From Lama guanicoe (Eukaryota), in the NCBI GenBank assembly GCA_013239625.1, contig MU053559.1:124001-188000 (forward strand): DNA of 64,000 nucleotides, given 5' to 3'. How positions within the stretch are numbered: position 1 is the first letter of the stretch; the number at the start of each line of letters is the position of its first letter. Below the pieces are notes generated by a model, which saw only the letters and a list, made by a program, of their open reading frames with translations, was not told the origin of the DNA and did no database searches. This document shows, in pieces, positions 1-64,000 of the stretch. The translations under genes were made by a program, and so were the position numbers.

Positions 1-1964
1 GTACGTGTACCCAAGGTCTCTGGCCGACGGTGCTGGAGTAAGGACACAAGTGTACATGGAGTGCCAGTCTCGAGGCAAGCGGCCTCGATTAGGAGGGCGA
101 GGTGGTACCTGGGGCCGGTGTTCCATGAAAGTGGCATTGGGAAGGCGACTGTCTGTGACCTCTATGTCCGCAGAATCGAGCACGCTAACGGCTGGGGGAT
201 GAAAGAGGCAGTCGGCAGAGTACGATACAGAAACCATCTAGGATCTGCTAACTGAATTAATATACTAGCCTCAGCTCATTTCCTTCCCCCTAGAAAGCAC
301 AGACTTGCCTATTTAACTAGGCTCCGCCCCCACGAATAGGTATCCAGATCCCGCCTTCTTAACTAATTTTGGAACTGAATAACCCTCCAGACCTTCCTAC
401 TTTCTTCTAGTAATACGAAGATCCCGCCTCTCATATTAAACCCGTAGCCCCCACCCTGGAAAGAGCTACTCTCGGATTCGGCTGCTGAAGATTCCAGGGC
501 CCGCCCTCTCATTAGCCTATGAACCTCAACCTCTCCTTGACATTTCAAGACACGCCCCCAGTGCGTTTATACGCTCCACCCCTTGACTAGTCGTCTAGGC
601 CCGCCCCGTAACTAAATCCCCATCCTCTACCCTCTCCAGTCTCCGCCTCCTCAGAAATGCCACTCGAAACCCAGCTGAAAAAAGACAGATCCAATCCCGC
701 ACCAACGATGAATCTTGCAACGTTCACCTACTGCAATAACCCTCTCTATGTCACCTCCTAGAGGAATATTCTAGGATAACCCCAGCCGCCTCGAATCGCC
801 ACCGAGCCCCGCCCTCCCAACTCACGCCCATGGGCCCCACCCAGCGGAGTAACTAGCAACCCCGGGCCCGCCACCTCAGAACCCAGCTCCACTCCGGCCA
901 CGCCCTCCAGGAGGCCCAGCCCCCATCACGCACCCTCCTTGGGGCGCAGGCGCAATGAGACGCCGGCCCTGCGAACCAGCGCCGCCACGTCGGCCGCGGC
1001 TCGGGCCGCCAGGGGGCGCGCGTCCAGCCGCGCCAGGAGCTGCCGGGCGCTGGGGCCCGCGGGCGGGGAAAGGCCGCGGCCTGCGCGAGTGAAAAGAACA
1101 GATCAGCGCCCACCCTGAGCCTCAGCGAACCACCACACCCCCGACGATCGAAGACCTAGTATGCCCCTCAAGATCCCCGGGGACCGAGACCACGCCCTCC
1201 GTAGTTCCAGAGGTCGCCGACTGTCCCTCTCACCTCCCGCTATCCCCGACCATCGCGGGTGTGCCCGTGGACCCCCCGCCTGACCCCACGATATCCCTGG
1301 AGATAGCTGTTTAACCTCAATACTCCTGGACACCTCCCAACACCCCGCAAATACCTCTGGAGGTCTCCGACTGCCCCCTTGTAACTCCGGACTACAAACT
1401 CTCCTCCCCAATATGGAGAGGGACCTAGATTTCCCCCAGATGTCCCGACAGAACACGGTCTGCCCCCCACCCCAGTGGCCGCGGCACCCCCGAGTCCCAT
1501 TCCAGATATCCTAGGCAACCCTGACGGCCCACGTAGCCCCAGAGTGCCCCTCCACACATCCCCAGAGGCCCCCGCCTCACTCCCCAAAATGCACCACAGA
1601 CCCTGAGTGCCCAGGTGTCCCCAGTGACCCGGGCAGACCCCTCTGACACATCTCCCCTGAGATTCCCGAGAGCCCCCGGGTCTGGTGCGCTGCCCCGCAG
1701 CGCGGGTGTGGGTGCGGGTGCAGGTAGGGGGCCTCGAGCCCAGCCCCGGTCGCTGGGCCCCTGCCCTCTACGGCCGCCGCCTGCCCGCCGCCGCCGCCGC
1801 CGCTTGGGCGCCAGGGCTGCTTTGTTTACCACCTGTCGAAAGGAAAAGGTGAGGAGCAGACAGGAGGGGCGAGGGCTGGCAGGGACGCGCCCGCTCCCTC
1901 CCCCCCGCCCCGTACCTCCTCTGCTCCTCCTAGGGTCCGCGGCGCCCCCCGCAAGCCGCTCCAT
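1..1964 (-). CDS. MAGIX: MAGI family member X-linked (PDZ protein), first 4 coding exons; gene continues off the left edge
   Basis: Exons 1964-1916 (MERLAGGAADPRRSRG, G|gtacgg), 1080-934 (GRGLSPPAGPSARQLLARLDARPLAARAAADVAALVRRAGVSLRLRPKE), 191-109 (AVSVLDSADIEVTDSRLPNATFMEHRPQ), 32-1 (HRRPETLGTR...). All GT-AG with matching phases; peptide matches the remembered human MAGIX N-terminus; synteny next to GPKOW. Confidence 0.92.
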
Positions 1965-2653
1965 GACCAGGAGTCGGCGGGGTGGACGCACGGCCGCCAG
2001 CGACGCGTTTGGAGCGCCCGGGCGCGCTCACCTGGCGGCCCGCCCGGGCCTGGACGCGGCTGAGGCCGGCCGGTCCCGTGCCCGGCGCCCCGACCAGCGC
2101 CGTGACCTACCTGGCGGCCGGCAAGGAGGCCAGGCTGTGGGAGCCAGCGCGAGCGCTTGGCCTCGCTCTGTCTCAGGCGCTGCCTCTGTTTCCCAGGACC
2201 GTGGGAAACCTCTTTCCACCCAGGGGATGTTGTTACTCCTCTGGTGAGAAGGGGAAGTCGAGGCCCAGACAAGTTAAGGGCCCCACCTGAGCTCTGACAA
2301 CTACCAAGGGGATCCAGAACCCGAACCCAAGTTTACCAGGGTGTTCTGCCGCCTCCAACAGAGCTTTGCACAGCCTAGGCACTCAGTAACTTTGCAGTGA
2401 ATGCTTGCCTCAGCTGGTCCCTACTGGGGAACTGGAAGAGTGTGGTGGGCTGGGGAGGGTGGCGCCCTTGGAGCCTTTGGGGTCCATGGGAGGCTTGGAG
2501 GCCCTGAGCAGGATAAGGTTTGGGGACTCAAAAAGTAGGGAAGGGCAGGCCCCCTGGAGAAGGAGGGGCGGTAGGGGCCTGGACTTGAGGGGGCTTTGAA
2601 GGCACGTTGGTGGGAGGGGACGCCAGCCAGTGAGAGGTGAGAAATGAGGTCCT
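717..2653. repeat. Left arm of ~1937-bp inverted repeat (palindrome arm)
   Basis: Reverse complement of 3917-5853; paired positions sum to 6570 throughout (mirrored ORFs 853-1113/5457-5717, 2405-2599/3971-4165), so no indels seen. Confidence 0.97.
1600..2200. promoter_or_regulatory. CpG island / MAGIX promoter and first exon (duplicated at 4370-4970)
   Basis: Very GC- and CpG-rich, (CCG)n tract at ~1784-1803, surrounds the MAGIX ATG. Confidence 0.75.
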
Positions 2654-3916
2654 ATCTAGGTTTGAAAAGGGGTGGGGTATCCAGAGCTGAAGGCCCAAAT
2701 GGGAGAGTGATTTGCACAGTGCTACTATAGTGGAAGGACGAATGGGGTGCAGTGAGAGAAGGTCTGTGGCCACCATTTTGTGGAGGAAGAAACTGAGTGC
2801 AGGAGGGGCCCAGGGCCCCATAGCCAGCCAACAATAGCTCTGGATTTGGCACCTTACTCCGCACACTTCCTTGGCCCAGTTCCTGTTCCACTATGGGCTG
2901 TAGATGCACTGTGTCCTGACATCCATTCTGGCTGGCTGGACAGCCTCTCTCATCCACTTTGCAGGGTCCCAGTGTTGTGGTACGTGAAAGGGCTGATTGT
3001 TCTCTGCTTTCATTCCTCCTGCAATCTCATGCCCCTCCCATCTCTGACCTGACCTTGTCTGAAGAGGGGCACACTGGACCTCCTTCCCTCCTCTGCCTTG
3101 TTCTCGTGGTGACTACATGGGGTTTTCACAGCTCCCCAAATAGGCCCTCTGTTATTCTCACCTCCCTGCCTTTGCCCATGCTGTTCCCTCTCCCTGGGAG
3201 GCCTTTTCTGACATTTGTCCACCACTGCATGTTATCAAGGCCCAGTTCAAAGGCTCCAATCGTCCATTCTTCCCTTTCTGAAACAAAGAAAGAACACATG
3301 TTCATATGCAGATGGTGTATGATTGACTATGAAGAATTGTAAACCAAAGTGCTTCTGTCTGTGGGGAAGAGTCCAGGCTGATTTATTTTCCTGAGTCTTC
3401 CCAAGAAAATTCGGTTGAGGAGAAAAACCAAGGCTGAGACCTAAGCATCCATGTCCTCTCCTCCATTAGGAAGCCTTGCCTCTCTCTCCTCTAGGGCCCA
3501 GTCCCCTCTCCCTCCCCCTGGGATGTCACCAATTCTGCAGGGCAGTGCCAGTCACCGGGATCATTGGCCTCTGGTCGTCTGCCTGCCTGAACTGGGATCT
3601 GCTGTGTCCCTCTTGGCTATCCCTGGAAGTACAGCTGATGTGTGAGCTCCCAGGATCCCCAGCAGAAGATGGCCGCATCTGCCCACTTTCTCTTCGAAGA
3701 AGCCAGGATGCTTGCTTTATATAATGCTATGTAAACTTCTTACCTATGGCTTGTGGAATGAGAAATAAGCCAACACTGGCACAATTATTATTCCCTAATT
3801 TTATAAATTAGGAAACAGAGGCCCAGACAAGGTAGCTTACTCTCTGCCTGGCTCTGTTCTTATTGAGACTTCGCCGCGCACTGAAGATGGAAATGGCAGC
3901 TTCTAATCTGGCGTTC

Positions 3917-5853
3917 AGGACTTCATTTCTCACCTCTCACTGGCTGGCGTCCCCTCCCACCAACGTGCCTTCAAAGCCCCCTCAAGTCCAGGCCCCTACC
4001 GCCCCTCCTTCTCCAGGGGGCCTGCCCTTCCCTACTTTTTGAGTCCCCAAACCTTATCCTGCTCAGGGCCTCCAAGCCTCCCATGGACCCCAAAGGCTCC
4101 AAGGGCGCCACCCTCCCCAGCCCACCACACTCTTCCAGTTCCCCAGTAGGGACCAGCTGAGGCAAGCATTCACTGCAAAGTTACTGAGTGCCTAGGCTGT
4201 GCAAAGCTCTGTTGGAGGCGGCAGAACACCCTGGTAAACTTGGGTTCGGGTTCTGGATCCCCTTGGTAGTTGTCAGAGCTCAGGTGGGGCCCTTAACTTG
4301 TCTGGGCCTCGACTTCCCCTTCTCACCAGAGGAGTAACAACATCCCCTGGGTGGAAAGAGGTTTCCCACGGTCCTGGGAAACAGAGGCAGCGCCTGAGAC
4401 AGAGCGAGGCCAAGCGCTCGCGCTGGCTCCCACAGCCTGGCCTCCTTGCCGGCCGCCAGGTAGGTCACGGCGCTGGTCGGGGCGCCGGGCACGGGACCGG
4501 CCGGCCTCAGCCGCGTCCAGGCCCGGGCGGGCCGCCAGGTGAGCGCGCCCGGGCGCTCCAAACGCGTCGCTGGCGGCCGTGCGTCCACCCCGCCGACTCC
4601 TGGTCATGGAGCGGCTTGCGGGGGGCGCCGCGGACCCTAGGCGGAGCAGAGGAGGGACGGGGCGGGGGGGAGGGAGCGGGCGCGTCCCTGCCAGCCCTCG
4701 CCCCTCCTGTCTGCTCCTCACCTTTTCCTTTCGACAGGTGGTAAACAAAGCAGCCCTGGCGCCCAAGCGGCGGCGGCGGCGGCGGGCAGGCGGCGGCCGT
4801 AGAGGGCAGGGGCCCAGCGACCGGGGCTGGGCTCGAGGCCCCCTACCTGCACCCGCACCCACACCCGCGCTGCGGGGCAGCGCACCAGACCCGGGGGCTC
4901 TCGGGAATCTCAGGGGAGATGTGTCAGAGGGGTCTGCCCGGGTCACTGGGGACACCTGGGCACTCAGGGTCTGTGGTGCATTTTGGGGAGTGAGGCGGGG
5001 GCCTCTGGGGATGTGTGGAGGGGCACTCTGGGGCTACGTGGGCCGTCAGGGTTGCCTAGGATATCTGGAATGGGACTCGGGGGTGCCGCGGCCACTGGGG
5101 TGGGGGGCAGACCGTGTTCTGTCGGGACATCTGGGGGAAATCTAGGTCCCTCTCCATATTGGGGAGGAGAGTTTGTAGTCCGGAGTTACAAGGGGGCAGT
5201 CGGAGACCTCCAGAGGTATTTGCGGGGTGTTGGGAGGTGTCCAGGAGTATTGAGGTTAAACAGCTATCTCCAGGGATATCGTGGGGTCAGGCGGGGGGTC
5301 CACGGGCACACCCGCGATGGTCGGGGATAGCGGGAGGTGAGAGGGACAGTCGGCGACCTCTGGAACTACGGAGGGCGTGGTCTCGGTCCCCGGGGATCTT
5401 GAGGGGCATACTAGGTCTTCGATCGTCGGGGGTGTGGTGGTTCGCTGAGGCTCAGGGTGGGCGCTGATCTGTTCTTTTCACTCGCGCAGGCCGCGGCCTT
5501 TCCCCGCCCGCGGGCCCCAGCGCCCGGCAGCTCCTGGCGCGGCTGGACGCGCGCCCCCTGGCGGCCCGAGCCGCGGCCGACGTGGCGGCGCTGGTTCGCA
5601 GGGCCGGCGTCTCATTGCGCCTGCGCCCCAAGGAGGGTGCGTGATGGGGGCTGGGCCTCCTGGAGGGCGTGGCCGGAGTGGAGCTGGGTTCTGAGGTGGC
5701 GGGCCCGGGGTTGCTAGTTACTCCGCTGGGTGGGGCCCATGGGCGTGAGTTGGGAGGGCGGGGCTCGGCGGCGATTCGAGGCGGCTGGGGTTATCCTAGA
5801 ATATTCCTCTAGGAGGTGACATAGAGAGGGTTATTGCAGTAGGTGAACGTTGC
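3917..5853. repeat. Right arm of ~1937-bp inverted repeat
   Basis: Reverse complement of 717-2653; differences seen at 801/5769, 1914/4656, 1928/4642 and 2648/3922. Confidence 0.97.
4606..5636 (+). pseudogene. MAGIX: Partial duplicate of MAGIX (exon 1 4606-4654, exon 2 5490-5636) without downstream exons
   Basis: Same coding sequence as left-arm exons 1-2; exon-1 donor reads GG (4655-4656) instead of GT; the repeat ends inside intron 2. Confidence 0.85.
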
Positions 5854-6374
5854 GAATATTGGACTTCCTGTTTTCAAGACCATCCTCTGAGCCACCGTAC
5901 TATTCTGCTTTCCAAACATTGTTACTATGTCCCATTTCATTTAATTATATGTATACTTTCACATTTAAAGGGTCCAATATATTTGCTCCATTCAAGCCAT
6001 GTGCCCATTTAGCCCATCCCGTAATGTTGTTCATTTAAGTGGTCTTCAAGCTTTTGCTACAATAAATAATACTCTGATGAATCTTGTATAAATTTTTTTT
6101 GCACATCTTCGATGATTTCCTTGGGAAGAATTTTTAGCAGATTTGTAGTATTCTTTCTTATGACTATTTAAGTATCAGTCTCTTAAGGTCCTACACAAGA
6201 GGAGTCTATCTCATTAATCTTCTGAAGCCTTAGGATCTGGCTCTCACGACATATTTAAAGTTGGTAGGAATTGTTTTTGCTTTTGTTTTTGCTTTTGTTT
6301 TAATATCCGTTTAAGTGTCATTGATCCCCGCTGGAGTAGGAGCCTCTAGAGAGGAGGCCCCTCTATTTTATTAA

Positions 6375-6582
6375 TACATTTGACCCTTGAACAAAAGGGG
6401 GTTAGGGCAGCGACCCAGTGCAGTCTAAAATCCCCATATAACTTTAGTCTCCCCTCCATGTTCCACATCCTTGGATTCAACGAATCTTGCATCATGCAGT
6501 ACTGTAGTAGGTAGTTAGTGACAGATACCCACATATAAGTGGCCCCTTGCAGTTCAAACCATGTTATTCAAGGATCAACTGT
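6375..6582. mobile_element. TcMar-Tigger MITE (MER8/Tigger2-like)
   Basis: ta-catttgacccttgaac ... ttcaaggatcaactg-ta terminal inverted repeats with TA target site. Confidence 0.75.
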
Positions 6583-6809
6583 ATCTGAATCCAGAATTTG
6601 TCCAGTATTAAATCTGTCACGTGTAGGCACCATTTACATGTCTATTTTTTATTATCATACACAACTGGCACTCACAGATGTTTTTATTATTGACTTTTGT
6701 TACCTACACTTCCCACACCAGTAGGGCAGAATAACGAGCACACAGTAAACGCCTACAGGAAGGAATCAATACTTGGCAAGAACGAACCCACCTTCTACCA
6801 AGCCTACCT

Positions 6810-7035
6810 CCTCCAAGAACTACATTTCCCGGTATGCTTGGCGCCACGCTCTCCTGTGACGTAAAAAGAGCGGCAATTACTTCCTATGGCCCCTTAGCCT
6901 TTGACCGCCAGTGCCGCAGTGTTTCACGGGTAAAGTAGTTCTAGTGCTCGTGGTCCGCCCCCCGGAAAAGTGAGAACAAACTAAACTTCCCATCAAGCAG
7001 CGCTCCGACCTGGGAAGAGGGGCAAGATGGCGGAC
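6810..7035. promoter_or_regulatory. GPKOW promoter
   Basis: ZNF143/ACTACA-type motifs (gaactacatttcccggtatgc 6817-6837, reverse copy ~6920-6941, aactaaacttcccatcaagc ~6979-6998), CRE half-site tgacgt, YY1 motif aagatggcgg overlapping the ATG. Confidence 0.7.
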
Positions 7036-10000
7036 GCTGAAGATGGTATATTGCGGCCGGCGAGAGCCTCCACTGTCCCAATTTCATTCACCTTCACTCG
7101 AGTATCTGCCCGGATTCTGCTGGCGGGAGACGGCGCGGGTGCGGCTCCGGAGGATAAGGATTTCTTGAAGACCGTGGAAGGGAGAGAGCTACAGAGGTGA
7201 AGCGCTGGGTCTTTCGTCCGTTGGAAACCAGTGCAGTGGGTGCCTGCGGGAGGGTGGAATCAGAGTTGATTGTCTTGGTGACAGCGGCCTGTAAAGCCTA
7301 AAGCACTGCGTGAGGAAATTTCGTGGAAGCGAGAAGGCGGGAGTTAGTAGGAGAGGGGGGCGGAAATTGGACCTGTTGACCCTAGGGGTTGAAAGGAGAG
7401 GATATAATCCTGAAAGGGAGTGTCTGTAGGGCTTGGAGGCCCTGAGGAGCCTGCGTTCTGAAAAAGGGAAAGAGGGGAGAATGACAGGACTCCTAGTGTC
7501 CCAGCTAAAGCGGTGGGGCTTGTCCAATATGGCAAATGGGATGGAGCGGCAGATTCAGGTTGGAGGAGACCCTCATCAGCTTAATTGGGAAAGGAGAGCC
7601 TGATACAGGGACTTCCAGAAGAGAATCAACCATCCAGGAGGCTGGTGTGGAGCCTGGAGCTGGGGAAAGAGTCCAGGCTGAAGATGGTGATTTGTAGGTC
7701 ATTGTGGAAACCATGGAAGTGGGTCTTGGGGTGAATAGAGGGTCCAGAACTGAGACCGGTTCCTCAGAAGCATTGGTATTTAAGTTGAGGGTGGGGCAGA
7801 GAATCCAAAGAAAGCCTCACCAGCGACCTAACAGGAGAGCCAGACAGAAGAAGGGAGGGGTTGAGTGACTTGGGGCTGAGGGTGAGTTTGGCTCTTGTGT
7901 TTTTCCCCTGAATGAAGGGGTATGGCTCAGAACCCACTGATCGTGCTGCTCCCCCAACTTCACCCCTCTGTGTCCACATCAGTGTGAAGCCCTCAGAAGC
8001 CCCCAAGGAACTTGTCATCCCTTTGATCCAGAATGGCCATCGCAGGCAGCCACCCACCCAGGCCCCTGGACCATCCATACATCCTGAGGTCTTGGCGGAT
8101 GGAATGCTGTCCCAAGCTGTGAAGGAACTCATTGAGGGTGAGTGCTCCCTCCTTTGCCTTGCCCTAGTGAAGGAAGAAGGGGAGGAAAGCGGAAGGATAG
8201 GGTGGGACCTCATTGCTCCCTCCCATTCTTCCTTAGAATCCAAGAAGTCTCTGGAGGAGAGAGAGAATGCGGGTGTCGACCCCACGCTCGCTATCCCCAT
8301 GATCCAGAAAGGATGCACCCCCAACGGGGAAGGGGCAGACAGCGAACCCCGGGCTGAGACAGTGAGCTGGCCCCTTGCCTCCCTCCTTCCCCAGTCTCTC
8401 ATTACCCTGTCGGCCAGGCCGGCCTCCCTGAACACAGAAGGAAAAGTCTGTGTGTATACAAGAGGCCTGCTGCCTCTCCCTTCCTCCTTTCATCATTTTT
8501 AGAAGCATTAACAAGTGAACAAGTACTCGGATTCTGGGATTATCTGAATGAGACAAGGAGCAGAGGGAACAGGAAATGTAGAAATCCTGAGAGTAGACTC
8601 TGCCTGGAGTGTTTGAGGAACACCAGGGAGACCAGTGGAGCTGGAGTGAGGGGTATGGATAGTTGATGAAGTCAGAAGTCAGCCACAGTGAGGACTTTGG
8701 CTTTTACTCTGAGTGAGATGAGAGCCATGGGAGGGCTCTGAGCAGAGAAGGGACAAGACTTACGATTTGACAGGCTCTTTCTGGCTGCTATGAGCAGAAC
8801 TAGTGAGCAAAGGTGGAGGCAAGGAGACCAGCAGTCCAGGCTAGAGAGGGTGGAGGCTCAGGCCAGAGCAGTAGGAGTGAGGTCAGGAAGGACAGGGAGG
8901 GTTTAGTGAGAGATGGCAGAGCAGGGTGAATGCTCCTAATGGCAGTGATGACCCAAACACTGGCATGGTGGCAGGAAATGGCATGGGAGCAGGTGTGGTG
9001 TGTGCCTATCAGTGAGGCAACTTGTGGTGTGTTTGCAACAAATATAAAGAATTGAAGGACTGATGATGGGAGGTGATAACACGAGAAGTGAGGGGTGTGT
9101 CCACAGCAGTAACCAAGTCTGTTTTTCATACCCATGGACCCTACTTTTCACTCTTTACTCACAGTTTTGGTTTTTTGCAATGCTTTCTTGGTTCCTAGTT
9201 CTCCTATGGCCCCAAACCACTCTCTCTTTTGACTGAACTGTTCTCATTGGCCTTCAGACATCCTCTGGTTTCTTTCATCTTAAAAAAAAAAGACCTTCAC
9301 TCTCTCTCCTGTTCCAGCTTTGGCCTCCTTTCATTTTCCCTCCTCTCGTAGCCTTCTACACCTCAGTTGATTACAGTTCCATCCATCCTTCCTCTCACTT
9401 AGCCTAAAAACCTTAGGGTCACGCTTGACGCCTTTTATTTCATACCCTGTGTACAATCTGTCAGCAAAATCCTGTCATCTCCTTTTTCAAAATATATCCA
9501 GAGTCAGATGACTTCTCACCATCACCTCTACACCACTCTGGTCTGAGCCACCAGCATTTCTCATCTGGACTAATGCAGTAACTTCCTCTCTGGTCCCCTT
9601 TTGGCTGCCATCCTATTGTGGCTTCTGCCCAGCTCTCCTCAGCCTCCATATCTGTTTCAATCAGATTGACTTTCATGATGCTCTTCATACATAGATCTTG
9701 TCCTGGCTCAGGGCCTTTGCTCTTATTGTCCTCTCTGGAGCGCTCTTTCTTCTTATATCCTCAGAGCTCCCTCTGTCATCTTTTGGTCTCTGCTCAGATG
9801 TCAACTCAGTGACATTCCCTTCGCCATCCCTCTGCATCCCCTTAACCTCCTTTATTTTTTTTCACATAACATATCACTATCTGACATACTGTTTTATGTA
9901 TTTTATTTGTGATGTCTCCACAACTAGAATGAAAGCCACATAAGGGGAGGAGTTTTTGTCTCTTTCGTCTGCTGCTTTATCCCCAGCACCTAGAACAGTA

Positions 10001-13000
10001 GCTGGCACAGAATGAATCCTTTATAAATATTTGTCAAAGGACTGAATGTGGAGGAGTAAAGTGAGGGATAGCAAGAGTAAATCAAAACTCACCCTTGAGT
10101 TGACTGGGAAAGAAGCCTCAAGGGTCACCCCATGTGTGATAGCGAGCACACTTCAGAGGGCCCACTGTAAGCCAAACCTGACCATCCTTTCTGTGCCTAA
10201 ACTCATAGGTGCCAGAGGAGGCTGATTACGAGGCAGTCCCTGTGGAGGCCTACGGGCTGGCTATGCTGCGGGGCATGGGATGGAAACCTGGCGAGGGCAT
10301 TGGCCGCACCTTCAATCAGTGAGTTGTAGGGTAGGGGCAAGGGGACAGCAGATGGGCCAGGGAACAAGACCTGCATGATTACCACCCACCCAGAACCATC
10401 CAGGCAGGGAGAGGATGCATTTCCACCCTGAGTATTTCAGTAGCCCCTTCCACTACTGTTCAACCTCCTTTTGCCCTTCAAAACCCCGTAACCTAACAAG
10501 ATCTCATTTACGTAAAGATTGCCTGTCTGGGCATCAGCCTTCTCAGCTGAAAAATGGGGATAATAACAGTACTCACTTCCCAAGTCTGTTGTGAGAGTTA
10601 AGTGAAATGATGCACATTAAGCACTTTACAGTAAGCCCTGGCCCCAGATAAGCACATACTATATATTTGCTATTGTTATCACATGGGCTTACGATCCCTT
10701 CTTCCACAGTTTTAAACTCCCCAAAAATCTGAAAACCAAACTTTTTTTTCCATAAAACAATTGGTAGTCAAGTGTAACCTGAATTGACACTGAGTATTTT
10801 ATGTTCTGTTTCTTCTGCTTGGTGAATAGTCATATGGTTTCCCCTGTGGAAATATTAGTATATTTGGTTATTGGAACCTGCCTCAGATCCCACTAGAGAT
10901 ACTGTGTAATAGAGGGTATGCACAACATGTTATTAGGTTAAACCAAATGAAATTGCCATTTCTGTCCTAATATGAGATTCGCAAGGATATTCTGGAACAT
11001 ATTGATAGGGTGGGATTTGGGCAGTGGTTGGGGGTAGGGGTGGGGGACGGGGCCTTGAAGACAGATGCATCCCCCACAACAAGCCCATATCCTGTGTTCC
11101 CTGCAGAGTGGTGAAGCCTTCGTGTCAACGCACTGAGGCCCAAGGGTTTAGGGCTGGGCGCCAGCCTGACTGAGGTCCAGGCCCTGGCCCCCACGGGCCC
11201 CCACCGGCTGCCGAGGCCAGATGAGCAAGAGAAGGATAAGGAAGACCAGCCTCAAGGACTGGTGCCTGGAGGAGCTGTGGTGGTTCTTTCTGGCCCTCAC
11301 CGTGGCCTCTATGGGAAAGTAAGCAACCAGGATGTGCCTGGAGCCTGAGACAGGCAACAGGGACGATTGATGTGAGGGTCAGAGGGCAGAAGAATTGGGT
11401 CTTGGGTAGGAAAGCTGGAAGTCTTTGTCTTTCAGGCCTTCCTGGCCCACCGCCTCATTCAGTAACTCAAGACTATTTGTTGGGCCTGTCTTGAGCCTCA
11501 GCTTCAACTAAAAGGGAGAGAATCCTTATGCCACAAGTCCCTGAGGATTAGATACTTAAAATAGATCCAAGCCCCACGGTCTGCTGGGGGAGACACAGGG
11601 GTGAGGCCTATCAGAGGTAGGGACAGACAGTTTGGTTTTAGGACTGTGGGTCAAGATCACTCAACCCCTGCCTCCCTTCTTCCCCACAATACTTTAGGTG
11701 GAAGGCCTCGATCCTGACAATGTTCGAGCCATGGTCCGTCTGGCCGCAGGGAGCCGCATGGTGACTGTTAGTGAGTACTGCCTGCGGCCTGTCTCCCAGC
11801 AGGAGTTTGACAAGAACTCCTTGGATCTCAGTGAGTGAGCCTCTTACCTAGCTGGGGAAATTGGAGAGGCATTCCTGGGGGTGGTAGGGCCTATCTTGGG
11901 GGCAGAGGTTAGATCTGCAGAGGGGTGGAACAATGGACTGCTGGCAAGGGTGATTTCTGGTCAGAGTTAAGAAGTGAGAATGAACATAAGTGGTATATTC
12001 CATTTAATTGAAAAAAGATTGATCTAGTAACTCTTTAGCCAGCCTCCTTCTGAGGCAGGAGAAACAGATGTGGAAACCATTTCCTACCCTTGGGAGGTCT
12101 TTATTTGGGGTGGTGAACCTCTCTTTTGCTAGGGAGTGGGAGCAGCTAGGACTAGATGGTGATGGGGAGGAAGGCATTTTAGGCATATCGGTGGGATGGG
12201 CCAGTTTGGCTCGTGGGAGATGGGTGCTGTCAGCTCTCCAGGACTCCCTAGCCCATACTAGGCGGTTGGCTCAGGTAAGCACTGTCAGGACTGGCTGGGA
12301 TGGTAGAGGAAGGCTTCCTGACAGAGGCTGAGATGGTTGAGAGGAAGGGGAGAGTGTTCTAATAGCCCAGGCAAAAGCTTGATGGTATGAGGGGGCATTT
12401 TGGCAGATGGGAGGTGGTCTGAGGCTGGGGTGTGGCCTGGAAGGAAAGAGGGTGAGATACTGAGTCTCTTGTCTGGTTCTCCCCACACCCTCTTGAACAG
12501 ACCAGGTGAGCAAAACCTCAGGGCAACAGAACGGAACAGCCTCATCACGAAAGGCTCTTCGGAATCAGGACCTCCACGGCCGGCAGGTGGACTCAGAGAG
12601 GAAGCGGAAACACCTTCCAGACCGGTGGGACCCTGGGCATCTGGGATGGGGGTAGGGGGAAGATCATGGTGAGGCTCCAGCAGTCAGAGAAAGCTTCCCC
12701 AGGGCAAGGCACGTGCCTGGAAGGAACTAGGAACAGCATTATGGGTGGGTTTCACAGCATTGGTGAAGGTGGTGTGCCCAGAACGTGCCTCTGATAAAGA
12801 GCTAAGCCTCCTGTCGGCCCCTCTCTACAGACAGGATGGGCCTGCAGCCAAGAGTGAGAAAGCAGCCCCCAGGAGTCAGCACTGGTTGCACAGGGACCTG
12901 CGCGTGCGGTTTGTGGACAAGCTGCACAAGGGCGGCCAGTATTACAACACCAAGGTGGGAACCCCGCACCTGCGTCCGCTTCCTCCCCCAGGGACTGGGC

Positions 13001-14039
13001 CTCCTTAGCTCTCTGACACTCTCATATCCCCGACCCTCTCCCCAGATGACAATTGAAGATGTCCTGAGCCCAGACACTTGTGTGTGTCGGACAGATGAAG
13101 GCCAGGTCCTGGAAGGTGAGTCTGAGGGATGGCCACTGGGTTGTCATCCTGGACACTGATCGAGAAGGCTGTCATAGGCCAAGAACCTGGCCCAGGCAAA
13201 GGCTGGGAGGTTGGGTTTTTTGCAAGGCCCAGCATCCTCTAACAGAATGTCAGACACTTCTATGATGGTGAATATCTGAGCCCCACTTTCTCCATCTGCA
13301 CAGTTAACACCTGTTTCTCCCCCTCTGTGACTGGTGCCTTGTAGGGATGTGTGCTCTGTGTGCAGGGCAGGGCATACAGCATGCCTATGATAAATGGTGT
13401 CTGAGGTGTGTTTTTCTTTTAATTTAAGTATAGTTGATTTACAATGTTTCAGGTATACAGCAAAGTGATTCAGTTATATATATATATATGTAAATCTGTT
13501 CTGTTATCACCCCCAGCCATCACCATCATATATAAATGCTCTCTTTATTACAACTATTCCCAGGAACCACTCGTTAGGTTTCCTCATCCGTGAAATGGAT
13601 GTGGGGAACTCCCATCTGTTAACAGGTACAGAGTAGCTCCAAGGAACACAGGAGAGGCCCTTCTGATAGGACCCTGGCTGGGCTGCCCTTGCTGGGGGCC
13701 TCACTCCCCTCTCCTTGTCTGCAGGCCTGAGGGAAGACATGCTGGAGACCCTGATCCCTAAGGTCGAGGGCAACCGGGTGATGGTGGTGCTGGGGCCACA
13801 GGCTGGAAGGGTGAGTCCCAGACCTGGGAATGGAGGGTAGGGGCACACAGGGAATGTCCCAGGGTCTGCATTGGCCTTGCTGACTCCTCCCGCCCCTACT
13901 CTAGGTGGGCCGTCTGCTGGACTGGGACAGAGAGCGGAGCCGGGCTCTGGTGCAGCTGCAGAGAGAGAATGAGGTGGTAAAGCTTCACTATGATGCTGTC
14001 TGCCAGTATGTGGGCCCCAGCGACTCGGATGAAGACTGA
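7027..14039 (+). CDS. GPKOW: G-patch domain and KOW motifs protein (Spp2-like splicing factor); apparent +1 frameshift in exon 5
   Basis: Exons 7027-7196, 7983-8137, 8237-8361, 10209-10318, 11107-11318, 11698-11830, 12501-12624, 12831-12954, 13046-13115, 13725-13810, 13905-14039(TGA). G-patch [18 protein letters not shown] and [18 protein letters not shown]; all junctions GT-AG; exon 5 is one base too long (212 nt). Confidence 0.93.
8560..10050. mobile_element. LINE-2 fragments in GPKOW intron 3 (8560-8900 minus; ~9400-10050 plus)
   Basis: Typical L2 text (ggactttggcttttactctgagtgagatg...; ccccagcacctagaacagt...tggcacag...gaatg 3' end); boundaries approximate. Confidence 0.65.
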
Positions 14040-14234
14040 CCTGTGGACACACTCCCATCCCCCAGGCTGTTACCAGTCCTGCACGGTGTGGAGAGACTGC
14101 CTTCATGAAGGTGGGGAGGTTGTTGTTCTGCCCTCCGCTTTGCAGCGCAGCCCTGGGACAGGGTGAGGGCACAAGCTGGATGGACCAGAAGGGAGGCTAG
14201 AAGCCAACCCAATATTTACCAGAAGTTAGTGTAT

Positions 14235-14240
14235 AATAAA
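14235..14240 (+). terminator. GPKOW polyadenylation signal
   Basis: AATAAA ~200 nt after the stop codon. Confidence 0.7.
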
Positions 14241-15644
14241 AACCATTTCAAATACCAAGTAAAACGAAGAGATCGTAAGTGGTGTGCTGCGCTGTGAGAG
14301 GAGGCAGGAGCCAGGCTGATTGAGGTGGGGACTATTCCATTTTTCAGCCCCACTGCCTTGCTTGGGCAGCTAGCCAAGCGGAAGGATCCATTCGCTCCCA
14401 CGCTCACTGTTGGAGTCCGGAAGTTATGAAATCTGTCCCCAGCAGGTACTATGAAGTCTGGAAGGCCACATCCCTGGACAACTTCCTGGGCAAGAATCTA
14501 GCAGGCTCTGCTCTTACTCTTGGTCCAGAGCAGATGCCCAGAGATTATCTTGAGCCTGTGACAGGGGTCAAGAAGAAGGGAGGCTTCTACCCACCAAGGG
14601 GATGTGTTAGCACTACTTTCCAGAGGACCCAGTTAACCTTGGGGCCCCCATTTTAGTCCCAAAACTTTGGCTTGAAAGTAAAAAAGTTTTGTCTGTCTCA
14701 GGTAGAATTTCCCTGGTTGCTTCAGGTAACTGGATTCTCAAAAAGTTATTGTCAGAGAATCCTTTTTCCTACTCAGTGGCCTAAGATAAAAAATCAACAA
14801 AGGAAGAAGAAAAAATCAAAGGAAGTCAGAGTTTTAGACACAACTGTTTCTAACTCATCCCTCATCACTAAGTCGTTGATGTAATTAGTTGTATTTGAGT
14901 TAGATCTAGGCCTCTGGTATAAACTGACACTTCAGAACATGGCACAGCACTGGAGAATTTGAATAGTTCTTGTACAGGATGACATGAGCTGCCGTCCCTG
15001 CTAAGCTGAGGCAGACTGCTGTTTTGAGCCAAAATAAGCAAGGTATAGAAAAACAATGAGTTGGCCAGACCAATGGCCGTATACCCAGTAAGGCAAGGGA
15101 TGATTAGAAAACCTTCCAGCGTAGTAACCCCTACATGAGGGACACTGGCACAGAGTGATTTACTTTTTTTGATCGTCCCTAATTAATTCCAGAACTCATC
15201 TGTTTTCAAGATTAGCCAAAAAGGGTTGTTAAGGCCGACACTGGAGAACAAATTCCCACCCCCACGCCCCCAGTTCCTCCAGTTCTTAAGTCATCATTGT
15301 GACTGCACACACTGCCCTAGAACTGCAGGCTGACGTGTATTTTTTTTAATTTAAGTATAGTCGATTTACAGTGTTTCAGGAGTACAGCAAAGTGATTCAG
15401 TTCCATATATATATATATGTACATATATATATATACACACATATGTAAATCTCTTCTTTTTCAGATTCTTTTCCATTATAGGTTATTACAAGATATTGTA
15501 TAGCTCCCTGTGCTATACAGTAAGCTGAGTTGTATTTTTAATCTTGGGAAAGTTTGGGAGTTCTAGAGGTTCCCAGTTTGGCACGTCCAGGAGTCAGTTT
15601 CCTGTGCTGTCATGTGTGAAGCCTAGTCAAGAAGGCCTCCTCCT

Positions 15645-15740
15645 AGGGTTGGGTATTAGCTCAGTGGTAGAGTGTGTGCTTAGCTTAGCATGCATGAAGT
15701 CCTGGGTTCAGTCCACAGTACCTGCATTTAAAAAAAAAAA
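15645..15740 (+). mobile_element. tRNA-derived SINE (camelid vic-1-like)
   Basis: tagctcagtggtagagtg...tcctgggttcagtcc A/B boxes, A tail, TSD aagaaggcctcctcct (15629-15644 / 15995-16010). Confidence 0.8.
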
Positions 15741-15747
15741 GAAGGCC

Positions 15748-15996
15748 AGGGAGTGGGGTGGGAAGGGATAAACTAGGAGTTCAAGATTTGCAGATATATA
15801 TATTTTATATATATGGTATATATAAAATAGATAAACAAGTTTATACTGTATAGCGCAGGGAACTATGTTCAATATCTTGTAGCTTACAGTGAAAAAGAAT
15901 ATGAAAATGAATATATGTATATCCATGTATGACATTGTGCTGTACACCAGGAATTGACACAACATTGTAAACTGACTGTACCTCTGTGAAAAAAAA
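15748..15996 (+). mobile_element. LINE-1 3' end fragment
   Basis: gggaagggataaactaggagttcaagatt...ctgtatagcgcagggaactatgttcaatatcttgta... plus A tail. Confidence 0.75.
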
Positions 15997-17024
15997 GAAG
16001 GCCTCCTCCTTTCTCCAAATCATAATAAATTTCTTGGTAGTATCCTTGAGAAGGATATAAAGCTCCCCAGGGAAAGGCATTGTCCCTCTGGGTCTGCCCT
16101 GCAACGTGGCATCACCTGGCAGTTTCAGACAATCCCTCCATCTCCTCCATGTGCTGTGACACTTAAAATAGATCTTGCACCAGATTCCAATCTCCTAGAG
16201 TTAATGTTTCTCCCGAGCCTGCCTTTGGAAATGGGACCTGAAGTTCTTGAATATGGCCCGGTGTCCAGAACACCTAGCCCATGGCAGAACGCCTGGTCCC
16301 CCAGAGCAGATCATCAGATTTTTTTGTGTTTCCTCAGAGAGGATCCCTCCTGATCCCTCAGTTTGAGAACAGAGCTCCTTAAGTTCTGGAAAATGTAGAC
16401 AGCATCAGGAAGCTTTCCCAATCTGCGCTTTGTTCATTGTGCACAAAGACTTGGTCCTAAAGACCCTTTGAGTCTGCGCAGCTTTCTCGGCTGTTACCCC
16501 CTGGGCAACGGTTACTGCAGCAACAGCTTCTGTGAGCCCATGAACTCTCCATGGACCGCTCACAAGCCGAGGACCATGACCCATACCGTTTATCCAGACT
16601 GGCTTCTTCCACATCATAGGGACTGAGCAAGATGTGGGTGCAAAAGCATCTGCCTCTTCTGCCAAGTCTCCAGAAGCTTCCCTGGCAGGGTGCTGCCTCT
16701 GTTTAAAAAACTATCCAGACACTGAGCCAGGAATTTGTGGCATCAGACTCGAGAAGCAGCTTCTTTCTTTGCCTTTCAGAGAGAAGTGAATTATCTGGGT
16801 GATGGGGACTACTGCCTGGGGCTGACCTTGATGGCGGGTATATACAGGTAGGCTCTCATTTCTGACATTTCTTCCTCAGCTGGAGGATGCTCCCCTCCAT
16901 TCCCACACTGGGGCCTTTTAACTCCCATGTTTGTAGCATCACACAGTGAGGTGAAGTGTGCAACAACTTGGAAAGCTACGTGAGGGGGACTGCGTCCTCA
17001 CCAGGTGCCCCTATGGTTCCAATT

Positions 17025-17600
17025 CATTCAGCAAGGATCTCTGGAGCCCCTACTGTATGCCAAGTACTGTTCTGCAGGCTAGGGATACAGTAAAGCATAC
17101 ATCATTCATTCAACAATTATTGAGTCCCTACTTGATGCCAGGCATGATTTTCTAGCTACTGGAGATAAAACCATGAACAGAACAAAGATCCATGCCCTTG
17201 TGGAGCTGATATTCCAGTGGGGCTGAGAGATAATAAGCAATAAGCAAAAGAAGTAAATTATCCAGTATGTTAGAAGGTGCTAAGAACCATGTGGGGGGAG
17301 GGCGGGAGAAAGTACAGCAGGGTAAAGGGGATCCAGAATGGGCAGTATTCATAGGAAGGTTTTACTGAAAAGGTGACATTTGAGCCAAGATATGAAGGAA
17401 GTAAGGGAGAGTCATGCACTATCTGAAAAATGGTCCAGGTGGGGGAAACAATGCAAAGGCCCTGTGGTGGCACCATTGCTGGTGTGTTTGAGGAATAGTG
17501 AGGCCAGTGTGGCTGTATGGGAGTGAATGAAAGAGAGGGGAGCTAGGAGGTCGGGTCCGAGAGGTACTGTAGTGCTTCGAGGGCCACACTCACTGTTCTG
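17025..17600 (-). mobile_element. LINE-2 3' region
   Basis: cattcattcaacaattattgagt-type tail followed by characteristic L2 body. Confidence 0.7.
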
Positions 17601-18087
17601 ACAGAAGTGAGAATCCTAAGAAGCCTCCATGCAGCCACGGCCAAAGACTGATGCCCCACTTCCCCCACCCCTACACAGCCACACTAAATACACCTGCACT
17701 TCAAGTGCCTTGGTCGGTCTGGCTGATTTCCACTGTCCAGAACTGATTCTTCCAGTGGGGCTGCTGGAACTTCCTGGAAGGCTTACTTCTCCATCAGTGC
17801 CAGTGGGGTACCTTCCTCAAACTTGGGAAGCAACCTCCTTCCCAGGTCTCAGAGGGATCCTCAGCACCTGACGTCCACGTACCCCCGATCTTTCACTGCT
17901 TACCTGGAAGAGTTATCGCCTGAAGATCACCAGACACCACCAGCTACAGAGGAGAGGCACTAAATGTATCCGGTTTCCCCACGGCATCTCACAAGAGGAC
18001 GAAATGCCACAACTTTGCTCACTAATCTTTTGGTTGTACTGATTTTCCTCATAACCTCATCCCATCCTTGTCTTCAAAAGTTCTTTA

Positions 18088-19285
18088 AGTCATTAGGGAA
18101 CTGCAAATTAAAACAACGAGATACCACTACACACTATGACAATGGCAAAAATCCAACAAACTGACAACACCAAATTCTGGTGAGGACGCAGTGTAACAGG
18201 AACTTTCATTCATTGCAGGTGGGAAGGCAAAATGGTACAGCCACTCTGGAAGACAGTCTGGCTGTTTCTTACAAAACTAAACATACTCTTACCATATGAT
18301 CCAGCAATCACGCTCCAAAAGAGCTGAAAACGTCCACACAAAAACCCGCACATGGATGTTTACAGCAGCTTTATTCATAATTGCAGAAACTTAGAAGCAA
18401 CCACGATTGTCCTACAGCAGGTGACTGGATAAATAAACTGGTACATCCAGATAGGGGAATATTATTCAGTGCTCAAAAGAAATGAGCTATCAAGCCACGA
18501 AAAGATATGGAGGAATCTTAAAGGCATGTTACTAAGTGAAAGAAGCCAATCTGAAAAAGCTACATACTGGATGATTCCAACTCTATGACGTTCTGGAAAG
18601 GGAAGTACTATGGAGACAGTTAAAAGTGGTTGCCAGGAGTTAGAGGTTGATGGAGGGACGAAAAGGCAGAGAACAGAGGATTTTACAACAATGAAACTAT
18701 TTTGTAGGGGGTGGGAATAGGTCAGTGGTAGAACATCTTCTTAGCAGGCATGAGGCCCTGAGTTCAATCTCAAGTACCTACATTAAAAAAATGAAATTTT
18801 TTGTTTTCTTTTTGTTTTTTCTGTGTGTATATGTATATATTTTTAATTGAAGTATAGTCAGTTTACAATGTGTCAATTTCTGGTGTACAGCATAATGCTT
18901 CAGTCAGACATGAACATACATATATATTCGTTCTCATATTCTTTTTCACCATAAATTACTGCAAGATATTGAATATAGTTCCCTGTGCTATACAATATGA
19001 ACTTGCTTATGAAACTATTTTGTATGTGACTCTGACTGGATATAAGTCATTGTACATTTGTAAAAACCCATAGGATGCAACACTAAGCATGAACCCTAAT
19101 GTAAACTATGGACTTTGAATGACAATGATATGCTGTTGTCAATGAGTGTAGGTTCATTGATTGTAACGAATGTACCACTGGTGGTGCGGGATGCCAATAG
19201 TGGGGGAAGATGTGCATGGAGGTGGGGGCAAGGATATATTTTCCACTCAATTTTGCTATGAATCTAAAACTGCTTTTAAAAAAGA
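18088..19285 (+). mobile_element. Old L1 (L1M-type) ORF2 end and 3' UTR, with nested SINE (18707-18790) and younger L1 tail (~18800-19008, minus)
   Basis: gtcattagggaactgcaaattaaaacaacgagataccac... L1 text; nested inserts bounded by atgaaactattttgta at 18691-18706 and 19009-19024. Confidence 0.8.
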
Positions 19286-20647
19286 AGGCTGATTCTTTTA
19301 AAAAGCACTTTAAGAATCTTTATGAAAATTAGAGCTCCATCACCCCTTTTGCTTTGCCATATTCTATTAGTAGATTGTTTTTAAAAAGCAATTCTTTACA
19401 TATTCTGGGTATAGATACTTTATCAGATAAATGATTTGCAAGTATTTTGTCCCAGTCTGTGGCTTGTCTTTTCATTCTCTTAACAATGTCTTTCGAAAAG
19501 CAGAAATATTCAATTTTGATGAAGTCAGATTTTTTAGTTTGTTCTTTTTGGATTGTCCTTTTGATGTCACATCTAAGAAATCTGTGCCTAATCCCAGATT
19601 ACAAAGGTTTTCTAGAAGTTTTAGAGTTTTAGATTATATGTTTAGATTTTTGATTCATTTTGAATTAATTTTTGTGTATGGTGGGAGGTATGGAGACAGG
19701 CTCATTCTTTTAAGTACGGATATCCAACTGTTCCAGCAACATTTGTTGAAAAGACTGTCCTTCCTCCACTGCATTGCTTCGTGCCTTTTTCAAAAATCAG
19801 TTATCCACCACAAAGAAAAGAAAAAAATCAGTTGTCCACATAAGTATGGATTGACTTATGGACTCTATTCTGTTCTATTGATATATTTGTCTATCTGTAT
19901 ATCTATCTGTATGTTTTAATGATAACTGTAGCTTTATAATGATTCTTGAAATCAGGATTAGCCCTGCAACTTTGTTGGTCTTTTGCACAGTTTCTTTCTC
20001 TTTTGCAGAGAAAAAAAAGATAAATCTTTTGTCAGATTTATCCCTGAGTATTTCATATTTCCTGATATTATTGGACATATTTTTAAATTTAAATTTCTAA
20101 TTTTTCATTGCTAATATATAGAAATACAATTGATTTTTGTACATTGCTCTTGTATCCTGCAACCTTGCTAAACTAACAATTTTATTAGCTTTTTTAAAAT
20201 AGATTCCATTGGTTTTTCTATTAGATAATCATGTTTCTGCAAATAAAGACATGTTTCTTTCTTTCTTTCCAACCCAGATGCCTTTTATTTCTTCTTGCCT
20301 TTTCTGCACTGACTAGAATCTTCAGCACAATATAAAATAGCAGTGGTGAGAGTAGATATCTGTCTTATTCCTGATTTTAGGGGGAAAGCATTCAGTCTTT
20401 CACCAGCCATTAAGTACAATTTTAGCTGTAGCATTTTTTTCCCTCTCCAACATACTTGTAATTTATTAAACAAATATTTATTACCAAGCAGGTTCAACAC
20501 ATGCTAATCATAAACCCATTTGTAAATTCGGCAAAATCCCAGCTTCCTGTCCTTCTAGGGACTCTGGCCATACCTTGAATCAAGGGCTCCCTTGAGGAGG
20601 TTACACTCCAGGGGAAGGGTTCTATTACTTTGTAGTATCAGGTCACC

Positions 20648-20825
20648 AGTGACTCTCATAGTATGGATCCCAGACCAGCAGCATCAGCATCACCTGGAAA
20701 CAGTAGAAATGCAAACTCTCAGGGCCCTCCTGGACCTAATGAATTTGAAATTCTGAGGGTGGTAACCAGCACTCTGTTATAATGAACCCCCAGGGGCTGA
20801 TGAGGTGAACACCAGTTATGAACTG
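20648..20825. mobile_element. MER5A-like hAT-Charlie DNA transposon
   Basis: cccagaccagcagcatcagcatcacctggaaa...gaaatgcaaactctcagg consensus-like text. Confidence 0.7.
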
Positions 20826-22643
20826 CTCTTCCAAAGAAAATGGCAGAGGTAGGTCTGTTTCAGGGTCAAACCTTGGGCAATACCTCTAAGGACAAAGGCC
20901 ATAGTCACAACTAGATTCTCATGTCTGTTAGTGCAAAATGGAGGCTTCCAAAACATTTTAGCCAATCCATGTATCTTTTTTTTTCTTTCGAGGAGTTTTA
21001 TTTTTTAATCTTATTGTGGTAAGAACACTCAACATGAGATCTATGCTCTTAACAAATTTTAAGTATACATTATTGTTGACTATAGGTATAATGTTGTATA
21101 GCAAATCTCTAGAGTTTACTGAACCTTAATACCTGTTGATTAATAACTCCCCATTTCCCTCTCCCCCAGCCCCTGTTAACCACCATTCTACTCTTTGATT
21201 TTAAGAGTTTGACTTTTTAAGACACCTCATACAAGTGGAATCATGCAGTACTCGTCTTTCTGTGTCCTGCTTACTTCACTTAGCAAAATGTCTTTGAGGT
21301 CCATTCATGCTGTCGCATATGGCAGTATTTCCTTCCTTTTAGGGCTAAATAGTATCCCATTGTATATGCATACTACATTTTCTTTATCCATTCGTCTGTC
21401 AATGGACCTTTAGGTTGTTTCCATGTCTTAGCTATTGTGACTAGTACTGAAATGAACATAGGAGTGTTTATATCTCTGTTAGATCCTGATTTCAATTCCT
21501 TTGGATATATATCCAGAAGTGGGATTGCTGGATCATACAGTAGTTCTCTTTTTAATTTTTTGAGAAATCTCCATCATGTTTTCTGCAGAAGCTGCACCAT
21601 TTTGCATTCCCACCAACAGTGAGCAAGGGTTCCAGTGTCTCCACATCCTCACTCACATTTGTCTTTTGGTTTTTTGATAACAGCCATCTTGACAGGTGTG
21701 AGGTGATATTTCATTGTGGCTTCCACTTGCATTTCCTTCATAATGAGTGGCAATGACTGTTTATAATACACCTGTTACACAGATGTTCTTTATCACATTG
21801 ACAAAGTTATTTTCTATTCCTACTTTCCTGAGCGTTTTATCAGGAAATCATGCTTAATTTTATCACCTTCCTTTTCTGCATCTCTTGAGGTGATCACATG
21901 TTTTTCCCTTTTGTTGTTTGTTAGTATGGGAAATTGCACTGATTAATTTTTGAATGGTAAAGAAAGCAACCCTGCATTCCTGGGATAAACTCCACATGGT
22001 CATGATGTATTATCTTTTTAATACATTGTTGGAATCAATTTGCTAAAATTATGTTTAGAATTTTTGTATCTATATTCCCAAGGGAATTGGTCTTTATTTT
22101 CTCTTTCTGTAATATCTATCTAGTTTTGGTATCAGAGTAACGCTGGTCCCATAGAATGGGCTGGGAATTATTCAAATTTTTGCAAGAATTTAGGTAGAGT
22201 TGATATTATTTTCTTTTTTTAACATTTTTTATTGATTTATAATCATTTTACAATGTTGTGTCAGATTCCAGTGTTCAGCACAATTTTTCAGTCATACATG
22301 GACATATACACACTCATTGTCGCATTTTTTTCTCTGTGAGCTACCATAACATTTTGTGTATATTTCCCTGTGCTATACAGTATAATCTTGTTTATCTATT
22401 CTACAATTTTGAAATCCCAGTCTATCCCTTCCCACCCTCCACCCCCCTGAGTTGATATTATTTTCATCTTAAATGCTTGCTAGAATTCACCACTGAAAAC
22501 ATCTGGGCCTGGAGTTTTCTTTGTAGGAAGAATTTTAACTATAAAGTTAATTTCTTTACTAGATATAGGGCTACTCAGGTTTCTATTTCTTTTTTTTAAA
22601 TTGTGGTAAATACACATAACATAAAGTTTACCATCTTAACAAT

Positions 22644-23440
22644 GCAAAAATCCTCACCAAAATATTAGCAAATAGAATCAAAACAGCACATGATCAAGTG
22701 GGTGGGACACAAGGGTAGATCTACACATGCAAATCAATCAATGTAATACAACACATCAACAAGAGAAAGGACAAAAACCACATGATCATCTCAATAGATG
22801 CAGAAAGAGCATTTGATAAAATTCAACACCCATTTATGATAAAAAAAAACTCTCAATAAAGTGGGTATACAAGGAACATAGCTCAACATAATCAAAGCTA
22901 TATATGACAAACCTACAGACAGCATAGTACTCAACGGTGAAAAACTCAAAAGCTTCCCACTAAAATCTGGGACAAGACAAGGATGCCCACTATCACCACT
23001 CCTATTCAACATAGTCCTGGAAGTCCTAGCCACAGCAACCAGGCAAGAGAGAGAAATAAAAGGGATCCAAATTGGAAAAGAAGAGGTTGAAGTGTCACTC
23101 TATGCAGATGACATGATACTATATATAGAAAACCCTAAAAGGTCCACACAAAAACTACTAGAACTAATCGAAGAATTCAGCAAGGTAGCAGGTTACAAAA
23201 TTAACATTCAAAAATCAGTTGCATTTCTTTACACTAATGATTAATCAACAGAAAAAGAAATTAAAGAAACAATCCCCTTTAAAATAGCACCCAAAGTAAT
23301 AAAATATCTGGGAATAAATCTAACCAAGGAGGTGAAAGAATTATACACAGAAAACTATAAACCATTGATGAAGGAAATTAAAGAAGACTTTAAAAAATGG
23401 AAGGATATCCCATGCTCCTGGATTGGAAGAATCAATATTG
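22644..23440 (+). mobile_element. Internal L1 ORF2 reverse-transcriptase fragment (defective)
   Basis: Encodes ...[22 protein letters not shown]...[15 protein letters not shown]...; stops and indels; no 3' UTR or A tail. Confidence 0.9.
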
Positions 23441-24424
23441 TTAACAATTTTAAGTGTACAGTTAAGTGGAATTAAGTACAGTCACATTGTTGTGCAGCCA
23501 TCACCACCATCCATCCCCAGAACTCTCTTCATTTTGCAAAATTGAAATTCTGTACCCATTAAACAATTACTCCCCATTATTTCCTCTCCCCAGCGCCTGC
23601 CAACTATTTCTTCTTGAATGAGCTTTAGTAATTTGTGTCTTTGAAGGAATTTATACATTTCAACAAAGTTGTGGAACTTATTGGCATAAAGTTATTCATA
23701 ATATTCCTTTATCCTTTTTAGTATCTGTAGTGATGTCTTCTCTCTCATTCCTGATATTGGTAAGTTATGTCTTCTCCCTTTTTTTTTCCTTATGTCTTCA
23801 TGTTTATCAGTTTTATTGATCTCAATAACACAGCTTCTGGCTTCATAATATTCTCCATTGTTTTTCTGTTTTGTATTTTCATTGATTTCCACTTTTATCT
23901 TTATTTTTTCATTTAATCTGCTTATCCTAGGTTTACTTTGTCCTTCTTTTTCTAGTTTCTTATGATGGAAGTTGATGTAATCGATTTTAGACCTTTCTTA
24001 TTTAGTCCTCTCTATTTTTGTAATATAGGCATTTAATGTGATAAATTCACCCTGAAATACTGGTTAGTGGCATTCCACAAATACTAATATTTTGAGTTTT
24101 CATTTTCATTCAGGACAAAATGTTTTCTAATTTCCATTCTGACTTTTTTGATCCTTGAATTATTTTGAAGTGTGTTATTTAGTTAGTTTCCAAATATTTG
24201 GAGATTTTCCAGAAACTTTGCTTTTATTGATTTCTAATTCAGTTTCACAATGGAAAAGAATATTAAAAAGAATATATGTGTACGTATATATATAACTGAG
24301 TCACTTTGCTGTACACCAGAAAGTAATACAACATTGTAAATCAACTATATTTCAATAAAATTTAAAAGAAAAAAAGAATGACAATTGTCCAGGCCTCACA
24401 AGCTACAAAAAAAAAAAAAAAGAA

Positions 24425-25110
24425 CTGTTGGTTGGGATGTAGAGAAAATTGGAACCCTTGTGCACTATTGATAGGAATATAAAATGGTGCAGCTGCTATG
24501 GAAAACAATATGGCAGTTTCCCCCCAAAATTAAAAAAACAGAATTACCATATGATTTGACAATTTCACTTTTGGAAAAATATCCAAAAGAATTAAAAGCG
24601 CAGCATCAAAGAGATTTTGCACACCCATGTTCATAACAGCATTATTCTTAATAGCCAAAAGGTGGAAAAAGTCCAAGTGGCCATCGAGGAATGAATTGAT
24701 ATGCAAAATGTGGTATATTCATACGATGAAATATTACTCAACCTTTAAAAGGAAGGAAATTCTGACACATGCTGCAACACGGATGAACCTTGAGGATGTT
24801 ATGCTAAGTGAAATAAGACAGTCATAAGAAATCAAATACTGTATGATTCTACTTACGTGAATTATCAAGAGGAGTCAAATTCATAGAAACATAAAGTAGA
24901 ATGGTGATTGCCAGGGGCTGGGGGAGGGGGGAAATTGGGAGTTGTTGTTTAATGGGTATAGAGTTTTAGTTTTACAAGATGAAAAAGTTCTGGAGATCTG
25001 TTTTACAACAATGTGAATATTTTGACACTGCTGAACTATACATTTAAAAATGGTTAAGATGGTAAATTTTATGTTACATGTGATAAAATACAATTTTATT
25101 ACAATTAAAA
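24425..25110 (+). mobile_element. Old L1 (L1MB-like) 3' end
   Basis: ORF 24627-24827 MFITALFLIAKRWK...WYIHTMKYYS resembles the L1 ORF2 C-terminus, followed by 3' UTR. Confidence 0.8.
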
Positions 25111-26830
25111 GTACATGAATATCTATGTGCCTGGAATTCTGGTTCATCTGCATACCCAGTGCCTGCATATAATGGGTACTCCTCATCTTTCCCTCTCAGC
25201 AACATTTGGCTTCCTTCTTCTTAAAATTTAAAATTTAAAATTTATTTATTTATTTATTGACGTATAGTCGGTTTACAATGTCATGTCAATTTCTGATGTA
25301 CAGCATAGTGATTCAGTTATACATACACATACATATTGATTTTCATATTCTTTTTTATTGTAGGCTATTACAAGATATTGAATATAGTTCCCTGTGCTCT
25401 ACGGTAGGACCTTATTTGACTCCCTTCTTGAAATGCTTTTTCACTTGACTTCCAGAAATCTCTTGGTTCTGCTCCTGCCTCACTGGCTGCTCCTACTCAG
25501 TTTTGTTTCGCCAGTTCCTCCTCTTTCCCCTGAGTTTTGTACCTTGGAATGCCCCAGGGCTTAGGCCTCTAACCTCCTCATCTACATTCACTGCCTAGGT
25601 GATCTCCTCTAGTCTTATGGCTTTAAATGACTTTGAGTCTGATGCCTCCTGAATTTGTCATCTTCAGCCTGTACCTCACTCCTAATCTTTAGTCATATCC
25701 AATCACCTACACAACATCTCTATATGGTATTTCATAAGCATTTCAGACTTTACAAAACCAATACAAAATTCCCAGTTTCCTTTCTTAATCTGCTCCTCCA
25801 GCTGACTCTCAACTTAATTAAAACCTTCAGAGTCTATCCTCCTCACACCCTATATCCAACCCATCAGTATATCCCTTCAGCTCCACCTTCAAAATAATTC
25901 CAGAAGACATCTTATCTCTTCCACTGCCCAGTGTCCAAGGCACCAAAAACTATTGCCTAATTTACTGAAAATAGCCTCCTAACTGCCCTCCTTGCTTCCC
26001 CTTTCCCTGCTCCCCTCTTGGTCTACACATAGAAGCCAGTGTTTTTTTGTTTTTTGTTTTTTTGGAAAGGCGAGACTGGTCATGTCTCCTCTGCTCCAAA
26101 CCCTCCATATGGCTTCCTATCTCACTCAGAATGGGAGCCAAAGCATTTTATTTTATTTATTTTTTAAAAATTATTGGAGGTATTGGGGACTGAACCCAGG
26201 GCCTCCTGCATGCTAAGCACGTGCTCTACCCCTGAGATACACCCTCCCCACCCCCAAGCCAAAGCATTTTAAATGGCCTACAAGACCCTGCATAATCTGC
26301 CCTCACTCCATACCTCTGTGACTCACCTGAGAAGCTGCATTGATATCCTGGCTCTTCCTTCTGCCCAGAATGCTTTTCCCCCAAATTTCCACAAGGCTCA
26401 TTCCCTCACTCCCTTCAGGGTTTTTTGTTTATTTGTTTGTTTGTTTGTTTTGGTGGAAGGAGTAATTAGGTTTATTCATTTATTTTTTTAATGGAGGTAC
26501 TGGGGATTGAACCCAGACCTCATGCATACGCCCTCTTCAGGTTTCTGCTCCAATGTCACCTTATTACAATTTTTTCTGACCATTAAAATCTGACCAATAA
26601 AATCGCAACCCCTCCCTTTATCCCAACTCTTTCTACCTCCTAATCCATTTTATTTCATATATAATATATATTCATTCATCACCTTTCTCCTCCAAGGACA
26701 AGGGTATTGTTCTGTTTACTGTTCTGTTCCCCAACACTTAGTACAGTGTGCCTGGTGTGTTGCAGGCACTCGGTAAATGTTGGGTAACTGAATGAATGAA
26801 TGTTCAATAATTATTTGTTAAATGAAGATT
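25110..26830 (+). mobile_element. LINE-2 remnant with nested SINEs (26151-26256 with TSD agccaaagcatttta; ~26420-26530) and an L1 tail
   Basis: L2 3' text ending tgaatgaatgaatg at ~26790; SINE TSD at 26136-26150 / 26257-26271. Confidence 0.65.
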
Positions 26831-27379
26831 AGGATGCTACCTTTCAAAACATCAGAGCAAAACTTCAACTATTTCTCAATCCACAAACAATCCATTTTCC
26901 AGGATGCATTAGAGAAAGACTGATTCATTGAGTCACATCCACAAAAGGTGAAATGTTCCTAGAAGAAATTCTAATACTATAATTGGCCCACCTGGGTCTG
27001 AGTAGAGTTGTTTTTGGCTTCAAGATTTATGTTTTGAGAAAGATTCTGACTGAGATATGGATACTTACAACTCATTCCCACAATTCCAAGTTTGGATTTC
27101 TTCAGCTGGTTACTTGGTCATTAGAACTTGGTCCTTTTTGATTCGGACACCCTTCCTCAGAACAACTTTGTATGACACGCATGTGCCTCATTCTTCATTC
27201 TCTGACTGGCCTACTAATATACAGCATTAAGTAAATAACCAGACCACTGGCTTAAAAAGCAAATTAAAAAGAATTTAAAAACTTAGAAACCCATCTTAAT
27301 TCAAATAAGATGTTAAATCCTGTTTGCTCCTTTCACAGCACCAGGGACTTACACAGTATTGAAAGTCAATTACACATCA

Positions 27380-28610
27380 AAAGCCAACAAACAAACTCAT
27401 AGAAAAAGAGATCAGATTTGTGTTTGACCAGAGGTGGGGGTTTCGGGGAGGGGGAATTAGATGAAGGCAGTCAAAAGGTACAAATTTCCAGGTATAACAT
27501 AAATACGTGCCAGGGATGTAATGTAGAGCATGATAAATATAACACTGCTGTATGTTATATATAAAAATTGAGAGTAAATTCTAAGAGTTCTCATCACAAG
27601 GAAAAAATGCTCTCTATTTCTTTAATTTTGTATCTGTTTGTGGGGTTTTTTTGGGGGGGTAATTATGTTTATTTTTTTAAGTGGAGGTATTGGGGATTGA
27701 ACCCGGGACCTCGTACATGCTAAGCACACACTCTACCACTGAGCTATACCTTCCCCCCTTTTTGTATCTATTTGAGATGATGGATCTTCACTAAACTTAT
27801 TGTGATAATTATTTCAGGATGTATGTAAGACAAATCACTAACCCATACACCTTAAACTTATACAGTGCTGTAAGTTGATTATATCTCAATAAAACTGGAA
27901 GAAAAAAACAAACAAAAAAGATCTTCTCTGTATCATTAGTTTGGAGCAATTTTATTACAATATGCCTTTGTGTATTTTTCATCTTGTGCTGGTATTCAAT
28001 GAACTTTTTGGATTTGTGAAATTATATGTTTCATTAATTTTGGAAAGTTTAGGACTTTATTTCTTCATGTACTTTTTCTATCCCCCCTCCTCTCCTTTGG
28101 GGATTTTATTTCCCTGCGTGTTAGGTCATGTGAAATTGTCCCACAGCTTGCTTATACTCTTTATTTTTATTTTTTCGGAATCTTTTTCCTCTGTTTCATT
28201 TTCTTTAGTTTCTATTGCTATGACATCAAGTCATTAATGTTTTTCTTCTGCAGTGTTTAGTCATTAATCCATCCGATGTATTTTTCATGTTTAAAATTCA
28301 ATTTGGGATGGACCTAGAGATTATCATACTAAGTGAAGTAAGACAGAGAGACAAGTATCATATGATATCACTTACATGTGGAATCTAAAAAAATGATATA
28401 AATGAACTTGTTTACAAAACAGAAACAGACTTACAGACATAGAAAACAAACTATGGTTACCAAAGGGGAAAAGGGGAGGGGGAAGGACAAATGAGGACTC
28501 TGGGATTAGCAGATACAGACTATTACATATAAAACAAACAACAGTGACCTACTGTATTGCACAGGGAACCTATATTCAATATCTTGTAATAATCTATGAT
28601 GAATAATGAT
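27380..28610. mobile_element. L1 3' fragments with nested SINE (~27640-27757, minus)
   Basis: L1 3'UTR text (caaactcatagaaaaagagatcagatttgtg...; ggatggacctagagattatcatactaagtgaagtaag...). Confidence 0.7.
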
Positions 28611-29689
28611 AGGTGGAGGAGTAGCCAGAGATATAGGAGGAAACCAAGAGAATGAGAGCAAGAAACTGTGGAATAATGCTGGGTGGTCACAGGAAGGGGT
28701 AGAGAAATGACTGCTGATTTGGGAAGATTATTACTCATCAGTGATCTGGTTAAGAGCAGTCTCAGAGACATGGGAGCGACAGAAGCCAAACTGAATTAAG
28801 TTAAAATATGCTCTGGGATGTGAGGAAGTAGAGACTGAAGGAAACCAGAGGAGTGGCTTTGCTGAGGAGCATAGCAACGGAGTCACGCCTAGGGCAGTAT
28901 ATGGGGCCAAAATCCACAAGTAAATATGTCCACGGATTTTGACAACACAGTACATGAAACGACCCAAATGGCCATCAGTAGGGGAACAGCTGAACATTTC
29001 TGCATTTATTCCACGGAATACCGGGAATCAATAAAAAAGGATGAGTTAAACAGACGTCCATTATATATTAATAACTTTTTAAAGCATCAAAACAATACTT
29101 GGGAAAAAGGATAGGTGGGTTGTACCAATGTCAATATTCTCAGTGTAATATTTTACTATACAACATGTTACCTTTAGGGGGAAGCATTAAAGTACATGGG
29201 ATTTTCTCTGCATTATATCTCAAATCTACATGTGAATCCACATCTCAAAATTTAAAAGCTGAATTAAAAATATTTCCACTGTGTACATAATTGGGATCTT
29301 TCCCGTCCCCCACAGTGAATCTCTAGATACCTCTTGCCATCAAAAAACATTATTCATTTTGTAAATAAAACAAGGCGAGGCTGGGTGGGGACTCCTATCG
29401 TGTCTTCCCCTGGCTAAGGGGAGAGACTTCGCTTTGGAGGTCTCCAGGCTCGCCCCCGCCTCAAGGCTCCCTGGTCACCCGTGCCTAGAAATCTGGGAAG
29501 ATTATAAATAGCTACTAGGGGTGGCCCTTCTAGCCCACCTCGGAGGTCCAAGTCTTGTTAGCCCAGAAGGTAACGCCTCTAGCTCTCCGAACAGGACCCA
29601 GTTGAGGAATTCTCGGCCCTCCCTTTTCCGCTCAGCAAGGGGAAGGCTGTCTCTCGCCCACTAGTCCTTGGTTCCCTCAGTCATGCCCT

Positions 29690-29960
29690 TCCGGAGCGTC
29701 CCCCGCTCCCCGCGCCCTCCTGGGAAGACGTCACGGTCGCTCGCTTTCCTCCAACAACCCAGAAGCTGGGCTAGGAGGGCCGCGGCCGTGTTTTCCGGCC
29801 AGGGTGAGCCATTTCCGGTCACAGACTCCCTCCCCCGGAAGTGAGGACTGATGTAAACACCGGAGCCGGGCGTCAAGGCCCGGGAGGTCACAAAACCGGG
29901 CCGCAGGCGGCACCGAGAGCTGGGGCCAGGATTGGGGACACGCGGAGGTCAGGTCAGTGC
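29690..29960 (+). promoter_or_regulatory. Probable WDR45 promoter / non-coding first exon
   Basis: CpG-rich; ETS sites (atttccggt 29811, ccggaagtg 29835-29843), CRE-like gacgtcac, forkhead tgtaaaca 29852-29859; candidate donor cag|gtcagt ~29952. Confidence 0.65.
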
Positions 29961-30047
29961 AGGCGGCAGGGACCTGGGACATAGTCCCAGAACTGATTGG
30001 GGTCTGGGGTAGGGAGGGAGGGGTCTTTTGAGCAGGGTGTCTTGGGA

Positions 30048-30822
30048 GATGGTGGATATCTAGGTATCTGGGTATCTAGGACAGGGCTCTTGAGTAGGTG
30101 CTGGCGTTGGAAAGTGTATAATGAGCGTGGTCTTGGACGTAAGGGGGGAGCGGTGTGTGAGGCATCCCGGGGCAGGGTTCTTGGGTGGAACAGATCTTTG
30201 GAATGGGGGCGGATCCCAAAAAAAAGGGATCTTGGAAGGTGGGGCTGTCCAAAGAATGGGTCTCTGGGGGACGAGGAGGTCCAGTGGAAGTGGTACAGAG
30301 GGAAAGGAGGTTTGGAGGATGGAAAGGGTGTGCCCGGGCAAAGTTTTGGGGGAGATGAAGGTTTGAAGGGAGTTTGGGGGCTCCAGGGCAGGCGACTTGG
30401 GGGGTGGTTGAGTTGTCCCAGGTAGGGGATGGCTGGGTGGATGGTGGATATCTAGGTATCTGGGTATCTAGGACAGGGCTCTTGAGTAGGTGCTGGCGTT
30501 GGAAAGTGTATAATGAGCGTGGTCTTGGACGTAAGGGGGGAGCGGTGTGTGAGGCATCCCGGGGCAGGGTTCTTGGGTGGAACAGATCTTTGGAATGGGG
30601 GCGGATCCCAAAAAAAAGGGATCTTGGAAGGTGGGGCTGTCCAAAGAATGGGTCTCTGGAGGAGGAGGAGGTCCAGTGGAAGTGGTACAGAGGGAAAGGA
30701 GGTTTGGAGGATGGAAAGGGTGTGCCCGGGCAAAGTTTTGGGGGAGATGAAGGTTTGAAGGGAGTTTGGGGGCTCCAGGGCAGGCGACTTGGGGGGTGGT
30801 TGAGTTGTCCCAGGTAGGGGAT
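30048..30822. repeat. Direct tandem duplication, 2 x 383 bp (30048-30430, 30440-30822)
   Basis: Period 392 (ORFs 30060/30452 and 30121/30513); 9-nt filler ggctgggtg; 2 mismatches seen. Confidence 0.95.
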
Positions 30823-31772
30823 TGGGGAAGTCTGTATCCTGGGCAAGGATCTTGAGGAGGTAGAGGTGACCTGGGGCAGGGTCTTGGGGAGAGGATAGGG
30901 GGTCTGGAGGAGGAATCTTAGGGGGATGCAGTTACTGGGGGTAGGTCCAAGCCCACCCATTGTCAGAGTCAGGGACAGCAGAATGCACGCATGGAAAGGA
31001 ATTTGGAGTTATGAGGGAATCCTGAGGTAGGAGGGTCTTTAGGTCATAAGGGGATCTGGGGGAATGTCCAAGTTGGCTGTGGTTGGGCAGAAGTTAGCAT
31101 GTCATGAGGAGTCCTCCGGAGGTAGGAATAGGATCCTGAAAGTGTTTGGGGAAGCCTGTGAGGAAGAAAGGTGTGGGAGGGCTCTGGAGAGGGCTCCTCA
31201 TGAGGACATGAGGATGGGAGTTCCTTTGGGTGGTGCACCAACCGTAGCAGGTGTCAGGGCCAGGTCAGGGAGGTGCAGGAAAAGGTAGATGTCCTAACCC
31301 CCTTTCCCCATTTACTGAGAGGCAGAGTTAGGTGCTAGGTTCAGGTGTGAAGATGAGAAGGGAGTGGTTCCAGGCAATGTCAGGCACTTGGGGCCAGGAT
31401 TGGCTGGGGATACAGAAGAGATATCACTGGGATAGCTGCTACCCCATTATTTCCTGATGAGCAGTCAGTCAGGGCCAGGGATTAAGGAGGGGGGCCGGGC
31501 CAGGTCAGGATAGGCCCAGAGAGCTGGGGTCAACCAAGTATGAGAAAATGAGGATGTTCCTGGCCATGCTCTTTGGGGTCTTGGGAGCTTAGAGCGGAGA
31601 CCCCAGGGTTCTCCCCCTGGTTTTGTCTTTGCAGTTCTACTGGGGTTGGATAGCAGAGTAGGAGGGGGAAGAAGAAATCAGTTGGGGACAGGAATTCTAG
31701 GACTCAGAAAACAGACCCCAGGACTCTTCCCAACCCTACCCCAATTTGTGTCCAGGGAAGCAATCCTGGACC

Positions 31773-35093
<3,321 letters not shown>

Positions 35094-35424
35094 AGACCCT
35101 GTGGGTTGTACTAGGGACCTGCAGTGGCAGATTGCAAAGCCTTTGTATGGGGTGGGAGTGCTGTGGAAGCCACCAGCCTGCAAGCAATGGAGCAGGTGTC
35201 CACTTTCCACTCTTAAGAGCAACGCCTAAACAGCTAATTTCCTCCAAGCACTTCTTGATGACTGTGTGCCCACAGGGCCAGACCAGGAACTCATAGAGGC
35301 AGCAGACCCCCTGGGGCTCCCAGCCTAGAGACGACTGCTAGGGACCCAGAAGGGGTGCCCTAATCCAACCTGTGGGGATTTAAAAACTTCCCGGAAAGAG
35401 ACGATCTCTGATGTGACGAATATG

Positions 35425-35430
35425 AATAAA
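35425..35430 (+). terminator. WDR45 polyadenylation signal
   Basis: AATAAA ~330 nt after the stop codon. Confidence 0.7.
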
Positions 35431-35629
35431 AGGCCCTTAATAGTATTTTTGGCTGGACCTCGGGAGTGGGGCCCGGAGGAGTTGCAGTGAAAAGGCGCTG
35501 CAGGAGTTTCCAGGAAAGGCGTGATCCTCTTGGACCCTGACGGGAAAGAAGTGGGATCATGCTCGGGTCCTTCTCAGACAGCCTCTGCATGTCCTTTAAT
35601 GTGTGGCTACAGTGTGCTTGAGCCGCCAG

Positions 35630-35925
35630 CACCGCCCAGAACTGTGCCCTGTGGCGCCCCCGCCTGGGGGTGGATGGGAACGCCTCGCCTCGCGGCGAAG
35701 ACGTAATTTCCCGGCAGCCCCTGCTACTTTACAGTTCCGGCGTGGTGTTTGCATTGTATTTCCGGTCATGTGCATTGTTGCACCTGCGCAGTCCACTAGG
35801 TCCCTAGGATAGCGGTGGCACAGCTCAAACTCCACTTCCCGGTGTGCTCCGCGGTGGCGCAGGGTGGAACGGGTGTTGTAGTCCCTCCGCTCCTCTGGCT
35901 GGTCCAGCTACATCGACCGGCAGGA
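35630..35925 (+). promoter_or_regulatory. PRAF2 promoter (CpG-rich)
   Basis: Several ZNF143/ACTACA-like and ETS (ttccgg) motifs immediately upstream of the ATG. Confidence 0.6.
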
Positions 35926-38042
35926 TGTCGGAGGTGCGGCTGCCACCGTTACGCGCCTTGGATGACTTCATTCTGGGGTCGGCGCGGCTGGCGGCCCCGG
36001 ATCCCTGCGACCCGCAGCGATGGTGCCACCGCGTCATCAACAACCTCCTCTACTACCAAACCAACTACCTTATCTGCTTCGGCCTCGGTCTCGCTCTGGC
36101 CGGGTGAGGGAGGGAGGGAGGGAGGCACCAGTTGGCCGGGGACGCCTGCTGGGGTTTTGAGAGGGATGCAAAGCCTGGAAGGGCGAATTCGGTAGGGATG
36201 GAAAATCTAAGGGTCATGGGAGGGAGAACTTGAAGGAAATGAAACCTGTTTATAAGAAGGGACTGGGGCAGGATAGAGCCTAGCTGAGGGGGGCTGATGG
36301 GGATGGAGGGTCTGGAGGGAAGACCGGGGGAGAATGGAGAAAAGGGTGGAACTGAAGGGGAAACTGCGCTGGGAGGTGGACTTGAAGATAAGGAGGGCCA
36401 GAAAGTGGGACATGAGTGTGCCTGAGGGGTGATGGGGCCAGATTAAGGAGGCCCTGGAGGATTTAGGGCAGGGACAGGGACGTGGTCAAGTTGAAGGGTG
36501 GACTTGTGGAGGATCGGGGCTTAGAGAGGAGCCTGGCTATAATTGGAATGCTCTAGGTACATGTTGGGGAACTTGAGCCAAGAGGGAGGACCCCGGGATG
36601 GAAATCCTGAGACCAGGGAGAGATGGAGAACGTGGAGGAGGGACTTGGGCAGGATTGGAAGATAAGAGTGAGACTGAAAGCCTGGAAAGGGTTCTGGCAA
36701 TGGAGGTTAGATTCTATTGGGAAATGGGAACCTGGAGGGGGAATTTGAAGGAGAGGAAGTCTGGAAAAGGGATCTTATGACTGGGCCTGGGGAGAGGGAA
36801 ATGTATGGAGATGGAAGGCCTGGAAGAGGAATTTTCAAGGGCCTGGCCTCTGTAAAGGGTGGGTTTTGGGGAAGGTTGGAATGAGGGAGGCGGGCTGGAA
36901 TGGGCCCTGTAGGGGTATGGTCAGAAAGAAAGAGCAGGAAAGACTGGGAGCCCAGAGGCCTAGCGGATGAGAGGGCCTGAAGCAGGAGATTTCAGGAAGA
37001 TGGGACTGCAAGATTGACAAAGAAATGAGGGTCTGCAGTGGGGAGCCCAGAGCGCCTAGGAATTGGAGGTCCTGGAGGGTGGACCCGTTAGAGACAGGGC
37101 TGGCGGGAGTATTTGCCCGGCTGGAGGATCGGGAGCGGGCGTGGGGTTATGTGTGGGGAACCAAAGCTCTTGGGGCCCGGGATCGGTGGACGGTGGTCTG
37201 GGAGGCTTGGAGGCCGGGCGGCCCTCTTCCCGCCTGCCCGGCTAGCTTAGTTCCATTGTCCCCGCAGGTACATGCGCCCGCTGCACACCCTCCTAAGCGC
37301 ACTGGTGGTGGCTGTGGCACTTGGCGTGCTGGTGTGGGCGGCTGAGACTCGCGCAGCCGTGCGCCGCTGCCGTCGCAGCCACCCAGCCGCCTGCCTGGCC
37401 GCAGTGCTTGCTGTCGGCCTCCTCGTTCTCTGGGCCGTGGGCGGCGCTTACACCTTCCTCCTCAGCATCGCCGGGCCAGTGCTTCGTGAGTCTCCACACC
37501 CTGAGATAGCCTGGAAAACGGCCAACAATTGCGCTCGGCGCCAGGCCCGCCCTACTCTGATTCCTGGGCTGAGAAGGGGCTAGGACACCCGGCAGACGTG
37601 GCCTCACCTTCTTTACAAAGAGCCTTCCTTGGCTTTGCTCCCTCCTCCCCTCTGGGAACGCCCCTCTTTACTACCGCCTTTCTGGGCGTCGGCTGGTCTG
37701 AAGTGCCTTCCACTGGCCACGTCCCCATTACCGTGTGTGACACCCCCCAGCCACGCCCCTGTTGCGAAGCGCATTCCTCCGTCACACTTTTAGGATTCAG
37801 AGGCGTCCTAGCCACTGACTCCAGTTCCCTTCTGTGGGCCCCGGTTAGCTAAAGGCTGATGTTCCATTCCCACTGACCCCACACCTCTCGTATTGCCCAC
37901 AGTGATCCTGGTGCACGCATCACTGCGCCTGCGCAACCTCAAGAACAAGATTGAGAACAAGATCGAGAGCATTGGTCTCAAGCGAACGCCAATGGGGCTG
38001 CTACTGGAGGCGCTGGGACAAGAACAGGAGGCTGGATCCTAG
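35925..38042 (+). CDS. PRAF2: PRA1 domain family member 2
   Basis: Exons 35925-36103, 37268-37485, 37903-38042; 537 nt = 178 aa; [15 protein letters not shown]...[10 protein letters not shown]...[28 protein letters not shown]. Confidence 0.97.
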
Positions 38043-38706
38043 AGGCCTAGGATCTGTACCCAAGACATGGAGAATGCCACCCCCACCCCGGCCCGCATCC
38101 AGGACCCAGAGACCTTTCGCAGCCCTTCCCCCAGGTCCCAGACTGGGATATTCCCCTCATACCCAGCCCCCCATCTTAGGGAACCAGAGTCTTTCCAGCC
38201 CTTAACTTGGGACGCAGAGACATATCCAGCCTAAAACTAGGGCTTAGAGACCAGAGCATTGAGGCCAACCTCAAACTCTGCACCCAGAAACACTCTCCTG
38301 ACTCCAATCTGGGACCCACCTGTCTCCCGTGCTCAGCCCCAAAGCTGGGGACTGGGACCAAGGCATTCTCAAATATTGAACCCTGGACCAAGGCTTTTCT
38401 AGACCCCACCCCAGCTTTGAACCCAGGTCAAGGCATTGCCAAATCTTGAACCCAGGATCCAAGTGTTCCCAATCCCCATCTGGGTAGAGAATTCAAGTAT
38501 CCTGATCCTGTTGGACCCTTGGTCCCAGTTAACCCCAACACTCACCAGTCCCACTTGCCTTCTTCCAGCTCTTAGGGATTCTGCCACTCCTCCCGCCACA
38601 AAGTTCCACAGTGGCAAGGACCAAGGGGTGGGAATGGGGTGGGGTGGGGTAGGGTGGGGGTAGCCCTGACCAGGAATGGAGCAAATATTATCAGTGTTGC
38701 TGCAAC

Positions 38707-38712
38707 AATAAA
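38707..38712 (+). terminator. PRAF2 polyadenylation signal
   Basis: AATAAA downstream of the 3' UTR. Confidence 0.7.
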
Positions 38713-38841
38713 GGCTGTTGCATTGCTCAATGCCAATTTGGGCCTCCTGGGTAAAGTCTGTTTCAGTGGCCAGAAGTGACCTGCTTTTCAGTTCTGCTAG
38801 ACATTCTGACTCTGTTAAATGTGTGGGCTGAACTCAGTTCC

Positions 38842-38942
38842 TTTTTTTTTTTTTAATGGCAGTACTGGGGATTGAACCTAGGACCTCATGCATGCAGATC
38901 ACATGTCCTACCACTGAGCTATTAAACCACACCCCCTCCCCA
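38842..38942 (-). mobile_element. tRNA-derived SINE
   Basis: T tail plus gtactggggattgaacctagga...ccactgagcta. Confidence 0.75.
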
Positions 38943-39254
38943 GTTCTAGTCTTGACTCTGTTACCTTTAGGGCAGCATTAACATACAAGGTAGTTAAAGG
39001 CACTTAGTGTTTCCTGTCATCATTCGTATTACTAAGGGCGCTTGTTGAGAGTTGGCTAGGAATCAGCACAGGCAAAGAAGTTGCCTCACATCACAAAGCA
39101 AGTAAAACCAAAGTGGATGACATTATCACAGGCTGGTTACACAGTGCTATATATATTTTTTTTCTGATAAAAATACATTGTCTGGTCTTAGCTGAAGATG
39201 TGGGCCCCCAAGGCAAAGCAGATAGGGAAGCAATGCATGGGTTCAGTTTACACA

Positions 39255-39260
39255 TTTATT
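39255..39260 (-). terminator. Probable CCDC120 polyadenylation signal
   Basis: tttatt on + strand = AATAAA on - strand, ~1 kb past the last stop codon. Confidence 0.55.
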
Positions 39261-40249
39261 ATAGAAATCCCCTTCCAGTGTGGGTAGTGTCTTGGGCCCA
39301 GATCCATTGGTACAAAAAGAAAAGTTTAACACCAGGTAAAGGGGGTAGGGGAACCCCCAGCTCCAGAAAGTCACAGACAGGTATCATAGAAAACACAGCT
39401 TGTGTGGATTTGTTTAAAAAGTGGGTGGAAGGAAAACCAAGGAAGACGTGACGTAGCCTGTGGCCAGACGTCACCTGAGGATTTCACTGGCATCTACCAG
39501 ATGTCAAGTTCCACCACCGCAGCATCCCAGGACACAACACACCCAGCGGCTCTGCCTGTTGGCCCTCCTGCAGGGCCTCCTGATTGGGGATAGTTGGGGC
39601 AGAGGCTGCCGCTAAAGGCTGGGCCAGGCAGAGGCAGTGGGCACAGACAGGCAGACAGGGACTGGGGTTCCTGGGGCGGGGGCGAAATGAATCCAAGCCC
39701 CCCCACAGACTTCAGTCCTATCAAATGTGGGCAGAGAGCCCACCTCCCCAAGAAAAACTGCCCCGGTAAGGGGTGGCAGGGAGTTCTGTTCACACCAGAG
39801 TCTCCTGGCTGCCCCAAATGGCCCCGAGACCCTATATGGTCCATTTTGTGGAGAGGGTTCCTGAATGGAACAGGCTGGGCACGGGGACAGGAATGAACCC
39901 AACCAGGACGAGATCACAGTTTCCCTTTTTATAAAACGTCTAGTGTTGGGGGAAGACAGTGAATACCTAAATCACAACTGTAAACAGAAATGGAGGAAGG
40001 GGCTTGGAGTCCCCATGACATCATCCCCTCTTTTAAGCTGGCTGAGGGCCCCCAGTCCCCAGAACAGTGCAAGAGGAGAGGCAGGGTGTCAGACACCTTC
40101 GTGGGCCCATGGGGAGCCAGGGACCTTGGAAGATCAGGTTGGTGCCCCCCAGGACCAAGAGCAACCACACCCCAGGGCTCAGCGAGGTCAGCTGTGTGCT
40201 CCCCAGACTGGAGTCATGCCCAGGCCAAGAAGGGGCATTTCAGAAAGGG

Positions 40250-43200
40250 TCAGACCAGTGTCCCCGGGGTCTGGGGGTCAGAACCAGAGGACTGCTCCCC
40301 CTCTAGCGTCAGGTCACTTAAACGAGCGCTCAGCTCCGGGGGGTACAGGAAGTCCGCGTAGTATCTTTGGAAGGGGTAGCAGGAATCCGGAGGACAGGGT
40401 AGGAAGACAGAGGAGAGAGGAAAAGACGGACAAGACACAGAAAGAGAGAGGAAAAGAGGCTCGTTAAAGAGGTGGAGGCAGGCACAGGACAGCACCGTTA
40501 GGCTCACGAGCAGGGGACACGGTGAAAGTAGGAAGAGACAGGCGAGGGGCATAGGACGTCCCTTCCTCCCAGCACCCTGGTTTCAAGGCTCATTTTCAGC
40601 TGACATGCACTGGTTGTTCAAATGCTAAAATCCTAACATAGCGTGGTGAAGAACTGCTCCTACCAGGGCCCAAGACACCCCTCCGCAGAGACCCCACGGA
40701 CTAATGCGGGTCAGGCAGGGCCCCGTGTCCCCAGACCAAGGCTGCGGCTAGTTCTCCTGTGGTCCATGTCATTTGCGATCATGACCAGCGGCCCCCGTGG
40801 CCTGGACACCTTGACTGACTGCCTCAAGAGACCCCTACCCGTCAGTAAAAGCACCCCCCATACCTGCCGGAGACAGGGGGCGCCGTGAAACTCCTCGAGT
40901 GTGGGAGCGGCGCCTGGCTGGGGGCCCCGTACAGCGCCTGGCCCACCTCATAGCAGCGAGCATGGAGGAAGGGTGGGTGCTGCGGGCCCATGGCGGGGAG
41001 CACAGGCCGGCGCTGGGGCCCCGCGGCCAGTCCCGAGTTCCGGATGTACCAGTCCCGCAGCCCCTCCAGGGCCAGGTTCTTGTGGCCGCTGCGCTCAGCA
41101 GCCGGGGGAAGACGGGCGGGCGGGGGCATCCACAGCAGGGGGTTGGGATGCACCTCTGGACCCTCGGCAGCCTCCAGGGGCAGGCCACAGGGCTTGGTGC
41201 GGGCGGCACGGCTGTGGGGGTCCTTGCTGCGGAGAAGGGGGCTGCTGCCGTCAGCTGCGTACACAGGTGGTGGGCCTGGGAGCATGGCGAGGAGCCCATC
41301 CCGGCGGGAGAGGGGTCCTGGGACCTCGGCTGTGGGCAGCAGCTCCCCCCAGCCGGTCCCGCCGCCACCGCGGGGCAGGCCCCGGTCCAGGGAATAGTCC
41401 AAGAGGAAGTCCCCGCACACAGGTGGGAGGCGGGGGGCCCCGCGAGAGGCGGGGGCGGCTGAGCTAGGCCGGAGCAGCTCCCCCCAGCCGGTCCCGCCGC
41501 CACCGCGGGGCAGGCCCCGGTCCAGGGAATAGTCCAAGAGGAAGTCCCCGCACACAGGTGGGAGGCGGGGGGCCCCGGGAGGGGCGGGGGCGGCTGAGCT
41601 AGGCCGGGCAGCCCGGGGAGGGTCTGGGGGGCCAGCTGTACGGGAGGAGAAGGCAGGGGTGGGTTGGGGGCGCTCGTACAGCACCTCACTGCTCTTGCAG
41701 ACCGGGGGCCCAGCGGCAGGGGGCACCAGAGGCGCAGGTGGGGAGCCAGCTCCCCCACCAGCCGCCCGGTCCACCAGCAGGGCCTCGGAGCTATTGCTGC
41801 GGCGGGTGCGAGCAGCGAAGAGGGAGGCGCGGTCGGAGACAGGGTCAGCCCGGGGGAAGCCCATCTGGGAGTCCTGGCTGCCGGACCACTGGCGAGAATG
41901 GAGGCCTTCGGGTCTGGGGGCACAGAGGTGGGGGTGAAAGGAGACGGGTCAGAAATATCAGGCAGATGGGATGAGTGCCCTCCCTACCCTCCCTCTTTCT
42001 GAGCCTTCACTTCCACGCCACCAAATGGGCCCAGGATTAGAAGCTGTGTGTATAAAGGTGTTGGGGAGTGGTATGTAAAGGGCGGCAGAGGTTCTGCCCT
42101 GGACTAGGGGGCAGAGGGGTTGAAAATCGGGGTGCCTGGGACTCCAAGGGAGATGGAAGTGTGCTTAGGGCTGGAGAGGAAATGCTAGCAGGGGAGGGCA
42201 GAGGGCTCTTCCTAACACATCTGACCCCTCATCCCCTGCTAAGGTGCTTCTTCGGGCTCCCTGCCTGCTCCATGATGAGGCCAGGAATTCAAGACCCTTC
42301 TGGAACTCTCTGTCCCATCATGGGTATGAACCACCCCAAACTATCATCCCAATAGCCTCTATTCACAGAATGCAAGTGCCACAGGGATGGGGACTTTGTT
42401 GTGTTCACGGCCTGGAAAAAGGAGGTATGTTATCTGTTTAAGCAGTGGTAGAGTACAGTAGTTAAAAGCACGGACTCTTGAGTCAAACCTGGGTTCAAAT
42501 ACCAGGTCTTCAGTTTACTAACATGTTACTTAACCTCTGTGCCTCAGTTTCCTCATCTCTAAAATGGGAATAACAATAGTACCTTCCTCATCGGGATCTT
42601 GTGATAATTAAATAAGTCTGATACCAAGGAAAGCACTGACTCCTAGCAGATGGTAGGTACTCGGTACACGTTAACCAGAACTTACTACACCTACAGTGTC
42701 TTCCCCAGACAAATATTATGATGCTCATTTCACAAATGAGGAGACAAAGATTCAGAGAAGGGAAATGACTTGCCCAAAGTGCATAGAAAAGCCCAGACTC
42801 AAACTTTGGTGCTTCTCCCCAAAATCCATACCCCCTTCCCTTCTTCTCTACCAAGACAGCTCCTATTCACCTTTCAAAGCCCAGCCTTTCTTTTCTTTTC
42901 TTTTTTGGTCAATTAAAAATTTTTATTTATAATGTGATATCACACATATACATATATTGCATACTCCAAAAAATCTTTTACTTCTGTTTCTTTAGCATGC
43001 AATAAAACGCATTATGAACAAAAGCTCTGAAACAGAAATAAAATTCTTGCTTTTTCATACAAGCTACAAAGAAAATCAGAACAAAACTGATAGACTCAAA
43101 GCTCAGGCTCTCATGCCCCACACCCTTTGATAATGCTCTCCCTGATACCCCCAGTTAGAGCTACTAGTTCCCTCCTCTGGTCCTCAAACTCACCCTCAGA

Positions 43201-46057
43201 GTCCACTTACTTGCAGAGCTGGGGGCCAGCGCCCCGGGTGAGGACAGGGGTGGCAGGCACACTTCGTCCCTCAAAACTGGAGGCACTCCTGGGCAGCGAG
43301 CGTGTGGGGCTAGACAGAGACGGGCAGGCCCAGGTGGGGGTCCAGGTTAGAGACTGTAACCACCAGTGGGACCCCCTGCCAGCCCAGGCTTAGGCTCCAC
43401 TCCTGACTCCTGGGGAAGGAGGGCAGGGGCTCACCCTCACCTGGTGGGGCTGGCCACAGAGTTCCGCCGGCTCTTCAGATCCCCATAAAGATCCGACGGG
43501 GGTGCTTTCCATGGGGTTCGCCGCTCAGGGCTGCCCCCAGATACTGCCCGCAGCTGGTCCCAGGCTTTGGGTGGTGAGGGGCGCTCAGCCAGAGGGAAGC
43601 AGCCACGGGGCTCCTCTGGGTGGAATGGAGAAAGTAGGGGAGAAGTCAATGAGAGGGTACCCGAAGGGTTGCAGGCAAAGCAAAGGGTGGGGACTAGGGA
43701 GGCGGGGGGTGGGGGGCAGAGGGCGGGACAGGCTGAGGAGGAGCTGAAGGATGAGGTGAGAACTGGGGCTGATGGGGCAGGATGGAGTGAAGCAAAGAAG
43801 ATGGGGGTTCCACAGGAGGATGGGGCATGGCTCAAAAGAGCTGAAGAGGGAAGGTGAGGGCTGAGCATCAAAGGATGGGCAGATGTGGGAGAGACAGGTC
43901 CTCACCGTTATCATGGCTGGCCCCAGACTCTGAGAGGGAGCTGCTCTCTGAGTGCAGAACTACGTCCTCTACAGGTGAGAAGGGGGAGAACCGGGCCTAT
44001 CAATACAAAGCCTGGGTGCCATCCCCTTACACCACTGGGAAGTCTCCTCCTCACCCCCTTTGCTTCCCAAGAATCCACCTTTATCTAAATCTAAGATCAC
44101 CAGGGGCTTGATCTCTCACTTCCCTGATGCCTATTCCCAGTGGCCCCACCCTTGCCCAAGAGTCAGTTAATCATAATTCCTTAAGTTCCACCTCCCTCCC
44201 ACTTTTCACTGGCTGCTCACATACCCCACCCCTACCATGCCCACCCTCCAGCTTTCACTGGTGGGGTGACAGGGCCTGGCTCACCTTGGCTGAGCTGAGT
44301 GAGACGTGTGCCCAGGCAGACTCCCTGGGTGGTGATAACTGCGCCGGTGGACAGTGGCAGGGGCTGGAGAGGCGGGAGCACTGGGAGGCCCAGGCGGGCC
44401 CGGACATCCCCCAGCTGCTCCTCCAGCTCGTGCAGCCTCCGCAGCGCATCTGCCTGGACCTGGCGCCGACGCCGGCGCTGCTCGGCATTCAGCTCGGGGG
44501 CCAAGGCCAGGCGGCGGGCAGCTGCCGTAATCTGCTGCTGCACTGACACCTCGCGTTCCAGGGCCTCGAGCGCCAGCTCCTGTGGGGTCCACCCGAGTGG
44601 GACCAAAATGTTAGAAATGGTCAAGCATAGTAAGCAGGCGGTGGCAGAGCCAGGCTGCACTGGAGGCAGGGCCTGGGTTGAGTGGGGCTGAGCCTATGCA
44701 TCTTGGGGTGGGGGGTGGGGGGGCAAGGGTGAAAAGCCGATCCTGACAGTTAGGGACCAGCATCCTCTCTCTCAGTCCTGGAACCCACCTCCCTCAAGCT
44801 CGGTGCCTTTTTCCCTTAGCCTCTCCTTCCCCTGGACACAGCCTGCCCTCTGCTTCCTCCCGGCTCCTCCTCCCCTGTACCTGTCCCACCCCCATCTTGC
44901 TCTGTGTGCCCATCTGCTCACCTCAGCGGGACATAAGGAGTGGTGTGCTGGGTTGGGGTGTGGTGGAGGATAGGCTCGGGCTGCAGGGGGCCGCCGGCGG
45001 ACCAACTGGGGCCGTTCTCCAGGCTCCAGTGGGCACTCGGGGGGCAGCTGGCCAGTCAGCTCCTGGGTGAACGAAGGCACATGTCAGAGACCACAGGATT
45101 AGTTGGGGAGGATGTGGCAAAGCAGCCTGAATCTACAGAAGTCCTACTAGGACCCCAGCCCTACTCGGCATCCACGCCTGTTCTCTTCCTCCTCCCAATA
45201 CTCCACTGGGCGGGTGTATGGCACAGACTCTCAGCCCCTCATTGGCCCAAATCCCTGGGGCAGTGGGCATGGGAAGCAGGGAGACCTGCTTCGGAATCCG
45301 GAATATCTTCATTTTTTATACAGGTGACACCATCTTTATACTACATATTATATGACACTCTTTGAGGCCTGGGCTGCATGCTCTGAACTGCATTATTATT
45401 TCTGGCAAACTGTGTGGATAGTCACAGCAAGAGGGGTAAATCGAAACTATAAATCACCTTATGTCAGTTCAGATCAGGTTTCACTGCCAAGTTTTGGAAA
45501 TAACTTATGTGAGGGTTTTTTGTTTGTTTGTTTTTTTGAGGTTTTTTGGATTCTAAATTATTGACAGGGAGTTGTGGTAAAATATTACCATATTTTGTTG
45601 ATTCTAAGACATCTGAGCTGAGCTTTGGAGAATCTACAGCTCAGACAAGTGGTTCAGTGATCACCACCTGATTGCCTACCTCGCCCCGGCTCCTCACCCC
45701 AACACCAACACCCTTAGGATCAGGCCCTCACCGCCTCCTGGAGACACACTTTTCGTAGCTCCTGAAGTTTCAGGCTCAGGGCCTCCTGCAGGGCCCGCTG
45801 CCGGTCAAGCAGCCCCCGGAGCCGCTCTGACTTCACTTGGGGGGCAGCCTCTCCAAACAGGGCAGCTGGACACGGAGGGAACAAAGATCAGGGGCACAAC
45901 TGGGGCAACCTGGAGCAGCGGTGGGGCCAGGGACCAACCCTTCCCAAGTAGACAGGAGGTGACTCAGAGCTGGGGAGGAGGCAGCAGGAGAGGGAACCCA
46001 ACACCGACCTGAGGCATTGAAGGTGGGAGAGCTGATCAGCTGACCTTTGACTTCCAT
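40250..46057 (-). CDS. CCDC120: Coiled-coil domain-containing protein 120
   Basis: Exons 46057-46009 (MEVKGQLISSPTFNAS), 45865-45732, 45062-44922, 44579-44285, 43968-43906, 43615-43441, 43309-43211, 41913-40842 (ends RYGGCFY*), or 41913-40864 spliced to 40364-40250 (ends PQTPGTLV*). All GT-AG with consistent phases. Confidence 0.95.
41338..41607. repeat. In-frame 135-bp tandem duplication within the CCDC120 coding exon
   Basis: 41338-41472 and 41473-41607; 2 mismatches (41443/41578, 41447/41582). Confidence 0.95.
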
Positions 46058-49000
46058 CCTGGTGCTGTCAAGAGGCCGTGGCTGATGGCTGGGCAAGGCC
46101 TGGCAGTGATGCACGGGAGCCACTGAGGAAGCACATCCCCTGATCCCCCAATCTCCACCCAGACCCAGGTTCCCAGACCCCAGCTGCAAATGAGGGGTAC
46201 CCTGGCCCCACCCACCTGCTTGGTCTGCCCTCTCAGAATCTGTGTCAATGTCAAGGCCCTGGTACCTTGGTTCCCTTCCCATTGAGTGGGAGCACAGCAA
46301 GTGGGGAGCCGGGCGGACTTACAACGCCTCCTCAGAGGCCCATGGGCCACAGTCAGGAGTCTTGCCTAGGAAGGGAAAACGAATGGCATGGATTCAACCA
46401 ACGATAAGGGCGGTGAGCATTTATTAAGCACCTGGGTACCTGGAACAGGTAACTTCTATGCCACGTTTAATCTTCACAACCACCCTGTGATGCCAGTTCT
46501 GTGATTATTATAACCCCATTTTAGAGACAAAGAGAGTAAGACACAGAGAAAGGAAATCACCTGCCCACAGCTGAGGGTCCAACACTCTCCCTTACTAGAG
46601 GTGCTGAACCCCACCAATTCCTCATAAGCTCACAGCCCAGCAGGACTCCAGACTTTGCACAAGCTGTGGCTGCTGTCCAGGGCCCTCTTTTCACGTCTCA
46701 CCACTCCAGCCCCTGGCGCTCACTCATACCCTGGGACTTCGATGTCACTTCCAGAGGTGGGTCCCTGCATTATGTCCCCTCACAACTGCTGTCCAACAAG
46801 AGACTGTGCCTCTCTTGTACATTTAGGAGGCCAGAAAACGTATCTGTCCTTTTCTCATCAGTCTTTTTCTCTGGCACGTGGAACACTTCTGTGTACACAG
46901 CAAGTGCTCAGTGAATGTCTGCTGGGTGAACAAAAGAATGACTGTGGTCTGTGGGTCACTACTTGTCCTAACACCACCCTGCGTCCCTGGTGTGGCAGGG
47001 AGAGTGTTCTCCTGGCCTCAGGACCCCTCCAGTCCCTCCCCGCACCCTAGCCTGTCCTGCATCCAGCAGGGGGAAGTCACCCTGCTGGGACTGAAAACGA
47101 CAAAGTCCACAGTTGCAGATAAGAAGCTGACTGCCTCCTGCCTCCTTCTCTACCCCCAGACGCCCTGGCTGGCGGTGGAGCCTGCTTTGGCTGGCCGCCA
47201 GTCCTGCCCTCGTCCCTTCCTCTGGAGTTTGCTCCTTCCCTCCCACATCCTGCTCAGTCCCCAGCTGGGAAGCCAGGTGACATCACCTCCCACCACCTGG
47301 CCTGACCTCGGTGGCAGGCGATTGGGAGGATCTCATGAGGCCACAGAGGTCCCATCCCCACCAACCTCGAAATCCCCGGCTTGTCATGACATGGTGGCCA
47401 GGTGTGGAGAAGACCTAGGCAGCTGAGATGGCATGAGTTCAAGCCCCTTCCCCGTCTGCATATTGGGGGATGTGGCCAAGCTATTAACAGGGTACCACTG
47501 GTATCTCAGCAGTCCTCCCACTTGCCCCATTGGGTCTGTAGCCTTCCCACAAGGCAGGGGTTCCCTGTCCCCAACATCAGGGGCAGGGTCCATCCCTAAA
47601 GCCCTTCTGAACATCCAGGCAACAGCATGTGCTTGGCAGAGGGGCTCACATGCCCACCCTCCAAGAGCTGACATTGCCCAGCATGGCAGGGTTTCCTTGA
47701 GGTCCTAGCTTAGCCTCCTCTGACCCTCAGCTCCTGGGGTTCTTTCCTCCCCAGCCCCAATCTGGGTTTGAGGAACTCTCCCAGGGCCCCCCTAAACCTT
47801 CCTCCACCCCGACAGGAACCTCAACTCCTCCCCAATGGGCCCATTCACCAGGATCAGTCCCACATCCCACACTAGGCTGCTCTGAGCCTTCCTTCCCTGG
47901 GAGCTCGTGGCATCCTGGAAGTCCACATGGGGTCCAGACAGGAACCCCGACTCCACCCTGTCAGCCTGACCTCGGGGACATAGCTAGGGCCTGAGTCATG
48001 GGGTCATTGGGCAGGCTAGACACAGGGTCAACGCCCCACACCCGCACACCTGCTCTTAAGCCTCTGCCTCTGCTCGCCTACCCTCTGCACATTTGCCTGG
48101 GGGCCTGGGGCCACCTGGTCCCCACCCAAAGATGGTGAGAAGGGGGATCCCAGCAGTCCCCTCCACAATGCACCCCTACACCAGCCCATGGGTCTCCCCA
48201 CCGGTGACCCTGTGTCCCCGTCCTGTCCCAGGATGGGCTGCAGCAAGAGAGCTGCAGAGGGCACCCCCCACACCCAGAGGCGGGCCCAGCAGGTTTTTCA
48301 GGTCTGCCCTTCTGACACCACAGCCCAGAAAGAAATTCCTGGCTGTAATGACTGTTTACAACCAAGACACCTCACCTGGGTGGCACCCCAACACCTCAGT
48401 GGGACCCCCATTTCCACATCCTGCCACCTTCAGAGCAAATACAAACTCCCAGTGTCTGGCACTGTTCCCCACACTGCCCTAGAGCCCCTCCGTCCCCACT
48501 CTAGGGGAACAGATGGGGGGCAGGCAGGTGCCGGGACGCAGTTTCTCAAGAGCCCAGTATGAGCTTTCCTAGGGGGCTGGGCCCCGGGTTGAAGGAGGGC
48601 ATGAGGTACCCCTGCAGGGGAGAAAGGGGGAGAGGAAGTAGGGGAGTGGAGAAGGACTCTGGCTTCTCTTCTCCCCCATCCCTTCCCCTTGTCCACTTCC
48701 GGCAAGGGATCGGCCTCGTGCCAGGAAAGGAAACTGGACATTTTGGGCTTCGCCCCTCTACTCAGGCGCTCCTTCCTCGCCGTGCCTCTCGCACAGACCT
48801 GGGTCTCTCCTGCAGGGAACTTCAGTACACCCCATACTGCTCTCCCCACACCCCTCGCCCTGGGCCCACTGTTCCCAGGTGCTCACCAATGCCAGAGAGG
48901 TGCTGTGGAGTGGCCTCAGGTACCTCAAAAAAAAAAAATAGTCGTCTCAACAAGGCCCTGCTCCGGCTGATAGTGGCAGTGAGCAGGGGTGAGCACAGTG

Positions 49001-51144
49001 GTGGATGCCTAGGCCGCCTCCCACTAGGCGATGGCCCAGCCTACCTGGCCAGGGACTGGGCCGGCCCATATCTTTTAACCCTTGCCTGCCTGCCACCAGG
49101 GCTCAGGCCACCCTTAGGGGCAGTCTTGGGGCCAGGTCCCCTCAGGGTGTCCAGCAAGGCCAAGAAGAGAGCCTGACATCCCCCCTCCCTGCCAGACACC
49201 TAGCAGAGGACAGAGGAAGAAGGGATAAGGGTCATGGGAGCAGCGGCTGCCTCTGGTGCTGCCCAAGCGCCCAGATCAGACCCTGGCCACCCAAAGGAAC
49301 TACTTGGGGGCTGAGGGATGGAGGTCTGGGGAGTTGTTAGGCACACAGGAGGCCTTGGGTGTTCATTGGGTGTGTGTCTCTTGGCAACACATCACATTTC
49401 TGAGGCTCCTACCCTTTCCTCCCAGGGCAAGGAAGGGGTGGGAGAAGGTCTTAGGGCAAATCCTACCCTCACTGGGGTAGAAGTTCCCCAAGATGGAACA
49501 TATGAGGTTACCTTTTCTAAGGAGAACATGTCTCAAGACCCTACCACCTTCTGCAGCTCCAGAAGAAATCATCTCAGCAAACGGAAGACACACACAGGCG
49601 ATTTAATCCCTCCTGACCCCTACAAACCTGGGAGGATGGCACGGCCCCAGCTCCTCATAGCCAGCTTGTAGAGATGAAAGCTGGGGCTTGCAGAGGTGAA
49701 GAGGCCCGATTCTGACCAGAGAGGCATAAGAGCAGGTAGAATCAGAATTCGGGGGGGCTGGGTCCTGGGTTGCAGGCTGACAGAGGCAATCCCTGCAAGG
49801 CAGGAGGACTGGGCATGGGGGCTCATGCTTCTTCACATCCAGGCTGAGGCTCTCCCAGTCCTCTCCCTATGCTCCTGGGACATTTCTGGCCAAGAGTCAA
49901 GGAAATGAAGGACTCTGAGCCTCTACGAGGTCCTGCTTCCTCCACACCACCACCTGGGCTCTGGGCCGACCCCAACACACACCACACATCCTGCGCTCCA
50001 TTTGGGACCATCTGCTCTGTGACCTCAGGGCCCGAGCCCAACCCAGGCCCCGGCAGCCCACACATGATGCGAAAGCACAGAGTAAAGAAAGCTCCCTCAC
50101 CACTTGGCAGGGGGGCCAAGCCTGGAGAGGAACTTGCTCTGTACCAGCAACGCCCAGTGTATGTGCTATTGAGGCCTCCTGCCACCCTGCCCACCTTTCT
50201 TCCTGGGTGTGAGATTTCCTGCATGGGACACAAAGGCCCCTTTCATCACCCTCCTTCTCCCTCCTCTCACTGCCTGCGGCTGGTGGAGGCAGCAGCCACG
50301 AGGTGGGCAGCTGGGGGCTGGTGGGGAGTGTCTTCTCAGCCATGGCCTCGCTCATCTCTTAAGGGACACCAAGGACGTTGGGAAGAGGGATGTTTATAAA
50401 ATTAGAGCCGAGAGGGAAAGGGTATCTGGCCAGCAATGCCAACTGAGTCTCAAGGCTGAGGTTTCCTCAACTGTAAAACTGGTAAACAGTACTAACAGAG
50501 CCAACAGAGGCCAAAGTAACTTTGGAAGACATTTCAAAGTGCAAGGAAACTCACACCACATTATTAACGACCGTTAGTAACTACAATCACAAACTCATGC
50601 AGAGGTGGGCTGGTTCAAGAGGAAGGAGGGAACAGCAGGTAACCGGGCCTCTTGGGCCAGGCAGATAGGTGGGGCAGAGTCACCCACACACATCACTGCC
50701 CTAGTCCACAACGTTTAATACCCTGGAGGACGGCCACCTCTAAGGCCCTCCCCAGTGGGGACCTGAGCCTCCTGTGGCCTCCTGTAGGGCTAACAAGTGG
50801 TGGGTCTGGGATTCAACCCAGCTCTGCCGCTTAGTGGCTGTGTGACTGCTTGGACACATCACTTAACCTCTCTGTACCTCAACGTCCTCATCTATAAAAT
50901 GGGGGTAGTATATGCCTCCCAGGAGGGTGGTGAGCGTGACATGAACTAAGACATTTAAAGCTCACTTGGGACAGTGCCTGGCCCGAGCTGAGTGCTCAGT
51001 ATGTATTGGCTGTCATACATAATCACAAGTACTCCTCTCAGTCCAAAGTCAGGATTAATCACACACACGCACACGCTCACGCACACACACACACAGAGGG
51101 GAAGAGACAGACAGACAGACAAAGGTGGTATCTCTCAGCCTTGA

Positions 51145-51790
51145 AACCCTCCCTACTTGCTGCCTAGACATACTTGAAACAGAGCTGTTTTCCCTCATTA
51201 TCCAACCCCTCCCTACTCAAAACCAAAAATGCAGGAACCAAATCTATTCAGAAGAATTGTCCAAACTCTCACTATCCAAATACAGCAACTGAATGGATTT
51301 GGATATATTTATGAGATAGGACTGGTATATCCGTCACTCTCTGAGCTTTCCTTACTCACCAGGCAAAATACAGGAACCAAGTACATTTCTACAACGTGAT
51401 ACCCTTACTAATCCCAACTCTTGCCACTGGAGCACAGGGAAATGAATACATTTGAATACATTTTTGAGTTTGAGCCATTATCCCTCATTATCTGAACTCT
51501 CCCTACTCACTCTGTAAAATGCAAAAACAAAATATACCCCCAAATAACTTGATATCTTTCACTGTCTGAACTATCCAAACTCTCCCTCTCAGAACTTGGG
51601 TACCAAATATACTGGGACAGTGTGGGATGCTTGTGTTGTTATGAAGAGGTCTGGATAAAGGCTTTGGATAAATGAGATAGGTCTGGTATCTCGTTATTCC
51701 AACTCTCACTACTCTCGATGAGAAACACAGGAACAAAACATAATTGAATGACATGTTACCTCCTCACCATCCAAATTCTCCCTGTCTGTC
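51145..51790. repeat. Degenerate local tandem array
   Basis: Recurring ccctcattatc..aac.ctccctactca...aaaat.caggaac.aa units at ~51191, 51330, 51481 and 51689. Confidence 0.6.
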
Positions 51791-53429
51791 CTCAAAGTCA
51801 AGGAGATTCAGATAGTGAAAGAAATCTGTATTTTTCTTGTGGTTGTTATTGTCACCACTGGATGGGCCTGATTCTAACAGTGATAGCCCCCCCACAACAG
51901 ACCTGCCCCACAGAGGTGGGATGGACTTAGCACCAAGATTTGTATTGCTTATTGCTGAGAAAGGGGATAAACTCCCATCCCACTCCTACCCCTACCAAGC
52001 CCTGAACCCTCTAGCCTAGAATGGACTTTTTTCAGGCTAGGAAAACAGGGATCACTGCACCTAGTGCCAAGACTAGGAGATAGGGGTAAGATGTCCTAGA
52101 AGTTTCACACATACCCCCGAGTCCTGAACTCTTACATGGACAGCCCCCAACCTAGCAAGGCTGGAAACATGACCCGGACCTCACAGGCTCCCAGAGATTC
52201 ACTGAATAATTCAGGGTGTTCTTTCACACTTGGGGAGGGTGTGAGGGCATAGGACCAGTTCCAGGCCCTCCTGGGACAGGGAGAGAAATGCAAGCCTTGT
52301 GTGAGCTCACTGGGTAGGGGGGTGGGGGAAATCACATGTGAAAACTCCCTCTGCTGCGCAGGGCCCACAAGGCTGCTTGCTCTTGTTCATGCTAAGAGAA
52401 GCATTTGGGATGAATTTCAGAGATTATGGGAACCTCCAAGTTCAAATGCAGGGTACAATGGGGCCCCTTTCCTTCTGGGCTCAGAGGAGATAGAAAGTGG
52501 GTGTTACAAAGGAGGGAGATCTGAACAGCATGGAGGGGCATGGTATAGGGTAGGACAGGGGCCTGGGGTAGGGACAGGATGAAGGGACAAGACAGGAAGG
52601 AGTACAGGGAACAAAACAGAATCAGAGTCATTGCAGGATGGAGGTCAGGAGGCAAGACAGAGAAGGAGCCAGGACACTGGCCAAGGGATGGGATGGAGTG
52701 AGGCTCAGGACAAGGGCCAGAGAAAAAGTAGGGGACAGTAGGGGACAAAAGAGCAGGGCAGGGGACAGGGTCAGTATAAAACAGTAGTCAGGAGACATGA
52801 CGGGGGACAGGCCAAGACAGCGGTCAAAGAAGGGGATAGGGAAAAGGGCAGGTTCAAGATGGAGGTAAGGAACAGGAAAAGACCGGGACAGAATGAAGAT
52901 AGGAACAAGGACAGTGGTGGGACAGGAGAAGACAAGGGAAAACAGCATAGGTTAGGGGCAGGGGCACGGCAGGCGACAAGAGGGACAGTCTAAAGCTGGT
53001 GAGCCAAGATGGAGTTCAGGAATCAGGAGGGGGACCGGTGGAATAGTATAGGGTGGGGAGAAAATACAGAAGTCATAGGTCAGGAATCAAGGCAACCTGG
53101 ATTAGACTGGGGTTAGGGGGACAGGAAGGGGTTCAGGGACTGGACAAGAGTTTAGAAACAGGACCGAAACTGGGGTGCTCAAGACAAGGCAAGATGAGCT
53201 TCAGAGATAGAACAGGGTCAGGCAAGCATCTGGGGTCAGGTCAAGGATCCTAAGAACAGAACTGTACGGGGTTTGGGGTCAGGACTGGATTTAGGGCGTG
53301 CAAAACGGGGTTTGAGAATCACATCAGGCCAGAATATGGTTGGGTTAGGGGTCAGACCAGAGGTCCTGGGGTCCGGGGTCTGAGATTAAAGAAAGATGTA
53401 CTCAGGTCAGGCAGGGGTCGAGAGGGAGA

Positions 53430-54050
53430 CCACAGGGTCAGAGGTCGCGGGTGCGCGCGCAGGTACATCCCTGGTCGGCGTTTCCGGGCCTTCACCCCGC
53501 CCCGTCTCCTCCCTTCCAACCCCAGGCGGGCATTACTCACCGAGGGTCCTCGCCCCGCGGCGTAGGCGGGGTCGATGCAGGCCGGTAGGGGTGGTGGGCG
53601 CGCCCCTCCCTCGCTGCCCCCGGCTCGTCCCCGGGCTCGTGCCTACTCCCCTTCCGCGCCCCGCCTGTGGGCCGCGTTCGGCCGCGCGACTGTTAGCCGT
53701 GGGGGCCAAACGGGGGGCACAGGGAGGGTGGAAGAGGGGCGCCCGCTCGGCGGCGGGAGGTGGCCCCGGGCCCCCCCCACCTTCAACTCGGGTCTGTCCG
53801 CTCCAGGCGGCACCGCCACCTCCGCCGCTGAGCGCGAGCCTGGAGGGGCGGGGGGAGACGGGGGGCGGGGCGCGAGACCACAGCAGCGGCGGAGACCAAG
53901 TGCGCAGGCGCCAGTTCGGGTCTTCGCTTTCCCTGCCCTGGGAGCGCCAGGAGCGAACCAGCTCGGAGCGCGTGCGCACACGCTTTCTCGAAGGCCGAGG
54001 AGCTCTTCTCCACCGAGACCACGCCCCCTCAGTGATTAGACTTGCGCCCC
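53430..54050 (-). promoter_or_regulatory. CpG island; probable CCDC120 promoter and non-coding first exon
   Basis: Dense CpG, GC boxes, tgcgca motifs; strong - strand donor ctcg|gtgagt ending an exon at 53541. Confidence 0.7.
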
Positions 54051-54949
54051 TCACCCCAAATCACCCCGCCACGAACATCCGAGCAGTACCCCAAACTGCC
54101 TTCTATCAGCCGTCACCACACCCCAAAATTCCCCCAACTACCCTCTGTGCCCCAAGTGCACCCCAAACCACACTCCATCATCCCCCACATTGTATCCCCA
54201 AAACATTTTCCATTGATCCCAAGCAGTACCCGCAAGCCGTCTTCCATGGACAACCAAGCTGTCCGAATAAGTTACCCTCCACTACCCCCAAGTTGTTTCC
54301 CTAAACCATCTGCAATCAGCCCTGAAACCATTAACCTCCAAAGAGCCCTTCCAAATAACTTTTCATCTAACCCCAATATGCACCCATTGACCCTAAACCA
54401 TTCTCTATGTACCCTTCTAACAATGCATTATTGATCCCCAAATGGCATTCCAAAAGCCCCCAACAATACCCCAAATATCCTCAGCTACCTTTGGCGTTGC
54501 CTCCACTTGCACCCCAAATCAATTCTAGCAGTCACCTGCTCTAACTCCAAATCATATTCTATGAACCTGCCCCCTTCCCACCAAACCTTTCACTGACCAA
54601 CCCCACACCCAGCAAAATAACCTTCCAACAGCCCCTATCACTATCCCATATACTGCCAACTACTCCAGGGGAGATCCCCCAACTGTGCTTAAAACTACCC
54701 TCCAACATCCTCTCCACCTCCAAACCACATTCCACAGATCCAAACTCCAGCCGCAAAACACTCTCCAACAGTCCTCAACAACACCTCCAAATAATCACTA
54801 ACTTTCTTTCTGTAGTTACCCAACTGAACCTGCAAATCGTACACCAATGGCCCAAGATGTGTACTTCAAACCCTCTAATGACTCTTACCCACACTCCAAA
54901 TCATTCCTCAGTGACCCTAACATATTACAAAGCATCCTCCAATGATCTT

Positions 54950-55320
54950 CTTTTAAAACAACTTAATCGAGGCACAATTTACATACCATAAAAGTCACTC
55001 ATTTTATGCATGCAATTCAATTATTTTAGTGAAGTTACCAAAGTGTGCAACAATCACCACTATCCAGTTTTAGAGCATTTGCATCATTCTTATGAGATCC
55101 CTCATGCCCAAATACATTTAATCCCTGTTCCCAGTCCCAGTCCCAGTCCCAGGCAACCACTAATCTAATTTCGATCTCTATAGATTTGCCTTTTCTGGAC
55201 ATTTCATATAAATGCAATATATGGATTTTTTCATTTAGCATATTTTTTGAGGTTCAGTCATGTTGTAGCATGTATCAGGAGTTTGTTTCTTTTATTACTG
55301 AGAATGGTATTCCATCCAAT
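54950..55320 (-). mobile_element. Old L1 3' UTR fragment
   Basis: tttacataccataaaagtcactcatttt...caggcaaccactaatcta...tagatttgccttttctggacatttcatataaat. Confidence 0.75.
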
Positions 55321-55617
55321 GATCTTTAACTGCTCCCCAAAATCACCCACTAATAACTCCTCAACTACAACTCATAATATCCAGCTGACATCCAGACCTC
55401 AAAACAGGCCCCCAAACTGCATCCCAGACTATACCCATCAGCCTTCAATTATATCCCAAAACCGTGCTATTGATCCTCAAACTTCATCACTAAACTTTCC
55501 ACCAGGTTCTCACCTTCACCCTGAATCCTCCTTCCAACAGACCCTACTCTACCCTCAAACTGCCCTCTAACTCCTAAAAATATCCCCAAGTGCCAGTTCA
55601 ATGATGCCCAACTTGGT

Positions 55618-55705
55618 GGGTGGGGAGTATAGCTCAGTGGTAGAGCACATGTTTGGTGTGCACGAGGTCCTGGGTTCAGTCACCAGTGTCTCTGTTAAGG
55701 GGGCA
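55618..55705 (+). mobile_element. tRNA-derived SINE
   Basis: gagtatagctcagtggtagagc...gtcctgggttcagt; flanked by atgatgcccaact direct repeat. Confidence 0.75.
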
Positions 55706-55900
55706 GGGATGATGCCCAACTCTAACCCCAAACTACTCTCTAACAATTACAAACCTCACCCCCAAAATTTCCTTTTCAAGAGCCCCCAACTCTGCTTCTA
55801 AATACCCTTTTACTACCTTCCCTTGGTCCCATAGCTGCAGCCCCAAACTATACCTCCAAACCACTCTTCAATGACAGCTATACCCAACCTTATCTTAAAT

Positions 55901-56060
55901 TACAGTCGGCCCTCCATATCCAAGGGTCCCACATCAGGGGATACAAAGGCCAATTGTACTATGCCATTTTATATAAGGGACTTGAGCATCTGTGGATTTT
56001 GGTATCTTTGCAGGGGTGTCCTAGAACCAATCTCCCCACAGATACTGAGAGATGACTGTA
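55901..56060. mobile_element. TcMar-Tigger MITE (MER2/Tigger3-like)
   Basis: ta-cagtcggccctccatatcc ... gatactgagagatgactg-ta TIRs with TA target site. Confidence 0.7.
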
Positions 56061-56312
56061 TGTGCAACTGCACCCACAAAACATCTTCCAATTTTCTCCA
56101 ACCATACCACCCAAACCACCCTCCAAGAACTTCCAACTACACCTCCAAATCACCCTCCAGTGAGCCCCCAACCCCATCTCAGTTTTCCCTTTGATGACTC
56201 CAACTGTACCCACTTTTCAATGCCCCTAATTACACTCTCAAACTGCCCTCAATAATCCCCAAACATACCCCTAAATCCCTTCAACAACCCCCAAATCTAC
56301 CCCCAAGCCATC

Positions 56313-59300
56313 TGTATTAGGTTCCTGTGGCTACTGTGATGAATTACCACAAGTTCAGTGGCTTATAACATAAGAAATTTATTTTCTCAGTTCTGGGGTC
56401 CAGAAGACCAAAATCAAGATGCCAGCAGGGTCATGCTCCCTCCAGAGGCTCTAGGGGAGAATCAGTTTACTGCCTATTCCTCTTTTAGTGGCTGTCAGCA
56501 TTCCTTGGCTTGTGGCCACATCAGAACAATCTCTGCTTGATGGTCATATTGCCTTCTTTTCTGTCAAATCTGCCTCCACCTTCCTCTTATGAGGACAGTG
56601 GTTACAATTAGAGTCCCCTGGATAATCTAGGATAATCTCCCCATCTCAAAGTGCTTACCTTAATCACATCTGCAAACCACAAAGTCCTCTTTTTTCTTTT
56701 CTTTTTTGTTCCATCTAAGGTACATTCAAAGGTTCCAGGAATTAGGGTGCGCATATCTTTGGTGGGGGCATCATTCAGCCTACAACAGTATACCTTTTGG
56801 TGCCCAAAGATACACATCCATTCTATGTGAAAAACACATGCACCTCATCCCAACACTCCTGTAATTCCAATCCCTTACAGCATCAACTCAAATTCAAAAA
56901 TCTGACTTTAATATCATCAGCTCAAACGTTTCAAATCTCATCATCTAAACCATCTAAATCAGATATGAGACTCGGGGGATGATCTATCCTGAGGCCAAAT
57001 TCCTCTTCATCTCTGGACCAGTTAAACTAGAAAATAAGTAGGATCTGTTCACAGAACACAATGGTGGTACGTGGGGGAGGGTATAGCTCAAGCGGTAGAG
57101 TGCATGCTTGGTATGCACAAGGTCCTGGGTTCAACCCCCAATACCTCCATTATAAAAATAAATGAACCTAATTATCTCCCCAACAAAAATTCTAAAAAAA
57201 AAAACCCATAATGATGGGACAGACATAGGATAAGAATTACAGAGTTTCCTATTCCAAAAGGGATAAAATGGAAGGACAAAAAGATGTCACTGGTCCCAAG
57301 TAATTGTGAAATCCAGCAGGGCAAGTTTCATTCAGTTTTAAGGCCTGGGAATAATCCTCTGTGGCTTGAGGCTCTACCTCTGGGCTCACAGCTGTGCCCA
57401 CGGAGTCATTCTTCATTTCCCTTGAAGGGTAGCACATATTTGCTGCTGAGTAGTTTTAGACTGCATCCTTCCAGTAAAACTTTGGGAGTCCAACATCCTT
57501 CCTTTGTTTCACCCTGTCTCTGTTTTCTTCAAGCCCATCATGCAGTGTTTCAGGCCATATAACATTCTGAAAACTCTTTTGGGTCACTCATGAAAGTCAC
57601 AGGGGTTCACATCATTAGACAAGAGAGTCCTCCTCAAATCTTTTCGTGGGCAATCCCATCTCCATTCCTGACTCCTGCTGAGATAGTTGGTAGGATCCAT
57701 GAGTCACACAGAATCTCCTTAGTACTAGCCAAGGCTGTCCAGCCACACCCTTGGCTTTCTATCCAGACCATACTTTCCTGACAATAAATCTCCAAAATTT
57801 TGTGTCTTTTGCAATCTGGACAGTCTGAGAATTTTCCGAATCATCAAATTCTGGATCCATTTTGCTTAACAATTCTTCCCTTAATTGATTTCTTTCCTTT
57901 CACATTTTACCGTAAGCAGCAAGAAGAAACCAGGTGGTACCTTCAACACTTTCTTTGGAAATCTCATCTAAATATCTAAGTCCATCACTTACCAGCCCTG
58001 CTTTCCGCACAACTGTAGGACATAATTCAGCTCAGTTTTCTGCCTTTATATAAGGAGGATCTTCTTTTCTCTAGTTTCCAATAACATGTTCCTTATTTCC
58101 TCCTGAGCCCTCACCAGCAGCACCTTTATCATGAATATTTCTACCGACATTATGCTTATGATGATACATGTATTATTCTCTAAGACACTGTATGCTTTTT
58201 CTCGGATGTTGTCACTTCCTTCTGAGCCTTCACCAGCAGTGCTTTATTTATTTTTTTAATTATTTTTAATTTTTAAGGGGGAGGTAATTAGGTTTAATTA
58301 TTTATTTTGATGGAGGTACTGGGGATTGAACCCAGGACCTCGTACATGCTAAGCGCGCACTCTCCCACTGAGCTACATCCACCCCGACCAGCAGTGCTTT
58401 TAATACTTATATTGCTACCAACAGTCTGTTCAAGGCAATATGGGCTTCTTCTATCATGTGCCTCAGAATTCTTCCAGCCTCTACCCACTATCCAATTCCA
58501 AAACCACTTCATTGAGGGGTGGTAATCAGGTTTATTTATTTATTATTATTATTATTTTTATTTTTATATAACAGAGGTGCTGGAGATCGAAACCATGACC
58601 TCATGAATGCTAAGCATGCACTCTACTACTGAGCTATACCCTCCCCCTCATTTTTTAAGGTATTTGTTACAACATGTTATGGACTTAGTTGTGTCCACCT
58701 CCCCCCCCCACCAATTGATATGTTGTAGCCTTAGCCCCCAATATGACTGTATTTGGAAATAGGGCCTTTAATGAGATAGTTAAGGTTAGAGGAGGTCAGA
58801 AGGGTGGGGCCCTGATCCAAAAGGCATCAGGAGAGCACACGCATGAAGCAAAGGCCCCATGAAGACACAGCAAAAGAGCAGTCATCTGCATGTCAGGAAG
58901 ACAGCTCTCATCAGAAACCAACCCAGATGGCACCTTGATCTTGGACTTCTAGCCTCCAGAACTGTGAAAAAATTAATTTCTGTTGTTTAATGCACCCAGT
59001 CTATGGTATTCTGTTATGGCAGCCCAAGCAGAATGAGACACAGGTACCAACATCTATATTAGTTTCCTGTGGCTGCTGTAACTAATTACCACAAATTTCA
59101 TGGCTTAAAAATATAAGAAAATCTATTCTTTCACAGTTCTGGGGGTCAGAAGTCCAAAACCAGTTTCACTGGGCAAAATCAAGGTGTCGAGCAGGGCGGT
59201 ACTCTCCCCAGAGACTCTAGGGGAGAATCTGTTGCCTCTTCCAGCTTATGGTGACTGCCAGCATTCCTTGGCTTGTGGCTATATCACTACAATCTCTGCC

Positions 59301-59518
59301 TCTGTGGTCATATTGCCTTCTCCTTTTCTGTTTGTCAAATCTAGCTCTGCTTTCCTCTTATAAGGACGCTTGTGATTACAATTAGGTTCCATTCAGATAA
59401 TCCCAAAATTCTTAATTTAATCATACCTGCAATTTTTTTGCCATATAAGGTAACATTTACAGGTTCCAGGGATTAGGACATGGACATCTTTGAGGGGGGC
59501 ATTAGTCAGCCTACCACA
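56313..59518 (-). mobile_element. Full-length MaLR (MLT1-type) LTR element: LTR 56313-56787, internal region, LTR 59055-59518; nested solo LTR (~58675-59040) and three SINEs
   Basis: Two homologous LTRs (t.tattag.ttcctgtggct.ctgt...cagcctac.aca) with 5-bp TSD ccatc at 56308-56312 and 59519-59523. Confidence 0.8.
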
Positions 59519-60015
59519 CCATCCCATAACAGTTAACAACTCTATTAACAACTCCTTGAACTATCTTACAGAAGATAAAACTCTATCTCTAAACACTTCC
59601 CATAGTCCCACCAACTGCATCCCAAATTATCTTCCATTCCCCAACTATATTCCCAATTTACCCTCCAATAGCTCCCACTTGCACTTTTTTTAAAATTGAA
59701 GTATCGTTGATTTACAATATTGTGTTCACCTACACTCTTAAACAGTCCTCTAGCAGCCCCACTCCTCCTGAAGCCCTTCACAAGATCCTTTAGTTGTGTG
59801 CAAACTGTCCTGTAATAGACCCCAATCTCATCCCAAGCCATCATCGATCACCACTCACATCTCTCCATAAACATCCCCACCTTCACCAACTAACTGCCCT
59901 CTCTTCTCCCTACATATCTCCTGTTCACCCCACCCTACAGTTGTGTTGCAATGAAACCCCAGCTGCCAGAAAGAGAGAGCAGCGTTGAAAGAGTTGTGAA
60001 GTTGTGAGCAAGAGA

Positions 60016-60019
<4 letters not shown>

Positions 60020-60047
<28 letters not shown>
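60020..60047. repeat. (GA)n microsatellite
   Basis: Directly visible. Confidence 0.95.
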
Positions 60048-60050
<3 letters not shown>

Positions 60051-60955
60051 AGGATGGGCTTATTGTGCAGGGTGTGTGATGAGGAAACACTTGTCATGGT
60101 GATATATGGGATGTGTATGAGGCTGGTGTGTGCAGAACTGGGGTGTGCAACAGGATAATGAAGCTGTGGGTCTGATGTTATAAATTTTTTCTCCAAGTCT
60201 GCTGCAAGTCTTTTAACTTTGTTTGTAGCATCTTTAATCAGATTATAGTTTTATATTTCGATGTAGTCAAACTGGAGAGATAGTGGAGTGTGGTAGTAAA
60301 CAGTTCCTGGGTTCCAATCCTAGGTTTTATAAATTGGGGTGACCTAGGGCAAGTGACTTAACTTTGCTGTACCTTGGTTTCCTAATTTGTAGGTTGGGAT
60401 AATAAATGGAAGCCTTCTCGGAGGTCTGTTGTGAGGATTAAAATGAATTAATACAGATAGAGTGCCAAGAATGACCAATAAATGTTGCTTGTTGTTACTT
60501 TTCTTTATATCTTTTACTTTTTGTATCCGGTTTAGGAACGCCTTCTTTTTGCCAAAGACTTAAAAATATTCTCCAAAAATATTTTGTTCTGATGTTTTTT
60601 ATAGGTTTTGTTGTTGTTGTTGTTTAGGTCTTTAGCCAACCAGGAATTAATTTTTCTGAATTGAGTAAATTAGGAACCTAATCTCTCCCCTGAAAAGACA
60701 GTCATTTCTCCCCAAACCATTTTAGTAAATACCCATTTCTCTTCCAGTGACTTGAAATATCACTTTTGTCACTTACTAATTCCCACAAATACCTAGGTCG
60801 ATTTTTGGATTTTTTTTTCTGTACCACTGATTTAGTTTTCTATTCCCACTTCCGTATCACAATGTTTTAATTACTAGAGCTCTGTCATATATTTTAAATA
60901 TGGTAAGATGATGCCCTCCTCTTTCTTCTTCTTTTATAAAATTAGATATTCTTTT

Positions 60956-61361
60956 TAAAAAATATTTTATTTATTTGTTGCTGTATTATTTAATTATTTT
61001 ATTTTGGTGGGGGTGAGGGGAGGTAATTAGATTTATTTATTCTGAGAGGAGGTACTGGGGATAGAACCCAGGACCTGGGCCATGCTAAGCATGCACTCTA
61101 CTACTTGAGGTATCCCCTCCCCCTTAGATATTCTTTTTTTATTGAAGTATAGCTGATTTACAATGTATTAGTTTCAGGTGCACAGCAAAGTGATTCAGTT
61201 ATACATATATATATTCTTTTTCATTTTCTTTTTTGTTATAGGTTATTATAAGATATTGAATATTGTTCCCTGGGCTAAACAGTAGGTCTTTGTTGTTGAT
61301 CTATTTTATAAATAGTAGTCTGTATATGTTAATCCCAAACTCCTAATTTATCCCTCCCCCC
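60956..61361 (-). mobile_element. SINE (~60956-61123) plus L1 3' fragment (~61138-61361)
   Basis: Target sequence ttagatattctt repeated at 60942, 61124 and 61368. Confidence 0.75.
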
Positions 61362-62129
61362 ATAAAATTAGATATTCTTGCATATTTAAGATACCATAGG
61401 AATTTTAGCATCAGGTCTACAAGTTCCATTTTAGAACTTTTTTGGCAATGTATTGATTTTTTAAAGATTAATTCGGGAAAGAATTGTCATCCTTATTATG
61501 TGGATAATGTTTGTGTGTGAGTGTACGGCTTTGTGTGTGTTCACCAAGCCAACCTGGGAAATAAGGGTGCCAATACAAAGGGGGTAAAGCAAATGAGAGC
61601 TCATGATGGTCCAACTGATGTGAGTTTCTGATGGTCCAATTCATGGGCATGGTCTTGGGATGTTGGGAGGGATACAGGGAAGGTTGTTGGTCCGGGTGTT
61701 TTGTGAGCTGACTGTGCACCTGAAGGTATGGGTGGGACCCTCTGCTGTGTGCGAGATGGCTTGCATGTATCTAGCACACAGAGGAGCTCAATAAGTGTTG
61801 AATCAGTGAACCAATTAATTTGGGGGGATCTTCTTGTATGCCAAACAACCTACTAGCACTATTCATAAATTACCCGTAATTCTCATAACAACCTGGCCAC
61901 AATGGTATTAATAACCCCCATTTGACAGTACAGGAAAGCAGAGGCTTGGAGAAGGGAAGTCCCCAGCCCATATCCAAACCGGGGTCTTTATGATTCCAGA
62001 AATCATCCATCGAAGGGACCATATCTAATTTCCGTCCTTCCACTCATTCATCCATCTGTCAAAGATTTACTAAGCATCAACCGTGTAGCACAACGAACTA
62101 GTACAACAACCGGTCTAAATGACATAGAG

Positions 62130-63086
<957 letters not shown>

Positions 63087-64000
63087 TAGTGCTGACTGGG
63101 GTTCCCGGAGGCCTGGTCTGGGGGCAGCGGGGGCCCAGGGCCGTGATTGGAGGCCCTTGGCCTAGGCTTGGAGGACGTCGGGGCGCCCGACTTGGGGGGG
63201 CATCTAAGGAAATCGGCGGTGGCCTGCTTGGACTGAGGCTTAAAGGAGTCGTGGAAGTGCACTAAGGGAGGCCTGGTTCAGATTTGGGGGACCCTCGACT
63301 GGGTCTAGAGGGCCTGATTCTGTTCTGTCCAGGAACTGGTCTAGGGTAGTTGAACTTCGGGGACTGAGACTAATTAGAGGTTGAATTTGCGGTCCTTTGA
63401 GTCAGGCATGAGGGGAATGAATTTGAGGGGGCACTCTAGGTGAGGCACTGATTTTAAGGGACTCTTTCTCTCAGAGAAGGGGTTCTGGAGGACGGAGATG
63501 CTGTCTTAGGAGCTTGGTAACTCCCAGTGGCTGGTTGCTGGAGGCTGTTTGGAGATAACATGACTCTGGAGAGATTTGGGGGTATCTCAGAAATGCTGTG
63601 GAGGACTAGCCTTGTGAGTGTGTGGGAGTGAACATTGAAAGCAACATTTATCAAGACTTGACCAGAATAATCCCTTCATCCCTGTCCACCCATCCAAGCT
63701 GGGTCAGATCCCAGGGATAGTGGAAAAGCTCTCTTCCCACACCCCCATAGGGGCTTGAATGGGAGACAGTGAGGCATACAGGCAATGGAGATGGTGCCAC
63801 TTCTTAGCTCAGAGAAGGCCTCAGACCTTATTTGGAAACCCAGAGGAGGGTCTTGTTCCTGCTGCCACCTGCCTGAGCTTCTCAGCCGGCCCTTTTCACC
63901 CCCTACATACACACAGACAGACACAATTTTTTTTTATCTCATCCTTCCCGTCTGTCTCTTAGGCCCTGAAGACAATCTTGAATCTGACCCTAGAGCTGGA

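Follow-up and report, generated by a model that had tools for sequence, protein, structure and literature searches.

The 5′ end of MAGIX is present in the guanaco (Lama guanicoe) as a near-perfect palindrome, whose reality we confirmed and which we conclude is a new, deeply conserved, probably X-linked repeat of the FLNA/EMD type. It probably originated as a partial inverted duplication that arose once, early in placentals, and whose arms have since been kept alike by gene conversion. The palindrome is very probably not a regulated switch, and nothing in the data argues for a novel switch of gene regulation at this locus.

Architecture of the guanaco palindrome

The window analyzed, a 64,000-nt stretch of contig MU053559.1, carries PLP2, MAGIX, and GPKOW in the order found on the human X chromosome. 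As assembled, two inverted arms of 1,937 nt surround a spacer of 1,263 nt (Table 1) and differ by exactly 4 mismatches and 0 gaps (99.79% identity), at left/right positions L801/R5769, L1914/R4656, L1928/R4642, and L2648/R3922, matching the dimensions and approximate substitution count given in the original prediction. That prediction also assigned to each arm an outward-pointing CpG-island promoter with MAGIX exons 1 and 2, and this was supported; CpG observed/expected ratios in 500-nt windows were 0.53 to 0.88 over exons 1 and 2 of both arms versus 0.08 to 0.30 in the spacer. The left copy leads, as had been proposed, into the rest of the gene, continuing on the minus strand via exon 3 into the exons in L003 to give an intact MAGIX of 331 amino acids. 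The right copy points at GPKOW, whose ATG lies 1,174 nt beyond the arm with a CpG island of its own. This agrees with the predicted distance of about 1.2 kb, but the proximity is lineage specific, GPKOW being 1.2 kb away in guanaco versus 32 kb in human.

Table 1. Features of the MAGIX palindrome and its flanks, with positions in the window
Feature	Positions	Strand	Support or remark
Left (MAGIX-side) arm: CpG island, upstream exon B, exon 1, intron 1, exon 2, 217 nt of intron 2	717..2653	-	
Right (GPKOW-side) arm, inverted copy, 4 mismatches	3917..5853	+	
Unique spacer, CpG-poor	2654..3916	.	
MAGIX coding exon 1, GT donor intact	1916..1964	-	Spliced in camelid RefSeq models P0003, P0125
MAGIX exon 2, functional copy	934..1080	-	100% identity to camel MAGIX models
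MAGIX exon 3, outside arm, single copy in guanaco	109..191	-	
Upstream exon B, left arm (AG...GT), mirrors 4330-4459	2111..2240	-	Used in P0001, partly in P0372
Upstream exon B, right arm	4330..4459	+	43/43 residues match C. ferus model P0001
Exon 1 copy, donor GG not GT at 4655-4656	4606..4654	+	
Exon 2 copy, identical to functional exon 2	5490..5636	+	
First coding exon of C. ferus model, 18 nt, GT donor next	3162..3179	-	Marks spacer orientation
Last exon of C. ferus partial-copy model, GPKOW promoter region	6725..6864	+	46/46 residues
GPKOW exons 1-2, own CpG island	7027..8139	+	

A 401-nt arm probe detected two copies in the whole genome, both within the palindrome. Of the words sampled from the spacer, 83 to 100% recurred in DNA runs (14 runs, 5 studies), 2 of these runs being flagged as a possible source; the corresponding figure in RNA runs was 10 to 35%, which was not counted as evidence of transcription. 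The edges of the arms are sharp, and homology beyond them was at the level of chance, the anchored score being reached by 28/60 and 54/60 shuffles. Comparison of the guanaco flanks with shuffles revealed no decayed extension of the arms, and no relic of exon 3 was found in the right flank. One flank match, reached by 1 in 300 shuffles, was judged to be chance, being short, AT-rich, and at noncorresponding distances from the two edges. GC content drops outside all four arm edges, at two of them only slightly, and the exons within the arms have a GC3 of 0.88 versus 0.61 elsewhere. This pattern is confounded by the CpG island, and GC-biased conversion was set aside as evidence.

Inverted copies in human and, as implied by gene models, in other mammals

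HsInv0074, a candidate inversion in InvFEST, is bounded by inverted segmental duplications at chrX:49,155,846-49,157,442 and 49,162,798-49,164,374 (PMC13629690, Table S1/S3). Human MAGIX spans 49,162,563-49,168,483, between GPKOW and PLP2, and comparison of coordinates places the second repeat 235 to 1,811 nt inside its 5′ end. HsInv0074 thus resembles the guanaco palindrome in lying between GPKOW and MAGIX, in placing one of its repeats within the 5′ end of MAGIX, and in similar arm size, and it is very likely the human orthologue. From the coordinates, the human arms are about 1.6 kb, with a 20-bp length difference, versus 1.9 kb in guanaco, and the spacer is 5.4 versus 1.3 kb. The human pair has been spanned by nanopore reads, and 0 of 85 chromosome calls from 54 people were inverted (PMC13629690). 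HsInv0074 is listed there only by the coordinates of an unconfirmed inversion; the sections of PMC13629690 covered here contain no cross-species analysis, and the name MAGIX does not occur in three of its supplementary files, one of them covered in part.

All evidence from the remaining mammals covered, among them camelids, ruminants, carnivores, shrew, rabbit, and armadillo, comes from predicted proteins, some of them from poor assemblies. Among 290 MAGIX-related proteins, 36 carry at least 25 residues upstream of exon 2 and formed the testable set. Seven of these read the antisense strand of the arm well above their own 20-shuffle maxima: dromedary (329 versus 64), a caprine-like bovid (297 versus 44), fur seal (243 versus 58), cattle (181 versus 58), otter (173 versus 54), shrew (133 versus 78), and human (88 versus 41). 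Another six fell at the margin, and the scores of 23 did not exceed chance. Since the seven models read the arm backwards before entering MAGIX, an inverted copy is required, and the dromedary model reads both arms.

These models also bear on the relationship between arms within a lineage. The shrew model P0110 contains exon 2 in both directions, and its backward copy matches Sorex araneus at 50/50 codons. The count falls to 45 for S. fumeus, to between 34 and 42 for the 122 remaining peptides, and to no more than 27 for shuffles. Compared with 36 exon 1 types, the backward exon 1 best fits its own lineage in fur seal (9/10) and otter (10/10); the bovid comparison barely discriminates (11/12 versus 10/12), and that of the dromedary was uninformative. 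Because the shrew, seal, and otter backward copies fit the MAGIX of their own lineage best, they bear the mark of arm-to-arm gene conversion. At the protein level, arms were thereby more alike within a species than orthologues are, as conversion predicts (in shrew, 50/50 versus 34 to 45).

Six short models without exon 3 (C. ferus, jaguar, lynx, armadillo, reindeer, and goat) follow the same pattern, their exon 2 sharing 47 to 49 of 49 residues with their own clade and 37 to 45 with one another across families. The lynx model joins intact exons 1 and 2 to a decayed exon 3, its tail resembling exon 3 at 8/28 positions (5 to 7 of 20,000 shuffles). In armadillo, jaguar, goat, and reindeer, the short models may instead represent alternative ends of the one MAGIX gene. 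The rabbit copy fits at only 15/26 positions and looks decayed. For the tail of the ruminant short models, the top score among about 6,300 positions was GPKOW exon 2, but a MAGIX-GPKOW fusion was rejected, since 3 of 9 positions do not fit ruminant GPKOW, and no such fusion occurred among the matches listed (120 of 144). A search of metagenomes for mammalian host DNA yielded 599 pattern matches, 0 of which were confirmed.

Together, the locus displays three properties of FLNA/EMD-type repeats: two high-identity inverted arms around a unique spacer, an orthologous place in distant mammals (by coordinates in human and at the protein level only elsewhere), and arms that resemble each other more closely within one lineage than across lineages (shrew, seal, otter, and the six short models, at the protein level).

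Origin and maintenance

The original prediction left open whether the palindrome was a very recent duplication or an old one maintained by conversion. The appearance of the inverted copy in human, shrew, carnivores, bovids, and Camelus speaks against both a very recent duplication and a pure misassembly, and it is the old, conversion-maintained branch that is supported. Under this history, a single event early in placentals would have duplicated the MAGIX 5′ end in inverted orientation. Selection would hold the promoter and exons of the working arm, conversion would copy the state of that arm onto the second, and sequence outside the converted tract would decay, as in lynx exon 3, or vanish, as in guanaco. 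As the C. ferus model suggests, occasional crossover between arms would flip the spacer; the MAGIX message would be little affected, and the second arm would be a passenger pseudopromoter rather than a regulated switch. A collapsed assembly could overstate the identity of the arms, and the long retention of the palindrome across many orders sits somewhat uneasily with a purely passenger role.

It is conceivable, but in our view unlikely, that the second arm of such an old, converted palindrome is kept by selection as a second CpG-island promoter or enhancer, acting on GPKOW or a noncoding RNA or serving MAGIX as a repair template. The occurrence of the palindrome in several orders and the intact CpG island are consistent with this proposal, as are spliced models that annotation places on the second copy in C. 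ferus and possibly in armadillo and jaguar. However, conversion by itself keeps sequence intact, GPKOW carries an island of its own and in human is 32 kb distant, and the rabbit copy seems decayed; the lack of fusions among the matches listed and the ruminant tail, which is not GPKOW exon 2, likewise argue against it.

The sharp edges in guanaco, where no decayed extension remains, and the arm and spacer lengths unlike those of human would also fit independent, recent duplications of the MAGIX 5′ end in several lineages, with that of guanaco being camelid specific; multiple origins were likewise left open for the FLNA/EMD repeats (PMC8327919). We consider this improbable, as at least 4 to 5 separate events would be needed, with the same exons in the same orientation, and the decayed exon 3 of the lynx model suggests an old, larger duplication.

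Spacer orientation and relation to known inverted repeats

The short exon that marks spacer orientation points toward MAGIX in guanaco and toward GPKOW in the C. ferus model, which suggests that the spacer of C. ferus is opposite in orientation to that of the guanaco assembly. The proposal that the spacer can flip is thus supported in part, by one C. ferus model, although all 85 human calls were noninverted, and flipping looks possible but rare. The further idea of an invertible promoter cassette, in which the swapped 5′ end of MAGIX would have some effect, was not supported. A flip would change little because the arms match at all but 4 sites; it would alter spacer polarity only, plus the exon 1 donor for crossovers in the outer 1.2 kb.

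That donor had been overlooked in the original prediction. As assembled, the L1914/R4656 mismatch changes the exon 1 donor from GT to GG in the right arm; outside this donor lie 1,197 nt of identity-rich arm sequence. This change and the neighboring mismatch are T>G and A>C directly after GG in a G-run, a common type of short-read error, and the GG is possibly a sequencing error.

The difference in spacer orientation and the broken donor, with its long outer stretch of arm, are what an invertible promoter cassette could draw on, in which frequent or regulated flips would switch MAGIX 5′ ends or turn off exon 1 splicing. We regard this as very improbable, given the near identity of the arms, the likeness of the donor mismatch to a read error, the exon 1 donor that is spliced in the armadillo, jaguar, lynx, goat, and reindeer short models, and the human calls; judged by those calls and the 4 arm differences, neither frequent or programmed inversion nor two functionally different states are indicated. 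It also seems unlikely that the full extent of the following holds: that the locus is among the oldest sequence-orthologous palindromes of mammals, a gene-start mirror of about 2 kb converted since the placental radiation, whose spacer toggles from one camelid lineage to another and where crossover in the outer arm would set a donor-less exon 1 before MAGIX as a natural, rearrangement-driven splice-off allele. Finally, despite a fragmented assembly (55,231 contigs) and two suspect near-perfect tandem doublets elsewhere in the window, a false inverted duplication is scarcely credible when the C. ferus model continues from exon 2 into the flank on the GPKOW side (143/143 residues compared), the dromedary model reads both arms, and nanopore reads span the human pair.

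The FLNA/EMD repeats (human X palindrome P24, HsInv0389) share with the MAGIX pair an inverted repeat across placental orders and arm likeness within species (PMC8327919, bioRxiv 2021.12.20.472354). They are X-linked, as is the human MAGIX pair and, judging from gene order, probably that of guanaco, and their spacer orientation can vary by lineage, as one C. ferus model implies for MAGIX. They are far larger, with a 38-kb inversion compared to MAGIX arms of 1.6 to 1.9 kb and spacers of 1.3 to 5.4 kb, and their inversion is common (allele frequency, 44%), whereas the MAGIX pair is nonpolymorphic in 54 humans. For the FLNA/EMD repeats, the main described parallel, a single origin is in doubt because orthology of the repeat sequence does not extend to every species (PMC8327919). 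In contrast, the MAGIX arms are the gene's own 5′ end and thus orthologous across orders, and the coding exons they contain give a direct view of both orthology and lineage-specific copying. The large primate X palindromes (Jackson et al. 2021, PMC8327919) likewise have arm identities of at least 99%, with rearrangement centered on the spacer, but their arms exceed 8 kb, the defining minimum being 8 kb, and hold whole gene families; the MAGIX palindrome, with 1,937-nt arms and a partial gene, falls below that cutoff. HsInv0124, HsInv0241, HsInv0344, and HsInv0393 (Aguado et al. 2014, PMC3961182) are similar inversions, with gene 5′ ends or exons inside their repeats, exchange of which leaves the mRNA essentially unchanged. 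They differ in being human polymorphisms, whereas the second MAGIX copy is a truncated gene start without a paralogous gene body.

Few parallels to deeply conserved X palindromes are described in the portions of PMC8327919 covered, and its main text, as covered, does not mention MAGIX. Among the literature matches listed, nothing relevant concerned a MAGIX inversion or duplication, and nothing was returned for HsInv0074 by name. MAGIX is unnamed in 12 of 18 supplementary files of PMC6748972 and 1 of 2 of PMC10172114, while other supplements may list the locus; further inversion and palindrome literature, covered in part, gave no MAGIX coordinates.

The palindrome explains corrupted MAGIX models in many mammals, including backward-reading N termini and short "MAGIX-like" genes, and reads over MAGIX exons 1 and 2 would map ambiguously. 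It also offers a compact test case for the rate of conversion, tract boundaries, and rate of inversion in repeats of less than 2 kb.

Two arms and their genes

Alignment and a search of the whole genome assembly bore out the palindrome as originally predicted: two ungapped arms of 1937 nt each differ at four positions around a spacer of 1263 nt, and the arm sequence occurs in two copies only. Protein searches identified the left-arm gene as MAGIX and the gene to the right as GPKOW. On the left-arm path, exons 1 to 3 and further exons past exon 3 give an intact protein of 331 aa. Compared with MAGIX of dromedary and of Bactrian camel it has nine changed residues in each case, and compared with one alpaca isoform four, all outside the arm exons; a South American camelid is therefore the probable source of the genome. 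The gene next after MAGIX encodes a PLP2-like peptide, and we take it to be PLP2. An acceptor-like site ending at 4737 within intron 1, together with the presence of intron-1 sequence in several ruminant and rabbit MAGIX models, suggests a putative alternative exon inside the arm. The second arm lies 1.2 kb from GPKOW here and 32 kb from it in human; about 30 kb was therefore lost or gained in one lineage.

Positions of the palindrome and of other features in the window
Feature	Position	Strand	Remark
Left arm	717-2653		MAGIX side
Right arm	3917-5853		GPKOW side
MAGIX exon 1	1964-1916	-	left arm
MAGIX exon 2	1080-934	-	left arm
MAGIX exon 3	191-109	-	beyond left arm, same reading path
Exon B	2111-2240	-	mirror 4330-4459 (+)
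Candidate alternative exon	4715-4790	+	mirror 1780-1855 (-)
Second arm to GPKOW	5854-7026		
GPKOW-side exon	6725-6864		in C. ferus model
392-nt tandem doublet	30048-30822		
135-nt tandem doublet	41338-41612		
Repeat families	13000-61300		D1, D3-D8, D10

In 14 DNA runs from five studies, two of the runs being marked as possible source data, 83 to 100% of sampled spacer words were present, which supports the spacer and not the two arms; protein models from independent assemblies appear to supply the rest. Specifically, the Camelus ferus RefSeq model XP_032330732.1 connects exons B and 2 of the arm with the GPKOW-side exon, with 143 of 143 compared residues identical to the window, and in the dromedary model XP_031302491.1 a backward reading of the arm precedes a forward one. 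In C. ferus the MAGIX name sits on this 144-aa partial copy (P0001), and the eight members of the camelid cluster include no full-length MAGIX from this species; therefore, a break at the palindrome may affect the C. ferus assembly or its annotation.

Two of the mismatches (left/right positions L801/R5769 and L2648/R3922) are transitions close to the arm edges. The others are a synonymous A>C (L1928/R4642) and a T>G (L1914/R4656) through which the right-arm exon 1 of the assembled sequence loses its donor; in a G-rich run, both immediately follow GG, a context known for short-read errors. Given this context, the fragmentation of the assembly (55,231 contigs) and two suspect tandem doublets within the same window, the right-arm donor loss is only a candidate change. 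Exon 1 is spliced to exon 2 in second-copy-like short models, which lack exon 3, of armadillo, jaguar, lynx, goat, and reindeer, so the loss is not a conserved feature.

A human pair and lineage-specific fit

From 290 MAGIX-related proteins, many of them isoforms, the 36 with at least 25 residues before exon 2 were compared with 20 shuffles each. Antisense reading of the arm was well above the shuffles in seven (dromedary, a bovid 96% like goat, fur seal, cattle, sea otter, human, and a shrew whose model agrees with Sorex araneus at 262 of the 263 residues aligned), marginal in six (two rabbit, two dolphin, reindeer, and colugo), and not above chance in 23. An antisense arm joined to sense exon 2 in a collinear model implies an inverted copy upstream or a local assembly error; three of the models (shrew, dromedary, and fur seal) carry one and the same region both forwards and backwards. 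As such models are annotation accidents, absence in a species is uninformative. The palindrome's expected presence in related species was thus supported, outside human at the protein level, with an inverted copy implied in human, shrew, carnivore, bovid, and Camelus models.

For human, Table S1 of PMC13629690 lists the inverted segmental duplications of HsInv0074 at chrX:49,155,846-49,157,442 and 49,162,798-49,164,374 (hg38), with a spacer of 5,355 bp; in that source the inversion derives from paired-end prediction, is marked not polymorphic, and is inverted in 0 of 85 chromosome calls from 54 people. Set against the hg38 gene coordinates in PMC8244145 (GPKOW 49,113,406-49,123,735; MAGIX 49,162,563-49,168,483; PLP2 at 49,171,897), these entries put one repeat inside MAGIX, at 235-1811 nt from its 5' end, and leave 32 kb between GPKOW and the other. 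The human model EAW50693.1 starts with a backward reading of arm intron 1 (17/29 residues; antisense score 88 versus a shuffle maximum of 41), and this reading links the human repeat with the arm sequence; HsInv0074 is very likely the human orthologue of the palindrome.

When the backward exon 2 of the shrew was checked for codon compatibility against MAGIX peptides, S. araneus agreed at 50 of 50 positions and S. fumeus at 45; the other 122 of 125 peptides agreed at 34 to 42, and the best of 1000 shuffles at 27. Among 36 types, the own lineage was uniquely best for backward exon 1 of fur seal (9/10) and otter (10/10). For the bovid backward exon 1, 11 of 12 positions agree with the ruminant type and 10 with several other types, and the rabbit backward copy fits at 15 of 26 only. 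At the protein level, shrew, fur seal, and otter copies thus fit their own lineage best, as anticipated for arms more alike within a species.

Among 116 full-length proteins, the six short models without exon 3 (armadillo, jaguar, lynx, goat, reindeer, and C. ferus) match their own clade at 47 to 49 of 49 exon-2 residues, and one another across families at 37 to 45. The armadillo, jaguar, goat, and reindeer models are putative second-locus copies; if that of armadillo is one, the origin would lie at the placental root, and otherwise in the human-shrew-camel ancestor, about 90-100 million years old. The lynx model runs on into a decayed exon 3 (8/28 identical; 7 and 5 of 20,000 shuffles), which suggests that the duplication may once have been larger, with the converted core alone left intact; no such relic was found in the arm flanks of this genome. 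Reindeer (P0058) and goat (P0076) short models share an 8-residue final exon after MAGIX exon 2, which is neither exon 3 nor GPKOW exon 2.

Spacer orientation and maintenance of the arms

For its first six residues, the C. ferus model has a single match, with a GT donor, in 168,000 positions on both strands, and none in 30 shuffles. This match lies on the spacer minus strand and is directed at MAGIX, whereas the model runs toward GPKOW; therefore, the two assemblies disagree on spacer orientation. A real flip between camelid lineages would have roughly an even chance, because the signal is one 18-nt exon, known as protein, in sequence that to us resembles an old interspersed-repeat relic; an error in either camelid assembly would also produce the disagreement. 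If the arms crossed over within the inner 725 nt, the spacer alone would flip; a crossover within the outer 1197 nt would exchange the exon-1 sites too, which would be of consequence only for a genuine donor loss.

Most likely, the 5' end of MAGIX was duplicated in inverted orientation long ago, presumably in a single event. Selection would keep the working arm, non-crossover repair would copy it onto the other, probably a passenger, and rare crossovers would flip the spacer. The original interpretation is thus supported in part: of its two branches, the old, conversion-maintained duplication fares better, and flipping of the predicted promoter cassette would be rare. Published accounts describe FLNA/EMD repeats as present in 15 further mammals, recurrently inverted, and not orthologous in sequence everywhere (PMC8327919, bioRxiv 2021.12.20.472354); the MAGIX palindrome would work in the same way. 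Its arms are shorter than the 8-kb minimum set for large X palindromes (PMC8327919). Exchange between repeats with identical exons is described as leaving the mRNA unchanged (PMC3961182). A partial literature search found no account of the MAGIX repeat's conservation. A ruminant MAGIX-GPKOW fusion was tested and ruled out, and the 120 matches listed out of 144 name no such fusion.

Other features of the window

The 135-nt doublet has two mismatches, both in a G-run, and repeats 45 codons in frame within a long reading frame on the minus strand, which spans 368 aa from stop to stop and probably belongs to CCDC120. The doublet is an artefact of gap closing or else a genuine in-frame repeat. The G-rich 392-nt doublet, with 99% identity and exactly two copies, is likely an assembly overlap artefact. 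The many copies of the listed repeat families, which we take to be tRNA-like SINEs and L1-like 3' ends, are ordinary interspersed repeats.

Follow-up and report, generated by a model that had tools for sequence, protein, structure and literature searches.

We analysed a stretch of 64,000 nucleotides from a Lama guanicoe contig (assembly GCA_013239625.1, MU053559.1, positions 124,001 to 188,000), hereafter the window. The start of the window holds the 5' end of the PDZ-encoding gene MAGIX on the minus strand, an inverted repeat carrying its first two exons, and a gene on the plus strand which we take to be GPKOW, the name given in the preliminary description. The PDZ assignment is our reading of the families PF00595 and PF17820. 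The features are as follows.

1 to 32, minus strand: start of MAGIX exon 4, from the spliced translation; the gene continues beyond the window.
109 to 191, minus strand: MAGIX exon 3, single copy, outside the repeat and mapped only here.
717 to 2653, minus strand: left arm of the repeat, with a CpG-rich promoter region and exons 1 and 2 of the working MAGIX (GC 0.67, CpG observed/expected 0.66).
934 to 1080, minus strand: working copy of MAGIX exon 2 (147 nt, phase 1-1), from homologue matches and the spliced translation.
1916 to 1964, minus strand: working copy of MAGIX coding exon 1, with its GT donor intact at 1915-1914, from the spliced translation.
2654 to 3916, no strand: spacer, the segment that would invert; unique sequence, 1263 nt.
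3162 to 3179, minus strand: spacer segment that codes for residues 1 to 6 of the model XP_032330732.1, followed by GT (6/6 residues on the minus strand; best plus-strand match in the spacer 3/6).
3917 to 5853, plus strand: right arm, a spare partial MAGIX (upstream exon, exons 1 and 2) that faces GPKOW and has no exon 3 behind it, from the arm comparison.
4330 to 4459, plus strand: upstream exon of the Camelus ferus model XP_032330732.1, from protein mapping; a mirror copy lies in the left arm.
4606 to 4654, plus strand: MAGIX coding exon 1, spare copy, from the arm comparison; the C at 4642 is synonymous (Arg13).
4655 to 4656, plus strand: GG in place of the GT donor, spare copy, from the arm comparison and the assembly sequence alone.
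5490 to 5636, plus strand: spare copy of MAGIX exon 2, with both splice sites (acceptor and donor) intact in the sequence.
6725 to 6864, plus strand: tail exon from the short C. ferus model, directly upstream of the GPKOW start (46/46 residues).
7027 to 7196, plus strand: GPKOW-like exon 1, which carries an ATG of its own at 7027 and ends in phase 2, from sequence.
7983 to 8137, plus strand: GPKOW-like exon 2, ending in phase 1, from sequence.
8237 onwards, plus strand: start of GPKOW-like exon 3, from sequence.

The gene carrying the repeat is, by its predicted protein, the camelid MAGIX. Splicing the left-hand exons 1 to 4 at the GT donor yields 103 residues. A MAGIX model of Vicugna pacos is identical at 102 of them and two Camelus models at 101 each, with exon 2 matching Camelus models at 100%. 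The intact left-arm donor described earlier thus holds at 1915-1914 on the minus strand. An exon-1-like peptide starts 121 of the 162 fetched proteins that carry the exon-2 core, hence exon 1 with its donor represents the normal MAGIX start. Residue 67 (191-186, minus strand) is Val here and Ile in the three camelid models compared; Val is found in 46 of 157 fetched proteins with the motif and may be an ordinary variant.

A single inverted repeat was found within positions 1-12000 of the window, with arms of 1937 nt each in which the partner of base x is 6570-x. The whole structure of arms and spacer spans 5.1 kb. Compared base by base, the arms are identical at 1933 of 1937 positions (99.8%), with four mismatches and no indels. 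The gapless alignment over the full arm suggests that the assembly is accurate here. The differences, given as left/right on the gene strand, are T/C at 801/5769, resembling an ordinary CpG transition, T/G at 1914/4656, A/C at 1928/4642 and C/T at 2648/3922. The GG reported for the right arm at 4655-4656 is indeed what the assembly letters give, and the neighbouring difference at 4642, in the first position of codon 13 (AGG or CGG), is synonymous as described, both codons encoding Arg. Intron 1 also contains a potential cassette exon at 4738-4941 (plus strand), mirrored in the left arm, with an AG acceptor and a GT donor. A similar peptide is read through in models of cattle, bighorn sheep, goat and reindeer, and in the guanaco sequence both arms interrupt the frame with a TAG at 4800-4802.

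With exon 3 on the left side only, the right arm amounts to a two-exon MAGIX stub. Unspliced read-through past the GG stops at 5143 after 179 codons, and such a transcript is likely a substrate for decay. Two routes around the lost donor are visible, as the upstream exon at 4330-4459 joins exon 2 in frame and bypasses exon 1, and a weak GT at 4976, among cryptic donors ranked by consensus match only, is also in frame. Because of this bypass and the in-frame GT, a dead donor placed before the full-length gene would likely lower MAGIX expression rather than abolish it.

On the other side of the right arm, about 1.2 kb of unique DNA separates the repeat from GPKOW and contains poly(A)-type hexamers at positions 6061 and 6607. 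MAGIX exons 1 and 2 both end in phase 1. Joined to GPKOW exon 2, the MAGIX exons meet a stop after one codon, and a fusion by this route was rejected. The sole in-frame join found runs from MAGIX exons 1-2 to GPKOW exon 3 (5636 to 8237). Among the 120 listed of 144 MAGIX homologues, none carries a Pfam family other than PF00595 or PF17820. Also in this interval, around 6375-6585, lies a short element bounded by inverted termini, presumably a Tigger/MER-type DNA transposon remnant.

Second copies of the MAGIX start appear well beyond the camelids. A search for proteins of 46-149 residues returned 14 matches, comprising seven unnamed fragments and seven named short models from armadillo, lynx, jaguar, wild camel, chinchilla, reindeer and goat. 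This is evidence at the protein level, and a broken single locus could account for each of the models from jaguar, lynx and chinchilla. In goat, the short XDB66862.1 is numbered consecutively with the full-length XDB66863.1, and in reindeer CAI9180549.1 is followed by the full-length CAI9180550.1, in each case in records of the same length. Armadillo has a "MAGIX-like" model beside "MAGIX", the two being identical over both exons. Over the exon-2 core, short and full-length models of the same species share 47/47 residues in armadillo, 46/47 in reindeer and 45/47 in goat, while short models compared across armadillo, reindeer, goat, jaguar and camel share 36-43/47. Since two and one of the 47 residues differ in goat and reindeer, respectively, their short models represent separate copies rather than isoforms. 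Judged from these proteins, the greater likeness within species is the pattern of concerted evolution, with independent recent duplications as the alternative. Recombination between the arms is probable; conversion would keep them alike, and a crossover from time to time would turn the spacer around. The inverted repeat at the MAGIX start is thus likely old among placental mammals, as far as protein models can tell. We consider it somewhat more probable than not that conversion has kept this old repeat identical since the split of armadillo, goat and human and that its spacer has flipped between camelid lineages.

The case for such flips comes from the C. ferus model XP_032330732.1. The model consists, in order, of six spacer residues, the upstream exon, exon 2 and the tail at 6725-6864, and it skips exon 1. 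In the guanaco, the spacer segment at 3162-3179 points to the left arm, and the tail of the model lies on the GPKOW side. For the model to be collinear, the spacer would have to be reversed in the C. ferus assembly. Taken from predicted proteins, this implies either a real inversion difference or a mis-joined repeat. None of 33 candidate longer proteins carries the upstream exon.

A likely human counterpart is the inverted pair HsInv0074, which we place at MAGIX by its coordinates and by a reported MAGIX variant position, for which the genome build and the shift to hg38 are assumed. HsInv0074 joins chrX:49,155,846-49,157,442 and 49,162,798-49,164,374 (hg38), repeats of 1597 and 1577 bp, in a row that names no gene and is silent about exon content and arm differences; its orientation was O1 in 54 of 54 samples, or 85 alleles (PMC13629690). 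A MAGIX variant is listed at X:49,022,676 in PMC5414091. We infer that HsInv0074 lies at the 5' end of MAGIX and is the orthologue of the camelid repeat. Both are X-linked inverted pairs with arms of similar size; the human pair differs in its spacer (5355 bp versus 1263 here) and in showing a single orientation in the 54 samples. The terms "MAGIX", "GPKOW" and "Xp11.23" are absent from the searched supplements of PMC13629690 and PMC7263195, the latter being partly searchable.

A close known system is the pair of inverted repeats at FLNA-EMD (HsInv0389), X-linked, more than 99% identical and found across eutherians, with an orientation that varies by species, according to PMC3961182 and bioRxiv 10.1101/2020.04.20.051185, which cites Caceres 2007. 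The MAGIX repeat shares the arm identity above 99% around a unique spacer (1933/1937), the second copy in distant eutherians (at the protein level only) and copies more alike within than between species (over the exon-2 core). As to orientation, one C. ferus model implies a flip, or maybe a mis-join, and the human samples show O1 in 54/54. The two differ in architecture. The FLNA-EMD arms, about 11 kb long, lie on either side of whole genes, and their inversion is a frequent polymorphism in humans, whereas the MAGIX arms measure 1.9 kb and hold the first exons of the gene itself. Large X palindromes are described as exceeding 10 kb at more than 99% identity (bioRxiv 10.1101/800185); with arms of 1.9 kb and a total of 5.1 kb, the MAGIX repeat falls short of that size. 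No description of a MAGIX inverted repeat was found in the literature searched, while subscription papers and preprint supplements (e.g., the inversion tables of bioRxiv 10.1101/2021.12.20.472354) may list it.

Whether the G that removes the donor at 4656 is real is a separate matter. Our leading reading, to which we assign a probability of roughly 0.55, is a sequencing miscall. The right arm would have been built or polished from thin coverage in a stretch of 80% GC, with the T after GG read as G at 4656 and the A after GG read as C at 4642. The animal would then have GT in both arms, and an inversion would leave the MAGIX protein unchanged. The preliminary description had itself cautioned against a T-to-G miscall, and the caution is well founded, as PMC3295828 ranks the reading of GGT as GGG first among the systematic-error motifs of Illumina data, with other errors mostly after G. 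The diagnosis of such an error rests on read strand bias, whereas the likeness at 4656 is one of sequence context. Excess error affected only 660 of 61,779 GGT sites there (~1%; PMC3295828), a rarity that counts against a miscall, as does the gapless alignment of the arms.

The GGT-to-GGG context is present at 4656, and there are 48 such sites on this arm strand; the motif alone therefore proves little. The difference at 4642, 14 nt away, is a change of GGA to GGC and likewise preceded by GG. On the G-rich strand, a GG in fact stands directly before each of the three interior differences, and the right-arm base is G or C in every case. The probability of at least three such cases among four is 0.017, rising to 0.055 when a GG on either strand is accepted, both values being calculated post hoc. 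Local GC around the donor is 0.79-0.80. One of four random differences would hit the donor with a chance of 0.4-2%, depending on the sites counted, which points to some non-random process; a motif-specific miscall or a selective sieve explains the hit equally well as function. Short sequence words sampled from 3700-6100 form a complete set in none of the 24 listed sequencing runs, and the top seven runs reach a share of 0.97. Losing the words over 4642, 4656 and 5769 predicts a share of 0.968, a value that any two or three private differences would fit equally. The argument is weak, as a word share names no missing words and contigs derived from reads lose one branch of a bubble; six of the top seven runs, marked as possibly being the source, stem from two studies and so do not constitute independent support. 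RNA runs with small word shares (0.06-0.41) are not counted in this argument. A motif that allows either allele had no match among metagenome contigs, which carries no information on the question. Short models outside the camelids that contain exon 1 number five (from armadillo, jaguar, lynx, goat and reindeer), and every one of them splices at its donor. In XP_031302491.1, an older model from dromedary, the frame shifts twice within exon 1, once near the equivalent of 4642 judging by the protein, and this out-of-frame exon suggests a spot that may be hard to assemble.

A tentative alternative, which we hold to be possible though less probable than an error, is that the G is a genuine paralogous variant, young and neutral in a dead-end copy, and a transient lesion rather than a device. 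A mutation that kills the donor would persist only in the stub, as its transfer to the working copy would create a loss-of-function or hypomorphic MAGIX allele to be purged, and conversion in the opposite direction would erase it. Such a selective sieve accounts for the 0.4-2% coincidence, since a lesion purged from the working arm would outlast neutral differences. The one or two exon-2 residue changes in the reindeer and goat spare copies indicate that real lesions do accumulate there. In X palindromes, conversion is biased towards G/C at more than 2:1 (PMC8981503), so that a T-to-G allele would be slower to disappear. Exon 1 is passed over in the GPKOW-side model of C. ferus; a dead donor would cause this, but the skipping also fits an alternative first exon or assembly errors. 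A real lesion further requires two transversions 14 nt apart, both of the miscall type, and two of four differences lie this close with a chance of about 9%. That none of the 24 listed runs contains the complete word set counts against it as well. Arm identity of 99.8% would imply fast turnover, so that a lesion common to Camelus is unlikely.

The preliminary description went further and proposed an on/off or isoform switch. A splice-dead exon 1 would be maintained and swapped before full-length MAGIX by inversion or conversion, and the live copy would feed a MAGIX-GPKOW product. The geometry works, as 1197 of 1937 nt (62% of the arm, agreeing with the approximately 1.2 kb stated earlier) lie outside the donor, and a crossover there or a conversion tract would move GG before the full-length gene. 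The live exon 1 would then come to lie on the GPKOW side, as claimed, though separated from that gene by another exon 2 and 1.2 kb of unique sequence. In the C. ferus model the spacer would be reversed, MAGIX exons 1-2 are in frame with GPKOW exon 3, and the GG read-through, stopping after 179 codons at 5143, would likely be degraded. There is human precedent in HsInv0030, an inversion between repeats overlapping the starts of CTRB1 and CTRB2, which exchanges promoter and first exon (PMC6748972). The MAGIX repeat likewise overlaps a gene start; both CTRB partners are whole genes according to the same text, whereas one partner here is a two-exon stub. Complete and compatible gene bodies are absent at MAGIX, where no exon 3 follows on the right and GPKOW exon 2 is out of frame.

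The regulatory part of the proposal holds up poorly. The G is so far an assembly letter and bears the signature of a known miscall. Five other mammals have short models that splice at this donor, which means that its loss is no conserved feature. By Pfam content, a fusion is seen in none of the 120 listed homologues, and the likely human orthologue keeps O1 in 54/54 samples (85 alleles). The bypass through the upstream exon and the weak in-frame GT at 4976 would likely make any "off" state leaky. To our knowledge, no recombinase or regulation acts at such a site. We regard the switch as improbable; a miscall or harmless decay is more likely. The same low standing applies to the combined reading that an old repeat kept by conversion, camelid spacer flips and a real splice-dead exon in South American camelids together form a recombination-driven splice switch, which we would be reluctant to credit. 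If true, each flip or conversion would create a MAGIX knock-down allele together with a live stub splicing in frame into GPKOW exon 3. A regulated switch of this kind would be very surprising.

The notion that the entire repeat is an assembly artefact, by fold-back or false duplication, draws on the 99.8% arm identity but was rejected as barely credible, given the C. ferus model linking arm exons to the GPKOW-side tail, the separate and slightly different short copies annotated next to the full gene in goat and reindeer, the human inverted pair of 1597/1577 bp catalogued at the inferred location and the unique spacer.

The consequences depend on the status of the G. As the miscall that we favour, it would call for caution with single-base calls in the GC-rich repeat arms of this assembly. 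If real, camelids would carry a standing source of MAGIX loss-of-function alleles created through conversion. Pseudogene-to-gene conversion acts likewise at human disease loci. The lasting result is the repeat itself, a small and likely old X-linked inverted duplication of the first two MAGIX exons. It would be a second case of the FLNA-EMD kind and might prove useful for comparing rates of conversion and inversion across mammals.
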